Shown in pieces: positions 1-64,000 of a DNA stretch of 64,000 bases; the stretch's first letter is position 1, and each line of letters opens with the position of its first letter. The stretch covers positions 896,001 through 960,000 of the forward strand of contig CAWFAK010000007.1 of the NCBI GenBank assembly GCA_963813715.1. Direction: 5' to 3'. This stretch comes from an uncultured Planctomycetaceae bacterium (GTDB lineage Bacteria > Planctomycetota > Planctomycetia > Planctomycetales > Planctomycetaceae). The position numbers and the translations under genes were made by a program. The notes under the pieces were generated by a model. That model worked only from the letters and a program-made list of their open reading frames with translations. It was not told where the DNA came from and made no database searches.

Positions 1-15
1 CTGCGAAGCCAGGCC

Positions 16-609
16 GTGCCGTCGGCGCCGCCGATTGAGCTTTCTGACGGCACGATGCTGCTCGGTCGGCATTCAGCATGCGACATCGTGCTGCTGGACC
101 CTTCGATTTCCCGCTATCACGCGGAGTTTTCCGTCCGCGGAAGCTTGGTGACTGTGCGTGACCTGAATAGTCACAACGGAACGTATTTGGATGGCAAGCG
201 GATCGAAGCGGCTGACGTGCAGGCGGGCCAGCGATTGAATTTCGGCGACGTATCGTTTCAGGTTCGGATTGCCGGTGTCGATGACTCCGAGCCCGATTCC
301 GACTTGGAAACCGACAGCGTGAGCGGCCGCGTGCGGTCAATCACCGCGGAACTGGACAAGTTGCCCCTCTCGCCTGCCGAACGCCGCGTCTTGGATTCCC
401 TGCTGCTGGGTCTGTCTGAAAAAGAGGTCGCCACGCGGTTGGACATCAGCCCCAACACCGTCCATTGCCACGTGGGCAAAATCTACAAGGCCGTCGGCGT
501 TTGCTCGCGAGCCGAACTGCTGGCCCGCTTTGTCCCCCAGGGTGACAAGCGTGGCGATCAAGGATCGAGCGAACCTCCCGATGCCAATCCACGGACCAAA
601 CCGTCCTAA
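16..609 (+). CDS. FHA domain + LuxR-type HTH regulator
   Basis: LGR..CDI..SRYH..S.NGT FHA motifs; C-terminal LSPAERRVL..GLSEKEVA..ISPNTV..H LuxR HTH; start uncertain near window edge. Confidence 0.85.
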   Translation: MPSAPPIELSDGTMLLGRHSACDIVLLDPSISRYHAEFSVRGSLVTVRDLNSHNGTYLDGKRIEAADVQAGQRLNFGDVSFQVRIAGVDDSEPDSDLETDSVSGRVRSITAELDKLPLSPAERRVLDSLLLGLSEKEVATRLDISPNTVHCHVGKIYKAVGVCSRAELLARFVPQGDKRGDQGSSEPPDANPRTKPS

Positions 610-750
610 GGGACTCGGGACCGTGTCTTCGGGCGATCCGGCTCTCATCGAACGCTTTTCGCGTCGACCGCCGTCGGCTTGCAAACGCCGGCAGCGGTCG
701 AGATACTTTCGGACGCGCGATTCGACGACTCCACAGGCGTCACGCCGCAC

Positions 751-824
<74 letters not shown>

Positions 825-934
825 TTTTCTTCGAGACGCCCGCCGGGCGGTCCGAGTTCGGTAAGCGGCCCGCCAATGGCCTCTTTCTGAATCGCCCTTG
901 CTGACGTCCGCCCGAGCTCGACGAGTTCGCAGGC

Positions 935-1798
935 ATGACCGGGCACTCCGAGCGTTACATCCTGGCGACCGGGAGCGGCGAGGTCGAGCGGCTGCGGTTG
1001 TTGCAGGAGGTTTACGGGCCCAACAGCCAGACGCTTTTGCGGCGGGCGGGGCTGAGGGAAGGCCTCCGCGTCGTCGAGATCGGGTGCGGCAGCGGCAATG
1101 TCGCCTGCTGGCTTGCCGACAAAGTCGGGCCGCGCGGTTCGGTCGTCGGGATCGACAATAGTCCCGCTCAGGTCGAGCAGGCGCGACAGCAAGCCGAAGC
1201 GCGCGGTTTGTCGAACGTCGAGTTTCGCGTGGGCGACGCGAACGCGCCGGGGCTTCCCGAAGGGACGTTCGACCTCGCCTACGCCCGGCTCGTCCTGATG
1301 CACCTGGTGAATCCGGGCCAAGCCCTCGAAGCCATGCGCCGCCTGGTGCGGCCGGGGGGCTGCGTCGCTTGCGAAGAGATGGATCTCACCCGCTGGATTT
1401 GCGACCCGCCGTCCGATCTCGTCCGCCGCTTTTACGAGTTGAACATCACGCTCGGCGAACGCCACGGCGGCCACTTCCGGCTGGGGCCGAGTCTGCCCGG
1501 ACTGTTTCAAGCCGCCGGCCTCGCGCCTGAAGTCGCGGCAAATTTTCCGCTCGCGATCCGCGGCGAACAGAAGCGGCTCTTGGACTTGACCTTTCGCGAA
1601 TTCGCCCCCGAACTCGTTCGCGAACAGCTTGCCAGCCAGGCGGAGGTCGACGCCATCGCAGCCGAGCTAGTCCGGGTGGCTGCTGACGAAACGACGCTGC
1701 TCGCGTTTCCGCTCTTAGTGCAGGCCTGGGCAAGACGCGACAGAGACGGCGTCGCGCCACCGGCAACGCTGCGAGAAGGAACGGCGCACCGAGTGTGA
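935..1798 (+). CDS. Class I SAM-dependent methyltransferase
   Basis: VVEIGCGSG motif I, FDLAYARLVLMH, LVRPGG. Confidence 0.9.
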   Translation: MTGHSERYILATGSGEVERLRLLQEVYGPNSQTLLRRAGLREGLRVVEIGCGSGNVACWLADKVGPRGSVVGIDNSPAQVEQARQQAEARGLSNVEFRVGDANAPGLPEGTFDLAYARLVLMHLVNPGQALEAMRRLVRPGGCVACEEMDLTRWICDPPSDLVRRFYELNITLGERHGGHFRLGPSLPGLFQAAGLAPEVAANFPLAIRGEQKRLLDLTFREFAPELVREQLASQAEVDAIAAELVRVAADETTLLAFPLLVQAWARRDRDGVAPPATLREGTAHRV

Positions 1799-1830
1799 CC
1801 GCCAGCCAGACGAGTTGTGCCTCCTCGGAG

Positions 1831-2200
1831 TTAAGCAACCGGTTGCTGCAGCGATTGAACGGCTGTTTGCACGTCGCGCTGCGTCACATTCAGGACTCGC
1901 ATCACGAGCGTGAGAGCGGCCTGCTCTTGCGGTTTGATTGGGCCGTCGGCCGACGCGACGACAAATCCGAATTTCAGAAACATCTGCTTCCCGGCGGGGC
2001 TGAGTCGCGGGGCAAGGTATGCCAAGCGTCGTTGCGTTCCCTCGCTGCTCGAGAGCATTGTCGCCGCCTCAAGCTTGATCCGTTCCGGTTCGAAGGGGGC
2101 GCCGCCGCCAGTTAGCGTCGAGACTTCCGCGATGCAGGCCACCTCTGCATCGTTGATCGCGCCGTCAGCGATGGCAAGACCAGCGACGGGAGGAGAATGT
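1831..2200 (-). CDS. TerB-like protein (5' end unclear or frameshifted)
   Basis: Two TerB-type motifs, LAIADGAINDAE and VASADGPIKPQE. Confidence 0.55.
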
Positions 2201-2445
2201 CGTGATATTGCTGCCGAAATTTCTGATTCTGGTGAGATCCGGAGGTGCGACCCGATCCCGGGAAGGTGCGTCTGCGGATGCCATGGCAGTCGAGTTGGTC
2301 CCCTTGGCCGCTGCCGGGACCAGCACTCCCAAGTTCCACATTCCGTTCAGTCGTGCCGCCGGCAACTCGAGCAAGAAGGGATCGGGGCCAGCAGTCCTCA
2401 CCGCTGACCCCGATCCGTGCATGTGCAGAAATTCGCGCAAACAAC

Positions 2446-5400
2446 CTACTGACTAACGGGCAAGAGATTAACGGTCAGGTTATTTGCAAGACCGAATCCG
2501 TTCGGGTTGTTGAAGTCGGTGACGGTAGTACTCATGGTAAAGGACGAAAGCGGTGGGCTGCTTGGCCGACTCGCCCCGAACTGGTACTGAATGACGTTCA
2601 TCAAGTTGGTCGTCATGTTGACAAGGTCCTGCCCGGCGATCGTCAGGACGTGCGAATTCGGATCCCAGTTCACGCCTGGCGATCCCGCGGTGCCGGTCGT
2701 CAGCGTCACAGCCTGCAGCGGCAATTTTCCATTGGCCGGACTGCCCAGCGAGAACGTCAAGTTGACGGTGTTATCGGGGGGAGTTTGGTAATTCGTCCCC
2801 AGATTGATCGTGAGCGCGTTGGGCGTATAACTCGGTGGGGTGCAGGCGGCGATGCCGACTCCCTTGCTGACACAGCCGAGCGTGAATTGCGCCGTGGTCC
2901 ACGCCGGCTGCGAAACGGCCGTGGATTTGGCACTCGCGATCGACACGTCGTTGCCCGCCGGGGCCGGCGACGAACCGCCGGACGAGGCGCCCGCCGGGCC
3001 AGAACCCGACGCGGTCAAATGCGCGGCCGGAACCAGCAAATGCGTCGTCGACCCGTAAGGGGTTGCCAACTGCACGTCGACATAGAGGTAATCTGGCCAC
3101 TTGTATCCAACATGGATCGCGACGCTCACAGTGCACGATGAGTTCACGCCCGAACCCTGCAGCTTGAGGGTGAGGGCATCGACGCCGGCGAAGCTGGCGC
3201 TCGGAGCATAGCTCAAATCGTCCACTGCGTCCTGCAGATCAGCTAACCTTCCGGTGATCGTCATCGAGGAAGAGCCATTGGTGCCCGACACGAAGGACAG
3301 GCCGTGGAGATTTCCTCCCAACGTGATGATCCCGTTCGCCGCTTTCAGCCACAACGTGCAAGGAGGCAATGTGGGATCGTGCTCAGCGGGATCATGCAGC
3401 TTGATCGCATTCTTCGGAAACACTAGGTGCTGGGGAGGATAGATCGATTGACTTGACAGTGTTTCAATCGAGTTTAGCGCCCCTGTGCCGCTCGTCGAAG
3501 AGCCCGAGGCATCCGAGGTCAGCATCACCAGGCCGCTGGGGCCGTCCGAAACGGTCTCCTCGAGGCTGACCTTACCCGCCGCTGACTGTTTTGCATCGGC
3601 CGGATCTTGGGGACACGGGGATTTGGTCTCAGCGAGAGCATCAATCGCGTTCTTTGGCTCTGAGGGATCGAGCTGTTGCGCCCATCCGCCCGCGACTTCA
3701 CCGGTTTTCTCAATAAGCGCAATCGCATTTTGAGGAATGGTGACCTTCATCACCTGGCGACTGAGCAGCTCGGGCTGAACAATCTCCTGGCCGCCGATCA
3801 CGACCCGCGTTTGGTGCACGCTGAAGTGGTTTCCAATCAGGAAGAGCGTCGTGGGAGCATCGAGATTGATCGCCGGCGTTCCGTACCAGCCCCAGAGCTC
3901 AGGCGCGAAATCGGTCACGCCCGTGTTGAACATCGCAAAACCGCCCAGGGTGTTTTCGTATGGCACCTGAACCGACATCGACTGCAGCGGGAGTCGAGAT
4001 TCGAGTTGCTGCGACCGGGCCAAGAGACGGTCGATATCGCCCTCCCGACAGCATTCGGCGTGACCGACGAACTGCGAGCAGTTTTGAATCATTCTGAGCT
4101 GCTCGCCCAGTCGGATGGCCTTCCGCGAATTCATGAGTTTGCGGCGCGGATTGTCGAGGGCGAAGAAATTGCTGCTCGCGTCGACGTCCACGTAAGGCAC
4201 GAAGGAGGGCATCAGGACGATGGCCACGCACTCCCGCATGCCCGGCTCCAGTTGCCGCTGCCGGAGCAGGTGCCGGCGATCGGGTCCGCCCCACAGCAAC
4301 TCGAAGAGCACCTTGAAATTATTTTCCGTATCGGGGGACTGAAAGCGCGGGTAAAAGCGCCAGCCGAACGTGTCGGTTCCGTGAGAGAAACCAACCATCG
4401 TCTTATTGAGCGCGATCGTCTCCATGTCCGTTTCGAGTCGGCGGGCAAACTGGAACATGTTGTTCGCGCTTAAGTTCCCGGACACGAAGGCCAGCGAAAT
4501 CGCCAGCTGCATCTCCCGGCGCATGCTGTAGCTGTCCGCAATGTTTTGGGAGTCGTCCTCGGGGTCGAGGGCGAACACATGAATCGGCCAGCGGCAACGC
4601 ACGTATTCGGTGAACGCCTGACGGTCCTCGGGGCTCGGGAAGGGGAGAAAATACTTCGGCCAGAACCCGGGCGCTGGCTGGGGCAACGCGACATGGCAGC
4701 CCGCCGAAACGGGGGCTGTCTTCATGTCTTCGATCAATTGCTGATTTAACAGCGCTGAATCGACCACAATGGTCCAGGCAAGCGTCGTCGTCAATTCCGG
4801 GCTCTTGTTTTGAGACTTGGCTTTTGCCTGTTCTTCAAAACGCTTGCGGGCCGCACAGATATTCTCACGGTTTCGACCGTGAATCTCTTTGACGAGCTGT
4901 TCCTCGCACTCCCGCCACAGGTCTTGTGTTTCCGGGTCCAACTTCATCAGTTCGTAAGAAGCATTCAACTCCGTTTGCAGGAAGTTCTGGACATCGGGGT
5001 AGTGAATAAAGCTCTTGTTCTCGACCTCAGCGACAAATGTGCGCCAAGCCGTGCACACGATCTGAGCCCACGCATGTGCGCCATAAACATCCAGAATCTG
5101 CGAGGGGGGAAATGCTTGCCGCGCATTTCGTACGCGGGATGTAGAGTGCACCGCCAAGGCCAAGTTTACTACTCGCGCGGTCTCGCTCTTTAGCCTCGTT
5201 GACGGCGTGGAGTCATCAGTGCCATACCGTGATTGCTCGTTTGTTCGTTCATCTGAACCCATTTCAGTGGGTTGAGCAGCTCGAATCGCCCGTTCCAAAG
5301 TCTCGACCAACAGCTCATATTGCGACTTTCCATTTGAAGCGCGGCCGCTCCGCGACAGCTGACGCCATTTTTCTTTCATCGGGATCCGCCAGTCCATATC

Positions 5401-6339
5401 GTTCAGGACCTGCGTCAGCGGCACGCCGATTTCATCGATCAGGTCATTGATCACCAGGTTTCGAAAGGTCATCGGCAGCAGTTCTTCGCTCAAGTGCGGC
5501 TTCATCGTGAGCGTGATTTCGGCTCCATACCGCTGTTGCGTCCGTCTGCCCGGCAGAACGGAGACGGGGATGCGAATCAGATTCAGCGAGTAGCCCGGCG
5601 AATCAGCCGTGTCGTCGCCATCGCTCATGCGGCGCAGCTCGTGCAGGTGATCGATATAGCGCTTCATTTGGTCCAGATAGACGGTCGGCTCGAGACTGAT
5701 CCCATTCGAGGCGCCGGCGAACGCGAGCGGCGTCGGCATTGACACCCCCGTGCGCGACATGTTGCTGAACGCCCCAAATGCGGTCGTTGAGGGGTCGTAC
5801 GAGAAAGGAGACGACGGGGCCGCCCCGCTCGTGGAGGTCGACCCGCTGGGCGAGCTGCTCGCGCCCGATCCGCCGCTCGAGCTTGCTGAAGAGCTGGCCG
5901 TGGCGGGCGTCAGCCCTGAACCGCTTGAGCCCAGCGACGCGGCTTGGGCCGCGTAAGAGAGCGCGAGCGCATCGGCGGCATAGGCCTGATCGCTGCGGTT
6001 CAAAGACCCCTGCAGCGTAAACTGAAACTTGTTCAACATGGCGGCCATGGTGGTCTCGAATTCCTGACGGTACATCGTCAGGCGCGCCTGTCCCCACACG
6101 GACGGCTGCTCCGCCACCACGCTTCCGTCCGATTCGATGCCCCGCTCGAGCGAATCCAAGGCGGTGGCGAGATCGCCGGCGGTGGGCTGGTTAAGCGCCT
6201 GAGCCGGCGCTCCGTCTTCGTCAGAGATCAATTCAATCGAGTCCAGCGATCCGATCCGCTGACACGACGAGGTCAGCAGGGCCCCGCCGAAAATGATCGA
6301 CGTCCCGAGCGCAATCCAGCGCTGTCTGCGCACATTCAT
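2446..6339 (-). CDS. Large hypothetical lipoprotein-like protein (~1300 aa)
   Basis: Long ORF; signal with LLTSSC lipobox-like site, Ser-rich linker, beta-rich C-terminal part. Confidence 0.75.
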   Translation of the reverse strand: MNVRRQRWIALGTSIIFGGALLTSSCQRIGSLDSIELISDEDGAPAQALNQPTAGDLATALDSLERGIESDGSVVAEQPSVWGQARLTMYRQEFETTMAAMLNKFQFTLQGSLNRSDQAYAADALALSYAAQAASLGSSGSGLTPATASSSASSSGGSGASSSPSGSTSTSGAAPSSPFSYDPSTTAFGAFSNMSRTGVSMPTPLAFAGASNGISLEPTVYLDQMKRYIDHLHELRRMSDGDDTADSPGYSLNLIRIPVSVLPGRRTQQRYGAEITLTMKPHLSEELLPMTFRNLVINDLIDEIGVPLTQVLNDMDWRIPMKEKWRQLSRSGRASNGKSQYELLVETLERAIRAAQPTEMGSDERTNEQSRYGTDDSTPSTRLKSETARVVNLALAVHSTSRVRNARQAFPPSQILDVYGAHAWAQIVCTAWRTFVAEVENKSFIHYPDVQNFLQTELNASYELMKLDPETQDLWRECEEQLVKEIHGRNRENICAARKRFEEQAKAKSQNKSPELTTTLAWTIVVDSALLNQQLIEDMKTAPVSAGCHVALPQPAPGFWPKYFLPFPSPEDRQAFTEYVRCRWPIHVFALDPEDDSQNIADSYSMRREMQLAISLAFVSGNLSANNMFQFARRLETDMETIALNKTMVGFSHGTDTFGWRFYPRFQSPDTENNFKVLFELLWGGPDRRHLLRQRQLEPGMRECVAIVLMPSFVPYVDVDASSNFFALDNPRRKLMNSRKAIRLGEQLRMIQNCSQFVGHAECCREGDIDRLLARSQQLESRLPLQSMSVQVPYENTLGGFAMFNTGVTDFAPELWGWYGTPAINLDAPTTLFLIGNHFSVHQTRVVIGGQEIVQPELLSRQVMKVTIPQNAIALIEKTGEVAGGWAQQLDPSEPKNAIDALAETKSPCPQDPADAKQSAAGKVSLEETVSDGPSGLVMLTSDASGSSTSGTGALNSIETLSSQSIYPPQHLVFPKNAIKLHDPAEHDPTLPPCTLWLKAANGIITLGGNLHGLSFVSGTNGSSSMTITGRLADLQDAVDDLSYAPSASFAGVDALTLKLQGSGVNSSCTVSVAIHVGYKWPDYLYVDVQLATPYGSTTHLLVPAAHLTASGSGPAGASSGGSSPAPAGNDVSIASAKSTAVSQPAWTTAQFTLGCVSKGVGIAACTPPSYTPNALTINLGTNYQTPPDNTVNLTFSLGSPANGKLPLQAVTLTTGTAGSPGVNWDPNSHVLTIAGQDLVNMTTNLMNVIQYQFGASRPSSPPLSSFTMSTTVTDFNNPNGFGLANNLTVNLLPVSQ

Positions 6340-6610
6340 CGCCCCGTCCCCCCTAAGTACCAAGCACCGGGAAATGTTGTGTCTGCGGACGCGCGATTGA
6401 TGGACGGCAAAGCTAGGCTTCGCCGGAGATGGGAGTCGCGCGCCCACGGCTAGACGGGCTTATAGATCGTCCTCTCTGAAGGTAAAGATTATGGGGGTTC
6501 TACCAATCGAGACGAAACTAGCGATCTTGACGGTTTTTTGGTGAAGAAACTAATGGATTAGGAAAACTTTGACGGTTATACTGCCTCCGTCATTAATTTG
6601 GACGCTAACT

Positions 6611-7385
6611 ATGAGGCACACCATGCGACGCCTTCTAACACTGACCTTGGCTTTTTCACTGTTTTCGGCCGTTTGCTCGTGTCCCGCAGCGGACAAGCCC
6701 GCACCGACGCAATCGTCCGGCTCGGCTACCCCGACGACACCGGACATTAAACCCATCGCCGGGGATGAGTACGCAGATGCGGTCTTGCAGTTATATGACC
6801 TGGCACGCTGTGGCTGCGTTTGCTGCTGTCCTCATCCTGGAACACAGCAACCGGTATCGTCTTGCGTCGGCTCAAGGCTTGTTTGCCGGCTCAACGCGAT
6901 CGACACCATCGGGGGGTTTGTGAAGTCTCAGACGGCGGTCCTTTGCTTGAGCCACCTCTTGAAAGAGCAATGCTGCCTGTGTGCCAGTTCACCCAGCGGC
7001 GGCGATATCGAGTCGGTCCTGGTGGCGTTGCACGCGATCAACGCCCTCAAGAACATTGGCGCAAACGCGAAGTCCGCTCTGGTGGCGATCAACTGTGCCT
7101 GCTGCATCAGCCCCGACCTCACCAGCGCGATCAGCGCAGGCGCGGACGACAATTTCAGCGCCGCCAAAGCAACCGACACCGTCCCCGTCGAAGACGCCGG
7201 CGCCGGCGAGCGATGCCGTGAAAAAAGCACTCGACGCAGTCAACGCCGCGTTGACCGCAGTTGCGAAGGCGCTCGCTCCAGCACAGCCCAATCAGGATTT
7301 GGCCAAAGCAATCACTGATCTGACCACGGCGATCCAACAACTCGAGACCGCGAAAGCGGCTACCCAGCCGGCCGCCTCGAACTAG
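6611..7385 (+). CDS. Secreted Cys-rich helical hypothetical protein (frameshift ~7150)
   Basis: Signal peptide; ORF 6569-7318 continues in the frame of ORF 6981-7385. Confidence 0.55.
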
Positions 7386-7550
7386 TTATGCTGAACTAGG
7401 TTCTGCGTTGGCCCTCCCATGGGATCCAGACGTCCGACGTGCAATTGACGCCAGGGGGCGGGCTGCGGTTTGGCGTTCGCGCCGATCCTCGAAGGTTAGG
7501 CGTTTCGCCTGAAAGTCAGCGTCCCTATCCAATCCGCGGAGCCACGTGCC

Positions 7551-9294
7551 ATGACCAAGGTGACCAAAGTCGCCGTTTATTCAAACTGTGATATGGCGAC
7601 GGTTGCGTGGGTGACGAACGCCGCGATTCCTCAGTGCCGCGGCTTTGCACTCGAGCGGGAGGTTGCTCCGGGTAAGAAGGGAGACGCTGCCAGCGGTTTC
7701 ATCAATACTTGGGTCGGCTTCAAGGGCCAGAAACACCAGGCCGGCGAAAGCCGTGCGAGCACGGTTTGGCCGATTCAGCGTTACATCTGGTCCGATTACG
7801 TCGTCAGCCTGGGTCAAAAAGTACGCTATCGCGTGATCCCAATGCTTGGTTCCGCCAACAACCTTAAGCAGGCACCTCCGGATCAATGTAGCGCCTGGTC
7901 GCCCTGGATCACAATTGATACCGGAAGCACCAAGGGCTTCTCGGCCTACTTCAACCGGGGGCTGATCCCCTCACAGTTCATGGCGAGGCAAGCCAAGAAG
8001 TCGCAGTCGTTCAAAAAGATGTTGCAGCAGGATATCAACGACCCCAAAAGCACAATCCGCACGTTTCTCTCTGGAACGCTGCGAACTAAGCTGCTCGGGC
8101 TGCTGAAGGCGGCCGGCGGATCGGGCCTCAAGATCTACGCAGCTCTCTACGAATTAAATGACCCCGAATTGCTGCGGGCCCTGAAGGCGATCGGCGCCAA
8201 CTGCAATCTTCTGCTGGGATCGGGAGCGTACAAGTCGGCAAGCAAGAAGAAGCACACTCCCGCGGTGCCCGACGAAAACAAACTGGCGCGGCGCGACCTG
8301 AAGCAACATTCGAAAGTTCACGTCTATGACCGGCTCGTCAAGAGCCCGCACTTCGCGCACAACAAGTTCGTCGTGTTTTGCGACAAATCCGGGAAGCCCA
8401 AGAGAGTCTGGACCGGGAGCACGAACTGGACGGTCACCGGTCTGTGCACCCAGACTAACAACGGCATTTTGATCGATGACCCGAAGCTTGCGGCTGCCTA
8501 TCTCGCCCGGTGGACCGAGCTCAAGAAGGCCGGCAGTGGCTACCCGAAGACTCTCGCGCAGCATGGCTCGAAGCCTGCGATGTCAAAGCTCAATCAGTCC
8601 CCGCTGCACGCCTGGAACGTGCCCAGCTTGAAGTACGTCGATCTCAACGACGCGTCAAAATACATCCGGCAAGCCAAGCAAGGCGTTTTATATCTCATGT
8701 TTAATCCCGGCATCGGAGACGGCAAGAAGAAGGCCTATGCCCTGATTCAGAAACATCCTTAACCTCAATCCCAACAAACTGCTCATCCACGGCGTGCTTA
8801 ACCAGGACCCGGGAGGAAAAAACAAGCCCCTAATCCAGTTGGATCACAAAGGCACACAACTGCCGAGATTCTCGCTTCCGGCGATTTTGCCCAAGCCGCT
8901 CAAGGTGGCGAGCTTGAATTGGTTCAAAAGCACATTCCAATACAACATGGTGATGATCCACAGCAAGGTGGTGGTCATTGACCCCTTTGGCGACAAGCCC
9001 GTCGTTATGACGGGTTCGCATAACATGGGTCCCAAGGCCAGTCGGTCCAACGACGACAACCTGGTTATCATCGAAAATGCCCCGGGGCTGGCGGCCGAGT
9101 ATGCGGTCTACATCATGAACGTTTACGGCCACTACAAGTGGTTATTTAACCAATTTCTCCGAACGAAAAACGCCCCTCAGCGTGGCAAGAGTGCCTCACC
9201 GCAATACGACGGGAATGAAGACGACGACAAGTGGCAGAATCGTTATCTGGATCCGAAAAGCGCAAATTCGCGCGAAATTCAATTCTGGCTGTGA
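7551..9294 (+). CDS. Phospholipase D superfamily protein (frameshift ~8750)
   Basis: HNKFVV...WTGSTN and HSKVVVID...TGSHN HKD motifs in two consecutive ORFs. Confidence 0.85.
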
Positions 9295-9411
9295 CGACCG
9301 TCGGTGCGCCAAATCCGATGACGATGAAATCGCTGATCGCCGCTGCGTGCCCGTGATGATCCCTCACATAAAAAAACGGCAATTCCGGCCCGCACGGCGA
9401 AGTTGCTCTGC

Positions 9412-10855
9412 TCACACCCAAATATCCGAAGTGCAATCCCCACCCGGGAAGCGGATCTCGTGCGCGCGCACCGGCGCCCGTTGGTTCCTTGCCGAAGTCG
9501 ACGAGGAAGTTTTCGTTGACGGTCAGGCTGCCGTCGGGGTTGCAGTCGAATTGCATCAGGTAGGAACCCTTGGTGGCGAAGTCGGGGTAGAACTGGTTGT
9601 CCCAGGTGCTGTAGAGCGAGTTGGTCATGTAGAGCCGCTTGCCGTCGAGGCTCAGGTTGAGCATTTGCGGGCCGCCGTTGAGGTCGCGGCCTTTGACCGA
9701 GCGTTTCTTGCCGAGGACGCCGCCGAGCCAGACTTGGGCCGTCAGCTTGGGATGGGCCGGGTCGCTGACGTCGTAGCGGCGGATGTCGCCGTGCAGCCAG
9801 TTGGAGAAGTAGAGCCAGCGGTCGTCGAGTGAGAGGACGAGGTCGGTGATCAAGCCGGGGACAGGGAACGGCCAGCCCTTCTGTTCGACCGGATCGACCT
9901 GGATCACTTTGTCGGCCTTCCAGGTGTTGCCGTCCTGGTGCCAGTGCCAGATCGCGCTGCTGAGTGCGGCGCCGACGAAGCCGTGCTTGCTCGACGGTTC
10001 GTGATGGAAGCGGACTTCGAGCGGAATCAGCCCCGCCTCGCCGAGGTCGATCGTTTGCAGGATCTGCCGCTTCTCCCAGTCCCAGAAATTGAGATGGCGG
10101 CCGTATTTGCCCGCCGCCACGTCGGGCGGTTTGAAGCCGTCTTTGATCGTGTTGGGAGCGCCCCATTCGCTGCTGACCATCACGTTGTGGCGCGGCTGAT
10201 ACCAGAAGTCGTAATTAAAGGTGATGCCGCTCTTGGCAGGGTCCCAGCGGCCGGCGACGTTGAACTTGTCGTCGAGCAGCAGGAACCCGCCGGGCAGGTC
10301 GCCCTTCGCGTCGCCGAGCATGGAGATCATGATCTCGCCGGTCGGCAGGCAATGCACCGTGTGCGGACCGGTGAGGTTCGTCTTCGAGATGATTTCTTCC
10401 GGGCCGATGACCTTGTGCATCTTCGGCCGCCGCGGGTCGGCGACGTCGATGATGTGGATGCGGGTCGACTTCAGGCCGGGCACGACCAGGAACCGCCGCA
10501 TGTGCTTCGCGTCGCCGTGGCAACTGCTGCACGCGTTCCAGCCGAAGTGATGCAGCTCGTCGCCCAGCTCGGGCATCGGCACGCGCTCGATCACCTGCGA
10601 ATAAGTTGACGAAGCCGGATCGACGTCGACGATCGCCAGGAAGTCGGGCTTCTTGACCGACGTTGCGGCATACGTCGCCGTGACGAAGGCGATCTTTTCC
10701 CGCTCGCTCTGCATGGCCTCGCGCGGCGATGCGTAGGTGGAGTGACCGGAGCCCCCTTCCCCGTGATGGTGGGCGGCCAGACCGCGACTCCCCAAAGCAG
10801 ACGAGGCGGCCGCCGCGGCCGCCGTAGCGAGAAATTCACGTCGACGCATGGTCAT
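9412..10855 (-). CDS. Selenium-binding protein SBP56 / methanethiol oxidase family, Tat signal (frameshift near 3' end)
   Basis: GDELHHFGWNACSSC, GPHTVHC, YDFWYQPRHN, GGPQM..LSLDGKRLY..NSLYSTWD; shifted frame ends GGDCTSDIWV*. Confidence 0.9.
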
Positions 10856-11072
10856 TCCCCTGATTGATGATGCAAAGTCTCGCGAGGCTCGTTCGTTGGC
10901 CAGTACGCGGCATTGTACGACGCCCTGCTCACGCGGCAACCTGGCAGCCACGGCTTGTCAGATGCCCGACCTTGCGGGGTCCGTCCTTGGGAGAAATACC
11001 CGTAGTTCGCGCCCCCCGCTCGGGTTAGACTCAAAGCGGGCCACCTTCGTGCTTCTGGACCACTGATGATCC

Positions 11073-14000
11073 GTGGACTCTCAAGCGGCTGACAACACGG
11101 GGATCGATTCGGCGTCGAGTGACGCTGCCTCGTCGCCGCTGGTCCCGCCGTTCGCCCGTCTGGTGATTCGCGTCGCGGACGGCCCGTCGGTCACGAAAGA
11201 CATCCTCCGCCCCACCACGCTGGTCGGAGCGGTCGGGCCGTGCAATATCGAGTTGGTCGGCCCGGGCGTCGGCCCCGTGCACTGCGTGTTTGCCGTCGAA
11301 GGCGGCGGCCTGCGCGTGCACGATCTCGCGCGGCCAGCGGCACCTGGGTCAACGGCGAGCGAATCGAGGTCGCCCCCCTCGCTTCGGGAGACGTCGTTCG
11401 CGTCGGTGAGTTCGAGTGCCGTGTCGAAACCAATCTCCCGCGAATCGCCGACACGACCGACACCGGCAGCCACGCTCGCCTGGTGATCGCCGGTGGCGAT
11501 GGCCGCAGCATCGTCAAAGATATTTTCCGCGCGACGACGCTCGGCGGCAGCCGGGCCGGTTGCAACATCCAGTTCGGCGGTCCCGAAGTCTCCCCCGCCC
11601 ATTTCGTGCTCACGGTCTTTGCCGGCCGTCTGCGGATTCGCGACCTGCGGACCCGGTTTCCGACGCGGGTCAACGGCCGAGCCGTCACCGCGTGGACGCT
11701 GGCCGACGGTGACGAGATCGCGGTGGGCCCGTTCGGCGCCCGTCTCGAGACGAGCCTGCCGGCCGTCGCAGATGATCCGGAAAATCAGCTCGACGCCCGC
11801 TTCGGCCCCACGCCGGCTGCGCCCAACCAAGAGAGCGTTCGTCAAGAAAACGCCCGCCTCGAACAGGAACGCAGCGAGCTGGCGGCCGCCCGCGAGGCGG
11901 TGGCCGCGGAACGGACTGAATTGGCTCGGCTCCGCGCCGAACTCGATGACGAACAGACGCGTCGCCGGGCAGAACTCAGTGACGAACAGACGCGTACCCG
12001 TCAGGAGTCGGCGGCTGCATTCAGTGCCGCGACCGGCGAGCTTGAGCAGGCCCGCTCCGAATTGGCCGCTCAGCGTGCGACGTTGGACACCAATCGCGCA
12101 ACTTTCGAAGCCGAGCGTGCGACATTCGAAGCCAACCGAGCGAAAGTCGAGGCCGAGCGCGAGGAACATCGGTCGGCCGCGGCCGCGCTCGCCGCGCGCG
12201 AACTCGCGTCGCAGGCGCAGGACAAGGAACTCGGGGCGAACCGTACGAGCCTGCAGAGTGAGCGGAGCGGCGCTCGCGGCGGACCGATCGGCGCTCGAGA
12301 CTTTAGAGGCCGAACTCGACGCTCGTGCTCGCCAGGTCGCGACTTCGACGCAGGATCTTCAGCAGCGGTCGGCGCGGCTCGAGGAGCGGGACGCCGACTT
12401 CCGCGCTGCGGAGAATCGGCTGGCCGCGGCGAACGAGGCTGCGGCACGGCGGGAGGCCGATTGCCGGCAGCGCGAGGAAGAATGCCGCCGCCGCGAGGAG
12501 GAGTGTCGGCTGCGCGAGGCGGATCTCCATTCGGGCTCGGCCGGGCTCAAGTCCGAGGCCGAGCGCATCCGTCAACACAACGAAACGGCCGCACGCGAGC
12601 GGGCTGCCCTCGATCATGACCGCGACGCTCTGGCCGCGACGCGAAGTCGGCTCGAGGCTGACCGCAACGAGCTGGCCGAGCAGCGGCGACAAATCGAGAC
12701 CGATCGAGCATCGCTGGCCGAGGCACGTCAAAAGCACGAGGCGGATCGGCAGGCCGTGCAAACCGATCGCTCCTCGCTCGAAAAGCGGCAGCGGACGCAC
12801 GAGACCAAGGCCCGGGAGCACGAGCGGCTCGCCCAGGAGTTGACGCAGCGGCAAACTGAGCTGGCCGGGCATGCCGCCGGGCTTGAGACGCGTCGCGACG
12901 AGCACTCGCGCCGCGAAGCCGATCTCGCGACGCGACAACAGGCGGTGGAGACCGAACACGCAGCCGTTGCGGAAGTGCTTCAGGTGCTCCATCGGCATAC
13001 CGCCGAACTCGAGAGCACTCGGGCCGCCCTGATACAGGAGTCTGAGCGCCAGCTTGCACAAGCGGCCGGGCTGCAGGCGCGATCGCAGACACTGACTAAA
13101 GACAACGATCGGCTGGCCGAGCGCGAGCGAGTTCTGACCAAGGCGCAGCTCGCGGCTGAGAAAGACCAAAAAAACCTCGCCGCGGATCGCCAGAGCCTGG
13201 AGCAATCCGCGGCCGAACTGGCAGCGGCGCGGCAAAGTCACGAAGCCGAACGAACGGCCCTCGCCGCCGATCGCCAGAAGCTCGAACAGACGGCCGCAGC
13301 GCTCGCCAACGACCGGAAGGCGCACGAGTCGGAGCGGCGTCAGCTCGCCGACGAGCAAAAGAAGCTCGAGCTGGCCGTCGCTTCTGTGGCAGCGAGTGAA
13401 AAAGCTGTCGAGTCGAATCAGCAGAAACTCGCCGGCGAACGGAAACGCTTGCAGGCGGAGTCGGCGGCCCTCGAGATCACGCGGGCGCGACCTCGAGCGA
13501 CAAGCGGCGCAGCTGGCCGCCCGGGCGACCGATCTCGCGCAGCTCGAGACGGACCTCACCGAACAGGCCCATCGGGTGACCGCGAACGAGGCGACATTGA
13601 CCCAATCGACACGCGAGCTGTCGAATCGCGCCGAACAGCTGTCCGCACAAGAGGCCGATCTGGCCGGCCGGCGGCGAGAGCACGACGCCCGACGCGACGA
13701 GCTCAACGAGCGGCTGCGGGAAGTCGAGCAGACGGAAACCAATCTCGGCCGCAGCCTGGCCGCGCTGGGGCAGGAGCACCGCCAGCTCGAAGCGCGGCTG
13801 GCGGAATTCGAGCAGCAGCAGGCGCGATTCCAGGAAGACCAAACGGCGTTGCGAGCCGCCGAAGCCGCGACAGCCCGGTTGAGAGAGACCCTCGAACGCG
13901 ATCGCTCGTTGCTCGACGAGCGACTGGTGCAGCACGCGTCGAAGCAGGAAGCGCTGGCCGCCAGCGAGCGGGCCGTCGAGCAGGAGCGCAAGCGGCTGGA

Positions 14001-15428
14001 CTTCGTGCGGGGCGAACTCAATCAGCAGCACCTGCGGTTGGGCGAAGATCGGGCGGCGGCCGAAGCCGCGCGACAGGATCTCGCGAAGGCCCAGCAGGAG
14101 TTCGACGAGCGCGAGCGGCGCGTCACGGAATCGGAAGTCGATCTCTCGACGCGGCAGATCACGCTCGCGGCCGAGTCCGAGCGGCTCGACGCCGAGCGCG
14201 AGCGGCTCGAAGAATGGGCAAGGCGGCTCCGCGCCGAGCAAGCTTTCGCCCGCGCCGCGAAGAAGCAGTTCCAGACCACGGTCGACGAGTTCCGCTCCGA
14301 GAATCGCCGCTTCCAGATGGCGATCGGCGCGATCCGCAGCGACCGCGAGCGTCAACGCCGCCGCCGCATCGGGTCGAAGCAAGTCGCCGAAGATCGCGAG
14401 CTGGCGCAGGTCCTCGTGAACGAGGGACTGCTCGACGAGGCCCAGGCCGAATGGTTCGCCTCCGATCAATACGGCGACTCACGGCTGGCCGGCTTCGAGA
14501 CGGTCGAGTTCATCGCGAAGGGCGACGAGAGCTGGATCTGCGAGGCCATTGATGCTCAAACGAAGCAGCGGGTCGCCGTCAAAATCCTGCGCGGCCGCTC
14601 CGGGCCGGTGCCGAAGCGCGGCGGCGGCTGGCGGCGGAACTGCGTCTCGGGCAAGCCGTCGATCACTCCGCCGTCGTGCGCGTGCTCGCGGGCGGCCCGG
14701 ACGAAGAATGCCCCTTCCTGGCGATGGAGCTGGTGGCCGGGATCTCATTGGTCGAACTCATCGGCTTGCACGGCGCCCTGCCGTGGCGGGAGGCATGCAA
14801 CTATGCCTTCCACGCCGCCGTCGGATTGGGGAAGTTGCACGACGCGGGAATTGTGCATCGGGCCATCGAGCCAGCGAATTTGCTCGTCGACCGCGAGGGA
14901 GGGCTGAAAGTCGCCGACCTCGGTTCGGCCGACGCCCCATTCCTTCACGACGAGGGCGCGCCGCCCCTACCCTTCACGGCGACACCTTATTCGTCGCCGG
15001 AGCTCTTCGGAGACGTTCCGGCGGGCGACGTGCTGACCGACATCTTCAGCCTCGGCTGCACCATCTATCACGCGCTCTGCAGCACGCCGCCGTTCGACCA
15101 GGCGCCGCGGCCGCAGAACGGTCCGGCCGCGTTCGTCACGCCTCAGCCGCTGCGATCGTTCGTGTCGGACCTGCCGTCGGAAGTTGTGCGGATCGTCAAG
15201 AAAATGATGACGCCCGACCGCAACAAGCGATTCAAGTCGATGGACGACGTGGCCCGCGCGCTGGGTCCCTGGGCGCGGCGACAGCAAGCCTATTTCGACC
15301 GGCCGGCCATCGTGGCTCAACGCTCCCTCGACGCCCGCGCCCGCCTCCGCGCCATGGCCCGCCAGCTCGCCCAGCGAGCGCAATCGCCCGAATCAGTGGC
15401 TGAGTCGGACGTCTCGCCGATCGGCTAA
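11073..15428 (+). CDS. Two FHA-like domains + long coiled coil + Ser/Thr kinase-like domain (about 4 frameshifts)
   Basis: Overlapping ORFs 11073/11240/11493/13396/14676 join into one E/R/A/Q-rich protein ending VAVK..HRAIEPAN..DLG..YSSPE..DIFSLG. Confidence 0.7.
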
Positions 15429-15474
15429 GTCGCGGCGCGCGGTCTGTTCGCGAAAGTGCGTGCTTCGAGACAAC

Positions 15475-15597
15475 GCCCGGCGAGCCCCCAGCGTGAGCTG
15501 GGGGGTGCTTACTCTTCATATTTTTCGTTGCGACATTCTCTCCGAGCAGACAAGAAACGCAAAGCACCATCGGGCTGACGCCCGACGCTCGCCTGGG
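15475..15597. repeat. REP-like palindromes
   Basis: GGCGAGCCCCCAGCGTGAGCTGGGGG and CGGGCTGACGCCCGACGCTCGCC between convergent genes. Confidence 0.55.
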
Positions 15598-15663
15598 TTA
15601 CTGCGCCATCGTGCGCCGAGCGTGAAAGACGCGCTGACACTTGGGGCCCGGCTGGTCATCTCG

Positions 15664-16167
15664 TCAAACGGCTCCCTGCTCGGGCGTTTGCGGCTGCCAA
15701 TAGAACTTGTACGCGTCGCCCAGTTGCATCCGCGTGTAGCAGACGATTTCCTGCGTGTGGCCGTTGAAGTGCGGAACGGAGTGGAAGATCGCGCCCCAGC
15801 CGGTGACCGCAAAGCCTTGAATCGTCCGCTCGCGCAAGCTCGGCGGGGCTACTGCGAGCGAGCGTCTGTTGGGCCGCGACGACGACCCGGCGTCAGCTTT
15901 TCGATCAGCACCGACTTCGGCATCGGTCCGCGCTCGGCGAACTCGGCCGGCCGCTGACGCGTGTCGGCCACTCCGCCGACCCCCGAGACGATCCATTGCT
16001 GGAGGTTGCCGCACAGGTGCAGGATCAGATTGCCGATCGAGTTGAGCGACGCGGCGGGCCGCCACCAGAATCTGCTCGTCGGAGAGCTGGTTGACGCAAT
16101 GGCCGATCTTGGCCGCACACTCGTCGAGTAGCTTATTCGCCTCGGCAAGTGCGGAACGTGACGACAT
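15664..16167 (-). CDS. DinB/DUF1572-family protein (frameshifted)
   Basis: LSDEQ.WWRP..NSIGNLILHLCGN..QWI; H..H..EI motif. Confidence 0.8.
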   Translation of the reverse strand: MSSRSALAEANKLLDECAAKIGHCVNQLSDEQILVAARRVAQLDRQSDPAPVRQPPAMDRLGGRRSGRHASAAGRVRRARTDAEVGADRKADAGSSSRPNRRSLAVAPPSLRERTIQGFAVTGWGAIFHSVPHFNGHTQEIVCYTRMQLGDAYKFYWQPQTPEQGAV

Positions 16168-16311
16168 CTTCGGCAGTGAGCGACTCGGCAGCCGGCGGCA
16201 TGACTGGGCTCCGCGAAAGGAAAGGTTCGGAGATGATCGATGCGCGATTGGCGACACGTCGGCTGGCCAGCGAGTTCGCGGCAGCCGGCGGAAAACCATG
16301 GCCGGCGGACG

Positions 16312-16878
16312 CTATCGCGCCGCCCGGAAACAGTCCACGACGTGATCGTTCACCAAGCCGACGGCTTGCATGTAAGCATACATGATCGACGAACCGACAA
16401 AGCTCATGCCCCGCTTCTTGAGATCCTTGGCGAGTGCGTCGGATTCGGACGTGGTGGCGGGGACGTCTTTCATCGATTTCGGGCGGTTGATCTTGGGCTT
16501 GCCGCCGACGAACCGCCACAGGTAGGCGTCGAACGAGCCGAATTCCTTTTGGATCGCCAGAAAGACTTGAGCGTTCTTCCGCGTCGAGAAGACCTTCAGC
16601 CGATTGCGGATGATGGCCTCGTCTTTGAGTAGCGCTTCGAGCTGCGCGTCGGTCATCCGCGCGACTTTTTTCGGGTCGAAGTTTTTGAATGCCTTCCGAT
16701 ACCCCTCGCGGCGCTGCAGGATCGTATACCAGCTCAGCCCAGCCTGTGCGCCTTCCAAAATGAGCATCTCAAACAGTTTTTGATCGTTGTGGACGGGCCG
16801 GCCCCACTCCTTGTCGTGATAGTCCGCATAGTCAGGCTTGTTGGCCGGCACCCACGGGCAGCGAGTCTTGTCTGGCAT
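16312..16878 (-). CDS. tag: DNA-3-methyladenine glycosylase I
   Basis: RCPW, YHDKEWG, LEGAQAGLSW, IIRNRLK, NDHVVDCF. Confidence 0.95.
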   Translation of the reverse strand: MPDKTRCPWVPANKPDYADYHDKEWGRPVHNDQKLFEMLILEGAQAGLSWYTILQRREGYRKAFKNFDPKKVARMTDAQLEALLKDEAIIRNRLKVFSTRKNAQVFLAIQKEFGSFDAYLWRFVGGKPKINRPKSMKDVPATTSESDALAKDLKKRGMSFVGSSIMYAYMQAVGLVNDHVVDCFRAAR

Positions 16879-16932
16879 AGTTGGTCCATCTGCCGAAGCT
16901 GCATTTTTGAAGCTGCACGCATTCTAATCTCC

Positions 16933-17013
16933 GGGTGGCACTGGCGGCTTGTCCGCCAGTGGGCCTTTTAGAGCGACAAGAAGACACTGGCGGACGAGCC
17001 GCCAGTGCCACCC
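16933..17013. repeat. Inverted REP-like pair
   Basis: GGGTGGCACTGGCGGCTTGTCCGCCAGTG ... CACTGGCGGACGAGCCGCCAGTGCCACCC. Confidence 0.7.
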
Positions 17014-17118
17014 ATCGGCAGAAAATGAGCTCGACACCGGGCCGCGGTTGCTGAAGAACCGCGGCCCGGTTGAGCCTGAACACTACAAGACGGCGCACCG
17101 CCCCTGCCGTGAGGCGCT

Positions 17119-18228
17119 TCACAGCAGGTTTACGATGCGATCCGTCAGGCCCTTCTCGCCGACAACGACATTCAGCTTGCCGCTGCCGGCGATCTTTTCC
17201 AGAACTTCCAGCTCACGCAGCCGCATGAGCGTCGGGTTGTCCGCCAGCAGCTTGGCCGTGTTGGCCTGGCTGCGGATGGCGGCCGTCTCTTCGCGGCGGG
17301 CGATGAGGTTGGCCTCGGCGGCCTTCTTGGCCTCCGTCACCTTGTTCATCAGGTCCTTCATGTCGCCCGGCAGGATCACATCCCGGATGCCCACCGACGC
17401 GATTTCCAGACCCAACTCGCCCGCCCGACGGCGCACGCTCTCCTCGACGTCCCGCGCCACGGCGTCCTTGTCCGTGAGGAAGTTGTCGAGCTCGCGCGCA
17501 CCGATCACGCTCCGCAGCACCAGCTGCGTCTCGCGATAGAGCGCCTGACGCACGTCGTCCGTCTGGCTGACGGCCTGCCGTGCGTCGACGACCTTGTAGG
17601 TCACCACGGCATTCAGCCGCAGCGTGACCTTGTCGGCCGTCATGATCTCCTGACCGCCGACGTCGACCATCGTCTCGCGCAGGTCGACCTCGACCACGAG
17701 GGCCTCGGCCGGACCCTTCCAGAAGGCGTACTCGCCCGGCGCCAGCGTCTCGACATAGCGGCCGTCGACGAAGAGCACGCCCGCGCAGTCGCGCTTCACC
17801 GTGCACACGTCCAGGTACCGCTGCGCCCTCGCCGAGCGGACGATCGCCTTGAACTGGTCGTGCTCGAAGCGAACGTGCCGCGCGTCGAGCACCTCGACGT
17901 CGACCCGCTTCTGGCCCTTCCAGTACGCGTACTGGCCGCCGGCCAGCACGTGGGCGAAGCGACCCTCGATCCACACGAGAGCCCGCTCGTAGTCCTTGAG
18001 GTCGAGCACCACGGCGCGGTCGCCGAGCGCACCCGACTTCACGATCAGGTCGAGCTTCTCGTGCGAGAGCCACGTCGCCCGCCGCGACACGACGTCGACC
18101 GCCACCTTGCGGAGCGGGTCGATGAACCAGTGCGTACCCTGCTCGAGCACGCGGCGGAACTCGCCGTCGCGGAAGTAGAGACCCATCTCGTAGCTGCGGA
18201 TCTTGTAACGCTTGAAGACGAACATCAT
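17119..18228 (-). CDS. Slipin-family SPFH/band-7 protein with three N-terminal repeats
   Basis: VDLRE..GQEIMTADKVTLRLN, GIRDVILPG, RREETAA.RS.ANTAK..NPTLMRLRELE; AGGAGG SD before ATG. Confidence 0.9.
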   Translation of the reverse strand: MMFVFKRYKIRSYEMGLYFRDGEFRRVLEQGTHWFIDPLRKVAVDVVSRRATWLSHEKLDLIVKSGALGDRAVVLDLKDYERALVWIEGRFAHVLAGGQYAYWKGQKRVDVEVLDARHVRFEHDQFKAIVRSARAQRYLDVCTVKRDCAGVLFVDGRYVETLAPGEYAFWKGPAEALVVEVDLRETMVDVGGQEIMTADKVTLRLNAVVTYKVVDARQAVSQTDDVRQALYRETQLVLRSVIGARELDNFLTDKDAVARDVEESVRRRAGELGLEIASVGIRDVILPGDMKDLMNKVTEAKKAAEANLIARREETAAIRSQANTAKLLADNPTLMRLRELEVLEKIAGSGKLNVVVGEKGLTDRIVNLL

Positions 18229-18239
18229 CCACCTCCTTC

Positions 18240-18715
18240 CCGGAGGATTTCTGAACGAGCTAACCAAGTCAGCTCGCTGAACTTCAGCTGCGAGCGCGCT
18301 CTGCGTAAGGTTCAAGACCACTGACGAAACGAACAGGAGAATAAAGACGCCGTCAGAGGGAAAAACGTTCGCCGATCACACGCAAAAACGCGGAAGGCGT
18401 TTGAGCCGCGGGCTCGCTGGGCGTCGACGCGTCTCGAGAATCGCCTTCGTTCGACGGCGTGCCGTCGAACCCTCAGCGATTCCGTCCCCGCGCCGTTGCC
18501 GAACGAGCGTCACGGCGGAATCCGCGCCCTACAGGGCGTGTTTACGTGTTGCCCAGACACGCCCGGACCCGTTGCCGAAGCACCGCTTTCGCGATCCTCG
18601 GCGGTTTCCGGCACGTGACTGAAGCCGATCGAACGAGCGTTTTCCCTCCTCGGGCGTTGCGGCGCGGTCTTGCGACCGCGTCGTCTCGGTTTCGAGCTCG
18701 GTTAACAGCCGAGTG
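18240..18715 (-). ncRNA. Candidate large structured ncRNA upstream of slipin
   Basis: No credible ORF; at least 8 hairpins incl. GCAA, GAAA and UUCG tetraloops on the minus strand. Confidence 0.65.
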
Positions 18716-18717
18716 CT

Positions 18718-18794
18718 TGGTGCTTGGTGCGGGAGTCGAACCCGCGACAGCCAGACCTTAAATCTGGTGCTCTTCCGACTGAGCTAACCGAAGT
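18718..18794 (-). tRNA. tRNA-like RNA, anticodon TAA, encoded CCA, imperfect acceptor
   Basis: ACTTCGGT-TAGCTCAGTCGGAAGAGC-CCAGA-TTTAAGG-TCTGG...GGGTTCGACTCCC-ACCAAGC-ACCA. Confidence 0.7.
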
Positions 18795-18901
18795 TGGTGA
18801 CGGCCGTTTTAGAACCCATGTCCGGAACACACGAACCTGATCCACGAGACCGCGTGCCAGTCTCGGGAGGCCCTTGCGCCGCTGGACGGGCCGACACCAC
18901 C
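18795..18901 (-). ncRNA. Candidate ~107-nt RNA closed by an acceptor-like stem
   Basis: 5' GGTGGTG pairs with 3' CGTCACC-A; GCCCGTCC/GGACATGGGT and CGAGAC/GTCTCG stems. Confidence 0.45.
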
Positions 18902-18918
18902 GAAGCAAGCCTGAAAAG

Positions 18919-18990
18919 AAACGCCGGTGGGAGTCGAACCCACTACAAGCCGCTTTGCAGGCGGCCGCCCTACCGTCTGGCTCCGGCGTT
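18919..18990 (-). tRNA. tRNA-Cys(GCA)
   Basis: GCCGC-CTGCAAA-GCGGC; TTCGACT loop; U73. Confidence 0.85.
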
Positions 18991-19015
18991 AGATGCGTTT
19001 CAAAGATCTCAAAAA

Positions 19016-19087
19016 TGTCCTCGCCAGGATTCGGACCTGGTCCTCGACCTTCGCAGAGTCGCGTGCGATCCACCACACTCCGAGGAC
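19016..19087 (-). tRNA. tRNA-Arg(GCG), T-loop TCCGAAT
   Basis: CGACT-CTGCGAA-GGTCG; acceptor GTCCTCG/CGAGGAC. Confidence 0.8.
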
Positions 19088-19108
19088 GTTGCGCACTTGT
19101 CGTGCGAG

Positions 19109-19179
19109 TACCCCGCCGAGGATTCGAACCTCGTCTGGCAGCTTCGAACACTGCCGTGCGTCCACCACACTCGCAGGGC
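19109..19179 (-). tRNA. tRNA-Arg(TCG)
   Basis: GCAGT-GTTCGAA-GCTGC; acceptor GCCCTGC/GCGGGGT. Confidence 0.8.
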
Positions 19180-19259
19180 AATTCGTAGAACTCGCATTGA
19201 AGAAAACGAAGCACCCGACGGCTCACGCCGTCGGCTCGCCGGGTCTCCTCGCGCTTTCA

Positions 19260-19331
19260 TGTCTCGACCTGGATTCGAACCAGGACCAGGACCTTCGGAG
19301 GGTCCGATGCGATCCGTTACACCATCGAGAC
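19260..19331 (-). tRNA. tRNA-Arg(CCG)
   Basis: GGACC-CTCCGAA-GGTCC. Confidence 0.9.
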
Positions 19332-19362
19332 GCTGTCGCCAAAATCTTCCAAAAGAACGCAG

Positions 19363-19436
19363 AGCCGACGGCTGGATTCGCACCAGCATCATCCTGTTTA
19401 CAAGACAGGCGCCTTTCTGTTTCGAGCCACGTCGGC
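19363..19436 (-). tRNA. tRNA-Thr(TGT), T-loop TGCGAAT
   Basis: CCTGT-CTTGTAA-ACAGG; acceptor GCCGACG/CGTCGGC. Confidence 0.8.
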
Positions 19437-19455
19437 ACTCAAACGATCGATCAAG

Positions 19456-19525
19456 CACGAACGCGAGGATTTGAACCCCGTCGGGCGGTTTTGGAGGCCG
19501 CCGGCTCTCCCAGGAGCACGCTCGT
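19456..19525 (-). tRNA. tRNA-Trp(CCA)
   Basis: GCGGC-CTCCAAA-ACCGC; TTCAAAT loop. Confidence 0.75.
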
Positions 19526-19550
19526 GTAAAGCCACGACCGGCGCGGACGG

Positions 19551-19634
19551 TTCCGGGAGGGCGAAGCTCCTGCTGAGCCAGCATTCTTCTGCAAGCAAAG
19601 CAGAGGTCGGCGGGAGCCTCGCCCTCCAGGAACA
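19551..19634. repeat. Inverted REP-like pair
   Basis: GGAGGGCGAAGCTCCTGCTGAGCC ... GTCGGCGGGAGCCTCGCCCTCC. Confidence 0.7.
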
Positions 19635-19635
19635 A

Positions 19636-20232
19636 TCAACTCTCCAGCGGGACGTTCCAATACGCCTCGCTGATGAACTTCGACCAGCTCATCATCCGCT
19701 CGCTCGTCCGTGCGTAGAGCGGCTTCCAGGCCGGTCGCACCGGCTCCCGATGCAGCTTCATCCGTGCCTGCGCCGGCGTGCGGTCGGCCTTGTGCTTGTT
19801 GCAGTCGATGCACGCCAGCACGCAGTTCTCCCACGTCGAGACGCCCCCTTGCGAACGCGGCACAACGTGGTCGATCGTCAGCTCGGCTCCGCCCGGCTGA
19901 CGGCCGCAGTACTGGCACGTCCAATGATCGCGCTTGTGGATGTTCCGCCGGCTGAAGGCGACCGCGGCCGTCGGCAGCCGGTTGTACTCCGCCAGCACGA
20001 TCACCTCCGGCACGCGCAGCGTCGACCGCACGCACTGGATGAAGTCGTCACCGTCGGCCGGCCGCAGCCGCGACCAGTCGGCCCACGTGTAGAGCCGAAA
20101 ATCGCGCGGATCGACGACGCGGGCCGCCTCGTTCCACAACAGCACCAGCGCCCGGGCGACCGTCGCCACGTTCACGGGCTGCCAGTTGCGATTGAGGACC
20201 AGCGCCGGCCGCTGGAGCGTTCGCGTCGTCAT
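19636..20232 (-). CDS. HNH endonuclease
   Basis: LVLNRNWQP, FSRRNI..RD..CQYCG..LTIDHVVPRSQGG.STWEN.VLAC..CN..K. Confidence 0.95.
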   Translation of the reverse strand: MTTRTLQRPALVLNRNWQPVNVATVARALVLLWNEAARVVDPRDFRLYTWADWSRLRPADGDDFIQCVRSTLRVPEVIVLAEYNRLPTAAVAFSRRNIHKRDHWTCQYCGRQPGGAELTIDHVVPRSQGGVSTWENCVLACIDCNKHKADRTPAQARMKLHREPVRPAWKPLYARTSERMMSWSKFISEAYWNVPLES

Positions 20233-20256
20233 GATTTTGTTCCTCCGCGAAAACAG

Positions 20257-20330
20257 GGTGCCCAGGGGGAGTTGAACCCACCCCTTCGACGTTCACAGCG
20301 TCGCGTGCAAACCGTTACACCACGGGCACC
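20257..20330 (-). tRNA. tRNA-His(GTG)
   Basis: CGACG-CTGTGAA-CGTCG; G-1:C73. Confidence 0.9.
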
Positions 20331-20419
20331 ATCCAATGGACCGTCCAAGGGACGGCTGGTGCCTCCGGCAGGGAAGTGCCCGCTGTCCTTCTGTCACACT
20401 TGTTGTTTGATAGGCAATT

Positions 20420-20491
20420 TGCCTCGACCAGGATTTGAACCCAGAACTCCTTGTTAGAAGCAAGGAATGATTTCCGTTTCACCATCGAGGC
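20420..20491 (-). tRNA. tRNA-Arg(TCT)
   Basis: CCTTG-CTTCTAA-CAAGG. Confidence 0.9.
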
Positions 20492-20507
20492 CCGTGGCTC
20501 GATCGAG

Positions 20508-20594
20508 CGGAAGGCAAGGGAATTGAACCCTCATCCGCACTCGGCGGAACCGCCTTAGCAGAGCGGCCCGGCCAACCGTATCCGGCTACCTTCC
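20508..20594 (-). tRNA. tRNA-Ser(GCT)
   Basis: CCGCT-CTGCTAA-GGCGG; long variable arm; G73. Confidence 0.85.
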
Positions 20595-20663
20595 GTATTT
20601 TTGTCCTTCTTGTTTCTGTACTGCCTTATTTCTGTACCTGCGGGCACCGTCCGAGGCTTCGAA

Positions 20664-20734
20664 TGGACCGCCGGGGAATCGAACCCCGATTTCCTGGTTG
20701 CAAGCCAGGCGTCTTCCCGTTTGACGAGCAGCCC
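20664..20734 (-). tRNA. tRNA-Ala(TGC)
   Basis: CCTGG-CTTGCAA-CCAGG; G3:U70. Confidence 0.9.
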
Positions 20735-20741
20735 GGGTTGG

Positions 20742-20851
20742 AGAGTCCAAAGTCCAAGGTCCAACGTCCAAAGTCGGAAAGACAAAAAGACCGCGGCCGC
20801 CGTCGTCTCTTGTTTTCTGACCTTGCTTTGGACTTTGGACTTCTGGACCTT
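20742..20851. repeat. Heptamer tandem repeats (AAAGTCC-like), direct block plus inverted block
   Basis: agagtcc aaagtcc aaggtcc aacgtcc ... tttggac tttggac ttctggac. Confidence 0.8.
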
Positions 20852-20866
20852 CGCCATTAGGCGAAT

Positions 20867-20942
20867 TGACCGAGGTGGGAGTCGAACCCACAAAGTCACG
20901 GCGCTCTCGACACCGCCGCTTTGCCGGTTTGCGTACTCGGCC
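20867..20942 (-). tRNA. tRNA-Leu(GAG), short variable arm, C33
   Basis: CGGTG-TCGAGAG-CGCCG; Leu-type D loop; A73. Confidence 0.75.
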
Positions 20943-20972
20943 GTTTTTGCACTATCTCCTTCGTTCGATCAG

Positions 20973-21041
20973 TAGCAGGTCCGGGTGTCGCACCCGGCCG
21001 GTGGAGCTTATGAGGCCCCACTGGGCACTGGCCCCCCTGCG
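20973..21041 (-). tRNA. tRNA-Met(CAT)-like, C1 mismatch, reduced D arm
   Basis: GGGGC-CTCATAA-GCTCC; T arm CCGGG-TGCGACA-CCCGG. Confidence 0.65.
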
Positions 21042-21089
21042 TCATCGCGTCAAATAACGCTGCGTGATTCGACGATTCGTTGTTTGAAG

Positions 21090-21172
21090 TGACCAAGGGG
21101 AGAGTCGAACTCCCACGCCCGCGGGGCACGACATTCTGAGTGTCGCGTGTCTGCCAGTTCCACCACTTGGTC
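21090..21172 (-). tRNA. tRNA-Leu(CAG)
   Basis: CGACA-CTCAGAA-TGTCG; long variable arm. Confidence 0.9.
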
Positions 21173-21237
21173 GTTGTCGCATGTTCTCGGCGAGCGTGGT
21201 CGGTTCGTCGATTCGGTTCTGATTGCCTCGATGAAAG

Positions 21238-21310
21238 CGACCCGTGCGGGAGTCGAACCCGCCTTTGCGGCTTGAGGGGCCGCCGTCCTATGCCAATAGA
21301 CGAACGGGCC
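21238..21310 (-). tRNA. tRNA-Glu(CTC), C33
   Basis: GCGGC-CCCTCAA-GCCGC. Confidence 0.85.
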
Positions 21311-21340
21311 GAATTGTTCGTCGCATTTCCAATTGACGAG

Positions 21341-21422
21341 TGCGTCGGGCAGGAGTCGAACCTGCAATGCCATCAGGCGGGTGGTTTACAGTCACTGGGG
21401 CACGCCAATGCCCAGCCGACGC
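21341..21422 (-). tRNA. tRNA-Tyr(GTA)
   Basis: AGTGA-CTGTAAA-CCACC (imperfect stem); variable arm. Confidence 0.8.
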
Positions 21423-21440
21423 GTATTTGTTCTCTCGAAG

Positions 21441-21515
21441 TGGCACGAGTGGGAGTCGAACCCACAGACCACGAAGGTTTGAGCTTCGCCGCTTTGCCAG
21501 TTTGCGTACCGTGCC
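21441..21515 (-). tRNA. tRNA-Leu(CAA), short variable arm
   Basis: CGAAG-CTCAAAC-CTTCG. Confidence 0.8.
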
Positions 21516-21534
21516 CTCTCGCGATTTCTCGAAG

Positions 21535-21609
21535 CGTCTCCGATGGGATTCGAACCCACGATCTCCACCGTGACAGGGTGGCGGGGACGGCCAACTCCCC
21601 TACGAAGAC
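21535..21609 (-). tRNA. tRNA-Asp(GTC)
   Basis: CCACC-CTGTCAC-GGTGG; G73. Confidence 0.9.
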
Positions 21610-21687
21610 CGGCGTTGCCGGCTTGTGCCTCCGGCAGGCAGACGAAGGACCGCAGGGTTATGCTTGCGGTTCGCCTCAATTCTTCAG

Positions 21688-21759
21688 TAATCCCGGATGG
21701 ACTCGAACCATCGTTGCCTGGGTGTAGGCCAGGAGTCGTTGCCGCTGGACCACGGGATC
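21688..21759 (-). tRNA. tRNA-Val(TAC), C33
   Basis: CCTGG-CCTACAC-CCAGG. Confidence 0.85.
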
Positions 21760-21833
21760 TTTTTGTTCTGAACGCGTTGTGCGAATTGGACGGCTCCCGA
21801 TGGTCGCCTTTCTTCGTGTAGTGCGATTAGCAG

Positions 21834-21919
21834 CGGAAGCCGTGGGACTCGAACCCACAATTCGCGCACGGCGAACACCTGTTTTCGGGACAGGCCCCTC
21901 ATCCGGCCGGATGACTTCC
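21834..21919 (-). tRNA. tRNA-Ser(CGA), C33
   Basis: CCTGT-CCCGAAA-ACAGG; long variable arm. Confidence 0.8.
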
Positions 21920-21945
21920 GTGAGATACGAACTTAGCTTTTCCAG

Positions 21946-22021
21946 TTGCGGGGGCTGGAATCGAACCAGCGGCCTCCAGGTTCAGAGCCTGGCGTCACGT
22001 ACCAGCAGCAACTGCCCCGCA
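21946..22021 (-). tRNA. tRNA-Gln(CTG)
   Basis: CCAGG-CTCTGAA-CCTGG; U1:A72. Confidence 0.85.
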
Positions 22022-22066
22022 GCGTGTTTTGCCCTCTTATTAACGAGCGTCCGTCGGTGAAAACTG

Positions 22067-22137
22067 TTCGGGGAGAAGGATTCGAACCTTCATCACCTGC
22101 TTCAAAGGCAGGCAGCCTACCGTTAGCCGATCCCCGA
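22067..22137 (-). tRNA. tRNA-Gln(TTG)
   Basis: CCTGC-CTTTGAA-GCAGG; U1:A72. Confidence 0.85.
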
Positions 22138-22166
22138 GCACGCGCGCTTTCAAATTCCATCCACAA

Positions 22167-22238
22167 AGTGCCCTGCGGGAGTTGAACCCGCCTCGCCGGC
22201 TTGGAAGGCCGGCACCTTTGCCGCTCGGCCAAGGGCAC
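22167..22238 (-). tRNA. tRNA-Gly(TCC)
   Basis: CCGGC-CTTCCAA-GCCGG; U73. Confidence 0.85.
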
Positions 22239-22258
22239 AGTCGTTTCAATTTCTCAGG

Positions 22259-22345
22259 CGGAAGCCGTGGGACTCGAACCCACAAGCGAGTGGTTGCTCG
22301 CCTCCTGTTTTCAAGACAGGACCCTCATCCGGCCGGATGGCTTCC
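22259..22345 (-). tRNA. tRNA-Ser(TGA)
   Basis: CCTGT-CTTGAAA-ACAGG; long variable arm. Confidence 0.85.
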
Positions 22346-22372
22346 GTGAGACAACAAATTTTCGACAGACAG

Positions 22373-22447
22373 CTGCGGCGGCAGGAATCGAACCTGCGTC
22401 GGGATGATTAACAGTCACCTGCCCGTACCAACACGGGCCCCACCGCA
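22373..22447 (-). tRNA. tRNA-Asn(GTT)
   Basis: GGTGA-CTGTTAA-TCATC; U1:A72, G73. Confidence 0.85.
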
Positions 22448-22509
22448 ATGCGACTTCTTCTTCCTCCGGAGAACCGGCGGGCTAACACCCGCGCGCTCGC
22501 CTGCGAAAG

Positions 22510-22580
22510 AGCACCCAGCGGGAGTCGAACCCGCACTTCCGCCCTGGCAAGGCAGCAGGCTGCCGCTACATCATGGGTGC
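22510..22580 (-). tRNA. tRNA-Gly(GCC)
   Basis: CTGCC-TTGCCAG-GGCGG; U73. Confidence 0.85.
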
Positions 22581-22712
22581 GTTTTTTTGTCCTGGTCGAG
22601 TTGTCAAAGAACCATGCACACGGAACGGTCGTCCGCGCAAATTCAAACGCGACGGCCGAAGGGCCGTGCCGAATAACCACGGCGGCCAAAGGGGCCGCGA
22701 AAACTAACGCAG

Positions 22713-22784
22713 AGCACAGGGTGGGACTCGAACCCACGTTTCCGCATTACGGGTGCGGAGTCCTCGCCGCTGAACGACCCGTGC
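22713..22784 (-). tRNA. tRNA-Thr(CGT), C33
   Basis: CCGCA-CCCGTAA-TGCGG. Confidence 0.85.
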
Positions 22785-22831
22785 TTGCCGTTGTCGAACT
22801 GTCGCCGTCAAACTCGTCGTCATCTCATCAG

Positions 22832-22904
22832 TGGGACCAGAGGGACTTGAACCCTCACCGACCTGGTTAAGAGCCAGGCATGCTGCCGCTAACACCTTGA
22901 TCCC
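22832..22904 (-). tRNA. tRNA-Lys(CTT)
   Basis: CCTGG-CTCTTAA-CCAGG. Confidence 0.9.
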
Positions 22905-22920
22905 GTGTGCGTTTCCGAAG

Positions 22921-22992
22921 TGGGGCCGGAGGGATTTGAACCCACGCCTCGCAGATTAAAAGTCTGCTGTGCTACCGTTACACCACGACCCC
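22921..22992 (-). tRNA. tRNA-Lys(TTT)
   Basis: GCAGA-CTTTTAA-TCTGC. Confidence 0.9.
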
Positions 22993-23066
22993 GCGTGTGG
23001 CCGTGGCTCTGTTTCTTCCGGTACCGTCGGGTCACTTTTTTATCTCCGAAAAAAAGCCCAAAAGAG

Positions 23067-23137
23067 TCGCTCGGGGTGGAGTCGAACCACCGTTTTCGCC
23101 TTATCAGAGCGACGTACTTCCGTTGCACTACCGAGCG
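23067..23137 (-). tRNA. tRNA-Ile(GAT)
   Basis: TCGCT-CTGATAA-GGCGA. Confidence 0.85.
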
Positions 23138-23159
23138 TGCTGCTCCTGCATTTCTTCAG

Positions 23160-23231
23160 TCGGGATGGCTGGAATCGAACCAGCTTCCACGTGTTCCCGA
23201 AACACGCGGGCGCCCGGAGCCCTTCATCCCG
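23160..23231 (-). tRNA. tRNA-Pro(CGG)
   Basis: CGTGT-TTCGGGA-ACACG; C1:G72, A73. Confidence 0.85.
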
Positions 23232-23251
23232 TTCTTGTTTGTCTTCTCGAA

Positions 23252-23323
23252 TGACTCGTGCGGGATTTGAACCCGCGTCGCCGCCTTGAAAGGGCAGAAT
23301 CCTCACCGTTAGACGAACGAGCC
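23252..23323 (-). tRNA. tRNA-Glu(TTC)
   Basis: CTGCC-CTTTCAA-GGCGG. Confidence 0.9.
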
Positions 23324-23359
23324 TTTTCTTCGTGCATCAGCGCGCAAGCTGAGCGCAAG

Positions 23360-23431
23360 TGGGTCGGGAGGCGCTCGAATCCTCGTCCCCTGGTTTTCAG
23401 CCAGGCGCTAAACCGTCTCAGCTACCGACCC
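23360..23431 (-). tRNA. tRNA-Phe(GAA), first gene of the array
   Basis: CCTGG-CTGAAAA-CCAGG; T stem has an A/G mismatch. Confidence 0.85.
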
Positions 23432-23491
23432 ATGGTCCGGCCGTGTCGTTCCGCACGTGTTGCCCGGCACGACGAAACAAAAGAGCCAAAC

Positions 23492-23523
23492 AAAAAAAGC
23501 CCGATGTCTTTGTGACACCGGGC
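23492..23523 (-). terminator. Intrinsic terminator/attenuator in the tRNA-array leader
   Basis: GCCCGGTGTC-ACAAA-GACATCGGGC followed by TTTTTTT. Confidence 0.85.
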
Positions 23524-23560
23524 CGACGAGAGTCTTGCTCTCCACAGGGTTGGGCCAGCG

Positions 23561-23680
23561 TCACAAGTGCCGCGGATATGAAAACGGATTCCCACCGGGC
23601 AACGTCTTGGCAATTTGACGTCCCTGCTGGGCGGAATAACCCGCGGATATTTGCATCGAGCTGGGCCAGAGGCATGCCAT
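23561..23680 (-). CDS. Putative leader peptide, 39 aa: MACLWPSSMQISAGYSAQQGRQIAKTLPGGNPFSYPRHL
   Basis: Hand translation; stop codon lies inside the antiterminator strand; in-frame GTG at 23698 is an alternative start. Confidence 0.6.
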   Translation of the reverse strand: MACLWPSSMQISAGYSAQQGRQIAKTLPGGNPFSYPRHL

Positions 23681-23749
23681 GGAACGAGTGCTTTCCACTG
23701 CGTCGTTGATGTCGCGAATCGCAAAAACGTTTGCGACTCGTCTGCTCGC

Positions 23750-23777
23750 TTAGACGCGGCCGGAACACGGAAGGTTC
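23750..23777 (-). promoter_or_regulatory. ECF sigma-like promoter
   Basis: GAACCT-N16-GTCTAA, matching the RpoE-type GAAC..-N16/17-GTC/TC pattern. Confidence 0.6.
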
Positions 23778-23875
23778 ACGGCGATTTCGAGAATTTTTTT
23801 ATTCGCCGGACCGAAGGGGGGGCTGCGTTGCCTTTCTCGCTCGTCGGGCGGACGAGGAGGATTGCGCGCGAAGCT

Positions 23876-26234
23876 TTAGTTCAGCCCCTTCTGCGCCTCG
23901 GCGTTCGAGGGGTCGATCGTCAGAACTTTCCGAAAGCAGTCCTTGGCCTGTTCGTCGCGGTCGAGTGATTTCAGCACCTGGCCGCGCAAGGTCAGCAGGT
24001 TGACCTGGTTCTTGAGCACATTCTCTCGCGTGGCCGGCATTCCCTTGGGGACCGCTTTTTGCCATTGGTCCGGGTGCTCGAGCAGGCGGGTCAGCATGGC
24101 GATGCCGACGCCCAGCTCGCGCTGTTCCTGCTCGCGTGCGTCGGGTGCGATTTCCACGTTGTTGATCTTGATGCCGTCGAGCCGATCCAGCACCTGGCTC
24201 AGAATCGCGTGCGAGCCGACGTCGTCGGGCGCGAGCCGCAGCCGCTGTAGCGTGAAGAAGTACGCCGCCACCGGATCGAGCGCGGCCAGCTTGATGCCTC
24301 CCTGCAGGTCGGCCGGCGTGTAGGGACGGGAGAAGCGATCGGCCAGGCCGACCTCCGCCTGGTTCACCTTGGAGATGCGTCGCCAGGCGACCTGGCGGGC
24401 GGCGTGCAGCTCCGCGCAGCCTGGATCGACCATCAGTCCCCGCTCGATCACGCGGTCGGCCAGTTGCTGATCGTAGAACACGGCTTCGACGTGCGCCCAA
24501 AGATAATAGACGCGCGGATCCATTGGCTCGAGCTTGAGCGCGAGATCCTCCACGGCCGCCACGCGCGGCGCGTCGTTGGTGCGAGTGAGCTGGTCCATGC
24601 GATCGGCAGCGGCCAGTTCGGCGGCCGTCGGCTGGCGGGTGTAGGTCGTCGTGGTGACTTCGACTTTTCCCCCGCCGATATTGCGCCGCGAGCTCGCCGA
24701 CCAGGTTTTCGGCAATCGCATGCGCTCGGCGCTCAGCAGGTTCTCGCTGCCGCGAACTCGGTTGTACTCCGCATAAATCATCAGTTGCAGCGGATCGGTC
24801 GGGTTGAGCGAATCCCCCTGCCCCAGCGCCGGGCCGTTCCCTCCGATCAGCCAGTTGAGCCGCGTGAGTTGCCGCTCGAACTCCAGGTCATTCTGCCCCA
24901 GTGCGCGGATCGCCTTGAGGGTGTCGCTCGCCCGCCGCAGATGCTTGGAAAAGACGTGCGTGTGCGGCGGGTCCTCCATTTTGTAGAGCCATTCGCCCGT
25001 CCGCAGGTTGAGCACCACGTGCGTCTGGTTGCGAGTGCCGAGCGCTTCCTTGGTGGTTTCGAACTGGCGATCGAACCAGAACTCACTCTTTCGGCCGTTG
25101 CCGATCTCGGTGACGACGGGGCTGGCGAGCGCCGTCTTTTTCTCGCGTTCGATCTCATCAACGAGCCGCTTGAAGAGGGCCACTTGCGGGCCGAGATCCT
25201 TCGGATCCTCTTTGACGGCCTGCTCGAGCGCCGCCAGCCCGCGGGTCGCGTCGTCGCGACGGACCGCTTCGACGCGCGTCCACCAGTCGGCCATCTTGTC
25301 GAGGGCCGTACGGATCTCGTCGTCGCTGCGGCCGTCGCGAACGAGGGCCCGCAAGCCGCGGCAAATGCTCTCCGACTTCTGCGCGACGGCCAGCTTGTCG
25401 AAGGTGCCGATCTGCTCGGCGGGCGAATCAAGCGGTATTTCTCCTTCGGGAAAGACAAACTCGCCGATGGGCGACGGCGGGATCAGTTTGTGGCGCGTGT
25501 AAATCTGCACACCGACAGCCGGCTCCCGCTTGGAGAGGGGCGCGCCGGTCGCCGCGTCGAGATATAAAAAAGTGCCGTAGGCCCGGTCGACGACGACGTC
25601 GCGATCGCGGACGGCCAGCATTCGCCAGACGACCTTGCCCTTGGGGGCGTGGGCCTCGGTGTCCGCCAGCTTGACGGGCAGGTGTCGCAGGACGCCGTAC
25701 AACGGATAGGACGTCGGCTCTTCGTTCGAGTTCACTGCGACGGGCGGCTCCGCACCGGGCCGCAGCAGCTGGACGTAAATTTGATCTTCGCGGACGGTGG
25801 GGGCCAGGTCCCACAGTCCGCGGACGGCTTCTTCAGGCGACAAGACACCGTCGGGCAGTGCTGCGGGTCTGGAGGAGGCGTCGAGCGCGTAGGGACTGTT
25901 GAACATCTTGCGGCCCTCGACTCGCACTTCGAGAGCCATCCCTTCGGCCTTCGGCGCGAAATACAAGAACCGTGCACCAACCGGTTCAAAGCGCGAGCGC
26001 GTGTAAGCGCCCCACAAATCGACGCGGAACAGCTTTGCGCCGGCATTCCAATTGACGGCAGCAGCGTTCGCCTGATTGCGAACCGCAGCAAACTCCTGCA
26101 GGCTGGCGGTGGGCTCGCCAGCGGACGGCGGCGACGGCGGCGATTGCTAACCTTGCAGTCGCAACCGCAAAGCCCAATGACAGCCAGGCGACGCGCAGGA
26201 AACGACGCGCCGCGAACCCGTGGCCCGTGTTCAT
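23876..26234 (-). CDS. Secreted TPR-containing hypothetical protein (frameshift near 5' end)
   Basis: C-terminal TPR (AKDCFRKVLTIDPSNAEA); signal-like N-terminus in another frame. Confidence 0.7.
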
Positions 26235-26281
26235 GACCGATCCTCGGCGATTTTTCTGTGGCCCCGGTCCGGGCCGACTCC

Positions 26282-26851
26282 CTATTTCAGCCCGAGCTTC
26301 CGGCCCGCTTCCAGCAGGCCGATCATTTCGCGCAGACGCTTTTGTTTCGTCTCGTCCCGCTTGGCCGAATCGACCCAGGCGATGTAATTCCGCTTGCACG
26401 AGGGAGCGAGCTTTTCAAAATGCTGCCGCGCCCGCGGATTCGCCTGTATCTCTTTGTCCATATAAGACGGGAGCGCTGTGATCGATGGCCGCGGTGCATC
26501 GCCGCTGCGCGCCGTCGGCGGCCGGTCGAGACCGGGCTGGGCGAGCCGCCCCTGTGCTTTCAATTCCGCGTATCGCCGGCGATTGATGGTCGACCAGCGG
26601 CTATCGAGCTTGCGCGGCGTGAACTTTCGCGCGTAGCGATCGTCGTCGAGTCGCCGCACCAGGCTGTCGATCCAGCCGAAGCACAGGGCCTCGTCGATGG
26701 CATCGCCCAGCTCGATCGATTTCTCGCCCGTGTGCTGTTTGTAGAACACGAGCCACACCTCGGGCTCCGCGGCGTGATTTTTTTCGAGCCACTTCCGCCA
26801 CAGCCGGCGGGAGCGCACATCCAGCGTTTTCAGACTCTTGGCCGACATCAT
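26282..26851 (-). CDS. YdeI/OmpD-associated family protein
   Basis: WRKWLEKNH, EALCFGWIDS, FTPRK..SRWS..N, AKRDETKQKR. Confidence 0.9.
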   Translation of the reverse strand: MMSAKSLKTLDVRSRRLWRKWLEKNHAAEPEVWLVFYKQHTGEKSIELGDAIDEALCFGWIDSLVRRLDDDRYARKFTPRKLDSRWSTINRRRYAELKAQGRLAQPGLDRPPTARSGDAPRPSITALPSYMDKEIQANPRARQHFEKLAPSCKRNYIAWVDSAKRDETKQKRLREMIGLLEAGRKLGLK

Positions 26852-26894
26852 TAGACTCAACCTGACACTTGACTCCTGACCGCCCACCCGAGTT

Positions 26895-28580
26895 TCAGGC
26901 GGTGCGGCGTTCCAGGATCTCGCGCACCTCTTTGGTCGGATCGTCTTCAACGTGGCACGGCGTGTCGAAAATCATTGTCGCGCGTTTGTCCGCGGTGTAA
27001 GCCGGCCAGTTTGGCAAGCCGGCGTGGTTCGGATTTCCGTTGCGGGCCATCGCCGCCCAGGCCCCGGCCGTCGCGGCTTCGAGTTCGTGCATCGACGGGT
27101 TGATCGGGCCAACCATGCTCTCGCACAGATCGATGTGGTCGAACGCGAACGGAATTTCCATCGTGTGCGGAGCGTGCAGACTCATCACCGGCGTCTCCCA
27201 CGCAAACACGTAGAGGTACGTCGGTCCTTTGCCAAGCGCCTCGCGGCGTTCCGCCAGGCGGATCGAACTCATCGCCTGGATATCCGTCCCGATGAACGTG
27301 GACAAATCATAAGGGCTCGCCTTGGGGTATTTGCGGCGATAGCTGGCGATCACGTCCGGGGCGGCATCGCCCAGCCCGCGCTTGGCGCTTTTCAAGAGAC
27401 CCGCGTCGTCGAGCTTGCCGAACGTCGGCGAGTCGATGTCGTAAACCGTCCGTTCGGTGCGCGTGTAGCCGACGATGACCGGGATCTCCTCGGAGATGGC
27501 GGGCGCGACCGGATCGAACGGCTGCGTCGGCAGAGCCTTGCCGTCGACGACAGGCCGGGTCCCCAAACCGGGTCGCCCGCTCGCTGGATCCAGGCGGACC
27601 GCGGATGCATCCCCGGCGGCAATCAGCTGCTCGACCGGAATCTTTTGCAGATCGCGAGCCTGCGCGGAAGTCAGCCCGAGCTTTTTCAACACCTTCTGGG
27701 TGAATTCGTTGGCAGTTTCGGGAGTGCCCACGCGTAGGGCCGCGCCGCTTTCAATTGCCGCACGATGAAAAAGCCCCTTGGCGGCGGGCATCGCCAGCAA
27801 AGTCGAGACTTTGGCGCCGCCTCCCGACTGGCCGAAGATCATCACGTTGTTCGGATCGCCGCCGAACTGACTGATGTTGTCGCGGACCCATTGCAAAGCG
27901 GCTACCAGATCGAGCTGGCCGGCATTCCCCGAACCCGCGAACTCCGGCCCGGCAACATCATCGAGATACAGGTATCCGAGGACGTTGAGCCGGTGGTTCA
28001 CGCTCACGACTACCACATCCTGATGTCGCGCCAGACCGCCCCCTTCGTAGCCCAGAGCGCTTCCGCTCCCCTGCTCAAAGCCGCCTCCGTGCATCCAGAC
28101 CATGACGGGCCGCTTGACGCCGTCGTTGAGCCCTTTGCTCCACACGTCGAGGCACAGGCAATCTTCGCTAGGGCCCACCTTCGAGGCAGGACGCAAGACG
28201 CCGAAGAATTCGAGCTGTTTCGCCCCGCGCGGCCGGCGCGATTGCGGTGCGAAATGCCCGTACTCGAAAGCGTCCCGCACGCCCGTCCAGGGCTCTTCTT
28301 GCAGCGGCGGCAGAAATCGCCGCGCGCCGCCGGTCGGCGCGCCATACGGAATCCCCTTGAAGACGTGCACGCCCTGCACGGTCTTGCCCCGCACTTTGCC
28401 CGACCGCGTCGAGACGGGCGGCGTAACATCTGCGGAGCCTTCCTCCGCGTAACTGCGCCAGAGCGCGCCGGGAACCAACGCACCCAGCGTTGCGGCTCCG
28501 GCGAATTTCCCCGCGGTCGCCAGGAACAGCCGACGATCCATTTCCGACCAACGCTCGTTTCGCACCTGTTTTGCGGACAT
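26895..28580 (-). CDS. Carboxylesterase type B, Tat signal
   Basis: FKGIPYG, SEDCL, HGGGF, FGQSGGG. Confidence 0.95.
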
Positions 28581-28658
28581 CCCAGACTCCTTCACAAAGT
28601 GACTGCAGTTCGTTTGAGAGAGACTTGGATCAAGCGCGACACGTATCGCTCAGTCCGA

Positions 28659-30019
28659 TCAGTTAAACGTGACAAAAATCGTCCCCTCGCTGGCCGCCTT
28701 CCAGTTGGGGACGTGCAGCACGTGGCCGTTCAGGTCGAACGTGATTGTCTCCGGCTTGGCGGTGGGCACGTAGACGTCGGCCGCCGTGATGAACGGCATG
28801 CTCCACATCCCGCCCTCGGGGAGCGCGGCGTCGGTCTTCTTGTTTTGATTGGCGTCGAACAGGTAGAAGCCGACCTTCGTCCCGCGCTCCGGGGCAATTT
28901 TGTCGGTGGCGATCTCGGTGCCGTTCACCTTCAGACTATCGCGACCGGCGATGATTGCGCCGTTGAGTTGCGACACGACCATCATCGACGAGTCATCGGT
29001 GAGGTTGAAGGCCTTCTCCAGTCGCACGGTTGCCGCGTCCTTCGGGTCGCGCGTCTTCAAGTAGACCAAGAGATCGGTTCGCTCGTACGGCTCGCGATAG
29101 AAATGGATGGCGCGCGCCCCGCCCGACGCGAGGCAGAACTCGTAACGCTCGCCCGGCTGGGCGCGGAACGGGCCCCAGCGGCCGTCTTTGTCCACGGTGA
29201 AACTCGCATCCGCCTGCTGGTGCTTTCGCCGGCCGGTGTCTGCCGCAATCTCGTAGACCTCCACGGTCGCCCCAGCGAGCGGCGTGTTGGGGCCGAAGAT
29301 TTTGACGAAACCGCCGACGGCAATCGGCTCCTGGGGACGAACGTCGAGCGTTTGAGGCGCTTTGCCCCCGTTGAAGAATGAAAAGACCTTCTCGAACGAT
29401 TCGGTGCCCGTTGCCGCACCGACGTGGTCCGGCTTCTCGAGCACGACGTGTTGCGCCCCTCTCTTGCTGTTCCGGGTCCGGCAATTTTGTCCCCTTTCGA
29501 TCCGATGACGAGGGTCGGCACGCCCCCTTCGTTGCCGGCCGCCCGCCCCGCGATGTTCGCGTAATGCGCGACCTTGGCCGCGCGCTTCGGATCCGACAGG
29601 TAATCCTTGCTGACCCCCGTTCCCCGCGAATGGCCGACGAGATCGATCTTGTCGAAACCGGTGCGTGCGCGGACCGCATCGATGAATTTGTCCAACGGCT
29701 CGGCTCCGCCGCTGGGTCCCATCGAGTTGTAGTCGTAAACGTTGATCCACGTCGGCGGATAGCCGTTGCTCTCGAAGAGCTTCGCGGGCCGTTCGTATTG
29801 TTCGCCCGAGCCGGCGAAGCCGTGGACGAAGACGATCGGGCGAAACGATTTGTTGGCCCCCGCATCCACGTCGCCGCTCCAGCGCAGCGCTTCATCGGCG
29901 GCCATGGCCCGGGGACCGACGGCGATTGCCGCGAGGCAGACGGCCCGCGTGATGGCTTGCCGCAGATTGAAGTGACCGTCCGGCTTCGAGCTGCCCCGCT
30001 TCATCAGGTTTCGCTTCAT
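28659..30019 (-). CDS. Secreted alpha/beta-hydrolase lipase with C-terminal domain (frameshift ~29450)
   Basis: PIVFVHGFAGS, LVGHSRG, DHVGAAT. Confidence 0.8.
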
Positions 30020-30309
30020 TTCTTCCCCTTCTTCCACTCCCTCTCGCCCTCATCGGCGACCGGAAAACGGCCCATCGTCACCGGCCGATCGCTAAGGATA
30101 CCAGTCTCGATCGATGCCCGGCAGCAAGATTTCGCCAGGTCGCGAACATTACAAACTGTCTGCTTTCTCCACCCTGCCGATCGCGGAACGCCGATCGCCG
30201 TCGGCTCAGGAATGGTGACTTGCGGGCAACTACTTTCGGCGCGGCCGCCGCAGTAGAATGGCGGTCCAGCAGCCTCGCTTACACACCTGCAGACGAAAGG
30301 ATCTGTCGC

Positions 30310-30852
30310 ATGAAAATCGTTGCTTCTCTGTTACTGTCGGCCGCAGTCATGGTTTTGAGTTCGGGCGTTTCGTTCGCACAAGCCGCCGGGGAAGGCATGA
30401 AGGCGGTTTGCGTGCTCGAGCCGATCGGCAAGAGCGGCGTCACCGGGACGGTTGTGTTCGAGATGGTCAACAATCACGTTCACGTCAGCGGCAAGATCAG
30501 CGGATTGGCGCCGGGCAAGCACGGCTTTCACGTCCATCAATTCGGCGATCTCTCCGACAGCGAGAAGGGCGAATCGGCGGGCGGACACTTCAATCCCCAC
30601 AAGATGATCCACGGCGCGCCCGACGCGCGCACGCGGCACGTCGGCGACTTGGGCAATGTCGAGGCGAACGCCGAGGGCGTCGCCGTCATCGACCAGGACG
30701 ATCGGCTGATCAAGCTGTCCGGCGGCGATTCGATCATCGGCCGCTCGGTCGTCGTGCACGCCAAGCCGGACAATTTCGGGCAGCCGACGGGCAACGCGGG
30801 CGGACGCGTCGCGGTCGGCATCATCGGCTGGGCCAACCCGAAGACGAAGTAG
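30310..30852 (+). CDS. sodC: Cu/Zn superoxide dismutase
   Basis: HGFHVHQFGD, GGHFNP, RHVGDLGN, GNAGGR. Confidence 0.95.
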   Translation: MKIVASLLLSAAVMVLSSGVSFAQAAGEGMKAVCVLEPIGKSGVTGTVVFEMVNNHVHVSGKISGLAPGKHGFHVHQFGDLSDSEKGESAGGHFNPHKMIHGAPDARTRHVGDLGNVEANAEGVAVIDQDDRLIKLSGGDSIIGRSVVVHAKPDNFGQPTGNAGGRVAVGIIGWANPKTK

Positions 30853-30870
30853 ACACAAACGGCGTCAATG

Positions 30871-30949
30871 GGCGAGCGGCGGGTGTAAGGCCGCCGGTTC
30901 TTGCGATTCTGAATTTCAAGAACCGGCGGGCTTACACCCGCCGCTCGCC
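30871..30949. repeat. Inverted REP-like pair (half-copy also at ~22472-22501)
   Basis: GGCGAGCGGCGGGTGTAAGGCCGCCGGTT ... AACCGGCGGGCTTACACCCGCCGCTCGCC. Confidence 0.7.
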
Positions 30950-30963
30950 TTAGACTTTGCGCG

Positions 30964-32426
30964 TCAGCCCTTGATGACGCCGATCGGGCGCAGGCGAGCG
31001 ACCTTTTTGGCCAGTCCCGCGCGGTGCACGACCTCCACGACGAGGTCGACGTCCTTGTAGGCGTCGGGCTGTTCCTCGGCCAGGCCCTGCCACGAGCGGG
31101 CCTGCGCGATCACGCCGCGCTGCCGCAGCTCCTGGTCGATTCTCCGCCCCTTCGACTGCTTGACGGCTGCTGTGCGACTCATCAGCCGCCCCGCGCCGTG
31201 GCACGCGCTGCCGAAGGTTTGCTCCATGCTGCCGGGCTGACCCAACAGCACCCAGCTGGCCCGACCCATGTCGCCGGGAATCAGCACGGGCTGACCGACC
31301 TCGTGATAATCGGCGGGCAGCTCGGCGTGATGAGGCGGATAGGCGCGTGTCGCCCCCTTGCGGTGGACCCACACGCGCTTGGCCGTGCCGTCGACGTCGT
31401 GCTCCTCGAACTTGGCGATGTTGTGGGCCACGTCGTAAACCAGCTCGAGCCCCAGCTCGTCCCACGTCCGCCCGAAGATCCGCTCGAAGACTTCCCGCGC
31501 CTGCCACATGAGCAGTTGGCGGTTGCCCCAGGCGAAGTTTGCGGCCGCCCGCATCGCGCCGAGATAGTGCTGCCCCTCGTGGCTGTGCACTGGCGCAGGC
31601 CAACTGTCGGTCGGGCAGCTCGATGCCGTATTTTTCGGGCACTCCCCGCAAAGCGCGCAGGCGCGTCGTCGCAGACCTGGTAACCGAGGCCTCGCGAGCC
31701 GGAATGAATCATCACGCAGACCATCTTCTCGGCCAGGCCAAGCGTGGCGAGCGCCTCCGCATCAAACACGCGGTCGACCACCTGCACCTCCAGGAAGTGG
31801 TTGCCCGAGCCGAGCGTGCCGCACTGGTCGTACCCCCGATCGAGGGCGCGGTCGCTGACGAAATCGGGGCGGGCGCCTTCCAGACAGCCGCGGCCCTCCG
31901 TGAATTCGAGATCGCGCTCGGTCGCCAGCCCGCGTTCTTGCAGGAACTGCGGTCCCAGCTCGAGCAAGCGCCGCAGCTCGTGGTGGTCGAACTTGTACTT
32001 GCCCCCGTGGCCGGCCCCCGTCGGTACACAGCGAAAGAGTTCGCGGACGAGCGTCTCGATTGCCGGCCGAACGTCGGTCTCGCTCAGATTGCTCCGCATG
32101 AGCCGCACGCCGCAATTGATGTCGTAGCCGACGCCGCCGGGCGAGATCACGCCCCCTTCTTCCGGGTCGGTCGCGCAGACGCCGCCGATGCAGAATCCGT
32201 AGCCCCAATGGATGTCGGGCATCGCCAGGCTGGCTCGCTGAATTCCCGGCAGAAACGCGACGTTGGCCACCTGCTCCGCGGCGTCGTCCCGGCGGATCAA
32301 CTCCATGAGCGCATTGTCGGCGTAGATCAAGCCGTCGACGCGCATGCCCCGCTTGTAGGATTTCGGGATCCGCCACAAGCACTCGTTCACGCGCTCGAGC
32401 GGTCCGGCAAATTGTTTCGAGGGCAT
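30964..32426 (-). CDS. rtcB: RtcB RNA ligase (frameshifts ~31590-31660)
   Basis: MPDIHWGYGF, GYDINCGV, GTLGSGNHFLE, HSGSRG, DVAHNIAK, VHRKGATRA, SACHGAGR, EEQPDAYK. Confidence 0.95.
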
Positions 32427-32480
32427 ATCCTTCGCTCTCAATCAGACGGCACGGCATCAAGTCGCGCGGTGCCGCCTCGT

Positions 32481-32891
32481 TCAAATGTCCAAAATGACCT
32501 CGGCCCACCAACCGTCATGCGACTCTTCGACGACCAGGCCGTGATAAGTCACCGCTTTGACCTCATGCGCAAGTTGGTGCCGATCGGGATCGCACGTTTC
32601 TCCGTGGACCGTCGCCGTCAAACCTTGATCGTCGCAGACCACCTCGAATTCGCCGCCGAGGAACTGTTTGGACTCGAAAAGAAATAACAGCTCCGTGAGA
32701 AAATCGACGAACACATACTCCGGCTTTTCACCGTCCACCCGCACGCATATTTGTTCGCGAGGCTGAACCGCATCCGGATTGGACACAATCACCGCGAATA
32801 AGGCTCGCCCCGCCTCGGCAAAAAGGCCGTTTAAATCGGGTGCCTGGATTCGCAGCCCCAAATCGGCCGTATGGTCGAAAACTTCAAACAT
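32481..32891 (-). CDS. Archease
   Basis: DHTADLG...EVKAVTYH...ILDI. Confidence 0.95.
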   Translation of the reverse strand: MFEVFDHTADLGLRIQAPDLNGLFAEAGRALFAVIVSNPDAVQPREQICVRVDGEKPEYVFVDFLTELLFLFESKQFLGGEFEVVCDDQGLTATVHGETCDPDRHQLAHEVKAVTYHGLVVEESHDGWWAEVILDI

Positions 32892-32897
32892 GGGGGG

Positions 32898-33010
32898 AGT
32901 CCAAGGTCCGAAGTCCAAGGTCCAAGGTCAAAAGCTTGAGACGCCGACCGTCCCAGCGAATTTCGGTCTTCGACTTCCGACCTTGGAGTTTGGACCTGGG
33001 ACTTTGGACT
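32898..33010. repeat. Heptamer tandem repeats, direct plus inverted blocks
   Basis: gtccaag gtccgaa gtccaag gtccaag ... ttggacc tgggact ttggact. Confidence 0.8.
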
Positions 33011-33068
33011 GATTATAAGAGTGGCGCACGCACTGCTCACATCCTCCTGGCGCGGCGAATCGAGGCTC

Positions 33069-33878
33069 ATGGATCTGCAACTGAAAAACCACGTCGCCGT
33101 CGTCACCGGCGGCGCGAACGGCATCGGCCGGGCCACCGCCCTGGCATTCGCTCGCGAAGGAGCCCACGTCGGCATCTGGGACCTCGATCCGCACGCCGCC
33201 CAGGCCGTCGCCGCTGAGGTCGCCCGGCTCGGCGTGCGCTCTGTCGGCGTTCCGGTAGACGTGGCCAACGCCGCCTCGGTTCGCGCGGCAGCCGATGAAA
33301 CAGCGAAAACGCTGGGGCCGATGGATCATCTCGTGCACGCGGCGGCGATCGGGTCCGGGCGGTTCGGCTTCCCCTTCACGAACCTCGAGCCGGCCGACTG
33401 GCCGCGGGTGCTGGAAGTCAACGTGCTGGGGATGGTCCATGTGGTGCACGCGATCGCGCCGCAAATGTACGAGCGACGCAGCGGCACGATGGTCTTTATC
33501 GCGTCGGTCGCCGGCCAGATCGGCTCGCAGACCGATCCCCCGTATAGCGCCTCGAAGGCGGCCAACATCAACTTCGCCCAATGCCTGGCCAAGGACCTCG
33601 CGCCGCACGGCGTGCGCGTGAACTCGGTCTGCCCGGGAATGGTGCCGACGACGTTAAATAAAGGCGTGTGGCAGGCCTGGCACGATCAGGCGCCGCCGGC
33701 CGAGCGCCTCTCGTACGAAGAATGGGCCGATCGCAAAATCCGGTCGGTCGTCCCGCTTGGCAAGTGGCAAACGCCCGAAGCCATCGCCGACATGATCGTG
33801 TTTCTCTCGTCCGATCGGGCCGAGCACGTCACCGGCCAGACAATCAACGTCGACGGCGGCTTTGTGATGCACTGGTAA
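33069..33878 (+). CDS. SDR oxidoreductase
   Basis: TGGANGIG, YSASK, VNSVCPG, TGQTINVDGG. Confidence 0.95.
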   Translation: MDLQLKNHVAVVTGGANGIGRATALAFAREGAHVGIWDLDPHAAQAVAAEVARLGVRSVGVPVDVANAASVRAAADETAKTLGPMDHLVHAAAIGSGRFGFPFTNLEPADWPRVLEVNVLGMVHVVHAIAPQMYERRSGTMVFIASVAGQIGSQTDPPYSASKAANINFAQCLAKDLAPHGVRVNSVCPGMVPTTLNKGVWQAWHDQAPPAERLSYEEWADRKIRSVVPLGKWQTPEAIADMIVFLSSDRAEHVTGQTINVDGGFVMHW

Positions 33879-33885
33879 GTCGGCC

Positions 33886-34797
33886 ATGGCTCGCGCGCGA
33901 ATTGCCGTCGTCGGCTCGATCAACGCGGACCTCGTCGTACGCTGCGCGCGGCTGCCCCGCCCAGGCGAAACGATCTCCGCCCACGACGTTCGCGAAGTTG
34001 CCGGCGGCAAGGGCGCCAACCAAGCCGTTGCGGCCGCTCGACTGGGTGCCGACGTCACGATGATCGGCCGCGTGGGCGACGACGCTTTCGGCCAACGGCT
34101 CCGCACCGGCCTGCAGGAAAACGGCGTCGACGTCTCGCACGTGTTGACCACGCCCGACTGTGCCAGCGGCCTGGCCATCGTGACCGTCGAAGACAGCGGC
34201 GAGAATTCGATCGTGATCGTCCCCGGCGCCAACGGGCGACTGACCGCGGCTGACGTGCTTGCCGCGAGTTCGATCCTGCGCGACGCCGACATCGTGCTCG
34301 TGCAGCTCGAAGTGCCGCTAGAAACGACGATTGCCGCCATCCAACTGGCCCGCGAGCATGGCACGCCCGTCATCCTCGATCCGGCTCCGGCCCCCGCATC
34401 TGGGCGACGATCGTCATGGACGGCTACCGAATTGCTCAAGGTCGAGGTCGCGTGCCCGAACGAAGCAGAAGCACTCGCCCTCACCAACGTGCGCATCGAA
34501 ACTGTGGCAGACGCCGAGCAGGCGGCCTGCTGTTTGCGATCGCTCGGCCCGAAGTACGGCATCGTGACGCTCGGAGCGCGGGGAGCAGTGCTCTGTGAGC
34601 CCGACTCGAGGCCGGTACTCATTCCCGCGTTCCCGATCGCTGCCGTCGACACGACCGCGGCCGGAGACGCTTTCGCCGCCGCGTTGGCAGTGCGACTTGC
34701 CCAGAAAGCGGCGATGGTGGACGCGGTGCGGTTTGCCTGCGCGGCCGGCGCCCTGGCCGCCTCTCGTGCGGGCGCCAACCGGCAATGCCGCGTCTAG
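33886..34797 (+). CDS. rbsK: Ribokinase
   Basis: GSINAD, GGKGANQA, PNEAE, DTTAAGDAF. Confidence 0.9.
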   Translation: MARARIAVVGSINADLVVRCARLPRPGETISAHDVREVAGGKGANQAVAAARLGADVTMIGRVGDDAFGQRLRTGLQENGVDVSHVLTTPDCASGLAIVTVEDSGENSIVIVPGANGRLTAADVLAASSILRDADIVLVQLEVPLETTIAAIQLAREHGTPVILDPAPAPASGRRSSWTATELLKVEVACPNEAEALALTNVRIETVADAEQAACCLRSLGPKYGIVTLGARGAVLCEPDSRPVLIPAFPIAAVDTTAAGDAFAAALAVRLAQKAAMVDAVRFACAAGALAASRAGANRQCRV

Positions 34798-34894
34798 TCG
34801 AGGTCGAATCGCTCCTGGCAACCGGCTGACCGGCGAGGCATCGTTTGGCTGCGACGTCGGCACCGGAGAAAATGGGAATCGTGAGGTCAACGCG

Positions 34895-35800
34895 ATGATA
34901 ATTCCGCGATCTCTGCTGATGCTGATCGCCTGTGGCACGTCGCCCGGTTTGCTTGGGTCAAACGCCCGGGCAGACGGTGACATCACGCCGCCGAAAGCTG
35001 CGATGCCTTTTGTCGGTTCCAAAGCGGGTGAAGAACGCCAAGTCTCGGGCATCAAATTGTGTTGGTGTCCGGCCGGCCATTTCACGATGGGTAGCCCGCG
35101 CACCGAACCAGAGCGCCGGCCGGGAGAGAATCAGGTTGAGGTCACGCTGAGTCAAGGCTTCTGGGCGGGCAAGTATGAAGTCACGCAAGGCGATTGGAAG
35201 CGGATTGTCGGCACGTTGCCCGGGCCGTTGACGCCGGCCGGTGGAGCGGGAGATGACTTTCCCGTCTATAACGTCAACTGGCCCGAGGCCGTCGAGTTTT
35301 GCCGCAGGCTCTCCGAGAAGGCGCATGCGTCGGGCGAGTTGCCCAAGGGTTGGGAGTTTCGCTTGCCGACCGAAGCGCAGTGGGAATACGCGTGCCGGGC
35401 GGGAACGACAACGGCGACCGCTTTCGGGGACAAGATCAGCAGCAAACAGGCGAACTTTCTCGGCGACAAACCGTACAACGGGGCCGAGGTTGGGCCCGCG
35501 CTCCATCGGGCGACAAAAGTCGGGAGCTTTCCCGCCAACGCGTGGGGCGTGCATGACATGCACGGCAACGTCGTCGAATGGTGTCGCGATTGGTTTCACA
35601 CGCGCTTGCCGGGCGGCACAGATCCCGATCTGTCGAACGCTCTGGGGAGCAAGAACCGCACGGGCGACTACTCAAGATCGCGACGCGGCAGCGGCTTTAC
35701 CGATCCTGGCTGGGCCTGCCGCTCGGCGTTCCGTCAGCGGTTCGAGCCGGAGAGGCGCTACGACCACATCGGCTTTCGCGTCGTGGCCGTCCGGATGTAA
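34895..35800 (+). CDS. FGE-sulfatase/SUMF1-domain protein
   Basis: FTMGSP, YEVTQ, RLPTEAQWEYACRAG, DMHGNVVEW, IGFRV. Confidence 0.9.
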   Translation: MIIPRSLLMLIACGTSPGLLGSNARADGDITPPKAAMPFVGSKAGEERQVSGIKLCWCPAGHFTMGSPRTEPERRPGENQVEVTLSQGFWAGKYEVTQGDWKRIVGTLPGPLTPAGGAGDDFPVYNVNWPEAVEFCRRLSEKAHASGELPKGWEFRLPTEAQWEYACRAGTTTATAFGDKISSKQANFLGDKPYNGAEVGPALHRATKVGSFPANAWGVHDMHGNVVEWCRDWFHTRLPGGTDPDLSNALGSKNRTGDYSRSRRGSGFTDPGWACRSAFRQRFEPERRYDHIGFRVVAVRM

Positions 35801-35912
35801 TTTTTCAATCCCATTCGAGCGGCCGATCGTCGCGATGCCACTGGAGCGCCCGGGAAGCATCGACCAGCAAGCCTCGTCGCTAGTCCCATTTTGAGCACAA
35901 AGAGGTGGTCAG

Positions 35913-36563
35913 ATGAGAAGTTTTCTGTTGTCCGCCGCGATCTGGCTCGGCCCCATCATGGTTTTGCAGGCCGCGGACGGAACCAACAAGGTCGTCGAGC
36001 ACTCCCAGCGGATCCCCCGCACCTCGGAGGGGCTCGGCACGACTTCGTATCATTCGACTGACGCCGAAAAACACGCCACTGCCGGCTACGGCGAAGAGGA
36101 GCTCGCTTCCGGGTCGCCCGAGACGGGGACGCTCAAGGGGAAGCCGGGCCGTCGAATCGCCTGGTTCGGCATCGTGCGCGACGTGCACGAAGACAAGGCA
36201 AAGAACGAGACCCGTCTGCGCGTCGAGATGAAGTACTTCGACGGCATGACCGATCTGCACTTGCAGATTGTTTCCCTTTATGGGGCGGGTGATTTCCAGG
36301 CGGTGATTTCGGGGACGGATCACAAAATCAAGAGCCTGTCGCTCGTGCGCGTGTACGGAAAAGTCGTCGGCGAGACCGCCGGCATCCCGCTGGTCTCAGC
36401 CCAGTTCGTCCGCGTTTGGGATTGGGGCCTGTTTGCCTTCATGGACTACGGCACAGATAAAAGCGACCCGCAATGGGTGAAGCTTCGCAAAGTCGACAAG
36501 TTCCACATCTACAGCAGCCGACCAAATAAGCGATACTACGAAGCGACGATCGGAAGCCGCTGA
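35913..36563 (+). CDS. Secreted hypothetical protein
   Basis: SD (GAGG), signal peptide, clean ORF. Confidence 0.7.
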   Translation: MRSFLLSAAIWLGPIMVLQAADGTNKVVEHSQRIPRTSEGLGTTSYHSTDAEKHATAGYGEEELASGSPETGTLKGKPGRRIAWFGIVRDVHEDKAKNETRLRVEMKYFDGMTDLHLQIVSLYGAGDFQAVISGTDHKIKSLSLVRVYGKVVGETAGIPLVSAQFVRVWDWGLFAFMDYGTDKSDPQWVKLRKVDKFHIYSSRPNKRYYEATIGSR

Positions 36564-36651
36564 TGTTTGGTGGGCGACGTGGTCGACCCCGACGTTCTTC
36601 GCAAGAATAGCCTCCAATTGTCCGCGTCATCCTGGAACGGAGACCCCTGCC

Positions 36652-37708
36652 ATGAGTCCTTGCCGCGCTGCGATTCTGGTGGCCGTCTGCCTCTTGTCAC
36701 GGGCCAACGCCGACGAAAAAGGCATTGCGTCCGTCGACACCTACGGGCTGCATCATGTCGAGCGCAAGAAGGTGCTCGAGGTCGCCGGTCTGAGTGAAGG
36801 GGATCGGCCGCCCCGATTCGTGCAGTGGAAAGCCATCTCCGGGAGACTGGAGAAGATTCCGGGCGTCAAGCGCGCAGCGATCGTGGTCGTCACGGCCCCG
36901 ACCGAAACCGCGACGGGCGGCACGATCGGCCGACCGATCGTCTACCTCGGCATTCAGGAATCCGACCAGCCGGACGTGAAGTTTCGCGTGGCTCCGACCG
37001 GCAAGGTCGCGCTGCCCAAAGAAGTCCTCAAGCTCCATGCAGAGTATCAACGGACGTGGCTCGATTCGATCAAGCACAATGACTTCAGCGAGGATGACTC
37101 AAACGGCTACGCGCTGATCGGGCAACGAAGCAGCTCGTGCCGTCCAACGAAAGTTCCCGGCGCTGGCCGACCAGTACTACGATCAGCTGGTCGATGTCCT
37201 GCAGAACTCGAAGAACGCCGAACAGCGGGCGATTGCGGCAACGATCATTGCCTATTCGAGCAATAAGAAACGGGCTGCAAGCGATCTGATCACCGGCACG
37301 CAAGACGCGAGCGAGGGGGTACGAAACAACGCCGTTCGAGCCCTCTCGGTTCTTACCAACTATTCCAGGGCTCATCGCGAGCTGGGGATCAATGTGCCGA
37401 CCGATTGGTGCCTCGACTTGTTGGAATCGGTGACGTGGACCGATCGCAACAAAGCGATGGCGGTGCTGGGTGGGGCAACGGCCGACCGCGATCCGGCATT
37501 GCTCGCCAAACTGCGACAGCGATCGTTGCCGTCGTTGGTCGAAATGGCCCGCTGGAAAGCCGACCATGGGATGATGGCCCTTCTGCTTGTCGGCCGAATC
37601 GCGGGCCTGAGCGATCAGGAGACTCAACAGGCCTGGAAAGCCGGCCAGCGCGACAAGGTGATCGAGCGCGCTTTGCAAACCCGATCAGCTGCCTCCGAAT
37701 CCAACTAG
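36652..37708 (+). CDS. Secreted protein with HEAT-like repeats (frameshift ~37120)
   Basis: Continuation D..EGVRNNAVRAL ... SVTWTDRNKA. Confidence 0.6.
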
Positions 37709-37807
37709 GGATTTCCGCCCTCAACACCGTTTTCGGCAATCGGACAGCGGCTCCTGTCGCTCGACAATCTGCGGGCACTTCGGGGCCATTTCGGCATTGA
37801 GCGCGAT

Positions 37808-38029
37808 GTAGCTCTTCCACGACTCGGGCAGGGAGCAAGCCTTGCTGACACGCTTGCGCAGGTTGTCTCCGGCATCTCCGTCCCGGCGCCGGATCGGCTG
37901 CGGGCCGATCTCTCACAGTCGGTCAACGAGGTCTGCCTTCGCTGCCTGGCGAAGTCGCCTGAGACCGGATACGAGACCATGCGGCAGTTGGGCGAGGCAC
38001 TTGAGGCGGCACTGAGCACGCTCAGTTAA
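37808..38029 (+). pseudogene. Ser/Thr kinase C-lobe remnant
   Basis: PAPDRLRADL...VCLRCLAKSPETGYETMRQLGEAL* with no N-lobe. Confidence 0.55.
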
Positions 38030-38150
38030 TACGCTCGGCCGGCCCAACCCGGCCCACAAATCCACCGTGACAAGCGCCGGACGGGCGGCTACGATCGCAG
38101 CGTATCTCGCGCCCGACACGTCTGGCAACTCACAAACCGAGGAGAGCTGC

Positions 38151-38393
38151 GTGGATATCGTCTGGTTCTTGATCATCGGCATCGTCGCCGGCTGGCTCGC
38201 CGGAAAGATTATGCGGGGTGGCGGCTTTGGTCTGATCGGCGACCTCGTTGTGGGCGTGATCGGGGCGGTTCTCGGAGGCTTTCTCTTCGGGTTGTTGGGA
38301 CTGTCCGCGAACGGACTAATCGGCAGCCTGGTGACAGCGACCGTCGGCGCAATCGTGCTGCTGTTTCTGATCCATCTGATCAAGCGCGCCTGA
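38151..38393 (+). CDS. GlsB/YeaQ/YmgE family membrane protein
   Basis: IGIVAGWLAG..GFG..GD.VVGVIGA..GG. Confidence 0.9.
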   Translation: MDIVWFLIIGIVAGWLAGKIMRGGGFGLIGDLVVGVIGAVLGGFLFGLLGLSANGLIGSLVTATVGAIVLLFLIHLIKRA

Positions 38394-38419
38394 ACGATCC
38401 GCGTAATTTCGAGCTCGCG

Positions 38420-39636
38420 ATGCAGGCGCATCGACCTGCCGTCAGATGTCAAATATTAGTGCGGGCCTTTCCGTTCGCCCTCTCGCTGGCAGCGGCGCCG
38501 CTCGCGGTCGCACAGAGTGCCCCTCGGTCCGGGGTGGCGCCGAAAGAGATTGTGGCTTTCTCACCCGCGTCGATTGAGCGCCTCAAGAATCTCGGCTGCG
38601 GCGCCTACGATCGGCCGCCTCGAAAGTCTGATCTGTCGCTCGTGCTGAGCGCGCTCGCGGCGCGAGATCTCGAGGTCAGCAGCTTCGGCTGCCTGGCAGT
38701 CGAGAAATTGGCCTGCGATCACGCTTTCAATGCGCACTCGGCCAAAGCAGTCTTGGACCTGGTCGTGCCGAAATTGCGCAGCCCGCACGACGACACCAGT
38801 GAATGGGCCACACGAGCTGTCGAAGCCTTGGCCAAAGATACTCCATTCATCACTCGGGACATTCTGCCCCGCATCCATGCCACAGATGTCAAAATGCTCG
38901 AGATGACGACCCCGAAATGCGTGCACGCGGCTTCGGCCTGGCTCAAGGCGTTTTACCGCTGCTGGACGAGCGGCAACACGCGGAATTGGTCCGGTCCATG
39001 ATGCGTGCGTATTGCTGGCCGGTCGTCGGCAACCGTCTTGTCGCCAACAAAAGGCGGGACAAAACCTACGCCAACGGCGATGCGCAAGCGCGACTGCTGG
39101 GCATTCTGGCCTTCAGCGTCGCAGCAGAACGAATCAAAGACGAGTCGCTCGCGAGCCAGGTCGCCCTAGAACTCCTGAGCGCGATCGGGACTGAGCAGAC
39201 ACCCGACTTTTTTCCCGGGCATTGGGAACTCTATGGAATCGCGAAACTGGCGCCTCACGTCAGCGGACCGCTTCGCGAGCGGATCCTTCTGACGCTGATT
39301 GCGAGTGTTGCGAACGATAAATACGTCTACTCACTGACGTCCGGTGAACCTAGCCCCCCGCTCCATGCCGGTGGAGAGGCACTGTCGATCGTCGCGCCAT
39401 TGCTCAGCCGCGATTTGCTCGACCAAGCGGAGAAGGCGATCCCAATAAATAAAAAGGGAAGATTCCCGTACCTGTTCATTCCGGATGACTCGCCACTCGG
39501 ATTTAGCGTCGTGGCGCGGTCCTGGCCCACCGCGGAGGCCTACGAGTCGATGTACGGATCGGCGCGGAAGGCGCTCGCAGTACGAAGAAGAGAGTTGGCC
39601 AACGCAGTGCCAATTTTGAACCCAGGCGGGAAGTGA
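38420..39636 (+). CDS. Hypothetical helical-repeat protein (frameshift ~38910)
   Basis: ORFs 38420 and 38803 overlap and join. Confidence 0.55.
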
Positions 39637-39646
39637 ATCTCGCGGC

Positions 39647-40504
39647 TCAGGTCGCGGTCTTGCCCGCTTCGCTCCCCAGGCGCGAACGGGGCGAGGTTCG
39701 TCGCACGAGAAGCCACAGTCCGGCGACAAAGAGCGCGATCACGGGCGTCCACGGGACTAAGGCGACCACGAGCAGCGTGACCCCCTCGGCGAACGCGATC
39801 AAATTGTCGAGCGAGCCGTGGAAGGTGCGCGAGACATTGCTGGCAAACGAGGCCATCACGGGCGGGGCGTATTGCTGGCGCTCGTGCATGACGATCTCGA
39901 CCGTCGCCAGCGCCACTTGATTGTCCCAAAGCTTGACCGTCCCTTTGAGCTGTTCCAGCTCGGTCGTCACGCGATTGAGTTCCCGCTCGGCTTCGAGCAG
40001 CTCGCTGATTTTGCCGGTCTGTTCCTTGATGATTTTCTGCAGGCGATCGACCTGGACCTTCTTGTTGTCGATGCGGACCTGGTAATCGAAGTATTTTTCG
40101 GTGATGTTTTGCGAGTCGGTCTTGTCCCGCAAGGCTTCGCCGAGTTTTGACGCTTGCCTGACGAAGTCGGCAAACATGTCGACCGGAACGCGGACCCGCC
40201 ACGTCGCCGAGGGATGAGCGTGCAGAGTGTTGTTGATTTCCGAATCCGCCAGCAGGGCCTGGTGATCCTGCACCAGCTTCTCGAGCCTGGCAGTTGCCTC
40301 GGACAGATTGTCGACCAGCAGGTCGAGACTGGCGTTGTAAATAATCTTGCGGCGACTCAGCTCGCCCGACGGTTGCGGCTTTTGCTTGGCCGGCGGCGTC
40401 TGCACGTTGGGGGGAACCTCGGCTGTTTTGGCCGCCCGTTCCCCCGCTTCCGAACAGCCCAAAACGAACGCCAGCAGCACGGCCGCCAAACGAAAGCGTT
40501 TCAT
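39647..40504 (-). CDS. DUF4349 lipoprotein
   Basis: LGC lipobox, RKIIYNA, VRVP, ITEKYFD, LEQLKG, C-terminal TM. Confidence 0.9.
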   Translation of the reverse strand: MKRFRLAAVLLAFVLGCSEAGERAAKTAEVPPNVQTPPAKQKPQPSGELSRRKIIYNASLDLLVDNLSEATARLEKLVQDHQALLADSEINNTLHAHPSATWRVRVPVDMFADFVRQASKLGEALRDKTDSQNITEKYFDYQVRIDNKKVQVDRLQKIIKEQTGKISELLEAERELNRVTTELEQLKGTVKLWDNQVALATVEIVMHERQQYAPPVMASFASNVSRTFHGSLDNLIAFAEGVTLLVVALVPWTPVIALFVAGLWLLVRRTSPRSRLGSEAGKTAT

Positions 40505-40764
40505 GAATCGCACCTTGCGAAAGAAGTGGCTTTGGCGACCGGAACGCCGCACAGCCTGCTGGCCGTCCCGCCTGCAGTATGTCGCGATCCGCGCCGCCGA
40601 AACCAAGGCCAAAGAAGCCAACGAAATGAATGGCTGGAGGTTGCCCCGGACGGGGCCATGCCATCCTAGAGACGCGGACGGCCGCCGCTTTTATTCCCAG
40701 AAAACGCGGTTTTGCGCGTTTTGGCCAGCAAAGCCGACGCCATCGATTAGCGATCCGCGGCCGG

Positions 40765-41466
40765 CTAGGCCTGAATCAGGTCCAAAAATCGCGTCGCGAA
40801 CCTCGGAGCGGTGCCCGAGTCTTCGTGCTTGAAGAAAACGAAAGCCTCGTCCCACTTTTGCGATTTGGCCTTTTCGAGCCACTCGACCAGCCGCTGCTCG
40901 GAGTACACTTCGCGCCGTAGCCGCAACATGCCCCAGCGGGCCGTGTTCACCAGGTCGGGCGACGGCAGGTCCTCCGAATCAGCCACGCAGAGCGCACACG
41001 ATTTTGCGCGAAGCCGTGCGAAGACCTCGTCGTCGAACCAGCTCTCGTGGCGAAATTCCATCGCCACGGCGGTCCCGGTTGGGATCAGATCCAAAAAGCC
41101 GTCGAGCCGCGACACGTCCTTCTTGAAATTCGGCGGCAACTGAAAGAGCAGAGGCCCCAACCGCTGTTTGAGCACGGACGCGACCTGCAGAAATCGCTCC
41201 GTCGAGTCTTGGATGTCCTTGAGCCGCTTGAAATGCGTGATCGCCTGCGGCGCCTTGAGCACAAACCGAAAGTTCTCCGGCACCTGCGTGGCCCACGACT
41301 CGAGCACGCTGGGAGCCGGCATGCGATAGAACGTGTTGTTGATCTCGACGGTGGAGAACCGCTGGGCGTAGAAGCTCAACATCTCCTTGGCGGGCATCTT
41401 CTCCGGGTAAAAGCTCCCCTTCCACTCCTTGTAGCTGTAGCCGCTCGTGCCGACGAAGAATCGCAT
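40765..41466 (-). CDS. DUF72 protein
   Basis: GTSGYSY..W.G.FYP, VEINNTFY, LFQLPP, FFKHE. Confidence 0.95.
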   Translation of the reverse strand: MRFFVGTSGYSYKEWKGSFYPEKMPAKEMLSFYAQRFSTVEINNTFYRMPAPSVLESWATQVPENFRFVLKAPQAITHFKRLKDIQDSTERFLQVASVLKQRLGPLLFQLPPNFKKDVSRLDGFLDLIPTGTAVAMEFRHESWFDDEVFARLRAKSCALCVADSEDLPSPDLVNTARWGMLRLRREVYSEQRLVEWLEKAKSQKWDEAFVFFKHEDSGTAPRFATRFLDLIQA

Positions 41467-41851
41467 GGTATCGCAGCCTGCCGAGGTGCCGAAATCTGCC
41501 CCCAAAATCGCCACCATGCATTGTGCTCGACGCACAAAGGCGTCGCAAGAACCGACCGCGACAGAATTAACCAGCGGCCCGCCTCGACTGCCGCGCGCCC
41601 CTGCTGCCGACACCATCGTTCCGCCCGGCAATATCGGTTCTTTTTGTTCTTTTGGGTTGATCACCGCCCTCTCTTAACCCCTTGGGCACCGGTAGGTTTA
41701 CCGGTTTACGGCGTTTTCTCACCTGCGAACCAAGCGAGAGCGGCAGACAACCGCGACAGGTGACTTCAGGGCACGGTGATTGCGAGCGTGCAGCAGCGAC
41801 GTTAAATTCGAGCCGTCGCCGGACTGCGGATCCTCGCTGCCCGGTTGGCAC

Positions 41852-41924
41852 GCACTCGTAGCTCAACGGATAGAGCATCGGTCTTCGGAACCGAGGGTTG
41901 GGGGTTCGAATCCCTCCGAGTGCA
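41852..41924 (+). tRNA. tRNA-Arg(TCG)
   Basis: Canonical cloverleaf; TCGGT-CTTCGGA-ACCGA. Confidence 0.95.
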
Positions 41925-42047
41925 CTCGATTCAAATCTCGCCGAACGCTTGATTTAGCGTACCTGTCCGCGTCGGGCAGTGCGGCCTGAAAGCCCTGGAA
42001 AAGTGGTCAAACTACCACTTTTCAAAAGGGCTCCAGGAGTTCGCACC

Positions 42048-43291
42048 ATGCCACGACCCCAAAAAATCCCGGCCTACAAGCTTCACAAGCCTTCAGGACG
42101 GGCCCGCGTGATTATTGACGGCCGCCACATCTATCTCGGGAAGTTCGGCTCACCGGAAAGCCACGAGCTTTACGCCCGCCTAATTGCAGACTACCTGCGA
42201 CGCAAACCGGCACAACGGCCGGCGATCGCGTCCGCGACGCTTCAACTGGGCACTCTGACGATCAGCCAGTTGATCCTGGCCTACTGGACATTCGCGAAGA
42301 CCTATTACGTCCTCGACGGTCATCCGACGAAGGAGCTTTCCGGAATGAAAGACTCCCTTCGGCCTCTTCGCGAGTTGTTTGGCCGAACGCTGGCGAATGA
42401 ATTTGGACCGAAGAGCTTGGCAATTGTCCGGCAGCACATGATCAGCCAACAGGGGTTAGCCCGGACGGAGACCAACAAGCGGATCGGCAGGATTAAACGC
42501 GTCTTCAAATGGGCGGTTGCGGAAGAGCTGATCGAATCATCGGTTTATCACGGCCTCCAGGCGCTGACCGGCTTGCGGTTTGGCCGAACTGAGGCGCGTG
42601 AAACGGAACCCATTAAGCCTGTCGCCGACAAGGACGTCGATGCCATTCTGCCGTTCTTGGCGCCGCAGATTCTGCGCCATGCTGAAACTGCAGCGGCTGA
42701 CCGGCATGCGTCCCTGCGAAGTGGTCCTCATGCGCGGCTGCGACATCGATCGCTCGGACGACGTCTGGGTCTACGAGCCGCTGATCCACAAAAACCGGTG
42801 GCGCGGGCATCGCAGGTTGATTGCACTGGGACCGCGGGCGCAAAATCTCCTGCTGTCCTTTCTCGACCGCGATGCAGAAGCTTTTCTTTTTAGCCCGCGG
42901 GAGGCCGAGCAGTGGAGGATTCAGCAGCAAACGGCCAAGGCCGGTCAGAATCGGAAGACCAGGATCTTCCCCTGCGAGCTCCGCAGCCGGGAATTGAGGA
43001 GACAGCGCCGGCTAAGACGATCGCGGCGACGACCGCCGAGAGACGGGTACGATACTGCTTCCTATCGTCGCGCGATCGAATATGCGATCCAGAGAGCACG
43101 CCGGGCGCAGGATTGAAGTCACGCACTGGCATCCCAATCAGTTGCGACACGCAAAGGCGACCGAGCTACGGAAGCAGCATGGGCTCGAGGCCGCTCAGGT
43201 TGTTCTGGGACACGCGCGGGCGGATGTGACGCAAGTTTATGCGGAGAGGAATGTCGCACTCGCGAGGGAAATCGCGAAGCAGTCGGGGTGA
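42048..43291 (+). CDS. Tyrosine integrase (two frameshifts, ~42670 and ~43110)
   Basis: TGMRPCE, HPNQLRH, LGH..TQVY. Confidence 0.9.
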
Positions 43292-43351
43292 GGTCCGATC
43301 CGCCCGACGGCGTCACTCAACCAGACGATCCCATCTGCATGAGGCCGGGAA

Positions 43352-44782
43352 ATGATCCGCAAACGCCCCAAGAAGACTGGTCCGGCTCCGGCGGACAAAC
43401 AGGGCTTAAGCCCACAGCTTCATTCGCCTTCCGAGAGGAAAGCGTTCCGCAGTAACGTCCTGAACTGGGCTCAACGACAGATTTCGGTCGATCCTGCCGC
43501 GCGGCAATTCCACGAGTGGGAGCTTGCATGGACGCCCAGCATCGTGGGGCTCTTCTCGAAGATGCCCATTCCGATCGAAGCGCGGCTGGCGGCGGCACTT
43601 ATAGGCTTGCGTCAGTTTGACTTGGAGCCGTTTTGGAACCTGCTGCATCACAAACTCTTTGTTTGGGTCTATGACGCGTTTTGCGCCGCTGGACGAATCG
43701 AAATTGGCGAGCAGAGCGAGAAGTCGATTGAGTCTATTTTCTCTAGGTTCAATGCTTACGAGGCGTACCGTAAGGGAACCGATTTCGGGAACGGCTTTGC
43801 CGATGTATCTGACACGGAATTCAATCGAGTCTGCCACGCGGTTTGGTGTTTTATTCTGGATGAACTCAGCAAGAACGAAAACCAAGTTGGCCGCGTCCTC
43901 AATCTGGTCGCGTTCCCTCTCGGTCGCGGTCCGGTGCGGTCAGTATCGCTCATCGACCTCCATTGGATCGCCGAGCCGGTGTTGGAGCTCATTGTGTATT
44001 CCCAGATGGTTCGACAGGACGGGCTTGTGTGTCTTCCACCGGTTGACCCCAATCCAGCTGCCTTCGAGCGAGTTTTCGCCAAAGACACGGCGTGGCCGCG
44101 CGATGCCGATAAAGGAGCTGAGGAAGAGTTCGGGAAACTTCCATCTGAGCTCAGGCACGAACATCTGGCAGATTACTGGGAAAAAGCGCACGAGCACGTT
44201 CGGCAGCTCAAGCTGCGGCGTCGATCAGTGGATGGCCAAGTCTATTTTGATGCCGAGAAGATTGAGCAGTCGGACGACGAGTTGATCCAGCGAACTGTGA
44301 GACTGGGAGAGCTCACCGAGCACAACGCGGGCGTCTCGATCGAATGGTGGAATAATTGGGTGCGCGAAAGAAACCCGAAAGTCAGGTCCAAGCGTGTGAC
44401 CGTCGTCCTGGGCGAGTTATCCCATTCTGACACGCTGCCCGATCGGCACGATCTTGTAGCCATTGATGACCGAAAAAGGCTTGGGGAGATGCTGATGGCG
44501 CGGCGGGCCGTCATCCAAAGCCTGCTGCTGGACTGTCGGAATCACCATCGTGAATCGCTCTTCTCGGAAGCCGGAATCCTGGACCCGAGCCAAGGCGAGA
44601 AGAAAATTCTAGCAATGCTTTTCCGCCGGTCGATGACTGCGGAACAACTGGCGGACGAACTCGGCTGCCCTCGCAGAACGCTATTTAACGAAGGATGGCT
44701 CGCACGCCTCGCCAGAAGCGGCGTTGTTCGCAACGACCGTTTGATCGGTGGATATTACCTGGCCGCCTTTCCGCCGGCGTGA
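43352..44782 (+). CDS. Hypothetical protein with C-terminal winged HTH
   Basis: MTAEQLADELGCPRRTL...GVVRN...GGYY. Confidence 0.65.
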   Translation: MIRKRPKKTGPAPADKQGLSPQLHSPSERKAFRSNVLNWAQRQISVDPAARQFHEWELAWTPSIVGLFSKMPIPIEARLAAALIGLRQFDLEPFWNLLHHKLFVWVYDAFCAAGRIEIGEQSEKSIESIFSRFNAYEAYRKGTDFGNGFADVSDTEFNRVCHAVWCFILDELSKNENQVGRVLNLVAFPLGRGPVRSVSLIDLHWIAEPVLELIVYSQMVRQDGLVCLPPVDPNPAAFERVFAKDTAWPRDADKGAEEEFGKLPSELRHEHLADYWEKAHEHVRQLKLRRRSVDGQVYFDAEKIEQSDDELIQRTVRLGELTEHNAGVSIEWWNNWVRERNPKVRSKRVTVVLGELSHSDTLPDRHDLVAIDDRKRLGEMLMARRAVIQSLLLDCRNHHRESLFSEAGILDPSQGEKKILAMLFRRSMTAEQLADELGCPRRTLFNEGWLARLARSGVVRNDRLIGGYYLAAFPPA

Positions 44783-45086
44783 CCGTCGTCGCTCACATTG
44801 TATGCCGCCCCGCAAAATCTAAGGCGTCCCGCTGACTGCGCCGACTCCTGGCGAATTTTTTTGCGCAGTTGTCGCCCCCGTGTTGACCACGCGGGAAGTA
44901 CGCACCGGACACTGCGTCCGGTCGTAAGGCAGATCACGCGTGTTATTTGCTGCTCAGGGTGCGCAACGCCGTTTCTTTAGTTTTTTGCGATTTCTCGAGA
45001 GTGCCAATGTTTGGCACTGGCGCCCAACTTTGGACCAGTACGCTTGGACTTGTTGCGGATCTACCCATCCAGTTGCGAGGCGCAGC

Positions 45087-45380
45087 ATGGCCATAGATAT
45101 CGAGAGAGAAGAGCTAATGTCCCTGTCGAGAGCCGCGGGGCGACTACCCACTCGTCGGGCAGGAAAGAAGACACACGTTTCCACGTTGCACCGATGGGCA
45201 ACGATTGGACTGCGTGGGGTCGTCCTAGAGACGCTGCAGGCAGGGGGAGTGAAAGTGACGTCCCTAGCCGCACTGCAGCGCTTTTTTGAGCGGCTCTCCG
45301 TCCGGGGAACATCGCAAGCTTCCTGCGGGACACCGGCCAAGGCTGATACTGAGGCCGCGCTCGACGCCGAAGGGATCTAG
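45087..45380 (+). CDS. DUF1580 (excisionase-like HTH)
   Basis: HVSTLHRW...GLRGVVLET...TSLAALQRFF. Confidence 0.85.
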   Translation: MAIDIEREELMSLSRAAGRLPTRRAGKKTHVSTLHRWATIGLRGVVLETLQAGGVKVTSLAALQRFFERLSVRGTSQASCGTPAKADTEAALDAEGI

Positions 45381-45510
45381 ACGGGCTGGGGCAGACGCAT
45401 AACGACCCCGCCTACGATGCCAGCATAACGACAAAAACAGAGGAGGCACCCGCCGGCCGCTAAACCTAGGGTGCCCCCTAATCTCACCCCTTGGAGTCAG
45501 GAGTCAGACT

Positions 45511-47466
45511 ATGCCGACTGTATCACAAAATAGAAAAGTTAGAAGCGCCTCCCACAAGAAGAAGAAACCTGACGGCAGTCCAGTCTTACCGAGCGCGAAG
45601 GGGCAATCCCGTCCACCTAGCCAGCGTATTGAGCGTGCCCGGCCCCTCCCAAGTCGCCAGACTGTTGCGGCCGCCCTCTACTCGCTCGATCGCTGCCAAA
45701 TCGACGATGAGGAGAAGTGGCTGCGAGTCGGACGAGCTCTGTGGGCGTGGGATCGTAGTCAGGCCACGCTCAACCTGTGGGCCTGCTGGTCGACCAGGCA
45801 CGGCGCGCGGACACCGAACGATTGCAGAAAACAATGGAACCTGTTTGGCCAAGCCCGCCGCGGCAGCTCCGTCACGATCGACGACCTATTCGATTGGGCG
45901 GAAGGCTGCGGTTGGTCTTCGCGTCAAGAGAGCCGCAGTCGTGTCGACGGACCACAAGCCGCGTGGGGGCTGGCCGAGCAATTCATCGAGACAACCTGCC
46001 TCAGCTTCGAGGGGAACACGGCTGTCCGCACCCTTCGTTATTACCGAGGAGAATTTTATCGCTGGCGAAGCGGGAGATACGTCCCAGTGCCCCTTGGCGA
46101 GATCCGCAACGCCGTCGTCGGATTTCTCGGGCCGATGGGCCTCAGCGTCATGCCCATGGTGATTGCCGCGGTGTTGGACAGTCTGCGAGTGCAGACGGAA
46201 GTGGCCGCGGAAAAGGACGCACCCTGTTGGCTCGACGACGATCTTGAACTGCTTGGCGAGATCGTAGAGCCTCCTGCCGCACCGGAAGACGTGATCGCCA
46301 CCCGGAACGGGTTAGTCGATGTAAGGGCGTTTCTCGACGGTCGGCCTCGCCTGCTGCCGGCTACGCCAAAGTTTTTCTGCACCGCGGCGGTCGACTTCGA
46401 GTTCGCCGCAAAAGGAAAGAAGCCGACCCGCTGGCTCACGTTCCTCAAGGAGCTCTGGCCCAATGACCAGGCCAGCGTCGAGACGCTGCAGGAATGGGCC
46501 GGCTACGTCGTGATGCGCCGCACCGAGCTCCAGAAAATCCTAATGGTGCTCGGGCCGCCGCGGGCTGGAAAGGGAACGATCGCCAAGGTGTTAACCGCAC
46601 TCGCCAGCCCGGCCAGCACGGCAGCACCGAAGCTGAGCGACTTCGCCCAGCAATTCGGTTTGGCCCCGCTCATCGATAAGACCCTCGCGATCATCCCGGA
46701 CGCAAGATTAAGCAATAGACACGATCAGGCCACGATCGTGGAGCGGCTACTCTCAATCTCGGGCGAGGATTGCGTCACGATCGATCGCAAGCACCGGGAC
46801 CCCATCACCGTGAAGCTCGCCACTCGCATCACGTTGTTTACAAACGAGTTACCGAGCTGGGACGACACGGCCGGTGCGTTAGCATCTCGACTCATAGTGC
46901 TCCATCTGACGAGGAGCTTCATTGCGCCAGATGGCGCCGACTCCAATGACGAAGTGGGCCAGGATGACGCGCGCCTCGTTGCCGACCCGGACCTCTGGAT
47001 CAAGTTACAACGTGAGTTGCCGGCCATTTTGCGGTGGGCCCTCGAAGGCTGGAAGCGACTACAACAGCGCAGGCACTTCTTGCAGCCCGAGTCGGGTAGG
47101 CCCTTGCTTGAGCAGGCGGCGGACATCGCGTCCCCGATCCATGTGTTCGTTCGCGATGAGTGCACGACTGGTCAGGGCAAGCAAGTCTTAACGCAGGAAC
47201 TCTACGATCGCTGGAGGCGCTATTGTGAAAGGACCGGCCAGATCCCTGGAACGATACAGACCTTCTCCAGAGGGTTACGTGCCGTCGTGCCGGATCTCGG
47301 GACGCGTAGGAAGAAACGCCACGGCCACACTGATAGCTGGCTGATCGGCCTCTCTCCAAACGTACCGAACCTCGGCGCGACACGTCGTCATCCTGTGCCG
47401 GTCTCCAAGCAAGCGGCAGCGAAAGCGAGCAAAGACGGACTGCAACCCGCGCATCGTTTCGGATAG
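45511..47466 (+). CDS. Phage/plasmid primase-helicase, P4 family (PriCT-2 + D5_N + SF3 helicase)
   Basis: WLRVGRAL..W..WS; RNG.VD; LQEWAGY; GPPRAGKGT; TNELP. Confidence 0.9.
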   Translation: MPTVSQNRKVRSASHKKKKPDGSPVLPSAKGQSRPPSQRIERARPLPSRQTVAAALYSLDRCQIDDEEKWLRVGRALWAWDRSQATLNLWACWSTRHGARTPNDCRKQWNLFGQARRGSSVTIDDLFDWAEGCGWSSRQESRSRVDGPQAAWGLAEQFIETTCLSFEGNTAVRTLRYYRGEFYRWRSGRYVPVPLGEIRNAVVGFLGPMGLSVMPMVIAAVLDSLRVQTEVAAEKDAPCWLDDDLELLGEIVEPPAAPEDVIATRNGLVDVRAFLDGRPRLLPATPKFFCTAAVDFEFAAKGKKPTRWLTFLKELWPNDQASVETLQEWAGYVVMRRTELQKILMVLGPPRAGKGTIAKVLTALASPASTAAPKLSDFAQQFGLAPLIDKTLAIIPDARLSNRHDQATIVERLLSISGEDCVTIDRKHRDPITVKLATRITLFTNELPSWDDTAGALASRLIVLHLTRSFIAPDGADSNDEVGQDDARLVADPDLWIKLQRELPAILRWALEGWKRLQQRRHFLQPESGRPLLEQAADIASPIHVFVRDECTTGQGKQVLTQELYDRWRRYCERTGQIPGTIQTFSRGLRAVVPDLGTRRKKRHGHTDSWLIGLSPNVPNLGATRRHPVPVSKQAAAKASKDGLQPAHRFG

Positions 47467-47960
47467 CCGAGCTGGGGCGGCGCGATCGCAGTCGGCCGTG
47501 GCCCCCCGGCCCCAAAAAATCCAGCGTAGAAGAGCGTTTGGCGCGCGATCCGGCGCGCGATGAAAGGAGAGCCTCTTTTGTCATGAAAAATGCAACAAAG
47601 GCCCGGGGAAATGAGGATTTTTCGATTGTTGGCTCGGCCAGCGGCGCGCGATCCCTCTATTTTTTCTTCCTAGATGTCCTAATACCCTAAGAAAAAAATA
47701 AGAACATTGCGCGCCTTGCGCCGCTCAACTCCGCTGGGCGAAGTCGATGCCGTGCTCCCGGATCAAAAACAGGATTCAGCTCCGCTGGAGAATCGACACT
47801 CCAAGATTCAAGCCCATCAGCTCTGGCCTCAAGAGCCAGGAACCACAAGGCAGACGCGTCTTTCTTTGGGGGGGCGCACGTCCCGGTTCGATTGGTCTGC
47901 CTGACTAGCCCCACTGTTAGCGGACATGCGTGTCCCCAATAACGCGAAAGGAATTGACAG

Positions 47961-49079
47961 ATGCCACTCAATCCCAAGCTGTATGCTCTGCTCGAGCGGA
48001 CCTTCGGCGTAGTCGAAATCAAGAACCCCGGAATGGAAATGCAATACGCCTACGGGTTCGACCCAGTGTCGCAGCGTCTTAAGCTCCTGATTGCCGCATC
48101 GGGCGAAGAATACGCCGTCAACTGTCCCCGCTGCGGAGACACCAGGAAGCGCCTCTCGATCTCGGCAAACTGGTACCATCACGACGTCGCGCACGGGCAA
48201 ACGTGGTCGCACCTCATCCACTGCTTCAATGAAGACTGTTATGCCGAGCATCACGTGCGGGCGGCTCTATACACGCGCCTGCACGACGGACGCTCGTCAT
48301 TCGGTTCGCGTCAGGCACCTGCGGCCAGGCAAGTCTCTGGCCCCCTGGACGGCCCTCTTCCGGTTCGGGAATTGCCGGCCGGTTTCAAACGGCTCTCGAA
48401 ACTGAAGGACAGCCATCGCGCCATCAAGTATCTGGTCAGCCGAGCCTTCGATCCCGAGGAGATCGACCGGGTCTACCGGGTCGGGTACACCAAGAGCGAC
48501 GAAGCACCCCGCCTGGCGCGGAGGAGGATCATTATCCCCTCGTACGCCGACGGAAGCTGTGTCGGCTGGCAGGCCCGTTACGTGGGCGACGTCGACTTCA
48601 AATCTGAAGGCGATCTGCCAAAGTACTACACCTGTCCCGGCATGAAGCGCGGCCGAGTGGTCTACAACCTCGACCAAGCTTGCGAGTACCCGACGGTTGT
48701 GATTGTCGAGGGGCCCACCGACGTCTGGCGCGTGGGGCCGATGGCGGTCGCCATCTGGGGGCACACGCTGAGCGCTCCGCAGAAGGAGCTCATATGCAAG
48801 AACTGCCCCGACGCCAGTGTGGTCCTGATGCTCGATCCCGAGATCATGCAGCCGGCAACCGAGCGCTACGCCCGCATCAAGCTGAAGAACCTCATGGGGA
48901 TGACCGAGGCGTTCGCCGGCCGGTTGGCCCTCGTGTCACTGCCCCACGGGACCGACCCGGGCTCTCTCGACCGACAAAAACTGCGAGAAATCATCAAGGA
49001 CCAGGCAGCCAATCAAGGCGTCGAGCTCAACTGGAAAAAGCGTAGTCGCCGCAAACGCTCGACGACCAACCGACATTGA
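47961..49079 (+). CDS. Zn-finger + Toprim DnaG-like primase
   Basis: CPRC..HCFNEDC; YLVSR; RIIIP..GWQAR..PKY; VEGPTD; MLD..TDP. Confidence 0.85.
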   Translation: MPLNPKLYALLERTFGVVEIKNPGMEMQYAYGFDPVSQRLKLLIAASGEEYAVNCPRCGDTRKRLSISANWYHHDVAHGQTWSHLIHCFNEDCYAEHHVRAALYTRLHDGRSSFGSRQAPAARQVSGPLDGPLPVRELPAGFKRLSKLKDSHRAIKYLVSRAFDPEEIDRVYRVGYTKSDEAPRLARRRIIIPSYADGSCVGWQARYVGDVDFKSEGDLPKYYTCPGMKRGRVVYNLDQACEYPTVVIVEGPTDVWRVGPMAVAIWGHTLSAPQKELICKNCPDASVVLMLDPEIMQPATERYARIKLKNLMGMTEAFAGRLALVSLPHGTDPGSLDRQKLREIIKDQAANQGVELNWKKRSRRKRSTTNRH

Positions 49080-49543
49080 CGGGTGAGCGTCCCGGGTGCG
49101 ACGTCAAGACCTCGTTGAAGTCTGAGCCGGCCGTAGTCGCGAGAATCGACGGGACGGGGACAAAGACGAAAACTAGCCGGACATCGTGTCCGTCCAATAT
49201 CGCGAATGAGGTCATGAGTGCCTATCAGCTTAAGCGTCACCACCGCTACATCATGACTTTCGATCTCTGCGCTGCTGAGTGATCCGCGGTCAACGGGGCC
49301 TCTGCTCGCCGCGATCATTGCGATTCGCATGCAGCCGACTAGCCTACTCGGGTGCCGCTCGTTCAGGACGGAGGCGCTCGCCCGCGTGGTGCGCCTCGTG
49401 CGGCGCGAGTGCCGCACGCGGTCTTCGAATAGCACGCCACTGAAAGCCTAAATCGATATAGATTAAGCAATAAAATGACGGCGCCAGCACTTTGGTGGCC
49501 GATATTTATCCGAGGAGGAACTCGCTTAGCGAAGGAACGCGCC

Positions 49544-50593
49544 ATGACGTTACGGAAGACGAAACGAATCAAAGCTGCGCCCGCCACAGACGGCGCGAGC
49601 ACCCCGCCGCAAGTGCAGATGGTCAAAGTGTGCGACCTCTGCCCACACCCAGAGCAGGCTGAGCTGGTCGGCGACATGCCGCCCGCCGATTTTGAAGCCC
49701 TCGTCGCCGACATCGAGGCCAACGGCATCCAGAATCCGTTGATCGTTCTTGCCGACGGGGCGATCATCTGCGGACACCAGCGATATCGCGCCGCCGTCCT
49801 GCTGGGCATCGGAGAGGTGCCCTGCATCATCCGCCGCGATCTTCGCGGTGCCGATGATCCTGCGGCCGTGAAACTGCTGCTGTCCGACAATCTGCGGCGA
49901 CGCCAGCTCGGCCCCCTGGAAAAGGCTCGGTACACCAAAAGGCTATTCGAACTTGAGTTGGGTCGCCGGCTCGACCCTAACGACTCTTGGGATCATCCCA
50001 AGCAAATTGCCGTCCGCGATGCAGTCGGCAAGCTGCTCGACTGCTCAGGGCGCAACGCCGCCCGGTACCTTGCTGTCCTAAACACGCCGAACGAGATCCA
50101 GCGGGCATTTGACGCCGGGCTGGTGCGGCTGGCACTCACTGAACGAATCTCGTTCTTAAAGCGAGAAGCTCAGCAGAGGCTGGCAGAGTCCATCTGCAAG
50201 GCGCGCAGCCGCTCGAAAAGCGGCGACCCGAAGTGCAAGCAGACGGTCCAGGCCCTTGTCGACACGGCGCTCGCGAAATCGAGGCCCACGAAGAGGGTCC
50301 GCGCACCGTCCCCAATGGCCCCACTGCACGAGCTGAAGCGGTGTCTAGAGGCCAATGTTGCCCTCGTACGCGAGGGGCGTGACGAGATCATCGGGCATAT
50401 CGGGGGAGATCCAGAGTCGCAAGACTCGCCCCTTTTCGGGATCACGCGGGATCTCTGCCTGCAGCCCATGATCGAAGTACGGGAGCAGTGCGAGTGCTTG
50501 CAGCTGCTGCTGAGCGAGATCCAAAAAGAGGCCAAACTTAAGTTGGCGGCTCTAGAGTGCCCGGATATCGAAAAGCATGAGGCTGCTGCTTAG
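49544..50593 (+). CDS. ParB N-terminal domain protein
   Basis: PHP, DI..NGIQNPL, IICGHQRYRA, DNLRRRQL. Confidence 0.85.
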   Translation: MTLRKTKRIKAAPATDGASTPPQVQMVKVCDLCPHPEQAELVGDMPPADFEALVADIEANGIQNPLIVLADGAIICGHQRYRAAVLLGIGEVPCIIRRDLRGADDPAAVKLLLSDNLRRRQLGPLEKARYTKRLFELELGRRLDPNDSWDHPKQIAVRDAVGKLLDCSGRNAARYLAVLNTPNEIQRAFDAGLVRLALTERISFLKREAQQRLAESICKARSRSKSGDPKCKQTVQALVDTALAKSRPTKRVRAPSPMAPLHELKRCLEANVALVREGRDEIIGHIGGDPESQDSPLFGITRDLCLQPMIEVREQCECLQLLLSEIQKEAKLKLAALECPDIEKHEAAA

Positions 50594-51075
50594 TCCGTGG
50601 TCGACGGAGTTTTTTTTGTAGGCCCCGGCTCATCGGGCACCAGAACCGCGGATCGAGTTGAATTGCATCCACACCGAGAATCAGCATGACCGATTCCTGT
50701 AGCATCGCGAGACGCCGCTGGATGACGCGAGCCCTCTCGGTTTGTTCTGTCCCCGTCCGTCGCGCCGACGCATGCTGTATCCTGAACACACGTGCGGGCT
50801 GAGAAAGACCTCAATTGGATCGGCGGTCCGGACATGGTGTCCATCGGGAGGAGTGAATTCCAAAGCGCGAATGGAGACAGCAGTGCTCAAGTCCCCCCCC
50901 GTCAAGATTCCCGCTGACAGCGGCCTAATTCTTAGATAGCGTATGTGCTGGGCTCATGCGGGCCGGTTCGCAGAGATCGCGCCACAAGCGAGATAGAAGA
51001 CCTGACGCGGCGAGACGGCTGCAAGCGTTCGAGGTAGCGTGTCAGAGCCGCTCGATTGATTGCGGAGGCAAGGGA

Positions 51076-51714
51076 ATGCAAAAGGGAATCACATCGCTGC
51101 CGGCAGTGGCGCACACTGCATCGGCTCAGGCTATAGCCGATTGCCAGCGGCAGGCGCTGGCCGACCAGGGCGACGTCTGGGGCCTGCTCGATGCGCTCAG
51201 CCAAGCGGATCCGCGAAGCTTCCAGTGGAAGGGTGAGCTTGACCGTATCCTCAACAGCCTACTGACTCGCAGTCGCCAGCGGCCGCAGGCCTTCGCCGGA
51301 GAGGTGCTCGATCGCTTGGCGGCCGTCTCAACCTTTTATCTGCTGCGAGCCGAACTTTATCTGCGACAGCTCACAAGTGAAGCCCTTCCGCCTGACCGCA
51401 ATCGGCCAGTCTCAGACGCTCCCGCAGCAGTCGTCGAGCACTTGCTTCCCCGCTATCAGGAGCTCGGACGCTCCACAGCCGAAATCCTGCACTATCGGGC
51501 CAGCATTGCACGTCAGTGGGCGTTGGCCAATGCAAAGGACTCCGAGTCTGTTCGGCGTCATCAGAAGCCAGAAACAGAAGCCCGAGATTCAGTAATCAAG
51601 CCCAGGCCTTCAAAGCCGCCCACGAACGGGCACAACGGTACGTCCGCAACCGGCGACCGCAACGGTCACACGCCTCCATCTGCAGGAAATGGTCGTTTCT
51701 CGTTCCCGTCCTGA
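51076..51714 (+). CDS. Hypothetical protein
   Basis: Clean ORF with SD-like GGAGG upstream. Confidence 0.55.
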   Translation: MQKGITSLPAVAHTASAQAIADCQRQALADQGDVWGLLDALSQADPRSFQWKGELDRILNSLLTRSRQRPQAFAGEVLDRLAAVSTFYLLRAELYLRQLTSEALPPDRNRPVSDAPAAVVEHLLPRYQELGRSTAEILHYRASIARQWALANAKDSESVRRHQKPETEARDSVIKPRPSKPPTNGHNGTSATGDRNGHTPPSAGNGRFSFPS

Positions 51715-51728
51715 TCCCGGTGTCTCGC

Positions 51729-52088
51729 ATGCTTTCCGATCACGCCCTCGAGGCCCGCTGGGAACGCATCCGCTCGGCGATGGAGCAAAACCGGCCGCTG
51801 CTTGAACGACAGGGCACCATCGCCTTCAAGAAAGCCGGCGGGGTGACCGTGCGCGTCCTGCGCTTCTGCGAACAGCGTCAGGGCCGCCGACTCCAGCGCT
51901 CCATTTATCTCGGCGTCAACGATGAGCTCTTGAGACGAGGACTCGCTTTGCTCGAAGCGTTTCGGGAGCCGATCCGCTGGCAGGCCGAAACCGCCGCGGC
52001 CGCCGCTGCTCTTGGCAGCATTGTTTCCCGCTTACGTCGCCGAATGGGGAAGGGACGGCGGCGGACCCTAAACGAGGGCTTTCGTTAG
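51729..52088 (+). CDS. Hypothetical basic protein
   Basis: QG.I...RLQRSIYLG motif, a pattern seen in small mobile-element proteins. Confidence 0.55.
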   Translation: MLSDHALEARWERIRSAMEQNRPLLERQGTIAFKKAGGVTVRVLRFCEQRQGRRLQRSIYLGVNDELLRRGLALLEAFREPIRWQAETAAAAAALGSIVSRLRRRMGKGRRRTLNEGFR

Positions 52089-52286
52089 TGGGGAGGCGAT
52101 GCCGGCCATTTGCGGGCGTTTTCTCGCGGCTCAGGTCGCCTAAAAGGACTATGAAAGCGACCGCACGCCACTAAACGGTTAGCCCTACACCGCGAGCTTG
52201 TCGCCTTCACTGGATCGCCACGTGGCGCTTGATTGCATTCCAACCAAGCGCAGCACTGAGGTGCGAGAAACGCTCGTGTCGTGCCC

Positions 52287-52943
52287 TCAGTTGCTCGCTA
52301 CGGCGGCCATGCAAGGCTGCGCTGCCTCAGCTTCCTCTGGCAAAGCCGACGGCTGTGCGAAAGGATCCTCCCGCTTTCGCTTCCGTTCAGGCGTGTTCTT
52401 AGTATGCCTGGCCGGCTTCCGATGGTCAACAATCGCATCAGCAGGAACGTGCTCATTCATCAGCTCCGGTCCAAGATAAAAGCGGCGATCGATTGGAGGC
52501 CTAGCGCCCGGAGTCGGGATGAATTTCCCGAATTTGCTGAAATCAAAAATGGATTCGATGCTGCCATCGGGCAGATACAGAAACCGGAAGGGCCCCGGAG
52601 TGAATCCCATGGGAATGCCATAAAACGGAAATGCGGTGATCATTTTGTCCTGCTGGTCGAGCTCTCGAAGGCGCGCTTTGAGGCTGGCCAAATCTGCAAA
52701 GAGTTCGAGCATTGGCCATTCCCCATCCTCCGAAACGATAAGGCAATAGTCCGCATTAGCCGGTACACGTGGCTGCGTGTCGGCGGTTGGTTTTGCATCA
52801 TCCGGAATGTCGCTCGCCGCAACACCCGTCCTGTCACCTTGCGACAATTCCGCCGGTTTGCACATTTCATTATCAGAACGATCGGGTTTCATCATCGACT
52901 CCCGCAATTCTCGATGTCGGTTTGTATTTCCGATCTGCAACAT
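52287..52943 (-). CDS. Hypothetical protein
   Basis: 218-aa ORF with protein-like composition. Confidence 0.5.
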   Translation of the reverse strand: MLQIGNTNRHRELRESMMKPDRSDNEMCKPAELSQGDRTGVAASDIPDDAKPTADTQPRVPANADYCLIVSEDGEWPMLELFADLASLKARLRELDQQDKMITAFPFYGIPMGFTPGPFRFLYLPDGSIESIFDFSKFGKFIPTPGARPPIDRRFYLGPELMNEHVPADAIVDHRKPARHTKNTPERKRKREDPFAQPSALPEEAEAAQPCMAAVASN

Positions 52944-54165
52944 ACCTGAGAGTCAGTCAGCGCTGAAGGTCAGTTGCGATCAAAGGGCCAGCCGCCTAAT
53001 GGAATCAACCTTGTCGGCTATTAAAGCGCATCCTTCGGATCGCGGTGTCGGTGTTATAGTTTGGCCCCCCCGGGTCTCCGGGGGCCCCGGGGGCCGAGCG
53101 GCACCGAAGCCTTCAAGAAGCGCCAGAACGCGTATCACAGACCGCGGCCCGCCGCGGCCATTTTTGATGTCGCATGAAATAGGGGGGCCTGCCGCAGCGA
53201 GCATTTCCTTGTTGCTGAGCCGACGCTTTGACCCGTTGTTCCTGCAGTCTTCGCAGATCTCCAGTTTTGCCGTTTGATCATCCGTTCCGCTAAATACGTC
53301 CTCCACGCGAGGACTTGTTATTCAGAAGCAATTTCAACGGATGCCGCTGAGATGTTTCACATGCACAAGGTACAACTTCACGGTGTAACCAATGAGAAGA
53401 TTCGAAGAACACGTCGCCTCCCGCACGGTCCCAGTTATCCAGAAGGGATCGCCCTCCCGGTAGTGGGTGCGAGTTGTGTTGGTTTCAGTGCTTGACGGGG
53501 ATGACGAATTCGATGTCAATCCCGGACGGGCGTTGGGACAGTTGAGAGAGCGACATGGCCAACTGGTCATCCAGTCACCGCGTGATTGGGATCCCAAATT
53601 CGACGAACCGGCTCAACACCCTGTTTGGAGAAGTAGGCGAGCCCGTTGGGCAGTTCGAATATCGCCTTTGTGGAAAACGGCGTGCGTGCAAGCCTGGAGA
53701 TAGGCGTGAGCCTGCGCGATTCGCCCCAATTTCGTTTGCTCTGAGGCAGGCCTTGGGCATCTAAACTCCAGTATCCGAGCCGGTAATCGGGAACTCAACC
53801 CTTTTCGCGACACGCCGAAAAACGACCGATAAGTGCCGCCGTCACGGGCACCGGAAACTCATCCGTTTTCGGCAGACGCTCCGCGTGCCGGATTCCCATG
53901 CTTTTTGGCGGAATCGGGCCTCGGGTGGCGAGAGCGGGCGGACGCAGCAAGTTCTCAGCAACGCTGCCCGAGATTCTGAAACGCTCTCTCTCCTGATCAA
54001 CTCCACAACTCCTCGAGCCGCCGGTTCACCTCGTTCGCGGCGGCCGCCCCGCCGATTTCCACTCTCCGTGTCCGAACCAAGGCGACCGTGCAATCTACGC
54101 CCAGTGTGCCTACGATGCGACGATCGCCAAACAACCTGCAGACTTCTGACGGGAAAAGGAAAAGC

Positions 54166-55477
54166 ATGCAGGACGACTTGAAAAGAGTTGTACTGCGCAA
54201 AGTCGCCTGGCGCCTGCTTCCCTTTCTGTTTTTGCTTTACATGGTCAACATCCTGGACCGCATCAACGTCGGTTTCGCCCGCCTGCAAATGCTCGACGAT
54301 CTCCAGATGGGGGAGCGGGCCTACGCGCTGGGAGCCGGCATTTTCTACATCGGCTACCTCATTTTCGAGATCCCCAGCAACCTGATTCTGAGCCGCGTCG
54401 GCGCCCGGCGCTGGATCGGACGCATCTTGATCAGCTGGGGGCTGATCTCGGCGGCCATGATGGCCGCGCGCGGCCCCTGGAGTTTTTATCTGCTCCGCGT
54501 CTTGCTTGGCTTCGCGGAGGCGGGCTTCTTTCCGGGAATCATCCTGTATTTGACCTACTGGTTTCCGGCCCGCGAGAGGGCCAGGGCGGTCTCTTTATTC
54601 ATGACCGGCTCCCCCATCACAAGCATTGTCGGTGCTCCGCTCTCGGGAGGGGATCCTTCAGTATTTGGATCGAGTCGGCGGCCTGCGAGGCTGGCAGTGG
54701 CTGTTCCTTCTGGAGGGAATCCCCGCAATCGTCCTGGGCGTGATCAGCATGTGTTACCTCACGGATCGGCCCGAAAAGGCACACTGGCTGGATGAGGAGG
54801 AACGCAATTGGCTGACCGCGCAAGTCAGCGGCGAAGAGACGTCCCGCCAGCAGCGTCACGGGCTGACCTTGTGGCAGGCCGCATTCGACCGCCGCGTCTG
54901 GATTTTGACGCTGCTTTATTTTACGGTCGCAGGCGCCAGCAACAGCTTGGGCTTCTATTTGCCGAAGTTCGTTCAAATCGGTTTTCCGAATCTGGCCGAA
55001 TTTCGGATTGGCTTGCTCGTCGTCATCCCGAGCCTCTGTGCCGTTCCGTGCATGGTTCTCAACGGCATGCACTCGGACTGGACCGGCGAACGCCGGTGGC
55101 ACGTCGCGATCCCGGCTTTGATCGGCGCCGCGGGGTGGGGCCTGGCGGCCTGGTTGAAATTCCCCGCGCTCTACCTCTTCGCTTTCGCGCTTGCGCAGAT
55201 GGGAATCATGAGCGTCTTGCCGACGTTCTGGTCGCTCCCGACAGCATTCCTGAGCGGCGCGGCCGCAGCGGGAGGGATCGCCTTGATCAACTCAGTCGGC
55301 AACCTGGGAGGGTTCTTCGGACCCAATTTGATTGGGCAACTCCAGGCCAGCACGGGGAGTTTTTCACCCGGCATGCTGGCGGTCGCCGCAACTCTGGTGA
55401 TCGGCGCTGTGCTGGCCCTCTGCGTTCGAGATGATGACGCCAAACCGGCGAAGTCCGTCGACCCGCATCGCGTCTGA
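54166..55477 (+). CDS. MFS transporter, anion:cation symporter type (frameshift ~54650)
   Basis: LDRINVGFA, FEIPSN, GARRWI, EAGFFPG, WQWLFLLEGIP, INSVGNLGGF. Confidence 0.9.
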
Positions 55478-55698
55478 GAAAACGTCCAACGAGCGTCGTT
55501 CGCCCCTTTTCGAACTGGCAACGGGCCTGAGGGCGACCTTTGACGTTGTCGAAGTCGTCTGCCCGAATCACCGAGTTGCGGGTCGGGTTCCGGGAGAATT
55601 GGGAGCGGTTTCACGGCGAGACGTCATCGGTGGCAATCGCTCGTCGTTAGACCAAAAAGCGACGGGAACCAATCATCACTTCTTGGAGGAACGTGCCC

Positions 55699-56448
55699 AT
55701 GCCCCGCCGTGACGTCACCATCGCGACTCGTGACGGAATCTGTCCGGCTTCAGTCTTTACCCCTGGCGACATCGTGGGTCCCTGGCCTGCCGTGATCTTC
55801 TTCATGGACGGTCTCGGGATCCGCCCCGTCATGTGGGAGATGGGCCAGAGTCTGGCGGATCATGGTTATCTGGTGCTGCTGCCCGATCTCTATTACCGCC
55901 TGGGGAGTTATCCGCCGAAGGTTTCCTCTCAGGTGTTGGCCGACCCAAAATTACGCGAAGAATTAATGAAATGCGTCAGTAGCCTGGATCGTGACCGGAG
56001 GATTTCCGACGCGGCCGCCTTCCTCGAATTTCTGTCATCCCGACCCGAGGTGAAAGGTAATCGATTCGGTGCCACGGGATATTGCATGGGTGGTAACGCT
56101 TCCTTGACTGCGGCCGGTGCGTTCCCGGATCGATTTGCGGCGATCGCGTCGTTCCACGGCGGCAATTTGGCCACGGACAAGCCTGATAGCCCTCATCTCT
56201 TCGTGGGAAGAATAACGGGCCGCGTCTATGTTGCCGGTGCAGTCGAGGACGCGTCATTCCCCGAAGAACAGAGGAGCCGACTCGAAAAGGCGTTGACCGA
56301 CGCGGGGGTGGACCATTTGGTCGAGACTTATCCTGCGCGTCATGGCTTCGCAGTTTCGGATCTTCCCTCGTTCGACCAGGCCGCCGCCAAGCGCCACTGG
56401 GCGGCGTTGTTTAGACTCTTCGACGAGACGTTTGCTCTCGAACTTTAA
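55699..56448 (+). CDS. Dienelactone hydrolase family
   Basis: PDLYYR, GYCMGG, SFHGG, HGF. Confidence 0.95.
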   Translation: MPRRDVTIATRDGICPASVFTPGDIVGPWPAVIFFMDGLGIRPVMWEMGQSLADHGYLVLLPDLYYRLGSYPPKVSSQVLADPKLREELMKCVSSLDRDRRISDAAAFLEFLSSRPEVKGNRFGATGYCMGGNASLTAAGAFPDRFAAIASFHGGNLATDKPDSPHLFVGRITGRVYVAGAVEDASFPEEQRSRLEKALTDAGVDHLVETYPARHGFAVSDLPSFDQAAAKRHWAALFRLFDETFALEL

Positions 56449-56757
56449 GTAAAGTCGCCTCACGCCTCGCCCCGGTTTGACCGGGCCGCGAAGTTCAGCT
56501 TTGCTAGCTGTGGCAGGTGAATTTGGTCGTCACACACGGTGCTCTCCCGTAATCTCAATGCTTTTGACGGACACGCCATCAAAGGACCCAATTCCGAGAG
56601 TGCGTGGCTTTTTTGCGGACTCCACTGCTCGCTGGGCAGTGATTGACGCACTCTCTCTATTTCGGCTCGGGTCACGTCGGCCAATTTGCCCGTTGCGGTG
56701 CGGGTAGGTGTGCCGTTAGCATCGAACTCGGCCGACTCCCCACGCAGAGTTTGCAAG

Positions 56758-57201
56758 ATGCAAGCGTCCTTCACCGTCATTTCTGGGCCGTTTCGCGGAC
56801 AGACGTTCCAAGTTCCGCGTGGCAAGTTCATTCTCGGCCGCGAGACCGATTGCCACCTGGTGCTCGACTCGAACTCGGTCAGCCGGCATCACTGCGTGCT
56901 GTTGATGGACGACTACACGCTGAGAATCCGCGATCTGGCCAGCAAGAACGGGATCTTTGTCAACAGAGATCAGACCCGAACTGGCGAGCGGATCTTGTCC
57001 CACGGCGACACCGTCCGAGTGGGAGACATGGTCATCCGGATCGAGTTGGAATCGGGCACCGCATCAACGCCAGTGGACACACTTGAAACGCAGGACGTTA
57101 GGCCCGAGACGGTCGATCACGCTGACCATGCTCCAGCGAAGCCCGCCGTCGATCAGCCGATATCGGCTGAGGCATCGCAGAAAGCTGCGAGGGAAGCGTG
57201 A
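56758..57201 (+). CDS. FHA domain protein
   Basis: LGRETDC..VSRHH..RDLASKNG. Confidence 0.9.
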   Translation: MQASFTVISGPFRGQTFQVPRGKFILGRETDCHLVLDSNSVSRHHCVLLMDDYTLRIRDLASKNGIFVNRDQTRTGERILSHGDTVRVGDMVIRIELESGTASTPVDTLETQDVRPETVDHADHAPAKPAVDQPISAEASQKAAREA

Positions 57202-57438
57202 CAGGGTAATGACTCGACTCGTTTCGTGAGTGCCTCTTTCCAGCTCGCCGGCCGTCACGAGAGCCGATTAGGTCACGCGCGACTTCATTCGCACAATTGG
57301 GAACGGCGATGTCGGGGGGCGCATCCTCACGGGCTCTGTTTGGACATGATGTCCATTGAATCACACGAACCGAGACGCCCGCGGCATTGTCGGCGCCGCG
57401 AGTCGCGAGTGGCGTCGAGACGTTCGTCGCCCGGCTAG

Positions 57439-57556
57439 AACGCTTGCCTAGAGATCCCACAAGCCCCTGGGGTGGATCTCCGAGCTGTTCACCCGAGGGA
57501 AGTGCCTGGTAGCGCGACGAGCCTCACCGCGGGGCGCTAATGCGGCCAAAGAGCCC
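57439..57556. repeat. ~115-nt structured repeat, copy 1
   Basis: Closely similar to 60136-60251. Confidence 0.8.
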
Positions 57557-57632
57557 GACGCCCGTCGAAGTTGCAGGTCGTCGCGGACGAGGTCAACCGG
57601 CAGGCGCACGTGATTTCAGCGAGTGGCCCGGC

Positions 57633-59036
57633 CTAATTCCGCGCGAGCAACTCGTGCAGCGGCTCGGCATCGACGAGTATGTGGGGACGGCTCAGATTGT
57701 CGTGGAGGACGGTTCGCGGTGCGATCGCCATGCTGTGATAGAGCGTGGCGATGATCTGTTGCGGAGAGACCGGAGTGGAAGCCGGGAAGGCCGCAAGCCT
57801 GTCTGAAGAACCGTAGACTTGGCCTCCGCGGATGCCGCCGCCGGCAACGACAACGCTGAAACACTGTGGCCAGTGATCTCGGCCTCCGGCACTGTTAAAC
57901 CGAGGAGTTCGGCCAAACTCCCCCGTGCAAATGACCATGGTTTCCTCGAGCAGGCCGCGATCGTGCAAGTCTTCCAGAAGCGCCGCCAGCGCACGATCGG
58001 TGGGAGGCAAAAGTTCGGTGCGAGCCCAAGCGAGGTGATCGCGATGACTGTCAAATCCCTGGCCACCTTGTCCCTTGTCGTGCCGGACCCAGTTCACCTG
58101 CACCAGGCGCACGCCGGCTTCGATGAGACGACGAGCCACGAGCGTTGACTGTCCAAAGACGTGATGTCCGTACCGGTCGCGGACGGAAGCCGGCTCATGC
58201 GAGATGTCAAAAGCTCGTTGAGCCGACGCCGATGCGACCAGATCGAAGGCTCTGACGTAATAGGGGTCCAATTCTCGCGACGCCGCAGACGCTTCCAGAT
58301 AGCGCGCGTGCCGGTCGATGGATTTCAGCAATTGATACCGTGCTGAAAGCCGCGCCGCCGGCATTCCCGACGGCGGTTTGAGCGGCCCTGGGGAAAAGTC
58401 GGGACGGTTGGGATCGCTGTTAATCCGATAAGGGTCGTACGCCGCGCCCAGGAACCCGGCGTGTTGACCGGCGCGTTCGGGGCCGTTGGGCGCAATGGCT
58501 TCGGGGAGCAAAACAAAGGGCGGCATTCCGCGCGATGACCCGAGGACATAGTGCAGGACCGAACCGGGATTTGGGCGGTCGAGCCGGCTCATGAAGCGGG
58601 CGTCAGCCAGCGGCCGCTCAAAGCGGGAGCCGACCATCATCCAATAGGCGGCTGAAGGATGGGTCGAATCGGAGTGCGAGACTGAACGCAGGATGCAGAA
58701 CTTGTCTGCGTTGCGAGCCAATCGAGGCAGATGTTCGCTGATTCGGATTCCCGGTTGATTCGTGGCAATCGGCTCAAAACTGCCGCGAATCTCGCGCGGA
58801 GCATCGGGCTTAAGGTCCCACATGTCGAGTTGGGAGGGCCCACCGGAGAGGAAAAGCACGATCGCCGACTTCGCGCGGGGTGCGTTTCTGGAAGAGACGG
58901 CGACTGGACGCTGCGATTCCGCCCGCAAGAGTCGCGGTAGACTCAAGCCGGCCAGCGACAGCCCACCAGCCCGCAACGCTTCACGCCGCGTGACCCCATC
59001 ACAGGTCTGAGTGCATCCGTAAAGCAGACGGAGCAT
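57633..59036 (-). CDS. DUF1501 protein
   Basis: RREAL, GGPSQLDMWDLKP, RRLIEAGV, GEFGRTP, GRDHW. Confidence 0.95.
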   Translation of the reverse strand: MLRLLYGCTQTCDGVTRREALRAGGLSLAGLSLPRLLRAESQRPVAVSSRNAPRAKSAIVLFLSGGPSQLDMWDLKPDAPREIRGSFEPIATNQPGIRISEHLPRLARNADKFCILRSVSHSDSTHPSAAYWMMVGSRFERPLADARFMSRLDRPNPGSVLHYVLGSSRGMPPFVLLPEAIAPNGPERAGQHAGFLGAAYDPYRINSDPNRPDFSPGPLKPPSGMPAARLSARYQLLKSIDRHARYLEASAASRELDPYYVRAFDLVASASAQRAFDISHEPASVRDRYGHHVFGQSTLVARRLIEAGVRLVQVNWVRHDKGQGGQGFDSHRDHLAWARTELLPPTDRALAALLEDLHDRGLLEETMVICTGEFGRTPRFNSAGGRDHWPQCFSVVVAGGGIRGGQVYGSSDRLAAFPASTPVSPQQIIATLYHSMAIAPRTVLHDNLSRPHILVDAEPLHELLARN

Positions 59037-59259
59037 GACGACAGCCAGCACAATCGGAGACGAACATGTTCGTGCGTCGCCCCTGACCAACAGACCTTGT
59101 CGCAGGAACCTGTTCAGGGGGCGCTTCCAGGCCGTGAAAACCATCCTATCCACCGCGATGACTAGCTGAAAGTCCGGCGCGCTCTCCGTCGGCGACCGGC
59201 GGATCTCGGTGATCGTCCGTTGCATTGGTAAAGGCTGCTTCGGCTCTTTTGTCAGTCTT

Positions 59260-59712
59260 TTACGCGCCCAAGGTAGCAAGAGCCTGCCGGACATGTTCGT
59301 CCGAAGCGAATTGCGCTGAGAAGATGTGTTGAATGATCCCTTCTCTATCAATGACGTAGGTGACGCGTCCCGGAAAGAGCCCCATTGTTTTCGGAACCGC
59401 AAAGGCCTTGCGGAGCGACCCGTCCGCATCGCTGATCAACGGAAACGACAGCTTGTATTGCCGCGCGAATGCACGGTGCCGTTCATCGGAATCCGCGCTG
59501 ACGCCAATCACGTCGGCCCCGGCGGCCGCGAATTGTTCGTACGAATCGCGAAATGCGCAAGCTTCCTTTGTACAAATCGGAGTGCCGTCCTTGGGGTAAA
59601 AGAAAAGCACCAACCCGCGTTTGCCCAGATAGTCAGACAGGCGGATCCGTTTCCCGTCGTGGGTCGTTGCTGAAAAGTCCGGCGCGCGATCGCCAAGTTG
59701 AAGTCGTGTCAT
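59260..59712 (-). CDS. bcp: Peroxiredoxin BCP/PrxQ
   Basis: FYPKDGTPICTKEACAFRD. Confidence 0.9.
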   Translation of the reverse strand: MTRLQLGDRAPDFSATTHDGKRIRLSDYLGKRGLVLFFYPKDGTPICTKEACAFRDSYEQFAAAGADVIGVSADSDERHRAFARQYKLSFPLISDADGSLRKAFAVPKTMGLFPGRVTYVIDREGIIQHIFSAQFASDEHVRQALATLGA

Positions 59713-60135
59713 GATCGTTGCCCATTTTAAGGCGTACTGGGTTCGGATCCACTCGCAGTCCCCGCCGGCGCTCAGGGGCGTCGGTTTCTCCCGCCGCGCC
59801 GGCGCATCAATGACCACAAACACGCAATTGGAAACACACGGGTCGCGCAGGGTCTAAGCCAGGATGCCCGCGTCGGTGGATTTGCGGACACGATGTCCAA
59901 CCGGCTGGTGGGCGCCTTGTCACGGCGGCGAGGCCCAGCGATTACGCTCTGCTGTGCCTTCCAGCCTCCCGAGGCCACGTCCCTGGGGTCACACAGCCGG
60001 GGCTCGGCGCGATTTTCGGGGTCTGCAAGCGTTTCTTTTTGCCTGGATGGCTCAACAGTCGCCCAGAGGGCCGACGACGCGAAATGCGCGTCCAAAATCG
60101 GCGCCGGCCGCACCGTTGTGGACCGAATGAGCCAA

Positions 60136-60251
60136 AACGCTTGCCTTGAGATCCACAGAGGCGCTGGGTGGATCTCCGAGCTGTTCACCTGAGGGAAGTG
60201 CCTGGTAGCGTGACGAGCCTCGCAGCGGGGCGCTGATGCGGCCAAGAGCCC
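60136..60251. repeat. ~115-nt structured repeat, copy 2
   Basis: Closely similar to 57439-57556. Confidence 0.8.
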
Positions 60252-60272
60252 ATGGTACGCCCCTGGATTGTC

Positions 60273-61637
60273 CTAGCCGAGTTCCGGAATCGGCTTAGCG
60301 TGGTCTTCGACGAGGTACTGCGGGCGGCCGTTGAGGTCCTGGAGCGTTGTTTGTGACGCATCGATCCCGAGGTGATGAAACAGAGTGGCGTAAACTTCTC
60401 CGAATGTGACGGGGCGAGAGACCGCTTCGCCGGCGATCCGATCGGTCGCGCCAATGACCTGACCAGTCCGCATTCCCCCGCCGGCCAGCAAGGCGAAGTT
60501 GACCTGTGGCCAGTGATCGCGGCCGGCTTGCGGACTGATCTTCGGCGTGCGGCCGAACTCGCCGCAAACGACCACGGCGCACTCCTTGTCGAGTCCGCGC
60601 TGGTGCAGATCCTCGACGAGCGCGCTCAAACATTGGTCGAATACGGGAAAATCCTCCGCCTCGCGCGAGAAGATGCTGCCATAGGATCCACCGTGCCAGT
60701 CCCACTTGCTGTAGTTGAGCGTCACCACACGGGCTCCGGCTTCGATGAGCCGGCGAGCCAGCAACAGGCTTTGCGGAACGCGCGGGGCCCCGTTGCCGTC
60801 GATGAAGACGTTCGGGTCGCCTGTGCCATAGCGTGCGCGGACTCGCGGGTCTTCTTTCGAGATGTCAAGCGCCTCGGCCAGGCGGGACGATGTCAAAAGG
60901 CCCATCGCCTGCTCGGTGAAATGATCGATCGCGTGCATTGTTCGGGAGAGGTCGGCGTCACGACGGAACTGGTCGAAGCTTCCCATTAGCGACCGGCGCT
61001 CGGCCAGACGTTCGAGCGTGACACCGTGCAGAACCATATCTTGCCGCGTCGGCCCCATCGGGCGAAACGGCGAATGAGCCGCGCCTAAAAACCCGGGGCC
61101 CGGTTCGTTGTAAGGCGGATGAGAACAGGGATAACAGAGACTGACAAACGGCGGCGTCGCGCTGTCGGCCGGGCCTTGCAGCCGGGCCACGGCTGAACCG
61201 AACTGCGGCCAACCTCCCGACGGAGCGGCCTTGCCCGGATGATGACCGTTGAATACCTGGACGGCGTCGTGATCGGACTGATTTCCGACGAGCGAGCGGA
61301 TCACGGCAAATTTATCGGCCATCTTCGCCAGCCGCGGAAATGCTTCGCAAATCTCGAATCCGGGCACGTTCGTCGCGATCGGCCGCCAAGGGCCGGCAAC
61401 TTCTTTTGGCGCCAGGGGCTTCAGGTCGAACATGTCCTGGTGGGGCGGCCCACCGACCAGGTAGATCATGATCACCGACTTGATCGAACGACCGGCCCCG
61501 GCCGCGGCCTCCCCCCCCAAGAGTTGGGGCAGCGTCAGGCCGCCGATGCCCAGCGTCCCGATCTTGAGGAAATTCCGCCGCGTCAACCGATCGCAGAACG
61601 AAGGTCCCGGAAATGGTCGACCCTGCAGCGTCAGCAT
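60273..61637 (-). CDS. DUF1501 protein
   Basis: RRNFL, GGPPHQDMFDLKP, WDWH, GEFGRTP, GRDHW. Confidence 0.95.
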   Translation of the reverse strand: MLTLQGRPFPGPSFCDRLTRRNFLKIGTLGIGGLTLPQLLGGEAAAGAGRSIKSVIMIYLVGGPPHQDMFDLKPLAPKEVAGPWRPIATNVPGFEICEAFPRLAKMADKFAVIRSLVGNQSDHDAVQVFNGHHPGKAAPSGGWPQFGSAVARLQGPADSATPPFVSLCYPCSHPPYNEPGPGFLGAAHSPFRPMGPTRQDMVLHGVTLERLAERRSLMGSFDQFRRDADLSRTMHAIDHFTEQAMGLLTSSRLAEALDISKEDPRVRARYGTGDPNVFIDGNGAPRVPQSLLLARRLIEAGARVVTLNYSKWDWHGGSYGSIFSREAEDFPVFDQCLSALVEDLHQRGLDKECAVVVCGEFGRTPKISPQAGRDHWPQVNFALLAGGGMRTGQVIGATDRIAGEAVSRPVTFGEVYATLFHHLGIDASQTTLQDLNGRPQYLVEDHAKPIPELG

Positions 61638-62789
61638 GCACGAGGCTCCGAATGCCGGCGAACGGAATGCGTCGGAGTTTCGAGCGTCCGTTCTCCTCGG
61701 ACCCCGACGCGGGATGAGATTAGCAAAACGCTGGGCCGGGGCAAAGCGCGACGCCGGCCGTCGAATGGCAGGATGCGAAGGGAATCAGTCAGACTTCGAC
61801 GCCTGCCGTTTGGCGCGTTGCCATTCCCACGGCGGCACCGGATTCGGTTCAGCCCACAGCCCCCGCCGATGCTCCGTCGCCGAAAAACAGAATGGCGACG
61901 TCGATTCGCTGACGCCAATTCCGCGTGCTGGCTCCGCCGCAGCGAGCGGAGTGCTCGAACGGGTCCGACTCCGTCGTCGCGCGGCACTGTCCGTTCTGGC
62001 ATGCGTCGCCTTGATCGTGGTCGCGACGTTGTTTTGTTTCTCAATTCTTCACGTCGGACCAACCTCTGGTTCAGCAGATGTTGACGCTCACGCGAGTGCG
62101 GAACCGCGCGTGCGATTTCCAGCTTCTCGCGGTCCTGTCCGGTCCGCTCCGAAACCAGACTATTGCGCGGCTAGGCCGGAAAGTCGAACCAGATGCCTCT
62201 GACAAGGTATGCTTCTGCCGTGCGCCAAGCGAGGCCCAGCGAGCGAGTGCCGGAAAACTCTGCAATGAGATGATTGAAGTATTCTCGTTCACGGACGTGA
62301 GGAAGATCGTAGAACAGACATAAATCCAGCAGGGACCAACAAAATCCGGCGGCCGCGCGGTCTCTTTTGGGTTCTCGGCAGAGAAGCCGTCGCAGAGTGC
62401 ACGGGAAAAGAAGCCCTAATGTGATCGGGCTTAACCAGGTACGAGCGGCTCGAAGAGGGGATCAACCAGATTCAGAACTCGCCGGCCGACGCCGGTTTCG
62501 TCTTCTTCGACTTCAAGAACCTGATCGACCACCGGCGTGCGTGGCCGCTTACGAACGAGGAGGCTACCTGCGCAAGGCCCACGAGCCCAGGTTCGGAAGC
62601 TGGCGTGATCCTGGCCCCGTGCTGCGCCAGCTCGAGGACGTAATGAACACCCGCTGGGGCGACTGCGTCGAGTACAACGGGGCGGAGAACATGGCCCGGT
62701 TGTTCACGGACAGGAAGTCGATGTTCGGTGCGGCGGCCTACATAACGACCGCCCCTCGATCACGACTTCGACAGGTCGGCTCATCGGCG

Positions 62790-64000
62790 TCATTTGGCAG
62801 GGCGCGGCGCCACCGGCTTGAGAATCTCGCCCAGGGCGTCTAACCGCGCCGGGTTACGTACCAACTCCAGGTAGCGCAACCCGTCGGCATACTCGACCAT
62901 CACGGTCCGGAATTGGTCGCCGTCCAGAAGCAAGAACTCGATCTTGCGCCGAGCGACGCTATCGGCCAGAGCGTCTTCCAGGCGTTCGCGGCTGAATTTC
63001 TTGGTGTTGACGCCGAGCACCCGCATACCCGGAGCAAGGCCGGCCTTATCACCGGGCAACCCCGGGGCGACGTCGGTAATCCGGCCATCATTGGAGAAGG
63101 TGAGGCCGAGGGAATCGCGGGCCGATAGCAGAGCCTGGCCCCCCTGTTGCTGGAGGTAGTCCAGAAAGGCCGGGCATTTGGTTGTGTACTGCAGCCGATA
63201 GCCGCAGCGGCCGACGACCTCAAGCGGCGGGCCCTGCTGCGTCGCGGTCACACGACGGGCGAAAAAGGTGTCCCAGTCGTAGTCGGCGAGCTGCTTCAGA
63301 TCTTGCACGATTTCGGGCAGATCATACGGCACGACGTGAGCCTCGGAACGGTTCGAGCCCAGGAACTTCTTGCAAAAGTCGTCCAGGCTGTGTTTGCCCT
63401 GCGACAGGTCGCGGAGCAACGCGTCCACCTCAAGCCAGAGCAACGCGCCCTCAGAGTAGTAGTCTTGGCTGCGGCGGAGGTCATTCCAGTTTGCGCTGGC
63501 GCCACGTAAGATCGGGCTGGCGACAGCCGTGTCCTCTAGGGGGCGCCAGCGCCGTCCTTGCCGCCGCATGAGGGTGCCGAGTTGTGCAGCCAACATCTCG
63601 CGGTACTCCGGCTCCGGGATCAGGCCGCTCCGCACCATCAGGACTTCGCCCAGGTATTCGGTCAGGCCTTCATAGACCCAGAGGAGCCGCGTTTTCTGGG
63701 GCGTGTGGAAGTTCGGCGTGCACATGGCGGCGGGCCGGCGATACTTGCCGCACCACGAATGCACGTATTCGTGCGGGATCAGGTTGGCCACCCAGCCCTT
63801 GCGCTTTTTGTCATCGATCAGATCGCGCTCGCGCACGCCGTTCAGGCTCGAGGTCAGGTGTTCCAGTCCCAAATAACCAAGGTCGTCGCTACACGTAATC
63901 AGGAAGTGAAACTCGGGATAATGGGCCGTCCCGAAAAGAGCCTGCGCCTCGTTCACGACGCGTGTATACAGGTCAATCACCTTCGGGTCGAGCTGCAAGG
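62790..64000 (-). CDS. M61 metallopeptidase with PDZ domain (5' end beyond the window)
   Basis: GLEH, HEYVHSW, LWVYEGLTEY, YYSEG; C-terminal PDZ. Confidence 0.9.
   Translation of the reverse strand, partial: LQLDPKVIDLYTRVVNEAQALFGTAHYPEFHFLITCSDDLGYLGLEHLTSSLNGVRERDLIDDKKRKGWVANLIPHEYVHSWCGKYRRPAAMCTPNFHTPQKTRLLWVYEGLTEYLGEVLMVRSGLIPEPEYREMLAAQLGTLMRRQGRRWRPLEDTAVASPILRGASANWNDLRRSQDYYSEGALLWLEVDALLRDLSQGKHSLDDFCKKFLGSNRSEAHVVPYDLPEIVQDLKQLADYDWDTFFARRVTATQQGPPLEVVGRCGYRLQYTTKCPAFLDYLQQQGGQALLSARDSLGLTFSNDGRITDVAPGLPGDKAGLAPGMRVLGVNTKKFSRERLEDALADSVARRKIEFLLLDGDQFRTVMVEYADGLRYLELVRNPARLDALGEILKPVAPRPAK

Follow-up and report, generated by a model that had tools for sequence, protein, structure and literature searches.

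Planctomycetes are among the phyla listed as carrying long tRNA arrays (Tran et al. 2016, PMC4758250; Santamaria-Gomez et al. 2021, PMC8421152). In the accessible parts of these reports, the L-array of Anabaena is described as silent, as induced by translation inhibitors and as linked with an HNH gene (PMC8421152), and its control is assigned to the RHH repressor TrcR (Wang et al. 2023, PMC10272220). An earlier prediction placed a Band-7 protein gene and a tRNA-like RNA next to RtcB (cited in Wang et al. 2018, bioRxiv 10.1101/312249); the original description of this "b7a-tRNA" is known to us through a citing paper. Both literature links drawn in the original prediction, HNH and rtcB with cyanobacterial L-arrays and Band-7 plus tRNA-like RNA with RtcB, are present in the portions of these sources that were available. 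The components of the locus described below, a long tRNA array with HNH and a Band-7/b7a-tRNA pair, are known in outline. The available literature excerpts contained neither a fusion of the two in one unit, nor a leader-peptide attenuator for such an array, nor additional RNA domains around b7a-tRNA, and the text of PMC8421152 does not mention band 7, stomatin, attenuation or leader peptides.

The window, i.e. the whole stretch of 64,000 nucleotides that was analyzed, comes from a soil planctomycete. A single co-oriented unit occupies positions 16983-23800 of its minus strand and consists of a conserved upstream block, a leader with a terminator, a tRNA array of 31 tRNA genes that also holds an embedded HNH gene and a conserved, non-canonical tRNA-Met-like gene, a structured RNA of about 550 nt, a gene for a soluble SPFH protein and an 11-bp terminator-like hairpin (16983-17009, minus strand) that is likely to mark the end of the unit. 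This confirms the predicted arrangement and its conservation, as leader, tRNA order, HNH gene between His and Trp, RNA and SPFH gene recur in five relatives (G002, G003, G006, G007 and G009) and G040, a member of another family, has the same block order at a chromosomal site unrelated to this one. The locus is best read, with a probability of roughly 0.6, as a horizontally spreading, supernumerary array of the L-array type joined to a Band-7/SPFH RNA module, all behind a leader-peptide transcription attenuator. The package recurs in many related bacteria: a second, complete tRNA gene set behind what looks like a switch responding to ribosome stalling, followed by a large structured RNA that had not been described before and a stomatin-like protein that is soluble.

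ARAGORN detected 32 tRNA genes on the minus strand within 4.7 kb (18718-23431). The Rfam tRNA clan matched 31 of them at E<=1 and 25 at gathering score; the gene without a match at E<=1 is Arg-tcg (19108-19179). ARAGORN and Rfam place 25 tRNA genes (Phe to His) and the Met-like gene in the first part of the array (20256-23431, minus strand), whose order is kept in relatives, and ARAGORN places Trp, Thr, three Arg and Cys in the second part (18918-19525, minus strand). The Met-like gene (about 20962-21039, minus strand) has a CAT anticodon, the T-loop TGCGACA and a weak Rfam tRNA-like match. It received no ARAGORN call in this genome; ARAGORN calls tRNA-Met at the same slot in six relatives, and the gene is kept in all 11 arrays. 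The 33 tRNA-like genes of the original prediction are thus reduced to 31 tRNA genes plus the Met-like gene, as the remaining one, "Leu-taa" (18718-18793), was rejected as an ordinary tRNA and is a domain of the large RNA, and coverage of all 20 amino acids holds only if the Met-like gene is counted. With 55 further tRNA genes elsewhere in the genome the array is supernumerary. Its tRNAs are 0.47-0.70 identical to housekeeping tRNAs of the same anticodon and are far better conserved than the spacers between them (0.94 vs 0.56 in G003, 0.88 vs 0.34 in G005 and 0.81 vs 0.35 in G040).

Hairpins in three gaps of the array (20735-20866, 19526-19635 and 19180-19259) had been taken for novel RNAs and are REP-like dispersed repeats with 33, 10 and 6 other genomic copies, respectively. 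The one non-tRNA structured RNA that proved real is the large RNA (18349-18901, minus strand), which is present in one copy in the genome. It has three domains: a 5' hairpin domain (18793-18901; helices 1-4 of alignment A1) in which 13 of 19 pairs show changes on both sides, a b7a-tRNA-like domain (18718-18793), and a variable hairpin followed by a large 3' domain (18349-18717), all on the minus strand. The tRNA-like domain retains D, anticodon and T arms, has an acceptor stem of only 4 bp and encodes CCA, which is present in 40 of 109 elements. In the 3' domain, which together with the variable hairpin had no Rfam match at E<=1, compensatory changes support both the inner helices and a long-range closing helix (18627-18655 with 18349-18377). 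Over the whole RNA, 54 of 82 predicted pairs carry compensatory changes on both sides, 93.6% of cells are paired (37-47% in slid controls) and covariation reaches 0.422, compared with 0.08-0.12 in slid controls and a value that none of 500 shuffles attained. The MFE z-score of the region is -6.6.

The anticodon loop of the tRNA-like domain is hypervariable and takes 81 distinct forms across 108 elements; the 93 seven-base loops contain 38 triplets, with R37 kept in 91 of these loops and U33 in only 64. Together with the strong divergence of the array tRNAs, this loop could suggest that the unit mainly protects from tRNA-cleaving toxins, such as anticodon nucleases from competitors, phages or defence systems: diverged tRNAs would escape cleavage, the loop would act as a decoy or sensor, and regulation might be constitutive or follow another signal. 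The accessible passages of two papers offer precedents, as mycobacterial arrays were termed a putative anti-defence system (PMC12803027) and operonic tRNAs were proposed as sponges for toxin RNases in Anabaena (PMC8421152). Nevertheless, the present organism has no known toxin or nuclease partner and the loop variability may merely reflect absent constraint. We regard this explanation as doubtful; it overlaps with the preferred reading and does not exclude it.

The SPFH gene (17119-18228, minus strand), identified as predicted by its Band_7 match (1.5e-29), encodes a stomatin-like protein of 369 amino acids. Residues 143-355 match stomatin chains at 2e-35, hhalign identifies two N-terminal repeats as homologues of the first part of the SPFH domain (probabilities 99.2 and 98.6), and no hydrophobic segment was found by hydropathy (maximum KD19 1.01). 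The proposed pairing of a structured RNA with this gene is borne out by covariation and co-occurrence. The RNA lies upstream of SPFH in 66 of the 70 loci with at least 700 nt of upstream sequence, and it precedes SPFH orthologues across Planctomycetota and in a few other phyla. Among 41 relatives, all 14 high-scoring covariance-model matches adjoin SPFH, and the 24 relatives without SPFH gave no match above tRNA level.

The constant position of the RNA upstream of SPFH on the same strand, its single genomic copy and a hairpin (CCTCC-GGGAA-GGAGG; 18232-18246, minus strand) that encloses the SPFH Shine-Dalgarno motif, is kept in the close relatives aligned and may regulate SPFH would also fit an RNA that is only a cis-acting 5' UTR of the SPFH mRNA, with the tRNA-like domain as an RNase P/Z signal parting mRNA from tRNA precursor and no function in trans. 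This appears quite unlikely, since the distance from the RNA 3' end to the SPFH start codon ranges from about 33 nt to more than 2 kb, opposite-strand genes (AbiEii-like, SUFU-like) intervene in some genomes and RtcB lies between RNA and SPFH in the Desulfobacteraceae locus L139. RNA-library contigs from four metatranscriptomes, which may include DNA, cover leader, tRNAs, HNH, RNA and SPFH; one of them contains nothing but the RNA (18359-18754) and has an adapter-like loose end at 18352, which hints weakly at a discrete molecule.

The suggested linkage to RtcB turned out to be weak. In the window, RtcB is found 7.5 kb from the unit behind unrelated genes, it is near-universal (39 of 41 relatives) and it is linked to the unit only within the syntenic group. 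RtcB is adjacent in 4-5 of 129 loci, and of 68 SPFH loci only 5 have repair genes beside SPFH; the same SPFH family includes two Desulfobacterales loci with RtcB and/or RtcA adjacent.

The HNH gene (19636-20232, minus strand), verified by its Pfam HNH match (3.7e-15), is located between tRNA-His and tRNA-Trp, a slot that it shares with all 10 related arrays. One alternative is that the array is selfish or neutral: a mobile element that HNH, as a homing endonuclease, spreads without benefit to the host, with the SPFH adjacency reflecting only insertion-site preference or shared ancestry. The array is patchily distributed, its order being kept at differing chromosomal sites in 10 of the 12 members of the genus and in a single genome from another family, and flanking genes differ in G004, G005, G011, G008 and G040. 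The HNH protein is 36.5% identical to one that heads a 21-tRNA array on a Nostoc plasmid, it is truncated in G008, where the array is split, and it is missing from the array of Adhaeretor mobilis. However, constraint on the tRNAs is much stronger than on the spacers, leader, Met-like gene and order are kept across families and orders, the RNA-SPFH link extends to other phyla, and a stand-alone paralogue of the array HNH family in 40 of 41 relatives misfits a purely selfish gene. A selfish or neutral array is thus judged very unlikely. The preferred reading, for its part, is weakened by G004 and G005, whose Cys-RNA-SPFH module is remote from array and leader; the halves can therefore function separately, and in these genomes the module must be served by a promoter of its own.

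Ribosome-mediated attenuators are known from leader peptides of the trp, his and pheL type and from ribosome-stalling leaders of antibiotic-resistance genes. The region upstream of the array begins with a block (23747-23800, minus strand; A-run ... GTGAACC ... CGCGTCTAAGCG) whose columns are invariant in 9 of 9 aligned leaders, including those of the non-syntenic genomes G004, G005 and G040. A promoter-like site had been proposed here; a sigma-70 consensus scan gave no match, and the conserved block is a candidate promoter or operator. The predicted leader ORF and terminator are both present. The ORF (23561-23680, minus strand) comprises 39 codons and TGA, with a Shine-Dalgarno-like GGAAAG upstream; in all nine genomes it spans 33-42 codons in frame to the same TGA, with indels that preserve the frame, and the peptide has conserved ends (M-x-x-x-R/W-P-S at the start, L-R/H-L-stop at the end). 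The terminator (23488-23524, minus strand) combines an 11-bp stem (hairpin 23498-23524) with a T-run, and 96% of its cells are paired in the nine genomes (32-46% in slid controls). An antiterminator strand (23552-23564, minus strand) overlaps the leader stop codon and pairs with the terminator 5' arm; 87.8% of its cells are paired (26-44% in slid controls), and in 9 of 9 genomes the truncated transcript adopts it as MFE fold. A stop codon falls within this strand in 12 of 16 leaders. Almost no covariation was observed among the nine close leaders (shuffles reached the observed value in 159 of 500 cases for the terminator and 65 of 500 for the antiterminator), the sequence being too conserved for terminator covariation to be demonstrable.

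A leader HMM also matches the 5' ends of shorter clusters in G020, G008, G043 and G157 and of the 30-tRNA array of Adhaeretor mobilis, where the ORF has 47 codons and a synonymous TTG>TTA change in its last codon has a C>T counterpart in the partner strand. A rival view takes the hairpin for no more than the terminator of the upstream TPR gene and the short ORF for an accidental frame. The terminator does lie downstream of a co-oriented gene (stop at 23876) and little covariation is seen, but this view is highly implausible, as indels keep the frame and ORF, stop position and hairpin are kept where the upstream gene differs (OmdA in G003, G009 and G007, other genes in G004, G005, G040 and Adhaeretor). 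The anatomy supports the assignment as a putative ribosome-dependent attenuator.

Anatomy and conservation of the unit, its covariation and co-occurrence patterns and its presence in RNA libraries are observations; co-transcription, the regulatory logic, induction by stress and any repair or scaffold role are proposals. During efficient translation, a ribosome at the leader stop codon would cover the overlapping antiterminator strand, the terminator would form and the unit would stay silent. If leader ribosomes stall owing to tRNA damage or depletion, ribosome-targeting antibiotics or starvation, the antiterminator would form first and transcription would proceed into the spare tRNA set, HNH, large RNA and SPFH. 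As inspection of the leader codons revealed no run for a single amino acid, the leader would report general translation speed. The spare tRNAs (47-70% identical to the housekeeping isoacceptors) may then refill or replace the tRNA pool, and large RNA and SPFH protein may form a joint RNA-handling scaffold.

As far as the L-arrays are covered by the available text, the present array resembles them in its dozens of supernumerary tRNA genes, densely packed and all in one orientation, its patchy distribution and an HNH of the same family. It differs in that HNH is embedded in the array instead of upstream of it, in an apparent leader-peptide attenuator in place of the TrcR repressor and promoter repeats, and in closing with a large structured RNA followed by an SPFH gene. 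Like the Band-7/b7a-tRNA pair, as outlined in the citing source, it places an SPFH/Band-7 gene beside a predicted, strongly tRNA-like non-coding RNA; here, however, the tRNA-like part is one domain of an RNA of about 550 nt that also has a 5' hairpin domain and a large 3' domain, RtcB is no direct neighbour (nor is it in most planctomycete loci) and the module terminates a tRNA array. With ribosome-mediated attenuators the leader shares a short translated ORF, mutually exclusive antiterminator and terminator, and an antiterminator strand overlapping the ORF end, whereas its target would be a tRNA array, not genes for biosynthesis or resistance, and it lacks a single-amino-acid codon run. Y RNAs (YrlA) with Ro60/Rsr likewise combine a non-coding RNA carrying a tRNA-mimicking domain with a ring- or cage-forming protein and occur near RNA-repair genes in some bacteria, according to the available parts of PMC4201824 and bioRxiv 10.1101/312249; the partner here is SPFH, the RNA is about four times longer, and no TROVE/Ro60 gene was found in the present assembly (82.6% complete). 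Finally, the protein shares the SPFH domain and C-terminal helical region (E=2e-35 to stomatin) with stomatin/slipin-NfeD scaffolds (9wmj, PH1511 3bk6, QmcA 8z5g), and it differs from them in having neither membrane anchor nor NfeD partner and in carrying two extra N-terminal repeats derived from the first SPFH-domain strands.

ARAGORN called 35 tRNA genes in the window, 32 of which lie head-to-tail on the minus strand at positions 18718-23431, where a tRNA array had been predicted. Matches to the Rfam tRNA clan at E<=1 were obtained for 31 of these 32 calls (25 at the gathering score), the sole exception being Arg-tcg (19108-19179, minus strand). The array tRNAs all have this orientation; leaving aside the 597-nt HNH gene, no gap between them exceeds 146 nt, a spacing compatible with co-transcription. 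With 32 calls in 4,714 nt (6.8 per kb), the array passes the threshold of at least 20 tRNA genes and at least two per kb that defines a tRNA array unit, or L-array, in the accessible text of Tran et al. The original prediction counted 33 tRNAs covering all 20 amino acids. The full coverage stands once a Met-like element (anticodon CAT, T-loop TGCGACA) is counted, which is flanked by Leu-cag and Leu-gag in all 11 arrays; the 33rd tRNA proved to be a domain of a larger structured RNA. That larger RNA was the part of the predicted non-tRNA structured RNAs that turned out to be real, and the three hairpin-forming gaps of the array (20735-20866, 19526-19635 and 19180-19259) are REP-like dispersed repeats, of which the genome holds 33, 10 and 6 further copies, respectively. 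Two of these three repeats are skipped by contigs from RNA libraries of relatives.

The assembly comprises 7.49 Mb in 18 contigs (82.6% complete) and contains 87 tRNA genes, 55 of them dispersed, and the array is supernumerary to this dispersed housekeeping set. Array tRNAs lack an encoded CCA and show an identity of 0.47-0.70 to housekeeping tRNAs with the same anticodon. No housekeeping genes for tRNA-Cys, Arg-tct or Arg-ccg were found outside the array in this 82.6% complete assembly, and a loose pattern search for tRNA-Cys performed no better than its control. As four relatives (G002, G003, G005 and G009) carry a housekeeping tRNA-Cys outside the array, these absences probably reflect an assembly gap, and the idea that the array holds the only tRNA-Cys was rejected. 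ARAGORN also called several oddly long tRNAs of 84-97 nt (Arg, Ala, Thr, Val and Gly) in the genome and a 'tRNA-Stop(tta)' on contig C8.

The predicted HNH gene embedded in the array (19636-20232, minus strand) is 597 nt long and encodes an HNH domain (3.7e-15). Close homologues with 74-98% identity were found in G002-G007, G009, G011 and G040, the last of which belongs to another family, and G008 has a truncated copy. At all ten loci with close homologues, 22-34 tRNA genes follow one common order and the HNH gene lies between His and Trp; two control loci with an HNH paralogue contained zero tRNA genes. The expected conservation of gene order was recovered even in G040, whose flanks are unrelated. 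A stand-alone paralogue, 57-68% identical, occurs in most relatives, and some HNH match was obtained in 40 of 41 genomes. In the genome studied here the stand-alone copy is located on contig C9 (56454-57044); this paralogue is near-universal in the class, which suggests a housekeeping role for the HNH family. A tblastn search against plasmids returned 96 records with 32-47% identity to the array HNH protein, 12 of them from Nostoc. The homologue of Nostoc sp. TCL26-01 lies directly upstream of an array of 21 tRNAs, and no tRNAs were found within 6 kb of the Acaryochloris and Tsukamurella plasmid homologues.

The array is patchily distributed: 10 of 12 genus members carry it, as does G040. Its flanks are syntenic in five relatives (G002, G003, G006, G007 and G009) and unrelated in five others (G004, G005, G008, G011 and G040). 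The SPFH protein of G040 is 77% identical to that of the window, versus 64-65% in genera of the same family. Patchiness, differing flanks and this identity value are signs of horizontal spread, as described for L-arrays. A prophage or ICE origin was considered, and the 16 neighbouring ORFs scanned contained no integrase or phage family; the flanking genes are unremarkable and encode a TPR protein, OmdA and a carboxylesterase on the upstream side and a methyladenine glycosylase downstream. Conservation is far higher in the tRNAs than in the intervening spacers (0.94 versus 0.56 in G003, 0.88 versus 0.34 in G005 and 0.81 versus 0.35 in G040), which argues for selection acting on the array tRNAs.

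The 350 nt upstream of tRNA-Phe were aligned for nine genomes, including non-syntenic ones, and an invariant block was identified at 23747-23800 (minus strand). The leader ORF and terminator that had been predicted are both present on this strand. The ORF (23561-23680) comprises 33-42 codons across relatives and ends at the same TGA in 9/9 genomes; its ribosome-binding site and frame are kept in all nine genomes and in Adhaeretor mobilis. A strong intrinsic terminator with a T-run (23498-23524) precedes the first structural gene, and a 13-nt minus-strand antiterminator sequence that overlaps the leader stop codon is complementary to the 5' arm of the terminator. Pairing was 96% for the terminator and 87.8% for the antiterminator, compared to 26-46% in slid controls, and covariation in both structures is slight. 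In 9/9 genomes, the transcript lacking the 3' arm of the terminator has the antiterminator as its MFE fold. In silico, the two structures are predicted to be mutually exclusive, and a ribosome that has reached the ORF end could mask the antiterminator. By analogy to trp-type anatomy, fast translation of the leader would favour termination, and this anatomy suggests that the array may be induced when translation is impaired. The leader peptides are of mixed composition and lack a stretch of regulatory codons specific to a single amino acid. The leader HMM also matched the 5' end of shorter clusters of tRNA, RNA and SPFH genes in G020, G008, G043 and G157 and the 5' end of a 30-tRNA array in Adhaeretor mobilis. 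In the latter organism, a synonymous TTG to TTA change in the last leader codon is accompanied by a matched change in its pairing partner in the terminator loop.

The slipin-like gene of the original prediction (17119-18228, minus strand) encodes an SPFH/Band_7 domain (1.5e-29), and residues 143-355 match stomatin chains at 2e-35. Two repeats make up the N-terminal 142 residues; they share homology with the first strands of the SPFH domain. Neither a hydrophobic segment nor an N-terminal membrane anchor was found in the protein (maximum 19-residue hydropathy 1.01), and the corresponding value stays below 1.6 in 40 of 41 orthologues. PADLOC returned nothing for this protein, and NCBIfam gave only sub-threshold matches to HflK. 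NfeD was found neither among the neighbours in the window nor in the 68 downstream genes scanned at SPFH loci. The Shine-Dalgarno sequence is contained in a conserved small hairpin, CCTCC-GGGAA-GGAGG (18232-18246), which may provide translational control. In the closest relative, G002, the gene is spread over three frames (locus L013, 6356-7510), indicating a pseudogene or assembly errors.

Full-length SPFH orthologues were present in 17 of 41 relatives, and tRNA or tRNA-like genes were detected directly upstream on the same strand at all 16 loci examined. In G004, G005 and G008 the main array is located elsewhere, and tRNA-Cys, the odd 'tRNA', a conserved non-coding stretch of about 450 nt and the SPFH gene are found together. 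At the sequence level, the SPFH gene is a member of the unit. A phylum-wide sample yielded an orthologue in 62 of 401 Planctomycetota genomes; 35 of 40 loci fetched from this phylum have same-strand upstream ARAGORN calls, six of the 35 being arrays of 10-23 genes. At least 585 loci of GTDB representatives encode SPFH relatives, and the best 80 of these include cultured strains as well as some Desulfobacterales and Acidobacteriota. Among these best 80 loci, 70 have at least 700 nt of upstream sequence, and 66 of the 70 match an HMM of the non-coding region. Cultured carriers are Adhaeretor mobilis HG15A2, Singulisphaera acidiphila DSM 18658, Blastopirellula marina DSM 3645 and Lacipirellula limnantheis I41. 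The Desulfobacterota sample contained an orthologue in just 2 of 301 genomes.

The non-coding region encodes a large RNA (18349-18901, minus strand) that occurs once in the genome. In an alignment of 23 full-length copies, compensatory changes were seen in 54 of the 82 consensus pairs; 93.6% of cells are paired versus 37-47% with slid partners, covariation reaches 0.422 versus 0.08-0.12 in slid controls, and 0/500 shuffles attained the observed values. The single-sequence fold has a z-score of -6.6. Three domains were delineated on the minus strand: a 5' hairpin domain (18793-18901), a tRNA-like domain (18718-18793) with conserved D, anticodon and T arms and an acceptor reduced to 4 pairs, and a 3' domain (18349-18717) in which a variable hairpin is followed by a large domain closed by helix 18627-18655/18349-18377. 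Outside the tRNA-like part, Rfam returned nothing at E<=1 on 18232-18717 or 18794-18917, and the Adhaeretor copy had no Rfam match at E<=0.1. The anticodon loop of the tRNA-like domain is hypervariable, with 81 distinct loops in 108 elements; 93 loops have seven bases (38 triplets) and 15 have other lengths. Among the seven-base loops, R37 is kept in 91/93 and U33 in just 64/93. Of 109 elements, 40 carry a CCA after the 3' strand of the acceptor and the discriminator.

A covariance model built on the first two domains gave a single match of at least 79.9 bits per genome in 14 of 41 relatives, every one beside SPFH, compared to at most 71 bits for ordinary tRNAs. The 24 relatives without SPFH had no match above this ordinary-tRNA level, and the divergent large RNAs of G013, G026 and G037 are inseparable from ordinary tRNAs by this model. 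The RNA might have been a purely cis-acting leader of the SPFH gene, which it precedes on the same strand. The distance between the two ranges from tens of nt to more than 2 kb, and in some genomes opposite-strand genes intervene, which argues against such a role. The inserted genes at loci L093, L034 and L035 are AbiEii-like nucleotidyltransferase (type IV toxin-antitoxin) or SUFU-like genes. The immediate 5' neighbour of the large RNA is tRNA-Cys(GCA) (18918-18990 in the window) in about 23 of 70 loci, even at loci without a long array.

Contigs of four soil/rhizosphere metatranscriptomes cover parts of the leader, tRNAs, HNH gene, large RNA and SPFH gene; stretches without coverage (23632-23875 in libraries X5 and X9, several tRNA bins in X17 and X18) were left out. 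One 396-nt contig consists of the large RNA alone (18359-18754), and a loose contig end at 18352 resembles a sequencing adapter. In X17, contig depth was 128 for the RNA-only contig versus 3-11 for its neighbours. As contigs show neither level nor single transcripts and are no proof of transcription or of transcript ends, their depths and the bridging of genes are taken only as hints of expression.

The original prediction had also placed the unit in an RNA-repair context. An RtcB gene is located at about 30967-32441 on the minus strand, split over two overlapping frames (Pfam positions 1-211 and 222-426), and is either a frameshifted gene or the product of an assembly indel; a similar split is seen in G008. 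The RtcB linkage was downgraded, as the gene lies 7.5 kb from the unit with unrelated genes between, is near-universal (39 of 41 relatives) and shows linkage with the array in the syntenic group only. RtcB was found within four or five of 129 SPFH loci, adjacent in two Desulfobacterales, and 5 of 68 loci have a member of an RNA-repair family (RlaP, RtcB, RtcA or Pol-beta NTase) downstream of SPFH. Adhaeretor mobilis HG15A2 possesses RlaP in addition to the leader, the 30 tRNAs, the large RNA and SPFH. No Ro60/TROVE match was obtained in the 82.6% complete assembly.

With the unit established as real, the proposed translation-stress operon was largely borne out in anatomy and evolution, and its physiology stands as a prediction. 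A further, speculative vault-like reading is suggested by the SPFH domain architecture. The soluble SPFH protein would join with the ~550-nt RNA in a closed cytoplasmic cage, assembling as other SPFH proteins do, and this RNP would be made along with a full spare tRNA set only when the attenuator senses ribosome stalling. The tRNA-like domain, with its hypervariable loop and encoded CCA, could bait or decoy tRNA-targeting nucleases or serve as a docking site for tRNA repair or maturation enzymes. We consider it unlikely that all of these parts hold jointly and assign a probability of roughly 15%; if they did, the unit would amount to a 'translation emergency kit' that is self-contained and can be transferred horizontally. 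Of the widespread long tRNA arrays, only that of Anabaena has a known trigger, its control by the repressor TrcR being restricted to cyanobacteria. The sequence analyzed here suggests a direct and testable link from ribosome speed to expression of a spare tRNA set. It also provides a large RNA with strong covariation support, no Rfam family and a clear protein partner; as both occur in cultured strains, the function of the soluble SPFH protein and its RNA is directly testable.

The accessible text of published work covers L-arrays, their link to HNH genes, their presence in Planctomycetes and stress induction in Anabaena (PMC4758250, PMC8421152, PMC10272220). A Band-7 protein beside RtcB, together with a 'b7a-tRNA' that is predicted but unvalidated, is credited to Burroughs & Aravind 2016 in the accessible part of bioRxiv 10.1101/312249. 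Literature searches turned up neither the three-domain RNA nor the attenuator nor the fusion of array, RNA and SPFH gene; supplements of the array papers may list planctomycete arrays. The unit joins L-arrays with the never-validated Band-7/b7a-tRNA pair, two systems that had been predicted independently of each other. In comparison with the stomatin/slipin-NfeD scaffold, the SPFH protein occurs here without its membrane anchor and without its NfeD neighbour. The Ro60/TROVE partner of the Y RNA-Ro60 system was not found in the 82.6% complete assembly. The Band-7/b7a-tRNA module shares with the unit an SPFH/Band-7 protein and an adjacent tRNA-like RNA and differs in having RtcB or another RNA ligase next to it, which the unit lacks. 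The leader has the anatomy of a trp-type attenuator, with leader ORF, terminator and antiterminator, but differs from it in lacking a run of codons for a single amino acid. The HNH gene upstream of the array in Nostoc sp. TCL26-01 agrees with the layout of cyanobacterial L-arrays, for which an upstream HNH gene is described in the accessible text of PMC8421152.

Follow-up and report, generated by a model that had tools for sequence, protein, structure and literature searches.

SPFH/slipin proteins are membrane scaffolds, and the Y RNAs of rtc operons are cut out of the operon transcript. A locus in which RtcB stands beside a Band-7 protein and a 'band 7-associated tRNA' was predicted for some bacteria by Burroughs and Aravind (2016, as cited in 10.1101/312249). 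According to the citing preprint, this element is strongly tRNA-like and interchangeable with Ro60/YrlA beside RtcB, and was experimentally unvalidated as of 2018 (10.1101/312249). YrlA and the other bacterial Y RNAs are found with Ro60 (Rsr) (Chen et al. 2014, PMC4201824; Rfam RF02553). In Anabaena the TrcR translational-stress regulon includes rtcB, the slipin gene alr0740, the HNH gene all8564 and a long tRNA array, and all of these are de-repressed in a trcR mutant (PMC8421152, PMC10272220). In the passages of the Anabaena papers available to us, no structured RNA or tRNA-like element is mentioned at slipin. A large RNA at slipin, or large domains flanking a tRNA-like element there, was not found described in the literature, in which Burroughs and Aravind (2016) is represented here by the preprint 10.1101/312249.

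The window analysed here is a stretch of 64,000 nucleotides from an uncultured Planctomycetaceae bacterium. The best-supported reading of the locus is that one composite non-coding RNA of about 550 nt is encoded on the minus strand, from about 18899 to 18344, between a tRNA array and a slipin gene. As predicted for the band 7-associated tRNA, a tRNA-like cloverleaf lies directly upstream of a Band-7 gene on the same strand, and the slipin partner is of the same subfamily as the slipins beside RtcR, RtcB and RlaP. However, the cloverleaf accounts for only about 75 of the approximately 550 conserved, covarying bases, and the conserved structure continues beyond it for about 105 nt on the 5' side and about 375 nt on the 3' side. 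Adjacent RtcB or RtcR is not present in Planctomycetia, where a spare tRNA array instead often has the module fused to its end. With YrlA and the Y RNAs the RNA shares a tRNA-like module and a long stem formed from distant segments in a non-coding RNA, encoded beside a presumed protein partner in an RNA-repair context. It differs from them in being about four to five times longer, in having a full cloverleaf before the rod and not inside it, and in its SPFH protein partner. Because a Ro60/TROVE gene (PF05731) was not found in the window's genome (82.6% complete; control genomes were matched), the Y-RNA parallel is an analogy only. As in the Anabaena-type arrays, about 30 spare tRNA genes are arrayed here together with an HNH gene, whereas slipin is not adjacent to the array in Anabaena.

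Genomic context

The slipin (SPFH/Band 7) gene occupies positions 17119-18228 of the minus strand and encodes a protein of 369 amino acids starting at an ATG at 18228. This reading frame has a Pfam Band_7 match (E 1.1e-29), and residues 142-355 resemble solved stomatins (PDB, 4e-31), the protein being stomatin-like from residue 142. The sole family match of the N-terminal 140 amino acids was a weak one to Band_7 (E 0.0015), and no recognisable RNA-binding domain was found in slipin in Pfam, PDB and N-terminal domain searches. An ORF at 17213-18232 was dropped as the slipin reading; it is without a Pfam match because it is in the wrong frame. Slipin was unmatched in PADLOC. No gene was kept downstream of slipin among loci of at least 6 kb, the best cluster comprising three loci. 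An RtcB RNA ligase gene, matched in two pieces, lies at 30967-32273 on the minus strand, about 12.7 kb from the RNA, and the genes in between are unrelated. In 5/5 complete planctomycete genomes the distance from RtcB to the module was 0.18-5.3 Mb. Conserved linkage of the module to RtcB was not found in Planctomycetia, and linkage to RtcR was likewise absent.

Directly upstream of the RNA, a long array of 31 tRNA genes was found on the minus strand (18918-23431), the last of which is tRNA-Cys(GCA) at 18918-18990. ARAGORN made 32 tRNA calls in 4.7 kb of the minus strand, from 23431 down to 18718, including a look-alike at 18718-18793. The array is a spare set, 55 dispersed tRNA genes being located elsewhere in the genome, and is a long tRNA array (L-array) in the sense of at least 20 tRNA genes at a density of at least two per kb, additional to the dispersed set. 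An HNH endonuclease gene (19636-20232, minus strand; Pfam HNH 3.7e-15) lies within it, a frequent companion of long tRNA arrays as described in PMC8421152.

Fold, covariation and non-coding nature

The minus-strand stretch between the last ARAGORN tRNA call (18718) and the slipin start is gene-free. In a preliminary description of the window, made from the sequence alone, a structured non-coding RNA had been proposed for 18240-18715 of this strand, upstream of slipin. The proposal was borne out by fold, by covariation and by the lack of a reading frame. The minimum free energy of 18233-18720 on the minus strand was -238.2 kcal/mol (z = -4.86), and 0/100 shuffles were as stable. With blastn the stretch was recovered from 8/11 further genomes of this genus and from two others at greater distance, each time between a tRNA run and a slipin gene, and conservation at this level spans about 18660 to 18344 and then stops. 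RNAalifold applied to 11 relatives, aligned with MAFFT and thus blind to structure, gave a nested fold with long-range closing helices in which 38/92 pairs were compensatory.

A covariance model, R1, of 320 positions and 96 pairs (its E-values are rough) was applied to 80 slipin loci from genome contigs, all of them from Planctomycetota except one bin labelled Actinomycetota. Among 71 distinct model-aligned sequences, 88.8% of the cells in the rod paired, compared to 67.9% in shuffles, and 88/96 pairs were changed on both sides. Covariation scored 0.492; shuffles reached 0.184 and slid partners 0.045-0.062. This alignment was fitted to R1 and therefore leans towards structure; the structure-blind results concur. 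For the 5' domain and the tRNA-like part, aligned with MAFFT, pairing was 93.5% compared to 82.9%, and 26/39 pairs were changed on both sides. G-U pairs are frequent in the rod, and R1 scored 322 bits on the sense strand of the window's own locus and 30 bits on the antisense strand. Selection acts on the RNA fold.

A protein-coding reading was rejected. No conserved reading frame was found, core lengths being even over residues modulo 3 (26/26/19), and stops occurred in all three sense frames in 50/71 distinct homologues; the coding ORF that would have argued against an RNA was looked for and was absent. A known RNA family was rejected as well. Scanned with Rfam 15 at gathering scores over the whole window, and at E<=10 over 18100-18900, the sequence matched nothing but tRNA apart from chance-level hits, in agreement with the earlier statement that the RNA could not be assigned to GOLLD, HEARO or a riboswitch. 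The Rfam models for Y RNA, YrlA and Deinococcus Y RNA were unmatched in the same two scans. The RNA resembles GOLLD, ROOL, OLE, HEARO and raiA in size class, in its elaborate covarying fold and in having tRNA gene neighbours. It differs from them in giving no Rfam match even at E<=10 in 801 nt, in its strict protein-gene partner and in being chromosomal and class-wide in Planctomycetia.

Extent and domain layout

The limits first given for the element, 18240-18715, were in part revised. The stretch does fold and is non-coding, but conservation ends at about 18344 and extends in the 5' direction through the 'tRNA-Leu' to about 18899; the adjacent 'tRNA' (18718-18793) had been overlooked as a part of the element. 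From the structured 105 nt or so at the 5' side, the tRNA look-alike and the rod, the conserved unit is therefore placed at about 18899-18344. The order within it is a 5' domain, an internal tRNA-like cloverleaf, two hairpins, a rod of 317 nt and a U-rich tail, all on the minus strand.

The 5' domain (18794-18899) was delimited by MAFFT alignment of 44 loci, RNAalifold and pair counts. Its outer stem is formed by UGGUGUCGGC with GCCGUCACCA, in which 8/8 pairs were changed on both sides, compared to 4/8 pairs in the inner stem. A conserved CCAGCGGCGCA, a variable hairpin and a conserved GUGUUCCG-N3-4-AUGGGUUCUGAC lie inside the outer stem. A scan of 18100-19100 found no sigma-70-type promoter and no canonical hairpin terminator. 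The motif GTGTTCCG..ATGGGTTCTGAC was set aside as a promoter, as it lies within covarying stems and within RNA contigs. The tRNA look-alike (18718-18793) was called tRNA-Leu(UAA) by ARAGORN and scored 50.9 bits with the Rfam tRNA model. It is followed by a linker (18661-18717; alignment of 44 loci) with two small hairpins, CUCGG-loop-CCGAG and GCGGUC-GCAA-GACCGC. By eye, both recur with altered stem letters across the 44 loci, in a part of the alignment that MAFFT misaligns.

The rod domain (18344-18660), which is the core described by R1, is closed by helix P1 of 16 pairs (18657-18640 with 18364-18347), followed by P2 (18632-18627 with 18377-18372). The short branch on the left is capped by CGC-GAAA-GCG, and a long right arm (18549-18437 with partners) carries a terminal hairpin at 18470-18449. 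In many loci a U-rich tract lies 3' of the closing helix. Nine helices had been listed in the preliminary description, and all exist as complementary strings where they were placed, but only four agree with the covariation consensus: CTCGG/CCGAG, GCGGTC-GCAA-GACCGC, CGC-GAAA-GCG and the GAATCGC / GTTCGACGG-CCGTCGAAC arm. Long-range pairings replace TGC-TTCG-GCA, GGGCGTGT/ACACGCCC, CGCCGT/ACGGCG and CTGACG/CGTCAG, the last of which uses a strand of P1, and CGAGCTGAC/GTTAGCTCG falls in the non-conserved spacer. This spacer (18229-18343, minus strand) separates the rod from slipin. Among 67 loci it measures 14-2152 nt (median 91), its sequences are unrelated, and at a few loci further genes are located in it, part of them on the opposite strand. 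In the window a spacer hairpin of CCUCC (18246-18242) with GGAGG (18236-18232) would hide the ribosome-binding site; it is confined to this genus and some nearer relatives.

The tRNA look-alike and the tRNA array

Across 44 loci the D arm, anticodon stem and T arm of the look-alike are near-constant, with stems pairing in 99-100% of cells, and only three to four pairs of the acceptor stem are conserved. The D-arm motif was present upstream of the rod in 53/55 loci. The anticodon triplet varies freely, with 24 triplets in 40 seven-base loops, and ARAGORN named the element Leu, Thr, Ile, Asn, His, Pro and others, or made no call. Triplets with A34, which are unusual in bacteria, occur among them. 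A genuine decoding tRNA was rejected, as neither a seven-pair acceptor stem nor an anticodon is kept among orthologues. The element is probably of the 'band 7-associated tRNA' type.

The free triplet could be the mark of an arms race, in which the RNA, independently of slipin, would sense phage nucleases or anticodon-cutting toxins, or act as a decoy for them, slipin being merely a co-regulated neighbour. The anticodon-like loop keeps a pyrimidine at position 32 (40/40) and a purine at position 37 (38/40) while the triplet takes its many forms, and a spare tRNA array containing an HNH gene often precedes the module. A decoy role has also been proposed for YrlA's tRNA-like domain by the authors of a Salmonella study (PMC7790460, in the part available to us). 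However, U33 is kept in only 27/40 loops and 4/44 loops have six or eight bases, so mimicry of an anticodon loop is loose. A decoy of this kind would furthermore leave the selected 317-nt rod and the 5' domain unexplained, as well as the near-perfect co-occurrence with slipin, and it is considered improbable.

The tRNA array itself offers another explanation, namely that the RNA is a terminal processing or termination element of the array and serves array maturation instead of slipin. The RNA of the window lies directly after the tRNA-Cys that ends the array, and of the 63 loci in which 700 nt or more are available upstream of the rod, 39 have tRNA-Cys(GCA) 150-400 nt upstream. At least three further upstream tRNA genes were present in 36 of the 63 loci, but ten had one only and 15 had none, and because of these 15 the array is a frequent, not a required, companion of the RNA. 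Against an array element stand also the matches obtained by searching for the RNA first (see below), about half of which have the tRNA-like element only and no array, while slipin lies downstream in every one (16/16). This explanation is regarded as very improbable.

Association with slipin

R1 gave a sense-strand match, full or cut by the contig end, upstream of slipin in 72/80 loci. Conservation and covariation upstream of slipin homologues, both looked for, were found. Two of the eight unmatched loci had less than 300 nt upstream, and six were without the RNA even with filters off; the RNA is thus missing in 6/78 slipin loci having at least 1.2 kb upstream (filters off). A locus with two slipin paralogues carries two full copies of the RNA.

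The association was also seen when the RNA was searched for first. In 101 whole genomes of the class, one match was obtained in each of 17 genomes. Each of the 16 matches outside the window's genome was followed downstream by a same-strand slipin gene, which was close in 13 cases and about 0.9-1.1 kb away in three, and in 16/16 a tRNA-like element was located 40-60 nt upstream. A slipin-first search of the same 101 genomes gave 34 carriers. The 17 carriers missed by the filtered model were rescanned with filters off; 16 had the RNA upstream and in one slipin was at the contig start. Throughout these genomes the RNA and slipin are present or absent as a pair, the RNA being found in 33/34 slipin-positive and 0/67 slipin-negative genomes. 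Cultured strains with the RNA are Planctomicrobium sp. SH664, Adhaeretor mobilis HG15A2, Lacipirellula limnantheis I41 and Aeoliella sp. SH292.

Three contigs in IMG/VR, classified as 'viral', carry slipin, and the RNA was present in the 2/2 that have upstream sequence. No phage link is drawn from this observation.

Slipin loci in other phyla

Full-length slipins with 34-38% identity over 92-96% of the length were found by tblastn in plasmid and chromid records. In Citrobacter, slipin follows a divergent rtcR and precedes a nucleotidyltransferase gene; the order in Burkholderia is rtcR, gap, slipin, rtcB, and in Subdoligranulum (Bacillota) slipin, rtcB, rlaP. One or two tRNA-like or T-arm-like elements were located upstream of slipin in 6/6 non-planctomycete loci, coming after a sigma-54-like motif in the proteobacterial loci. 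The segment after the tRNA-like elements is folded, with z values of -6.1 and -5.7 in two Burkholderia loci, -3.7 in Subdoligranulum and -2.5 in Photobacterium; the short segment that remains in two enteric loci had z values of -0.6 and -2.5.

R1 matched the Subdoligranulum RNA directly upstream of slipin with 25.4 bits (E 1e-6 in 33 kb, a rough value), the match falling on junction sequences also conserved in Planctomycetia. By this score, one Bacillota RNA, which lies upstream of slipin-rtcB-rlaP in the setting predicted for the band 7-associated tRNA, appears to be detectably homologous to the planctomycete RNA. Only noise was obtained with R1 in 5/5 proteobacterial loci, the best scores being 10.4 bits (loci L092-L094) and 13.7 bits inside slipin (loci L132-L133), and sequence-only nhmmer profiles (A8, A4) gave nothing below E 0.5 on the six cross-phylum loci. 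RNAs of an analogous kind are present at slipin in Proteobacteria and Bacillota, and the cross-phylum conservation raised as an implication in the preliminary description is borne out in a general sense only, by the tRNA-like elements, the folded segments and the Bacillota match. The three motifs named there as preceding proteobacterial slipin genes had no exact match in L092-L094; with up to two mismatches they occurred only on the opposite strand or outside the upstream region.

Environmental RNA and the leader question

Part of the stretch was present in six RNA runs, and contigs of four were aligned to it. The RNA is present in environmental RNA, from this organism or from strains close to it. 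Two soil metatranscriptome studies supplied runs X17 and X18, in which depth over 18321-18905 was 22-45 and 79-325, compared to at most 7 for slipin and at most about 3 for the array; each contig has a single depth value, by which expression cannot be ranked, and tRNAs are poorly captured. Gaps in the contig cover of the window in X17 and X18 are not to be read as silence, contigs may derive from related strains, and run X3, which may contain DNA, shows a flat profile over the region. The contigs cover 18352-18896, span the tRNA-like part at both of its borders and terminate in sequencing-adapter letters at 18352, 18369 and 18896. These ends may hint at a discrete RNA from about 18899 to the foot of P1, although a prematurely terminated leader would give the same picture.

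Such a leader is the main rival explanation. The RNA would act in cis on the slipin mRNA, the rod, P1 and the U-rich tail stopping transcription, or, in this genus, the CCUCC/GGAGG hairpin blocking translation, until a signal, for example damaged or uncharged tRNA, is sensed with the tRNA-like domain's help and gives passage to RNA polymerase or ribosomes. The position of the RNA, always on the slipin strand and directly upstream, fits this explanation, as do the U-rich tract after the closing helix in many loci, the hairpin hiding the ribosome-binding site in nearer relatives and the RNA contigs that stop before slipin. Furthermore, an analogous RNA lies between a sigma-54-type promoter and slipin-rtcB in Proteobacteria and Bacillota. 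However, no conserved antiterminator pairing was seen, the lone candidate CTGACG/CGTCAG being missing from a relative with 94% identity, and the ribosome-binding-site hairpin is lineage-specific. The spacer is unconserved, reaches 2.1 kb and sometimes contains an opposite-strand gene, and the rod is still of full length in such a case (locus L027, 168 bits). A leader of 550 nt with a full cloverleaf would also be unprecedented among the Rfam cis-regulators scanned. A discrete RNA is favoured over a simple leader because of the unconserved spacer, the U-rich tail after the rod and the depth and ends of the contigs. The leader is considered unlikely, if less so than the decoy; leader and trans-acting partner are not mutually exclusive.

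Proposed role

The reading towards which the evidence leans, by a modest degree, is that the composite non-coding RNA is slipin's dedicated companion, a Y-RNA-like partner acting in trans. RNA and slipin probably work together in a stress response that protects or repairs the RNAs of the cell. As we infer its ends and their making, its action in trans, its binding to slipin and its link to RNA repair, the RNA would derive from that end of the tRNA-array transcript which is nearest to slipin, or from a start of its own near 18899, and would end, or be cut, at the foot of P1. It would then act in trans as a partner or scaffold of an oligomer of slipin, a cytosolic SPFH protein, and the pairing would parallel that of YrlA/Y RNA and Ro60 in RtcB repair operons. 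The tRNA-like domain may be a mimic that draws tRNA-handling or tRNA-cutting enzymes, and the module and the spare tRNA array may take part in a response to translation stress or RNA damage.

A wider proposal is more tentative, possible and on balance doubtful. Slipin-associated RNAs may form a cross-phylum class of large tRNA-mimic RNAs, each being the RNA subunit of an SPFH-cage ribonucleoprotein. Independent of Ro60-Y RNA, they would be a second solution for damaged tRNAs, enlarged in Planctomycetia to about 550 nt and joined there to a reserve tRNA set instead of RtcB.

The 'band 7-associated tRNA' has been an unvalidated prediction since 2016, and there is now environmental RNA evidence for such a molecule, which in one phylum is only one domain of a much larger folded RNA. 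Spare tRNA arrays are tied to slipin/RtcB stress genes by physical linkage, beyond co-regulation of the Anabaena type. New here are a covariance model for the RNA and named cultured carriers. Together with the RNA evidence, these make the role of tRNA-like RNAs in bacterial RNA repair and translational stress testable. A dedicated RNA partner, if true, would be a new role for SPFH/slipin proteins.

Genes of the window

One gene of the tRNA array, located at window 22257-22345 (-), received two different calls. It was assigned to tRNA-Sec by Rfam with a score of 47.1 bits, practically equal to the 47-bit threshold, and was named tRNA-Ser(UGA) by ARAGORN. The gene is probably a long-arm Ser tRNA belonging to the array. 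Where tRNA-Trp and the HNH gene face each other inside the array (window 19528-19634), a metatranscriptome contig from the RNA run X3 carries 39 other letters in place of 105 nt, and this difference looks like strain variation within the array.

RtcB was detected by Pfam at window 30967-32273 (-) in two pieces, covering profile positions 222-426 and 1-211. The two pieces fall in different, overlapping ORFs, which points to a split or frameshifted gene or to a misassembly. A homologue of the 56-kDa selenium-binding protein (SBP56, E 2e-198) was found at window 9146-10951 (-).

Slipin loci of other genomes

L047 (2244-2556 and 5480-5792) contains two slipin paralogues in tandem, and each of them is accompanied by a separate 5' domain, tRNA-like element and rod RNA. 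Between RNA and slipin, L039 (2579-2947, (-)) and L047 (2585-2950, (-)) both have a small gene inserted on the opposite strand, which encodes a '23S rRNA-intervening sequence protein' (PF05635). In L030 an ADP-ribosylglycohydrolase gene occupied this place on the same strand. In L014 (the same locus as L006) the 3' end of the rod was tandemly duplicated, GGCGTCTTTATC-TTCCGCATT, just 3' of the rod. A 2.5-kb contig from an Actinomycetota bin (L018) bears a planctomycete-type RNA and a slipin of 83% identity; its filing under Actinomycetota is probably a binning error.

In the slipin-rtcB operons of Burkholderia and Photobacterium, a sigma-54-like promoter was followed by tRNA-like elements and a strongly folding rod, approximately 170-250 nt (L094, 5400-6000; L133, 4220-4545; L132, 4626-4940). 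Rfam matches of this RNA to YrlA, mascRNA and tRNA-Sec were all sub-threshold, and the proteobacterial operon RNA appears to be likewise uncatalogued.

Follow-up and report, generated by a model that had tools for sequence, protein, structure and literature searches.

A probable leader-peptide attenuator in front of a supernumerary tRNA gene array in Planctomycetaceae

How does a bacterium govern a block of tRNA genes that it carries on top of a complete set? To our knowledge, the regulation of bacterial tRNA gene arrays is largely unknown, Anabaena being the one studied case, and almost no cis-regulatory RNAs have been characterised in Planctomycetota. Here we analyse a window of 64,000 nucleotides from an uncultured Planctomycetaceae bacterium (genome G000; assembly GCA_963813715.1, contig CAWFAK010000007.1), in which ARAGORN places 32 tRNA genes, from Phe(gaa) to Leu(taa), within 4.7 kb (18718..23431), with one HNH endonuclease ORF in a gap. 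Since 55 further tRNA genes lie elsewhere in the genome, the array is supernumerary; as dense tRNA genes added to a complete dispersed set, it corresponds to an L-array in the sense of the accessible part of PMC8421152, where Planctomycetes are listed among the phyla with such arrays. The array and all features of the leader that precedes it are on the minus strand. We consider it quite likely that this leader is a ribosome-dependent transcription attenuator of the classical four-segment, leader-peptide type, which gates transcription from an ECF-sigma-like promoter into the 32 tRNA genes.

The promoter-like element (23752..23779) consists of GTGAAC (23779-23774), a 17-nt spacer and CGTCT (23756-23752), from which we infer a transcription start near 23745. 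According to the available text of PMC5758882, promoters of the ECF class are marked by AAC in the -35 region and by CGT or CGTC in the -10 region, and GTGAAC-N17-CGTCT agrees with this pattern in both boxes and in its spacer of about 16-17 nt. The block is conserved in seven genomes of the genus. The motif [GC][TCG]GAAC-N16-[GC][CGA][GA]TC[TAG], with its constant spacer, precedes the ATG by 57-85 nt in 38 of 46 leaders, and none of 46 shuffled controls contains it. A sigma-70 promoter scan of 18000-26500 returned 0 sites. The promoter of the leader looks ECF-type; a genome-wide search for the ECF-like motif in G000 gave 20 matches, which is near chance, so that no regulon could be defined, and no sigma gene has been linked with the leader-array locus.

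An earlier note on this DNA had described a 39-codon leader ORF ending in CAC TTG TGA, which was recovered at 23680-23561 as 39 sense codons plus TGA (ATG 23680-23678; stop 23563-23561); a GTG-extended form begins at 23698. The peptide, MACLWPSSMQISAGYSAQQGRQIAKTLPGGNPFSYPRHL, uses 17 different amino acids, as had been stated, and lacks D, E and V. Codons ending in A or T, called many in that note, are somewhat enriched: GC3 is 0.63 versus 0.79 +/- 0.10 in 5000 gene windows (7.5% as low), the CAI is 0.46 versus 0.69 +/- 0.11 in the gene windows (4% as low), and the codon ATA stands at 0.6 per 1000 codons. Shine-Dalgarno-like purine runs lie 12-18 nt from the ATG, which is rather far. The ORF is open in all seven genus genomes, where it measures 111, 120, 126, 126, 126, 129 and 129 nt and all indels are multiples of 3. 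Among the wider set of leaders, with ORFs of 32 to 69 codons, the frame that ends in TGA stays open for 30 codons or more in 88 of the 89 distinct leaders, versus 54/89 and 43/89 for the other two frames, and from this conservation of the frame we infer that the ORF is translated. No tandem run of codons or residues, of the kind expected of control codons, was found in the ORF of G000 or of its relatives; the signal is therefore most likely a general slowing of decoding.

Downstream of the ORF, the best-ranked terminator-like site in 18000-26500 is located at 23524-23492. Its stem (23524-23498) comprises 11 pairs, 7 of them G-C, with a loop of 5, and is followed by seven T (23498-23492), which bears out the U7 terminator of the earlier note. 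The first gene of the array, tRNA-Phe, starts at 23431, 60 nt past this terminator. Four segments can be assigned to the leader RNA. Segment 1 (23651..23667; codons 5-10) is the predicted anti-antiterminator strand and pairs with segment 2. Segment 2, TTGTGACGCTGGCC (23553..23566), comprises the last sense codon, the TGA and about the next 9 nt, and its partner is either segment 1 or segment 3. Segment 3 (23510..23524), assigned from the sequence, the terminator scan and comparison, is at once the 5' arm and loop of the terminator and the 3' strand of the antiterminator, and segment 4 (23492..23508) is made up of the 3' arm (23508-23499) and the U-tract (23498-23492) given by the terminator scan. 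In the antiterminator, TTGTGACGCTGG (23566-23555) pairs with CCGGTGTCACAA (23521-23510) over 12 contiguous base pairs, two of which are G.U, exactly the pairing between the stop-spanning stretch and the terminator arm and loop that had been noticed before. By RNAduplex, this duplex has an energy of -22.6 kcal/mol; when the upstream 154 nt were put through 2000 dinucleotide shuffles, 33 were as stable. Since the TGA takes up positions 4-6 within the 14 nt of segment 2, this segment would be covered by a ribosome that has come to the end of the ORF.

For the whole leader of 259 nt, the folding energy is -97.1 kcal/mol (z = -2.67); an equally stable fold is reached by 3 of 200 shuffles. The MFE structure of G000 contains the 1:2 helix. 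When codons 11-20 were masked, the fold changed to the antiterminator, and masking of the stop region gave the terminator; masking near the start codon still gave the terminator, so that a simple equilibrium picture fails to reproduce every state. The 1:2 duplex is unremarkable in G000 alone, its energy being reached by 1806 of 2000 shuffles. From the G000 sequence by itself, the case for an attenuator would be modest; conservation in relatives makes it strong.

The four segments suggest the following mechanism. Without a ribosome, 1:2 would form, 3:4 would follow and transcription would stop. A fast ribosome would reach the TGA and cover segment 2, 3:4 would again form, and the array would stay off in healthy translation; the ribosome may linger at the TGA owing to the weak context UGA-C and to the conserved C-terminal Pro-Leu-Arg-x. 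If the ribosome instead slows or stalls within the first third of the ORF, it would cover segment 1, leaving segment 2 free to pair with segment 3, and the polymerase would run on into the tRNA genes. The cause of slow decoding that is sensed could be a shortage of charged tRNA, tRNA damage or ribosome inhibitors, and the outcome would be a feedback that raises tRNA supply when translation falters. The leader thus described probably senses general ribosome slowness, or translation capacity as the earlier note had suggested, and the cell probably makes its spare tRNAs only when ribosomes run slowly. That the array is shut off once a ribosome reaches the stop, which leaves the terminator to form, had already been proposed in the earlier note, and comparison backs this view (conserved frame, invariant TGA in segment 2, retention of 2:3 and 3:4, adjacency to tRNA genes). 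Of the read-through that it expected on stalling or failed translation, the stalling part fits the four-segment model and the failed-translation part does not: segment 1 competes with the antiterminator strand for one and the same 14 nt, and therefore 1:2 plus the terminator, not read-through, is predicted when the ribosome is missing.

The pairings are retained among relatives. In 10 sequences, the 2:3 helix is 97.4% paired (column pair 39/81 being AU in 5, GC in 3 and GU in 2) and the terminator helix 3:4 is 95.5% paired. In 95 distinct sequences, 2:3 is 93.9% paired, versus 24-47% when the partner is slid; its covariation is thin, with one pair changed on both sides, and the 65 pattern-derived loci were chosen for an exact segment 3, which suppresses variation there. 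The RNAalifold consensus of the genus consists of 1:2 and the terminator. Its 1:2 helix has 14 pairs, of which 13 are standard throughout the seven genomes, and G000 has a gap at the fourteenth; one of the 14 is changed on both sides. In leaders of the 32-33-codon class, 1:2 is 80% paired, with 5 of 10 pairs changed on both sides. The leader also holds a mid-ORF hairpin with covariation, and 1:2 and this hairpin together have 8 pairs with changes on both sides, a number reached by 0 of 500 shuffles. Segment 1 stays 7-13 nt after the in-frame ATG despite ORF lengths of 32-69 codons, and the best partner of segment 2 lies at this position in 48 of 89 leaders, versus 18% under the null; in the genus of G000, the best-partner search chose other upstream sites. 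In a swap test, pairing between upstream region and segment 2 was more stable when both came from one leader than when partners were exchanged; the observed value was reached by 0 of 5000 permutations. Segment 1, the mid-ORF hairpin, the ECF-sigma-like promoter and the supernumerary nature of the array were absent from the earlier reading.

The overlap of ORF stop and antiterminator, whose conservation in other arrays had been named as a check, is conserved as well: among the 95 distinct sequences, the TGA inside segment 2 is invariant and is followed by C in every case (88-89 full-length rows). Upstream of it, Pro is found at -4 in 49 of 89 leaders (CCC, CCG, CCA or CCT), Leu at -3 in 77 of 89 (CTG, TTG, CTC or CTT) and Arg at -2 in 83 of 89 (five codons, CGC, AGG, CGA, CGT and CGG), and the last residue before the TGA varies. 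In the body of the ORF, the median pN is 0.47 versus a pS of 0.65 (pN/pS about 0.7), which indicates weak selection at the peptide level. Peptide conservation was for this reason dropped as proof of a functional peptide for the ORF body, where the stretches 'FADQ(S/P)AN' and 'LRSS' coincide with RNA helices; much of the apparent peptide conservation in the leader is RNA structure. The leader peptide matched 0 Pfam families, six leader peptides matched 0 NCBIfam families, and the database relatives of a 62-residue leader are annotated as 'hypothetical protein' only.

The leader and tRNA genes occur together across the family. A 310-nt unit was found at 67-88% identity in six other genomes of the genus, each time directly before tRNA genes in the order Phe-Glu-Pro-Ile-Lys..., so that the unit precedes tRNA arrays in 7/7 genus genomes. 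A covariance model (R1) matches 95 of 151 family genomes at E <= 0.01, about 55 of them with a best E <= 1e-5. Forward tRNA genes follow in 28 of the 30 best R1 loci (2-15 within 1.5 kb), the other two being cut by contig ends; 21 of these 28 loci have their first tRNA gene at a distance of at most 60 nt, and in 18 of the 28 the first gene is Phe(gaa). With the first tRNA gene of relatives mostly 1-60 nt past the unit, a separate promoter would have no space. When 185,579 species genomes were scanned with a pattern, 80 loci were obtained, 65 of which are R1 hits; in these named Planctomycetota loci, a tRNA gene lies within 450 nt in 60 of 65, and four of the remaining five are truncated. Records titled Thalassoglobus neptunius KOR42 (L079) and Schlesneria sp. 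T3-172 (L105) also carry the leader. At E <= 1e-5, R1 gave no match in a phylum sample of 144 genomes of other families, a result that, with a one-family model and strict filters, does not imply absence. Among complete family genomes (n = 5), those with strong leader hits have 69-70 tRNA matches versus 41-46 in those without.

RNA data from soil agree with termination at the end of the leader. Two metatranscriptome contigs from two studies cover the leader only and end at the U-tract: X18 (262 nt) covers 23487-23727 with 1 difference and then continues into Illumina adapter letters, and X16 (240 nt), which comes from a relative, covers 23494-23724. The stretch 23487..23727 is taken as a terminated leader transcript. 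Both contigs begin, at 23727 and 23724, inside a predicted 5' stem-loop of the leader RNA (23714..23740), which appears in the MFE and centroid folds and varies in sequence within the genus. RNA contigs of relatives join the terminator hairpin directly to tRNA-Phe. No RNA contig of the G000 sequence type was seen to bridge the terminator and tRNA-Phe, and in the four runs searched 23728-23980 is uncovered, although contigs are no proof of absence. The RNA libraries may contain DNA, and contigs give neither strand nor level.

Leader-only contigs that end at the terminator would also be expected of a stand-alone gene. The unit would then encode a small RNA and/or a small protein, have a promoter and a terminator to itself and just happen to be upstream of the tRNA genes, which would be transcribed by unregulated leakage or from an unseen promoter. 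Such a gene should accumulate leader-only RNA, gene finders have annotated the ORF in 28 database entries as a 'hypothetical protein', and in Sinorhizobium RNAs and peptides derived from attenuators are able to act in trans, as far as the available portions of PMC7298713 and 10.1101/606483 report. We regard this explanation as improbable, however, because the unit accompanies tRNA arrays in 28/30 and in 60/65 loci, the first tRNA is too close for a separate promoter in 21/28 loci, and selection on the peptide is weak. Moreover, the stop codon is in every case part of the strand whose partner can be either segment 1 or the arm of the terminator, an arrangement that is needless for a simple gene. 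The position of that stop also bears on the idea that no ribosome is involved and that the open frame is incidental to a riboswitch, or to a leader that binds a protein or, in the manner of a T-box, a tRNA. Conserved helices, including the covarying hairpin inside the ORF, and a position before tRNA genes that would suit tRNA sensing speak for it. Yet the frame is maintained across variants of 32-69 codons, and the invariant stop within segment 2 would be unexplained without a ribosome. At gathering score, Rfam matches in the whole window belong to the tRNA clan only (tRNA, and tRNA-Sec for one array gene); at E <= 10 in 23400-23900, only two Burkholderia sRNA models matched, at 16 and 13 bits versus cut-offs of 46 and 49.5, and these matches, which align on the terminator, are due to chance. 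Taken with the missing Rfam family, the frame and the stop make this the least probable of the alternatives, and a very improbable one.

A further explanation retains the ribosome and changes what it senses. Here Pro-Leu-Arg-x and UGA-C would arrest or slow termination in response to a particular cue (a small molecule, an antibiotic or RF2 activity, for example), and the dwell time on segment 2, not the general speed of decoding, would set termination. In E. coli, termination is poor in the UGA-C context, and TnaC and SpeFL are examples of peptides that stall at a stop codon; the three C-terminal residues are kept through synonymous codons, and TGA-C is invariant. Against this, part of the conservation is RNA pairing (CGC and the G before TGA take part in helices 1:2 and 2:3), the last residue varies, and no known arrest motif was matched. 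As the sole explanation of the leader it therefore appears unlikely, about as much so as a stand-alone gene; within the attenuator that we favour, the conserved C-terminal Pro-Leu-Arg-x-TGA-C would still permit a more specific effect of the nascent peptide or of a release factor.

The attenuators of amino-acid operons in enterobacteria, namely the trpL, hisL, pheL, leuL, thrL and ilv leaders, offer the closest comparison. Like the trpL type, the planctomycete leader has a short leader ORF (translated there, predicted here), alternative helices 1:2, 2:3 and 3:4 with an intrinsic terminator, and a stop placed so that a terminating ribosome covers segment 2; in both, termination is predicted with fast or absent translation and read-through on an early stall. 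It differs from them in its greater length (32-69 codons), in having no tandem codons for one amino acid, in its ECF-like promoter, in its occurrence in Planctomycetota and in regulating tRNA genes instead of biosynthetic enzymes. A T-box riboswitch is likewise a terminator/antiterminator leader linked to tRNA status, but its ligand is uncharged tRNA, no ribosome takes part, and its targets are aminoacyl-tRNA synthetase genes and amino-acid genes; the planctomycete leader has no Rfam T-box match. Leader-ORF attenuators that respond to ribosome inhibition at large share the logic proposed here, in that any slowing on the ORF turns a terminator off; macrolide-inducible mef/mel attenuation (PMC4335068) is one example. 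There resistance genes are controlled, whereas the output here would be tRNA supply. The L-array of Anabaena sp. PCC 7120 (trn operon) is, like the present one, a long, supernumerary and horizontally spread array; it is normally silent and is induced when translation is impaired, and its control is through direct repeats over the -10 box and start site and has been attributed to a putative repressor (available portion of PMC8421152). In the planctomycete, by contrast, the control element would be a leader ORF with a terminator switch, and the strings 'leader', 'terminator' and 'attenuat' occur 0 times in that portion. The accessible part of PMC4758250 surveys tRNA arrays and leaves their regulation untreated, and no published account of a leader ORF or attenuator before tRNA genes was found in a literature search.

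If the proposed reading is correct, the sensor is built into the transcript, a short test ORF decides on the transcription of about 30 tRNA genes, and decoding speed feeds back directly on tRNA supply. An attenuator of the trp type would thereby be extended from amino-acid metabolism to the translation apparatus itself, and Planctomycetota would have a family-wide, alignable RNA element in this leader. The four-segment model yields clear mutational predictions that are distinct from those of a simpler two-state model. More tentatively, at slightly less than an even chance, the spare arrays of Planctomycetaceae may be held under two keys, an ECF-type stress promoter and a ribosome-speed sensor, with slow decoding of the leader directly switching on about 30 tRNA genes. 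This would represent a general, undescribed homeostatic principle in which the translating ribosome sets the transcription of tRNA genes, and to which Pro-Leu-Arg-x-UGA-C may contribute a programmed termination pause.

Between segments 2 and 3, the folds show a small spacer hairpin, GAGAG-CAAGA-CUCUC (23528..23542), which among the genus genomes is confined to G000 and one other (G002), the spacer varying in the rest. Of the 15 pattern loci outside the R1 hits, 14 have no tRNA gene within 450 nt, and 12 of these have no leader motif. Among the loci outside the R1 run, L115 and L118 are leader-like by eye and have no tRNA gene within 450 nt, and L100 is another copy of a known leader of the genus and is accompanied by tRNA genes.

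On its minus strand the window carries an array of 32 tRNA genes, identified with ARAGORN, which runs from tRNA-Phe (23431-23359) to tRNA-Leu (18793-18718). The source genome has 87 tRNA genes by ARAGORN and, since the other 55 are dispersed, the array is supernumerary, in agreement with the 'L-arrays' described in the available text of PMC8421152. The tRNA-Phe gene is separated by 444 nt from an upstream gene in the minus-strand reading (end at 23876; product of 713 residues with a single TPR match at its C-terminus). This gap contains a 39-codon ORF (ATG at 23680, stop at 23563-23561) with the ending CAC TTG TGA, the stretch TTGTGACGCTGG (23566-23555), and a terminator hairpin of 11 pairs (23524-23498) followed by seven T (23498-23492), all on the minus strand. 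The hairpin and T-run are the top terminator-like site within 8.5 kb, and the T-run ends 60 bases before tRNA-Phe.

An earlier note on this DNA had described a pairing over 12 bp between TTGTGACGCTGG, which spans the stop codon, and CCGGTGTCACAA (23521-23510), within the terminator, and this was borne out on reading the sequence. The 17 different residues of the leader peptide were likewise found, and its codon usage is to some degree poor (CAI 0.46 versus 0.69 ± 0.11 in gene windows; GC3 0.63 versus 0.79). The duplex has an energy of -22.6 kcal/mol, which was reached by 33 of 2000 dinucleotide shuffles, and the 259-nt leader fold has a z-score of -2.67. The observation is confirmed and, judged from the source genome alone, only moderately unusual.

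Six further genomes of the genus carry the region between about 23798 and 23487 at 67-88% identity, and no second copy was found in the source genome. In each of these genomes the region directly precedes the same tRNA genes (Phe-Glu-Pro-Ile-Lys...), with only about 30 nt from U-tract to tRNA-Phe. The YdeI/OmdA-family gene (26282-26950 in the window) directly precedes the leader in the genus relatives L004, L006 and L007; the gene for the 713-residue TPR-tailed protein stands between them in the source genome and in another genus member, G002, so it was either inserted or lost there.

A covariance model of the last ~100 nt of the leader was built with the terminator as the sole structure, so it carries no bias towards the antiterminator. 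At E ≤ 0.01, a cut-off that also admits hairpin-only matches, 95 of 151 family genomes were matched; about 55 genomes had a best E ≤ 1e-5 (manual table count), often with several copies per genome. Among the best 30 loci, 28 had forward tRNA genes just downstream, with the first tRNA at most 60 nt from the leader in 21 of these 28, and the remaining two were cut by contig ends. In a phylum-wide sample at E ≤ 1e-5, matches were obtained in four of six Planctomycetaceae genomes and in none of 144 genomes of other families; outside the Planctomycetaceae the sensitivity of the model is limited. The number of tRNA model matches in five complete family genomes was 69 and 70 in two with a strong leader match, 43 in one with a weak match, and 41 and 46 in two with none.

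A terminator-derived pattern, scanned over GTDB with one genome per species, yielded at least 120 stretches and a listing of 80 titled loci. Covariance-model matches accounted for 65 of the 80 listed, most titled Planctomycetaceae and others Pirellulales, Thermoguttaceae, Isosphaeraceae, Schlesneria, Fuerstiella or Thalassoglobus; a tRNA lay within 450 nt in 60 of the 65 listed, and four of the remaining five were truncated. Fifteen of the 80 fell outside the model matches. One of them (L100), which was not submitted to the model, is a further copy of a genus leader already in the set, and has tRNAs. The other 14 had no tRNA within 450 nt, and 12 of these (Erwinia, Streptomyces, Pelomonas and others) also lacked the leader motif and so provide an internal control; the last two (L115, L118) are leader-like by eye and were not among the sequences run through the model. 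A short leader form with a 16-codon ORF, MECISQTNSHPY(R/P)LR(Q/M), was present at six loci of relatives (L017, L026, L052, L062, L065, L077), about 200-240 nt ahead of arrays whose first genes are tRNA-Pro(cgg) and tRNA-Pro(tgg). In this form Leu and Arg are encoded by CTC and AGG in place of CTG and CGC.

The leader ORF is open in all seven genus genomes and measures 111, 120, 126, 126, 126, 129 and 129 nt, so that indels occur only in steps of three nucleotides. Across 89 distinct leaders, which fall into classes of 32-33, 38-39, 53-57 and 62-69 codons, the TGA is invariant and always followed by C, and the frame ending there stays open over 30 codons or more in 88, compared with 54 and 43 leaders for the alternative frames. 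Residue selection over the ORF body is weak (median pS 0.65, pN 0.47; 231 pairs of the 32-33-codon class). At the C-terminus, by contrast, Pro -4, Leu -3 and Arg -2 are kept in 49, 77 and 83 of the 89 leaders with four, four and five synonymous codons, respectively, and the last residue is variable. No Pfam or NCBIfam family fits the peptide, and its database relatives are all titled 'hypothetical protein'. Two apparent peptide motifs proved to be RNA elements: the mid-ORF 'FADQ(S/P)AN' encodes a hairpin, UUCGCCGn...nCGGCGAA, and the N-terminal 'L-R/W-S-S...' reflects an RNA stretch (codons 4-10) complementary to the region around the stop.

The RNA can be divided into segment 1 within the ORF (codons 5-10), segment 2 around the TGA, and segments 3 (5' arm and loop) and 4 (3' arm) of the terminator. 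In ten sequences, 97.4% of the cells of the antiterminator (2:3) and 95.5% of those of the terminator (3:4) were paired. The antiterminator was 93.9% paired in 95 distinct sequences, versus 24-47% with the partner slid; its covariation is thin (a single pair as G-C, G-U and A-U). The anti-antiterminator (1:2) and mid-ORF hairpin were 82.6% paired in a 16-sequence alignment of the 32-33-codon class, versus 27-41% when slid, with eight pairs changed on both sides, a result reached by none of 500 shuffles. When segment 2 was swapped among 68 distinct variants, the upstream region gave -15.96 kcal/mol with its own segment 2 versus -14.56 kcal/mol with those of others, which none of 5000 permutations reached, in a kind of test that relatedness inflates. 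The best partner of segment 2 lay 0-24 nt after an in-frame ATG in 48 of 89 leaders (null 18%), mostly at 7-13 nt and at any ORF length; within the genus of the source genome this search picked sites other than segment 1. An independent RNAalifold prediction from the seven genus sequences gave 1:2 with 14 pairs (23667-23651 with 23566-23553, minus strand) plus the terminator; 13 pairs are standard in every one of the genomes, and the remaining pair meets a gap in the source genome. The helix is also present in the MFE and centroid folds of the source leader, where its energy is unremarkable (reached by 1806 of 2000 shuffles). Masking codons 11-20 of this leader, in imitation of a ribosome, led to the antiterminator and masking the stop region to the terminator; with the start region masked the terminator persisted, an outcome not predicted by the simple model.

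The genus members share an upstream block of an A-rich stretch, GTGAAC, a fixed-length spacer and CGCGTCTAAGC. The motif [GC][TCG]GAAC-N16-[GC][CGA][GA]TC[TAG] was found 57-85 nt ahead of the ATG in 38 of 46 leaders from across the family versus 0 of 46 shuffled controls, with a constant spacer in all that bear it. It looks like an ECF-sigma promoter, for which the available text of PMC5758882 gives AAC in the -35 and CGT or CGTC in the -10 element; a sigma-70 promoter scan returned no site. A second ECF-like motif (GCGAAC, N16, GGCGTCT; about 18345-18372, minus strand) lies ~350 nt past the last array tRNA and ~110 nt ahead of a 339-residue ORF (18232-17213; no Pfam family), and may belong to the same regulon.

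DNA of the window is contained in six soil or rhizosphere metatranscriptomes, of which the contigs of four were compared. A 262-nt contig of run X18 spans 23487-23727 with one difference and then passes into Illumina adapter letters, so the fragments ended there; a 240-nt contig from another study (X16) spans 23494-23724 and bears a 6-nt insertion characteristic of a sister species. Both comprise the leader only and end at the U-tract. In tRNA-Phe contigs of relatives, the upstream overhang is the terminator hairpin and T-run joined directly to the tRNA, as a read-through precursor would look. Contigs from RNA libraries are uninformative on strand and level, and may include DNA carry-over.

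From these parts and their order, from pairings that exclude one another, from the reading frame and from the association with tRNA arrays, we infer a trp-like working; the leader is likely a ribosome-dependent attenuator of the array. With no ribosome, 1:2 and then 3:4 would form and transcription would terminate. A ribosome reaching the TGA would cover segment 2, and 3:4 would again form and end transcription. If the ribosome were delayed on segment 1, segment 2 would be free to pair with segment 3 and the polymerase would enter the array. Codon 11 of the source leader is ATA, the rarest codon of the genome, which is not kept in the genus; a ribosome waiting there would occupy segment 1. Since no residue or codon occurs in tandem, a general slowing of decoding is the probable cue. 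That the leader serves as a sensor of general translation capacity, as the earlier note suggested, is possible and is put forward tentatively. The conserved Pro-Leu-Arg-x-UGA-C may, as a speculation, prolong the stay of the ribosome at the stop.

Leader-peptide attenuation is a known principle, and the planctomycete leader resembles such attenuators in its working and shares most of their defining features; whereas theirs carry tandem control codons and belong to biosynthetic operons, it is a variant that lacks tandem control codons and stands before tRNA genes. A full-text literature search, supplements aside, turned up no publication describing a leader of this kind ahead of tRNA genes. The sole L-array studied, that of Anabaena, is induced by translational stress via promoter repeats (PMC8421152), and the available text of that paper does not contain 'leader', 'terminator' or 'attenuat'.

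The 730-nt gap between tRNA-Trp and tRNA-His in the array is occupied by an ORF of 198 residues that encodes an HNH endonuclease domain (19636-20232, minus strand; PF01844, E 3.7e-15), which hints at a mobile origin of the array. Eight of the 35 ARAGORN tRNAs of the window had no Rfam match at the gathering score. Three array tRNA-Leu (taa, gag and caa by ARAGORN; 18718-18793, 20867-20942 and 21440-21515, minus strand) are just 76 nt each and so are without the long variable arm that bacterial tRNA-Leu should have. Outside the window, ARAGORN identified a tRNA with anticodon tta (C8:182792-182863 of the source genome); such a tRNA would decode UAA, a stop codon.
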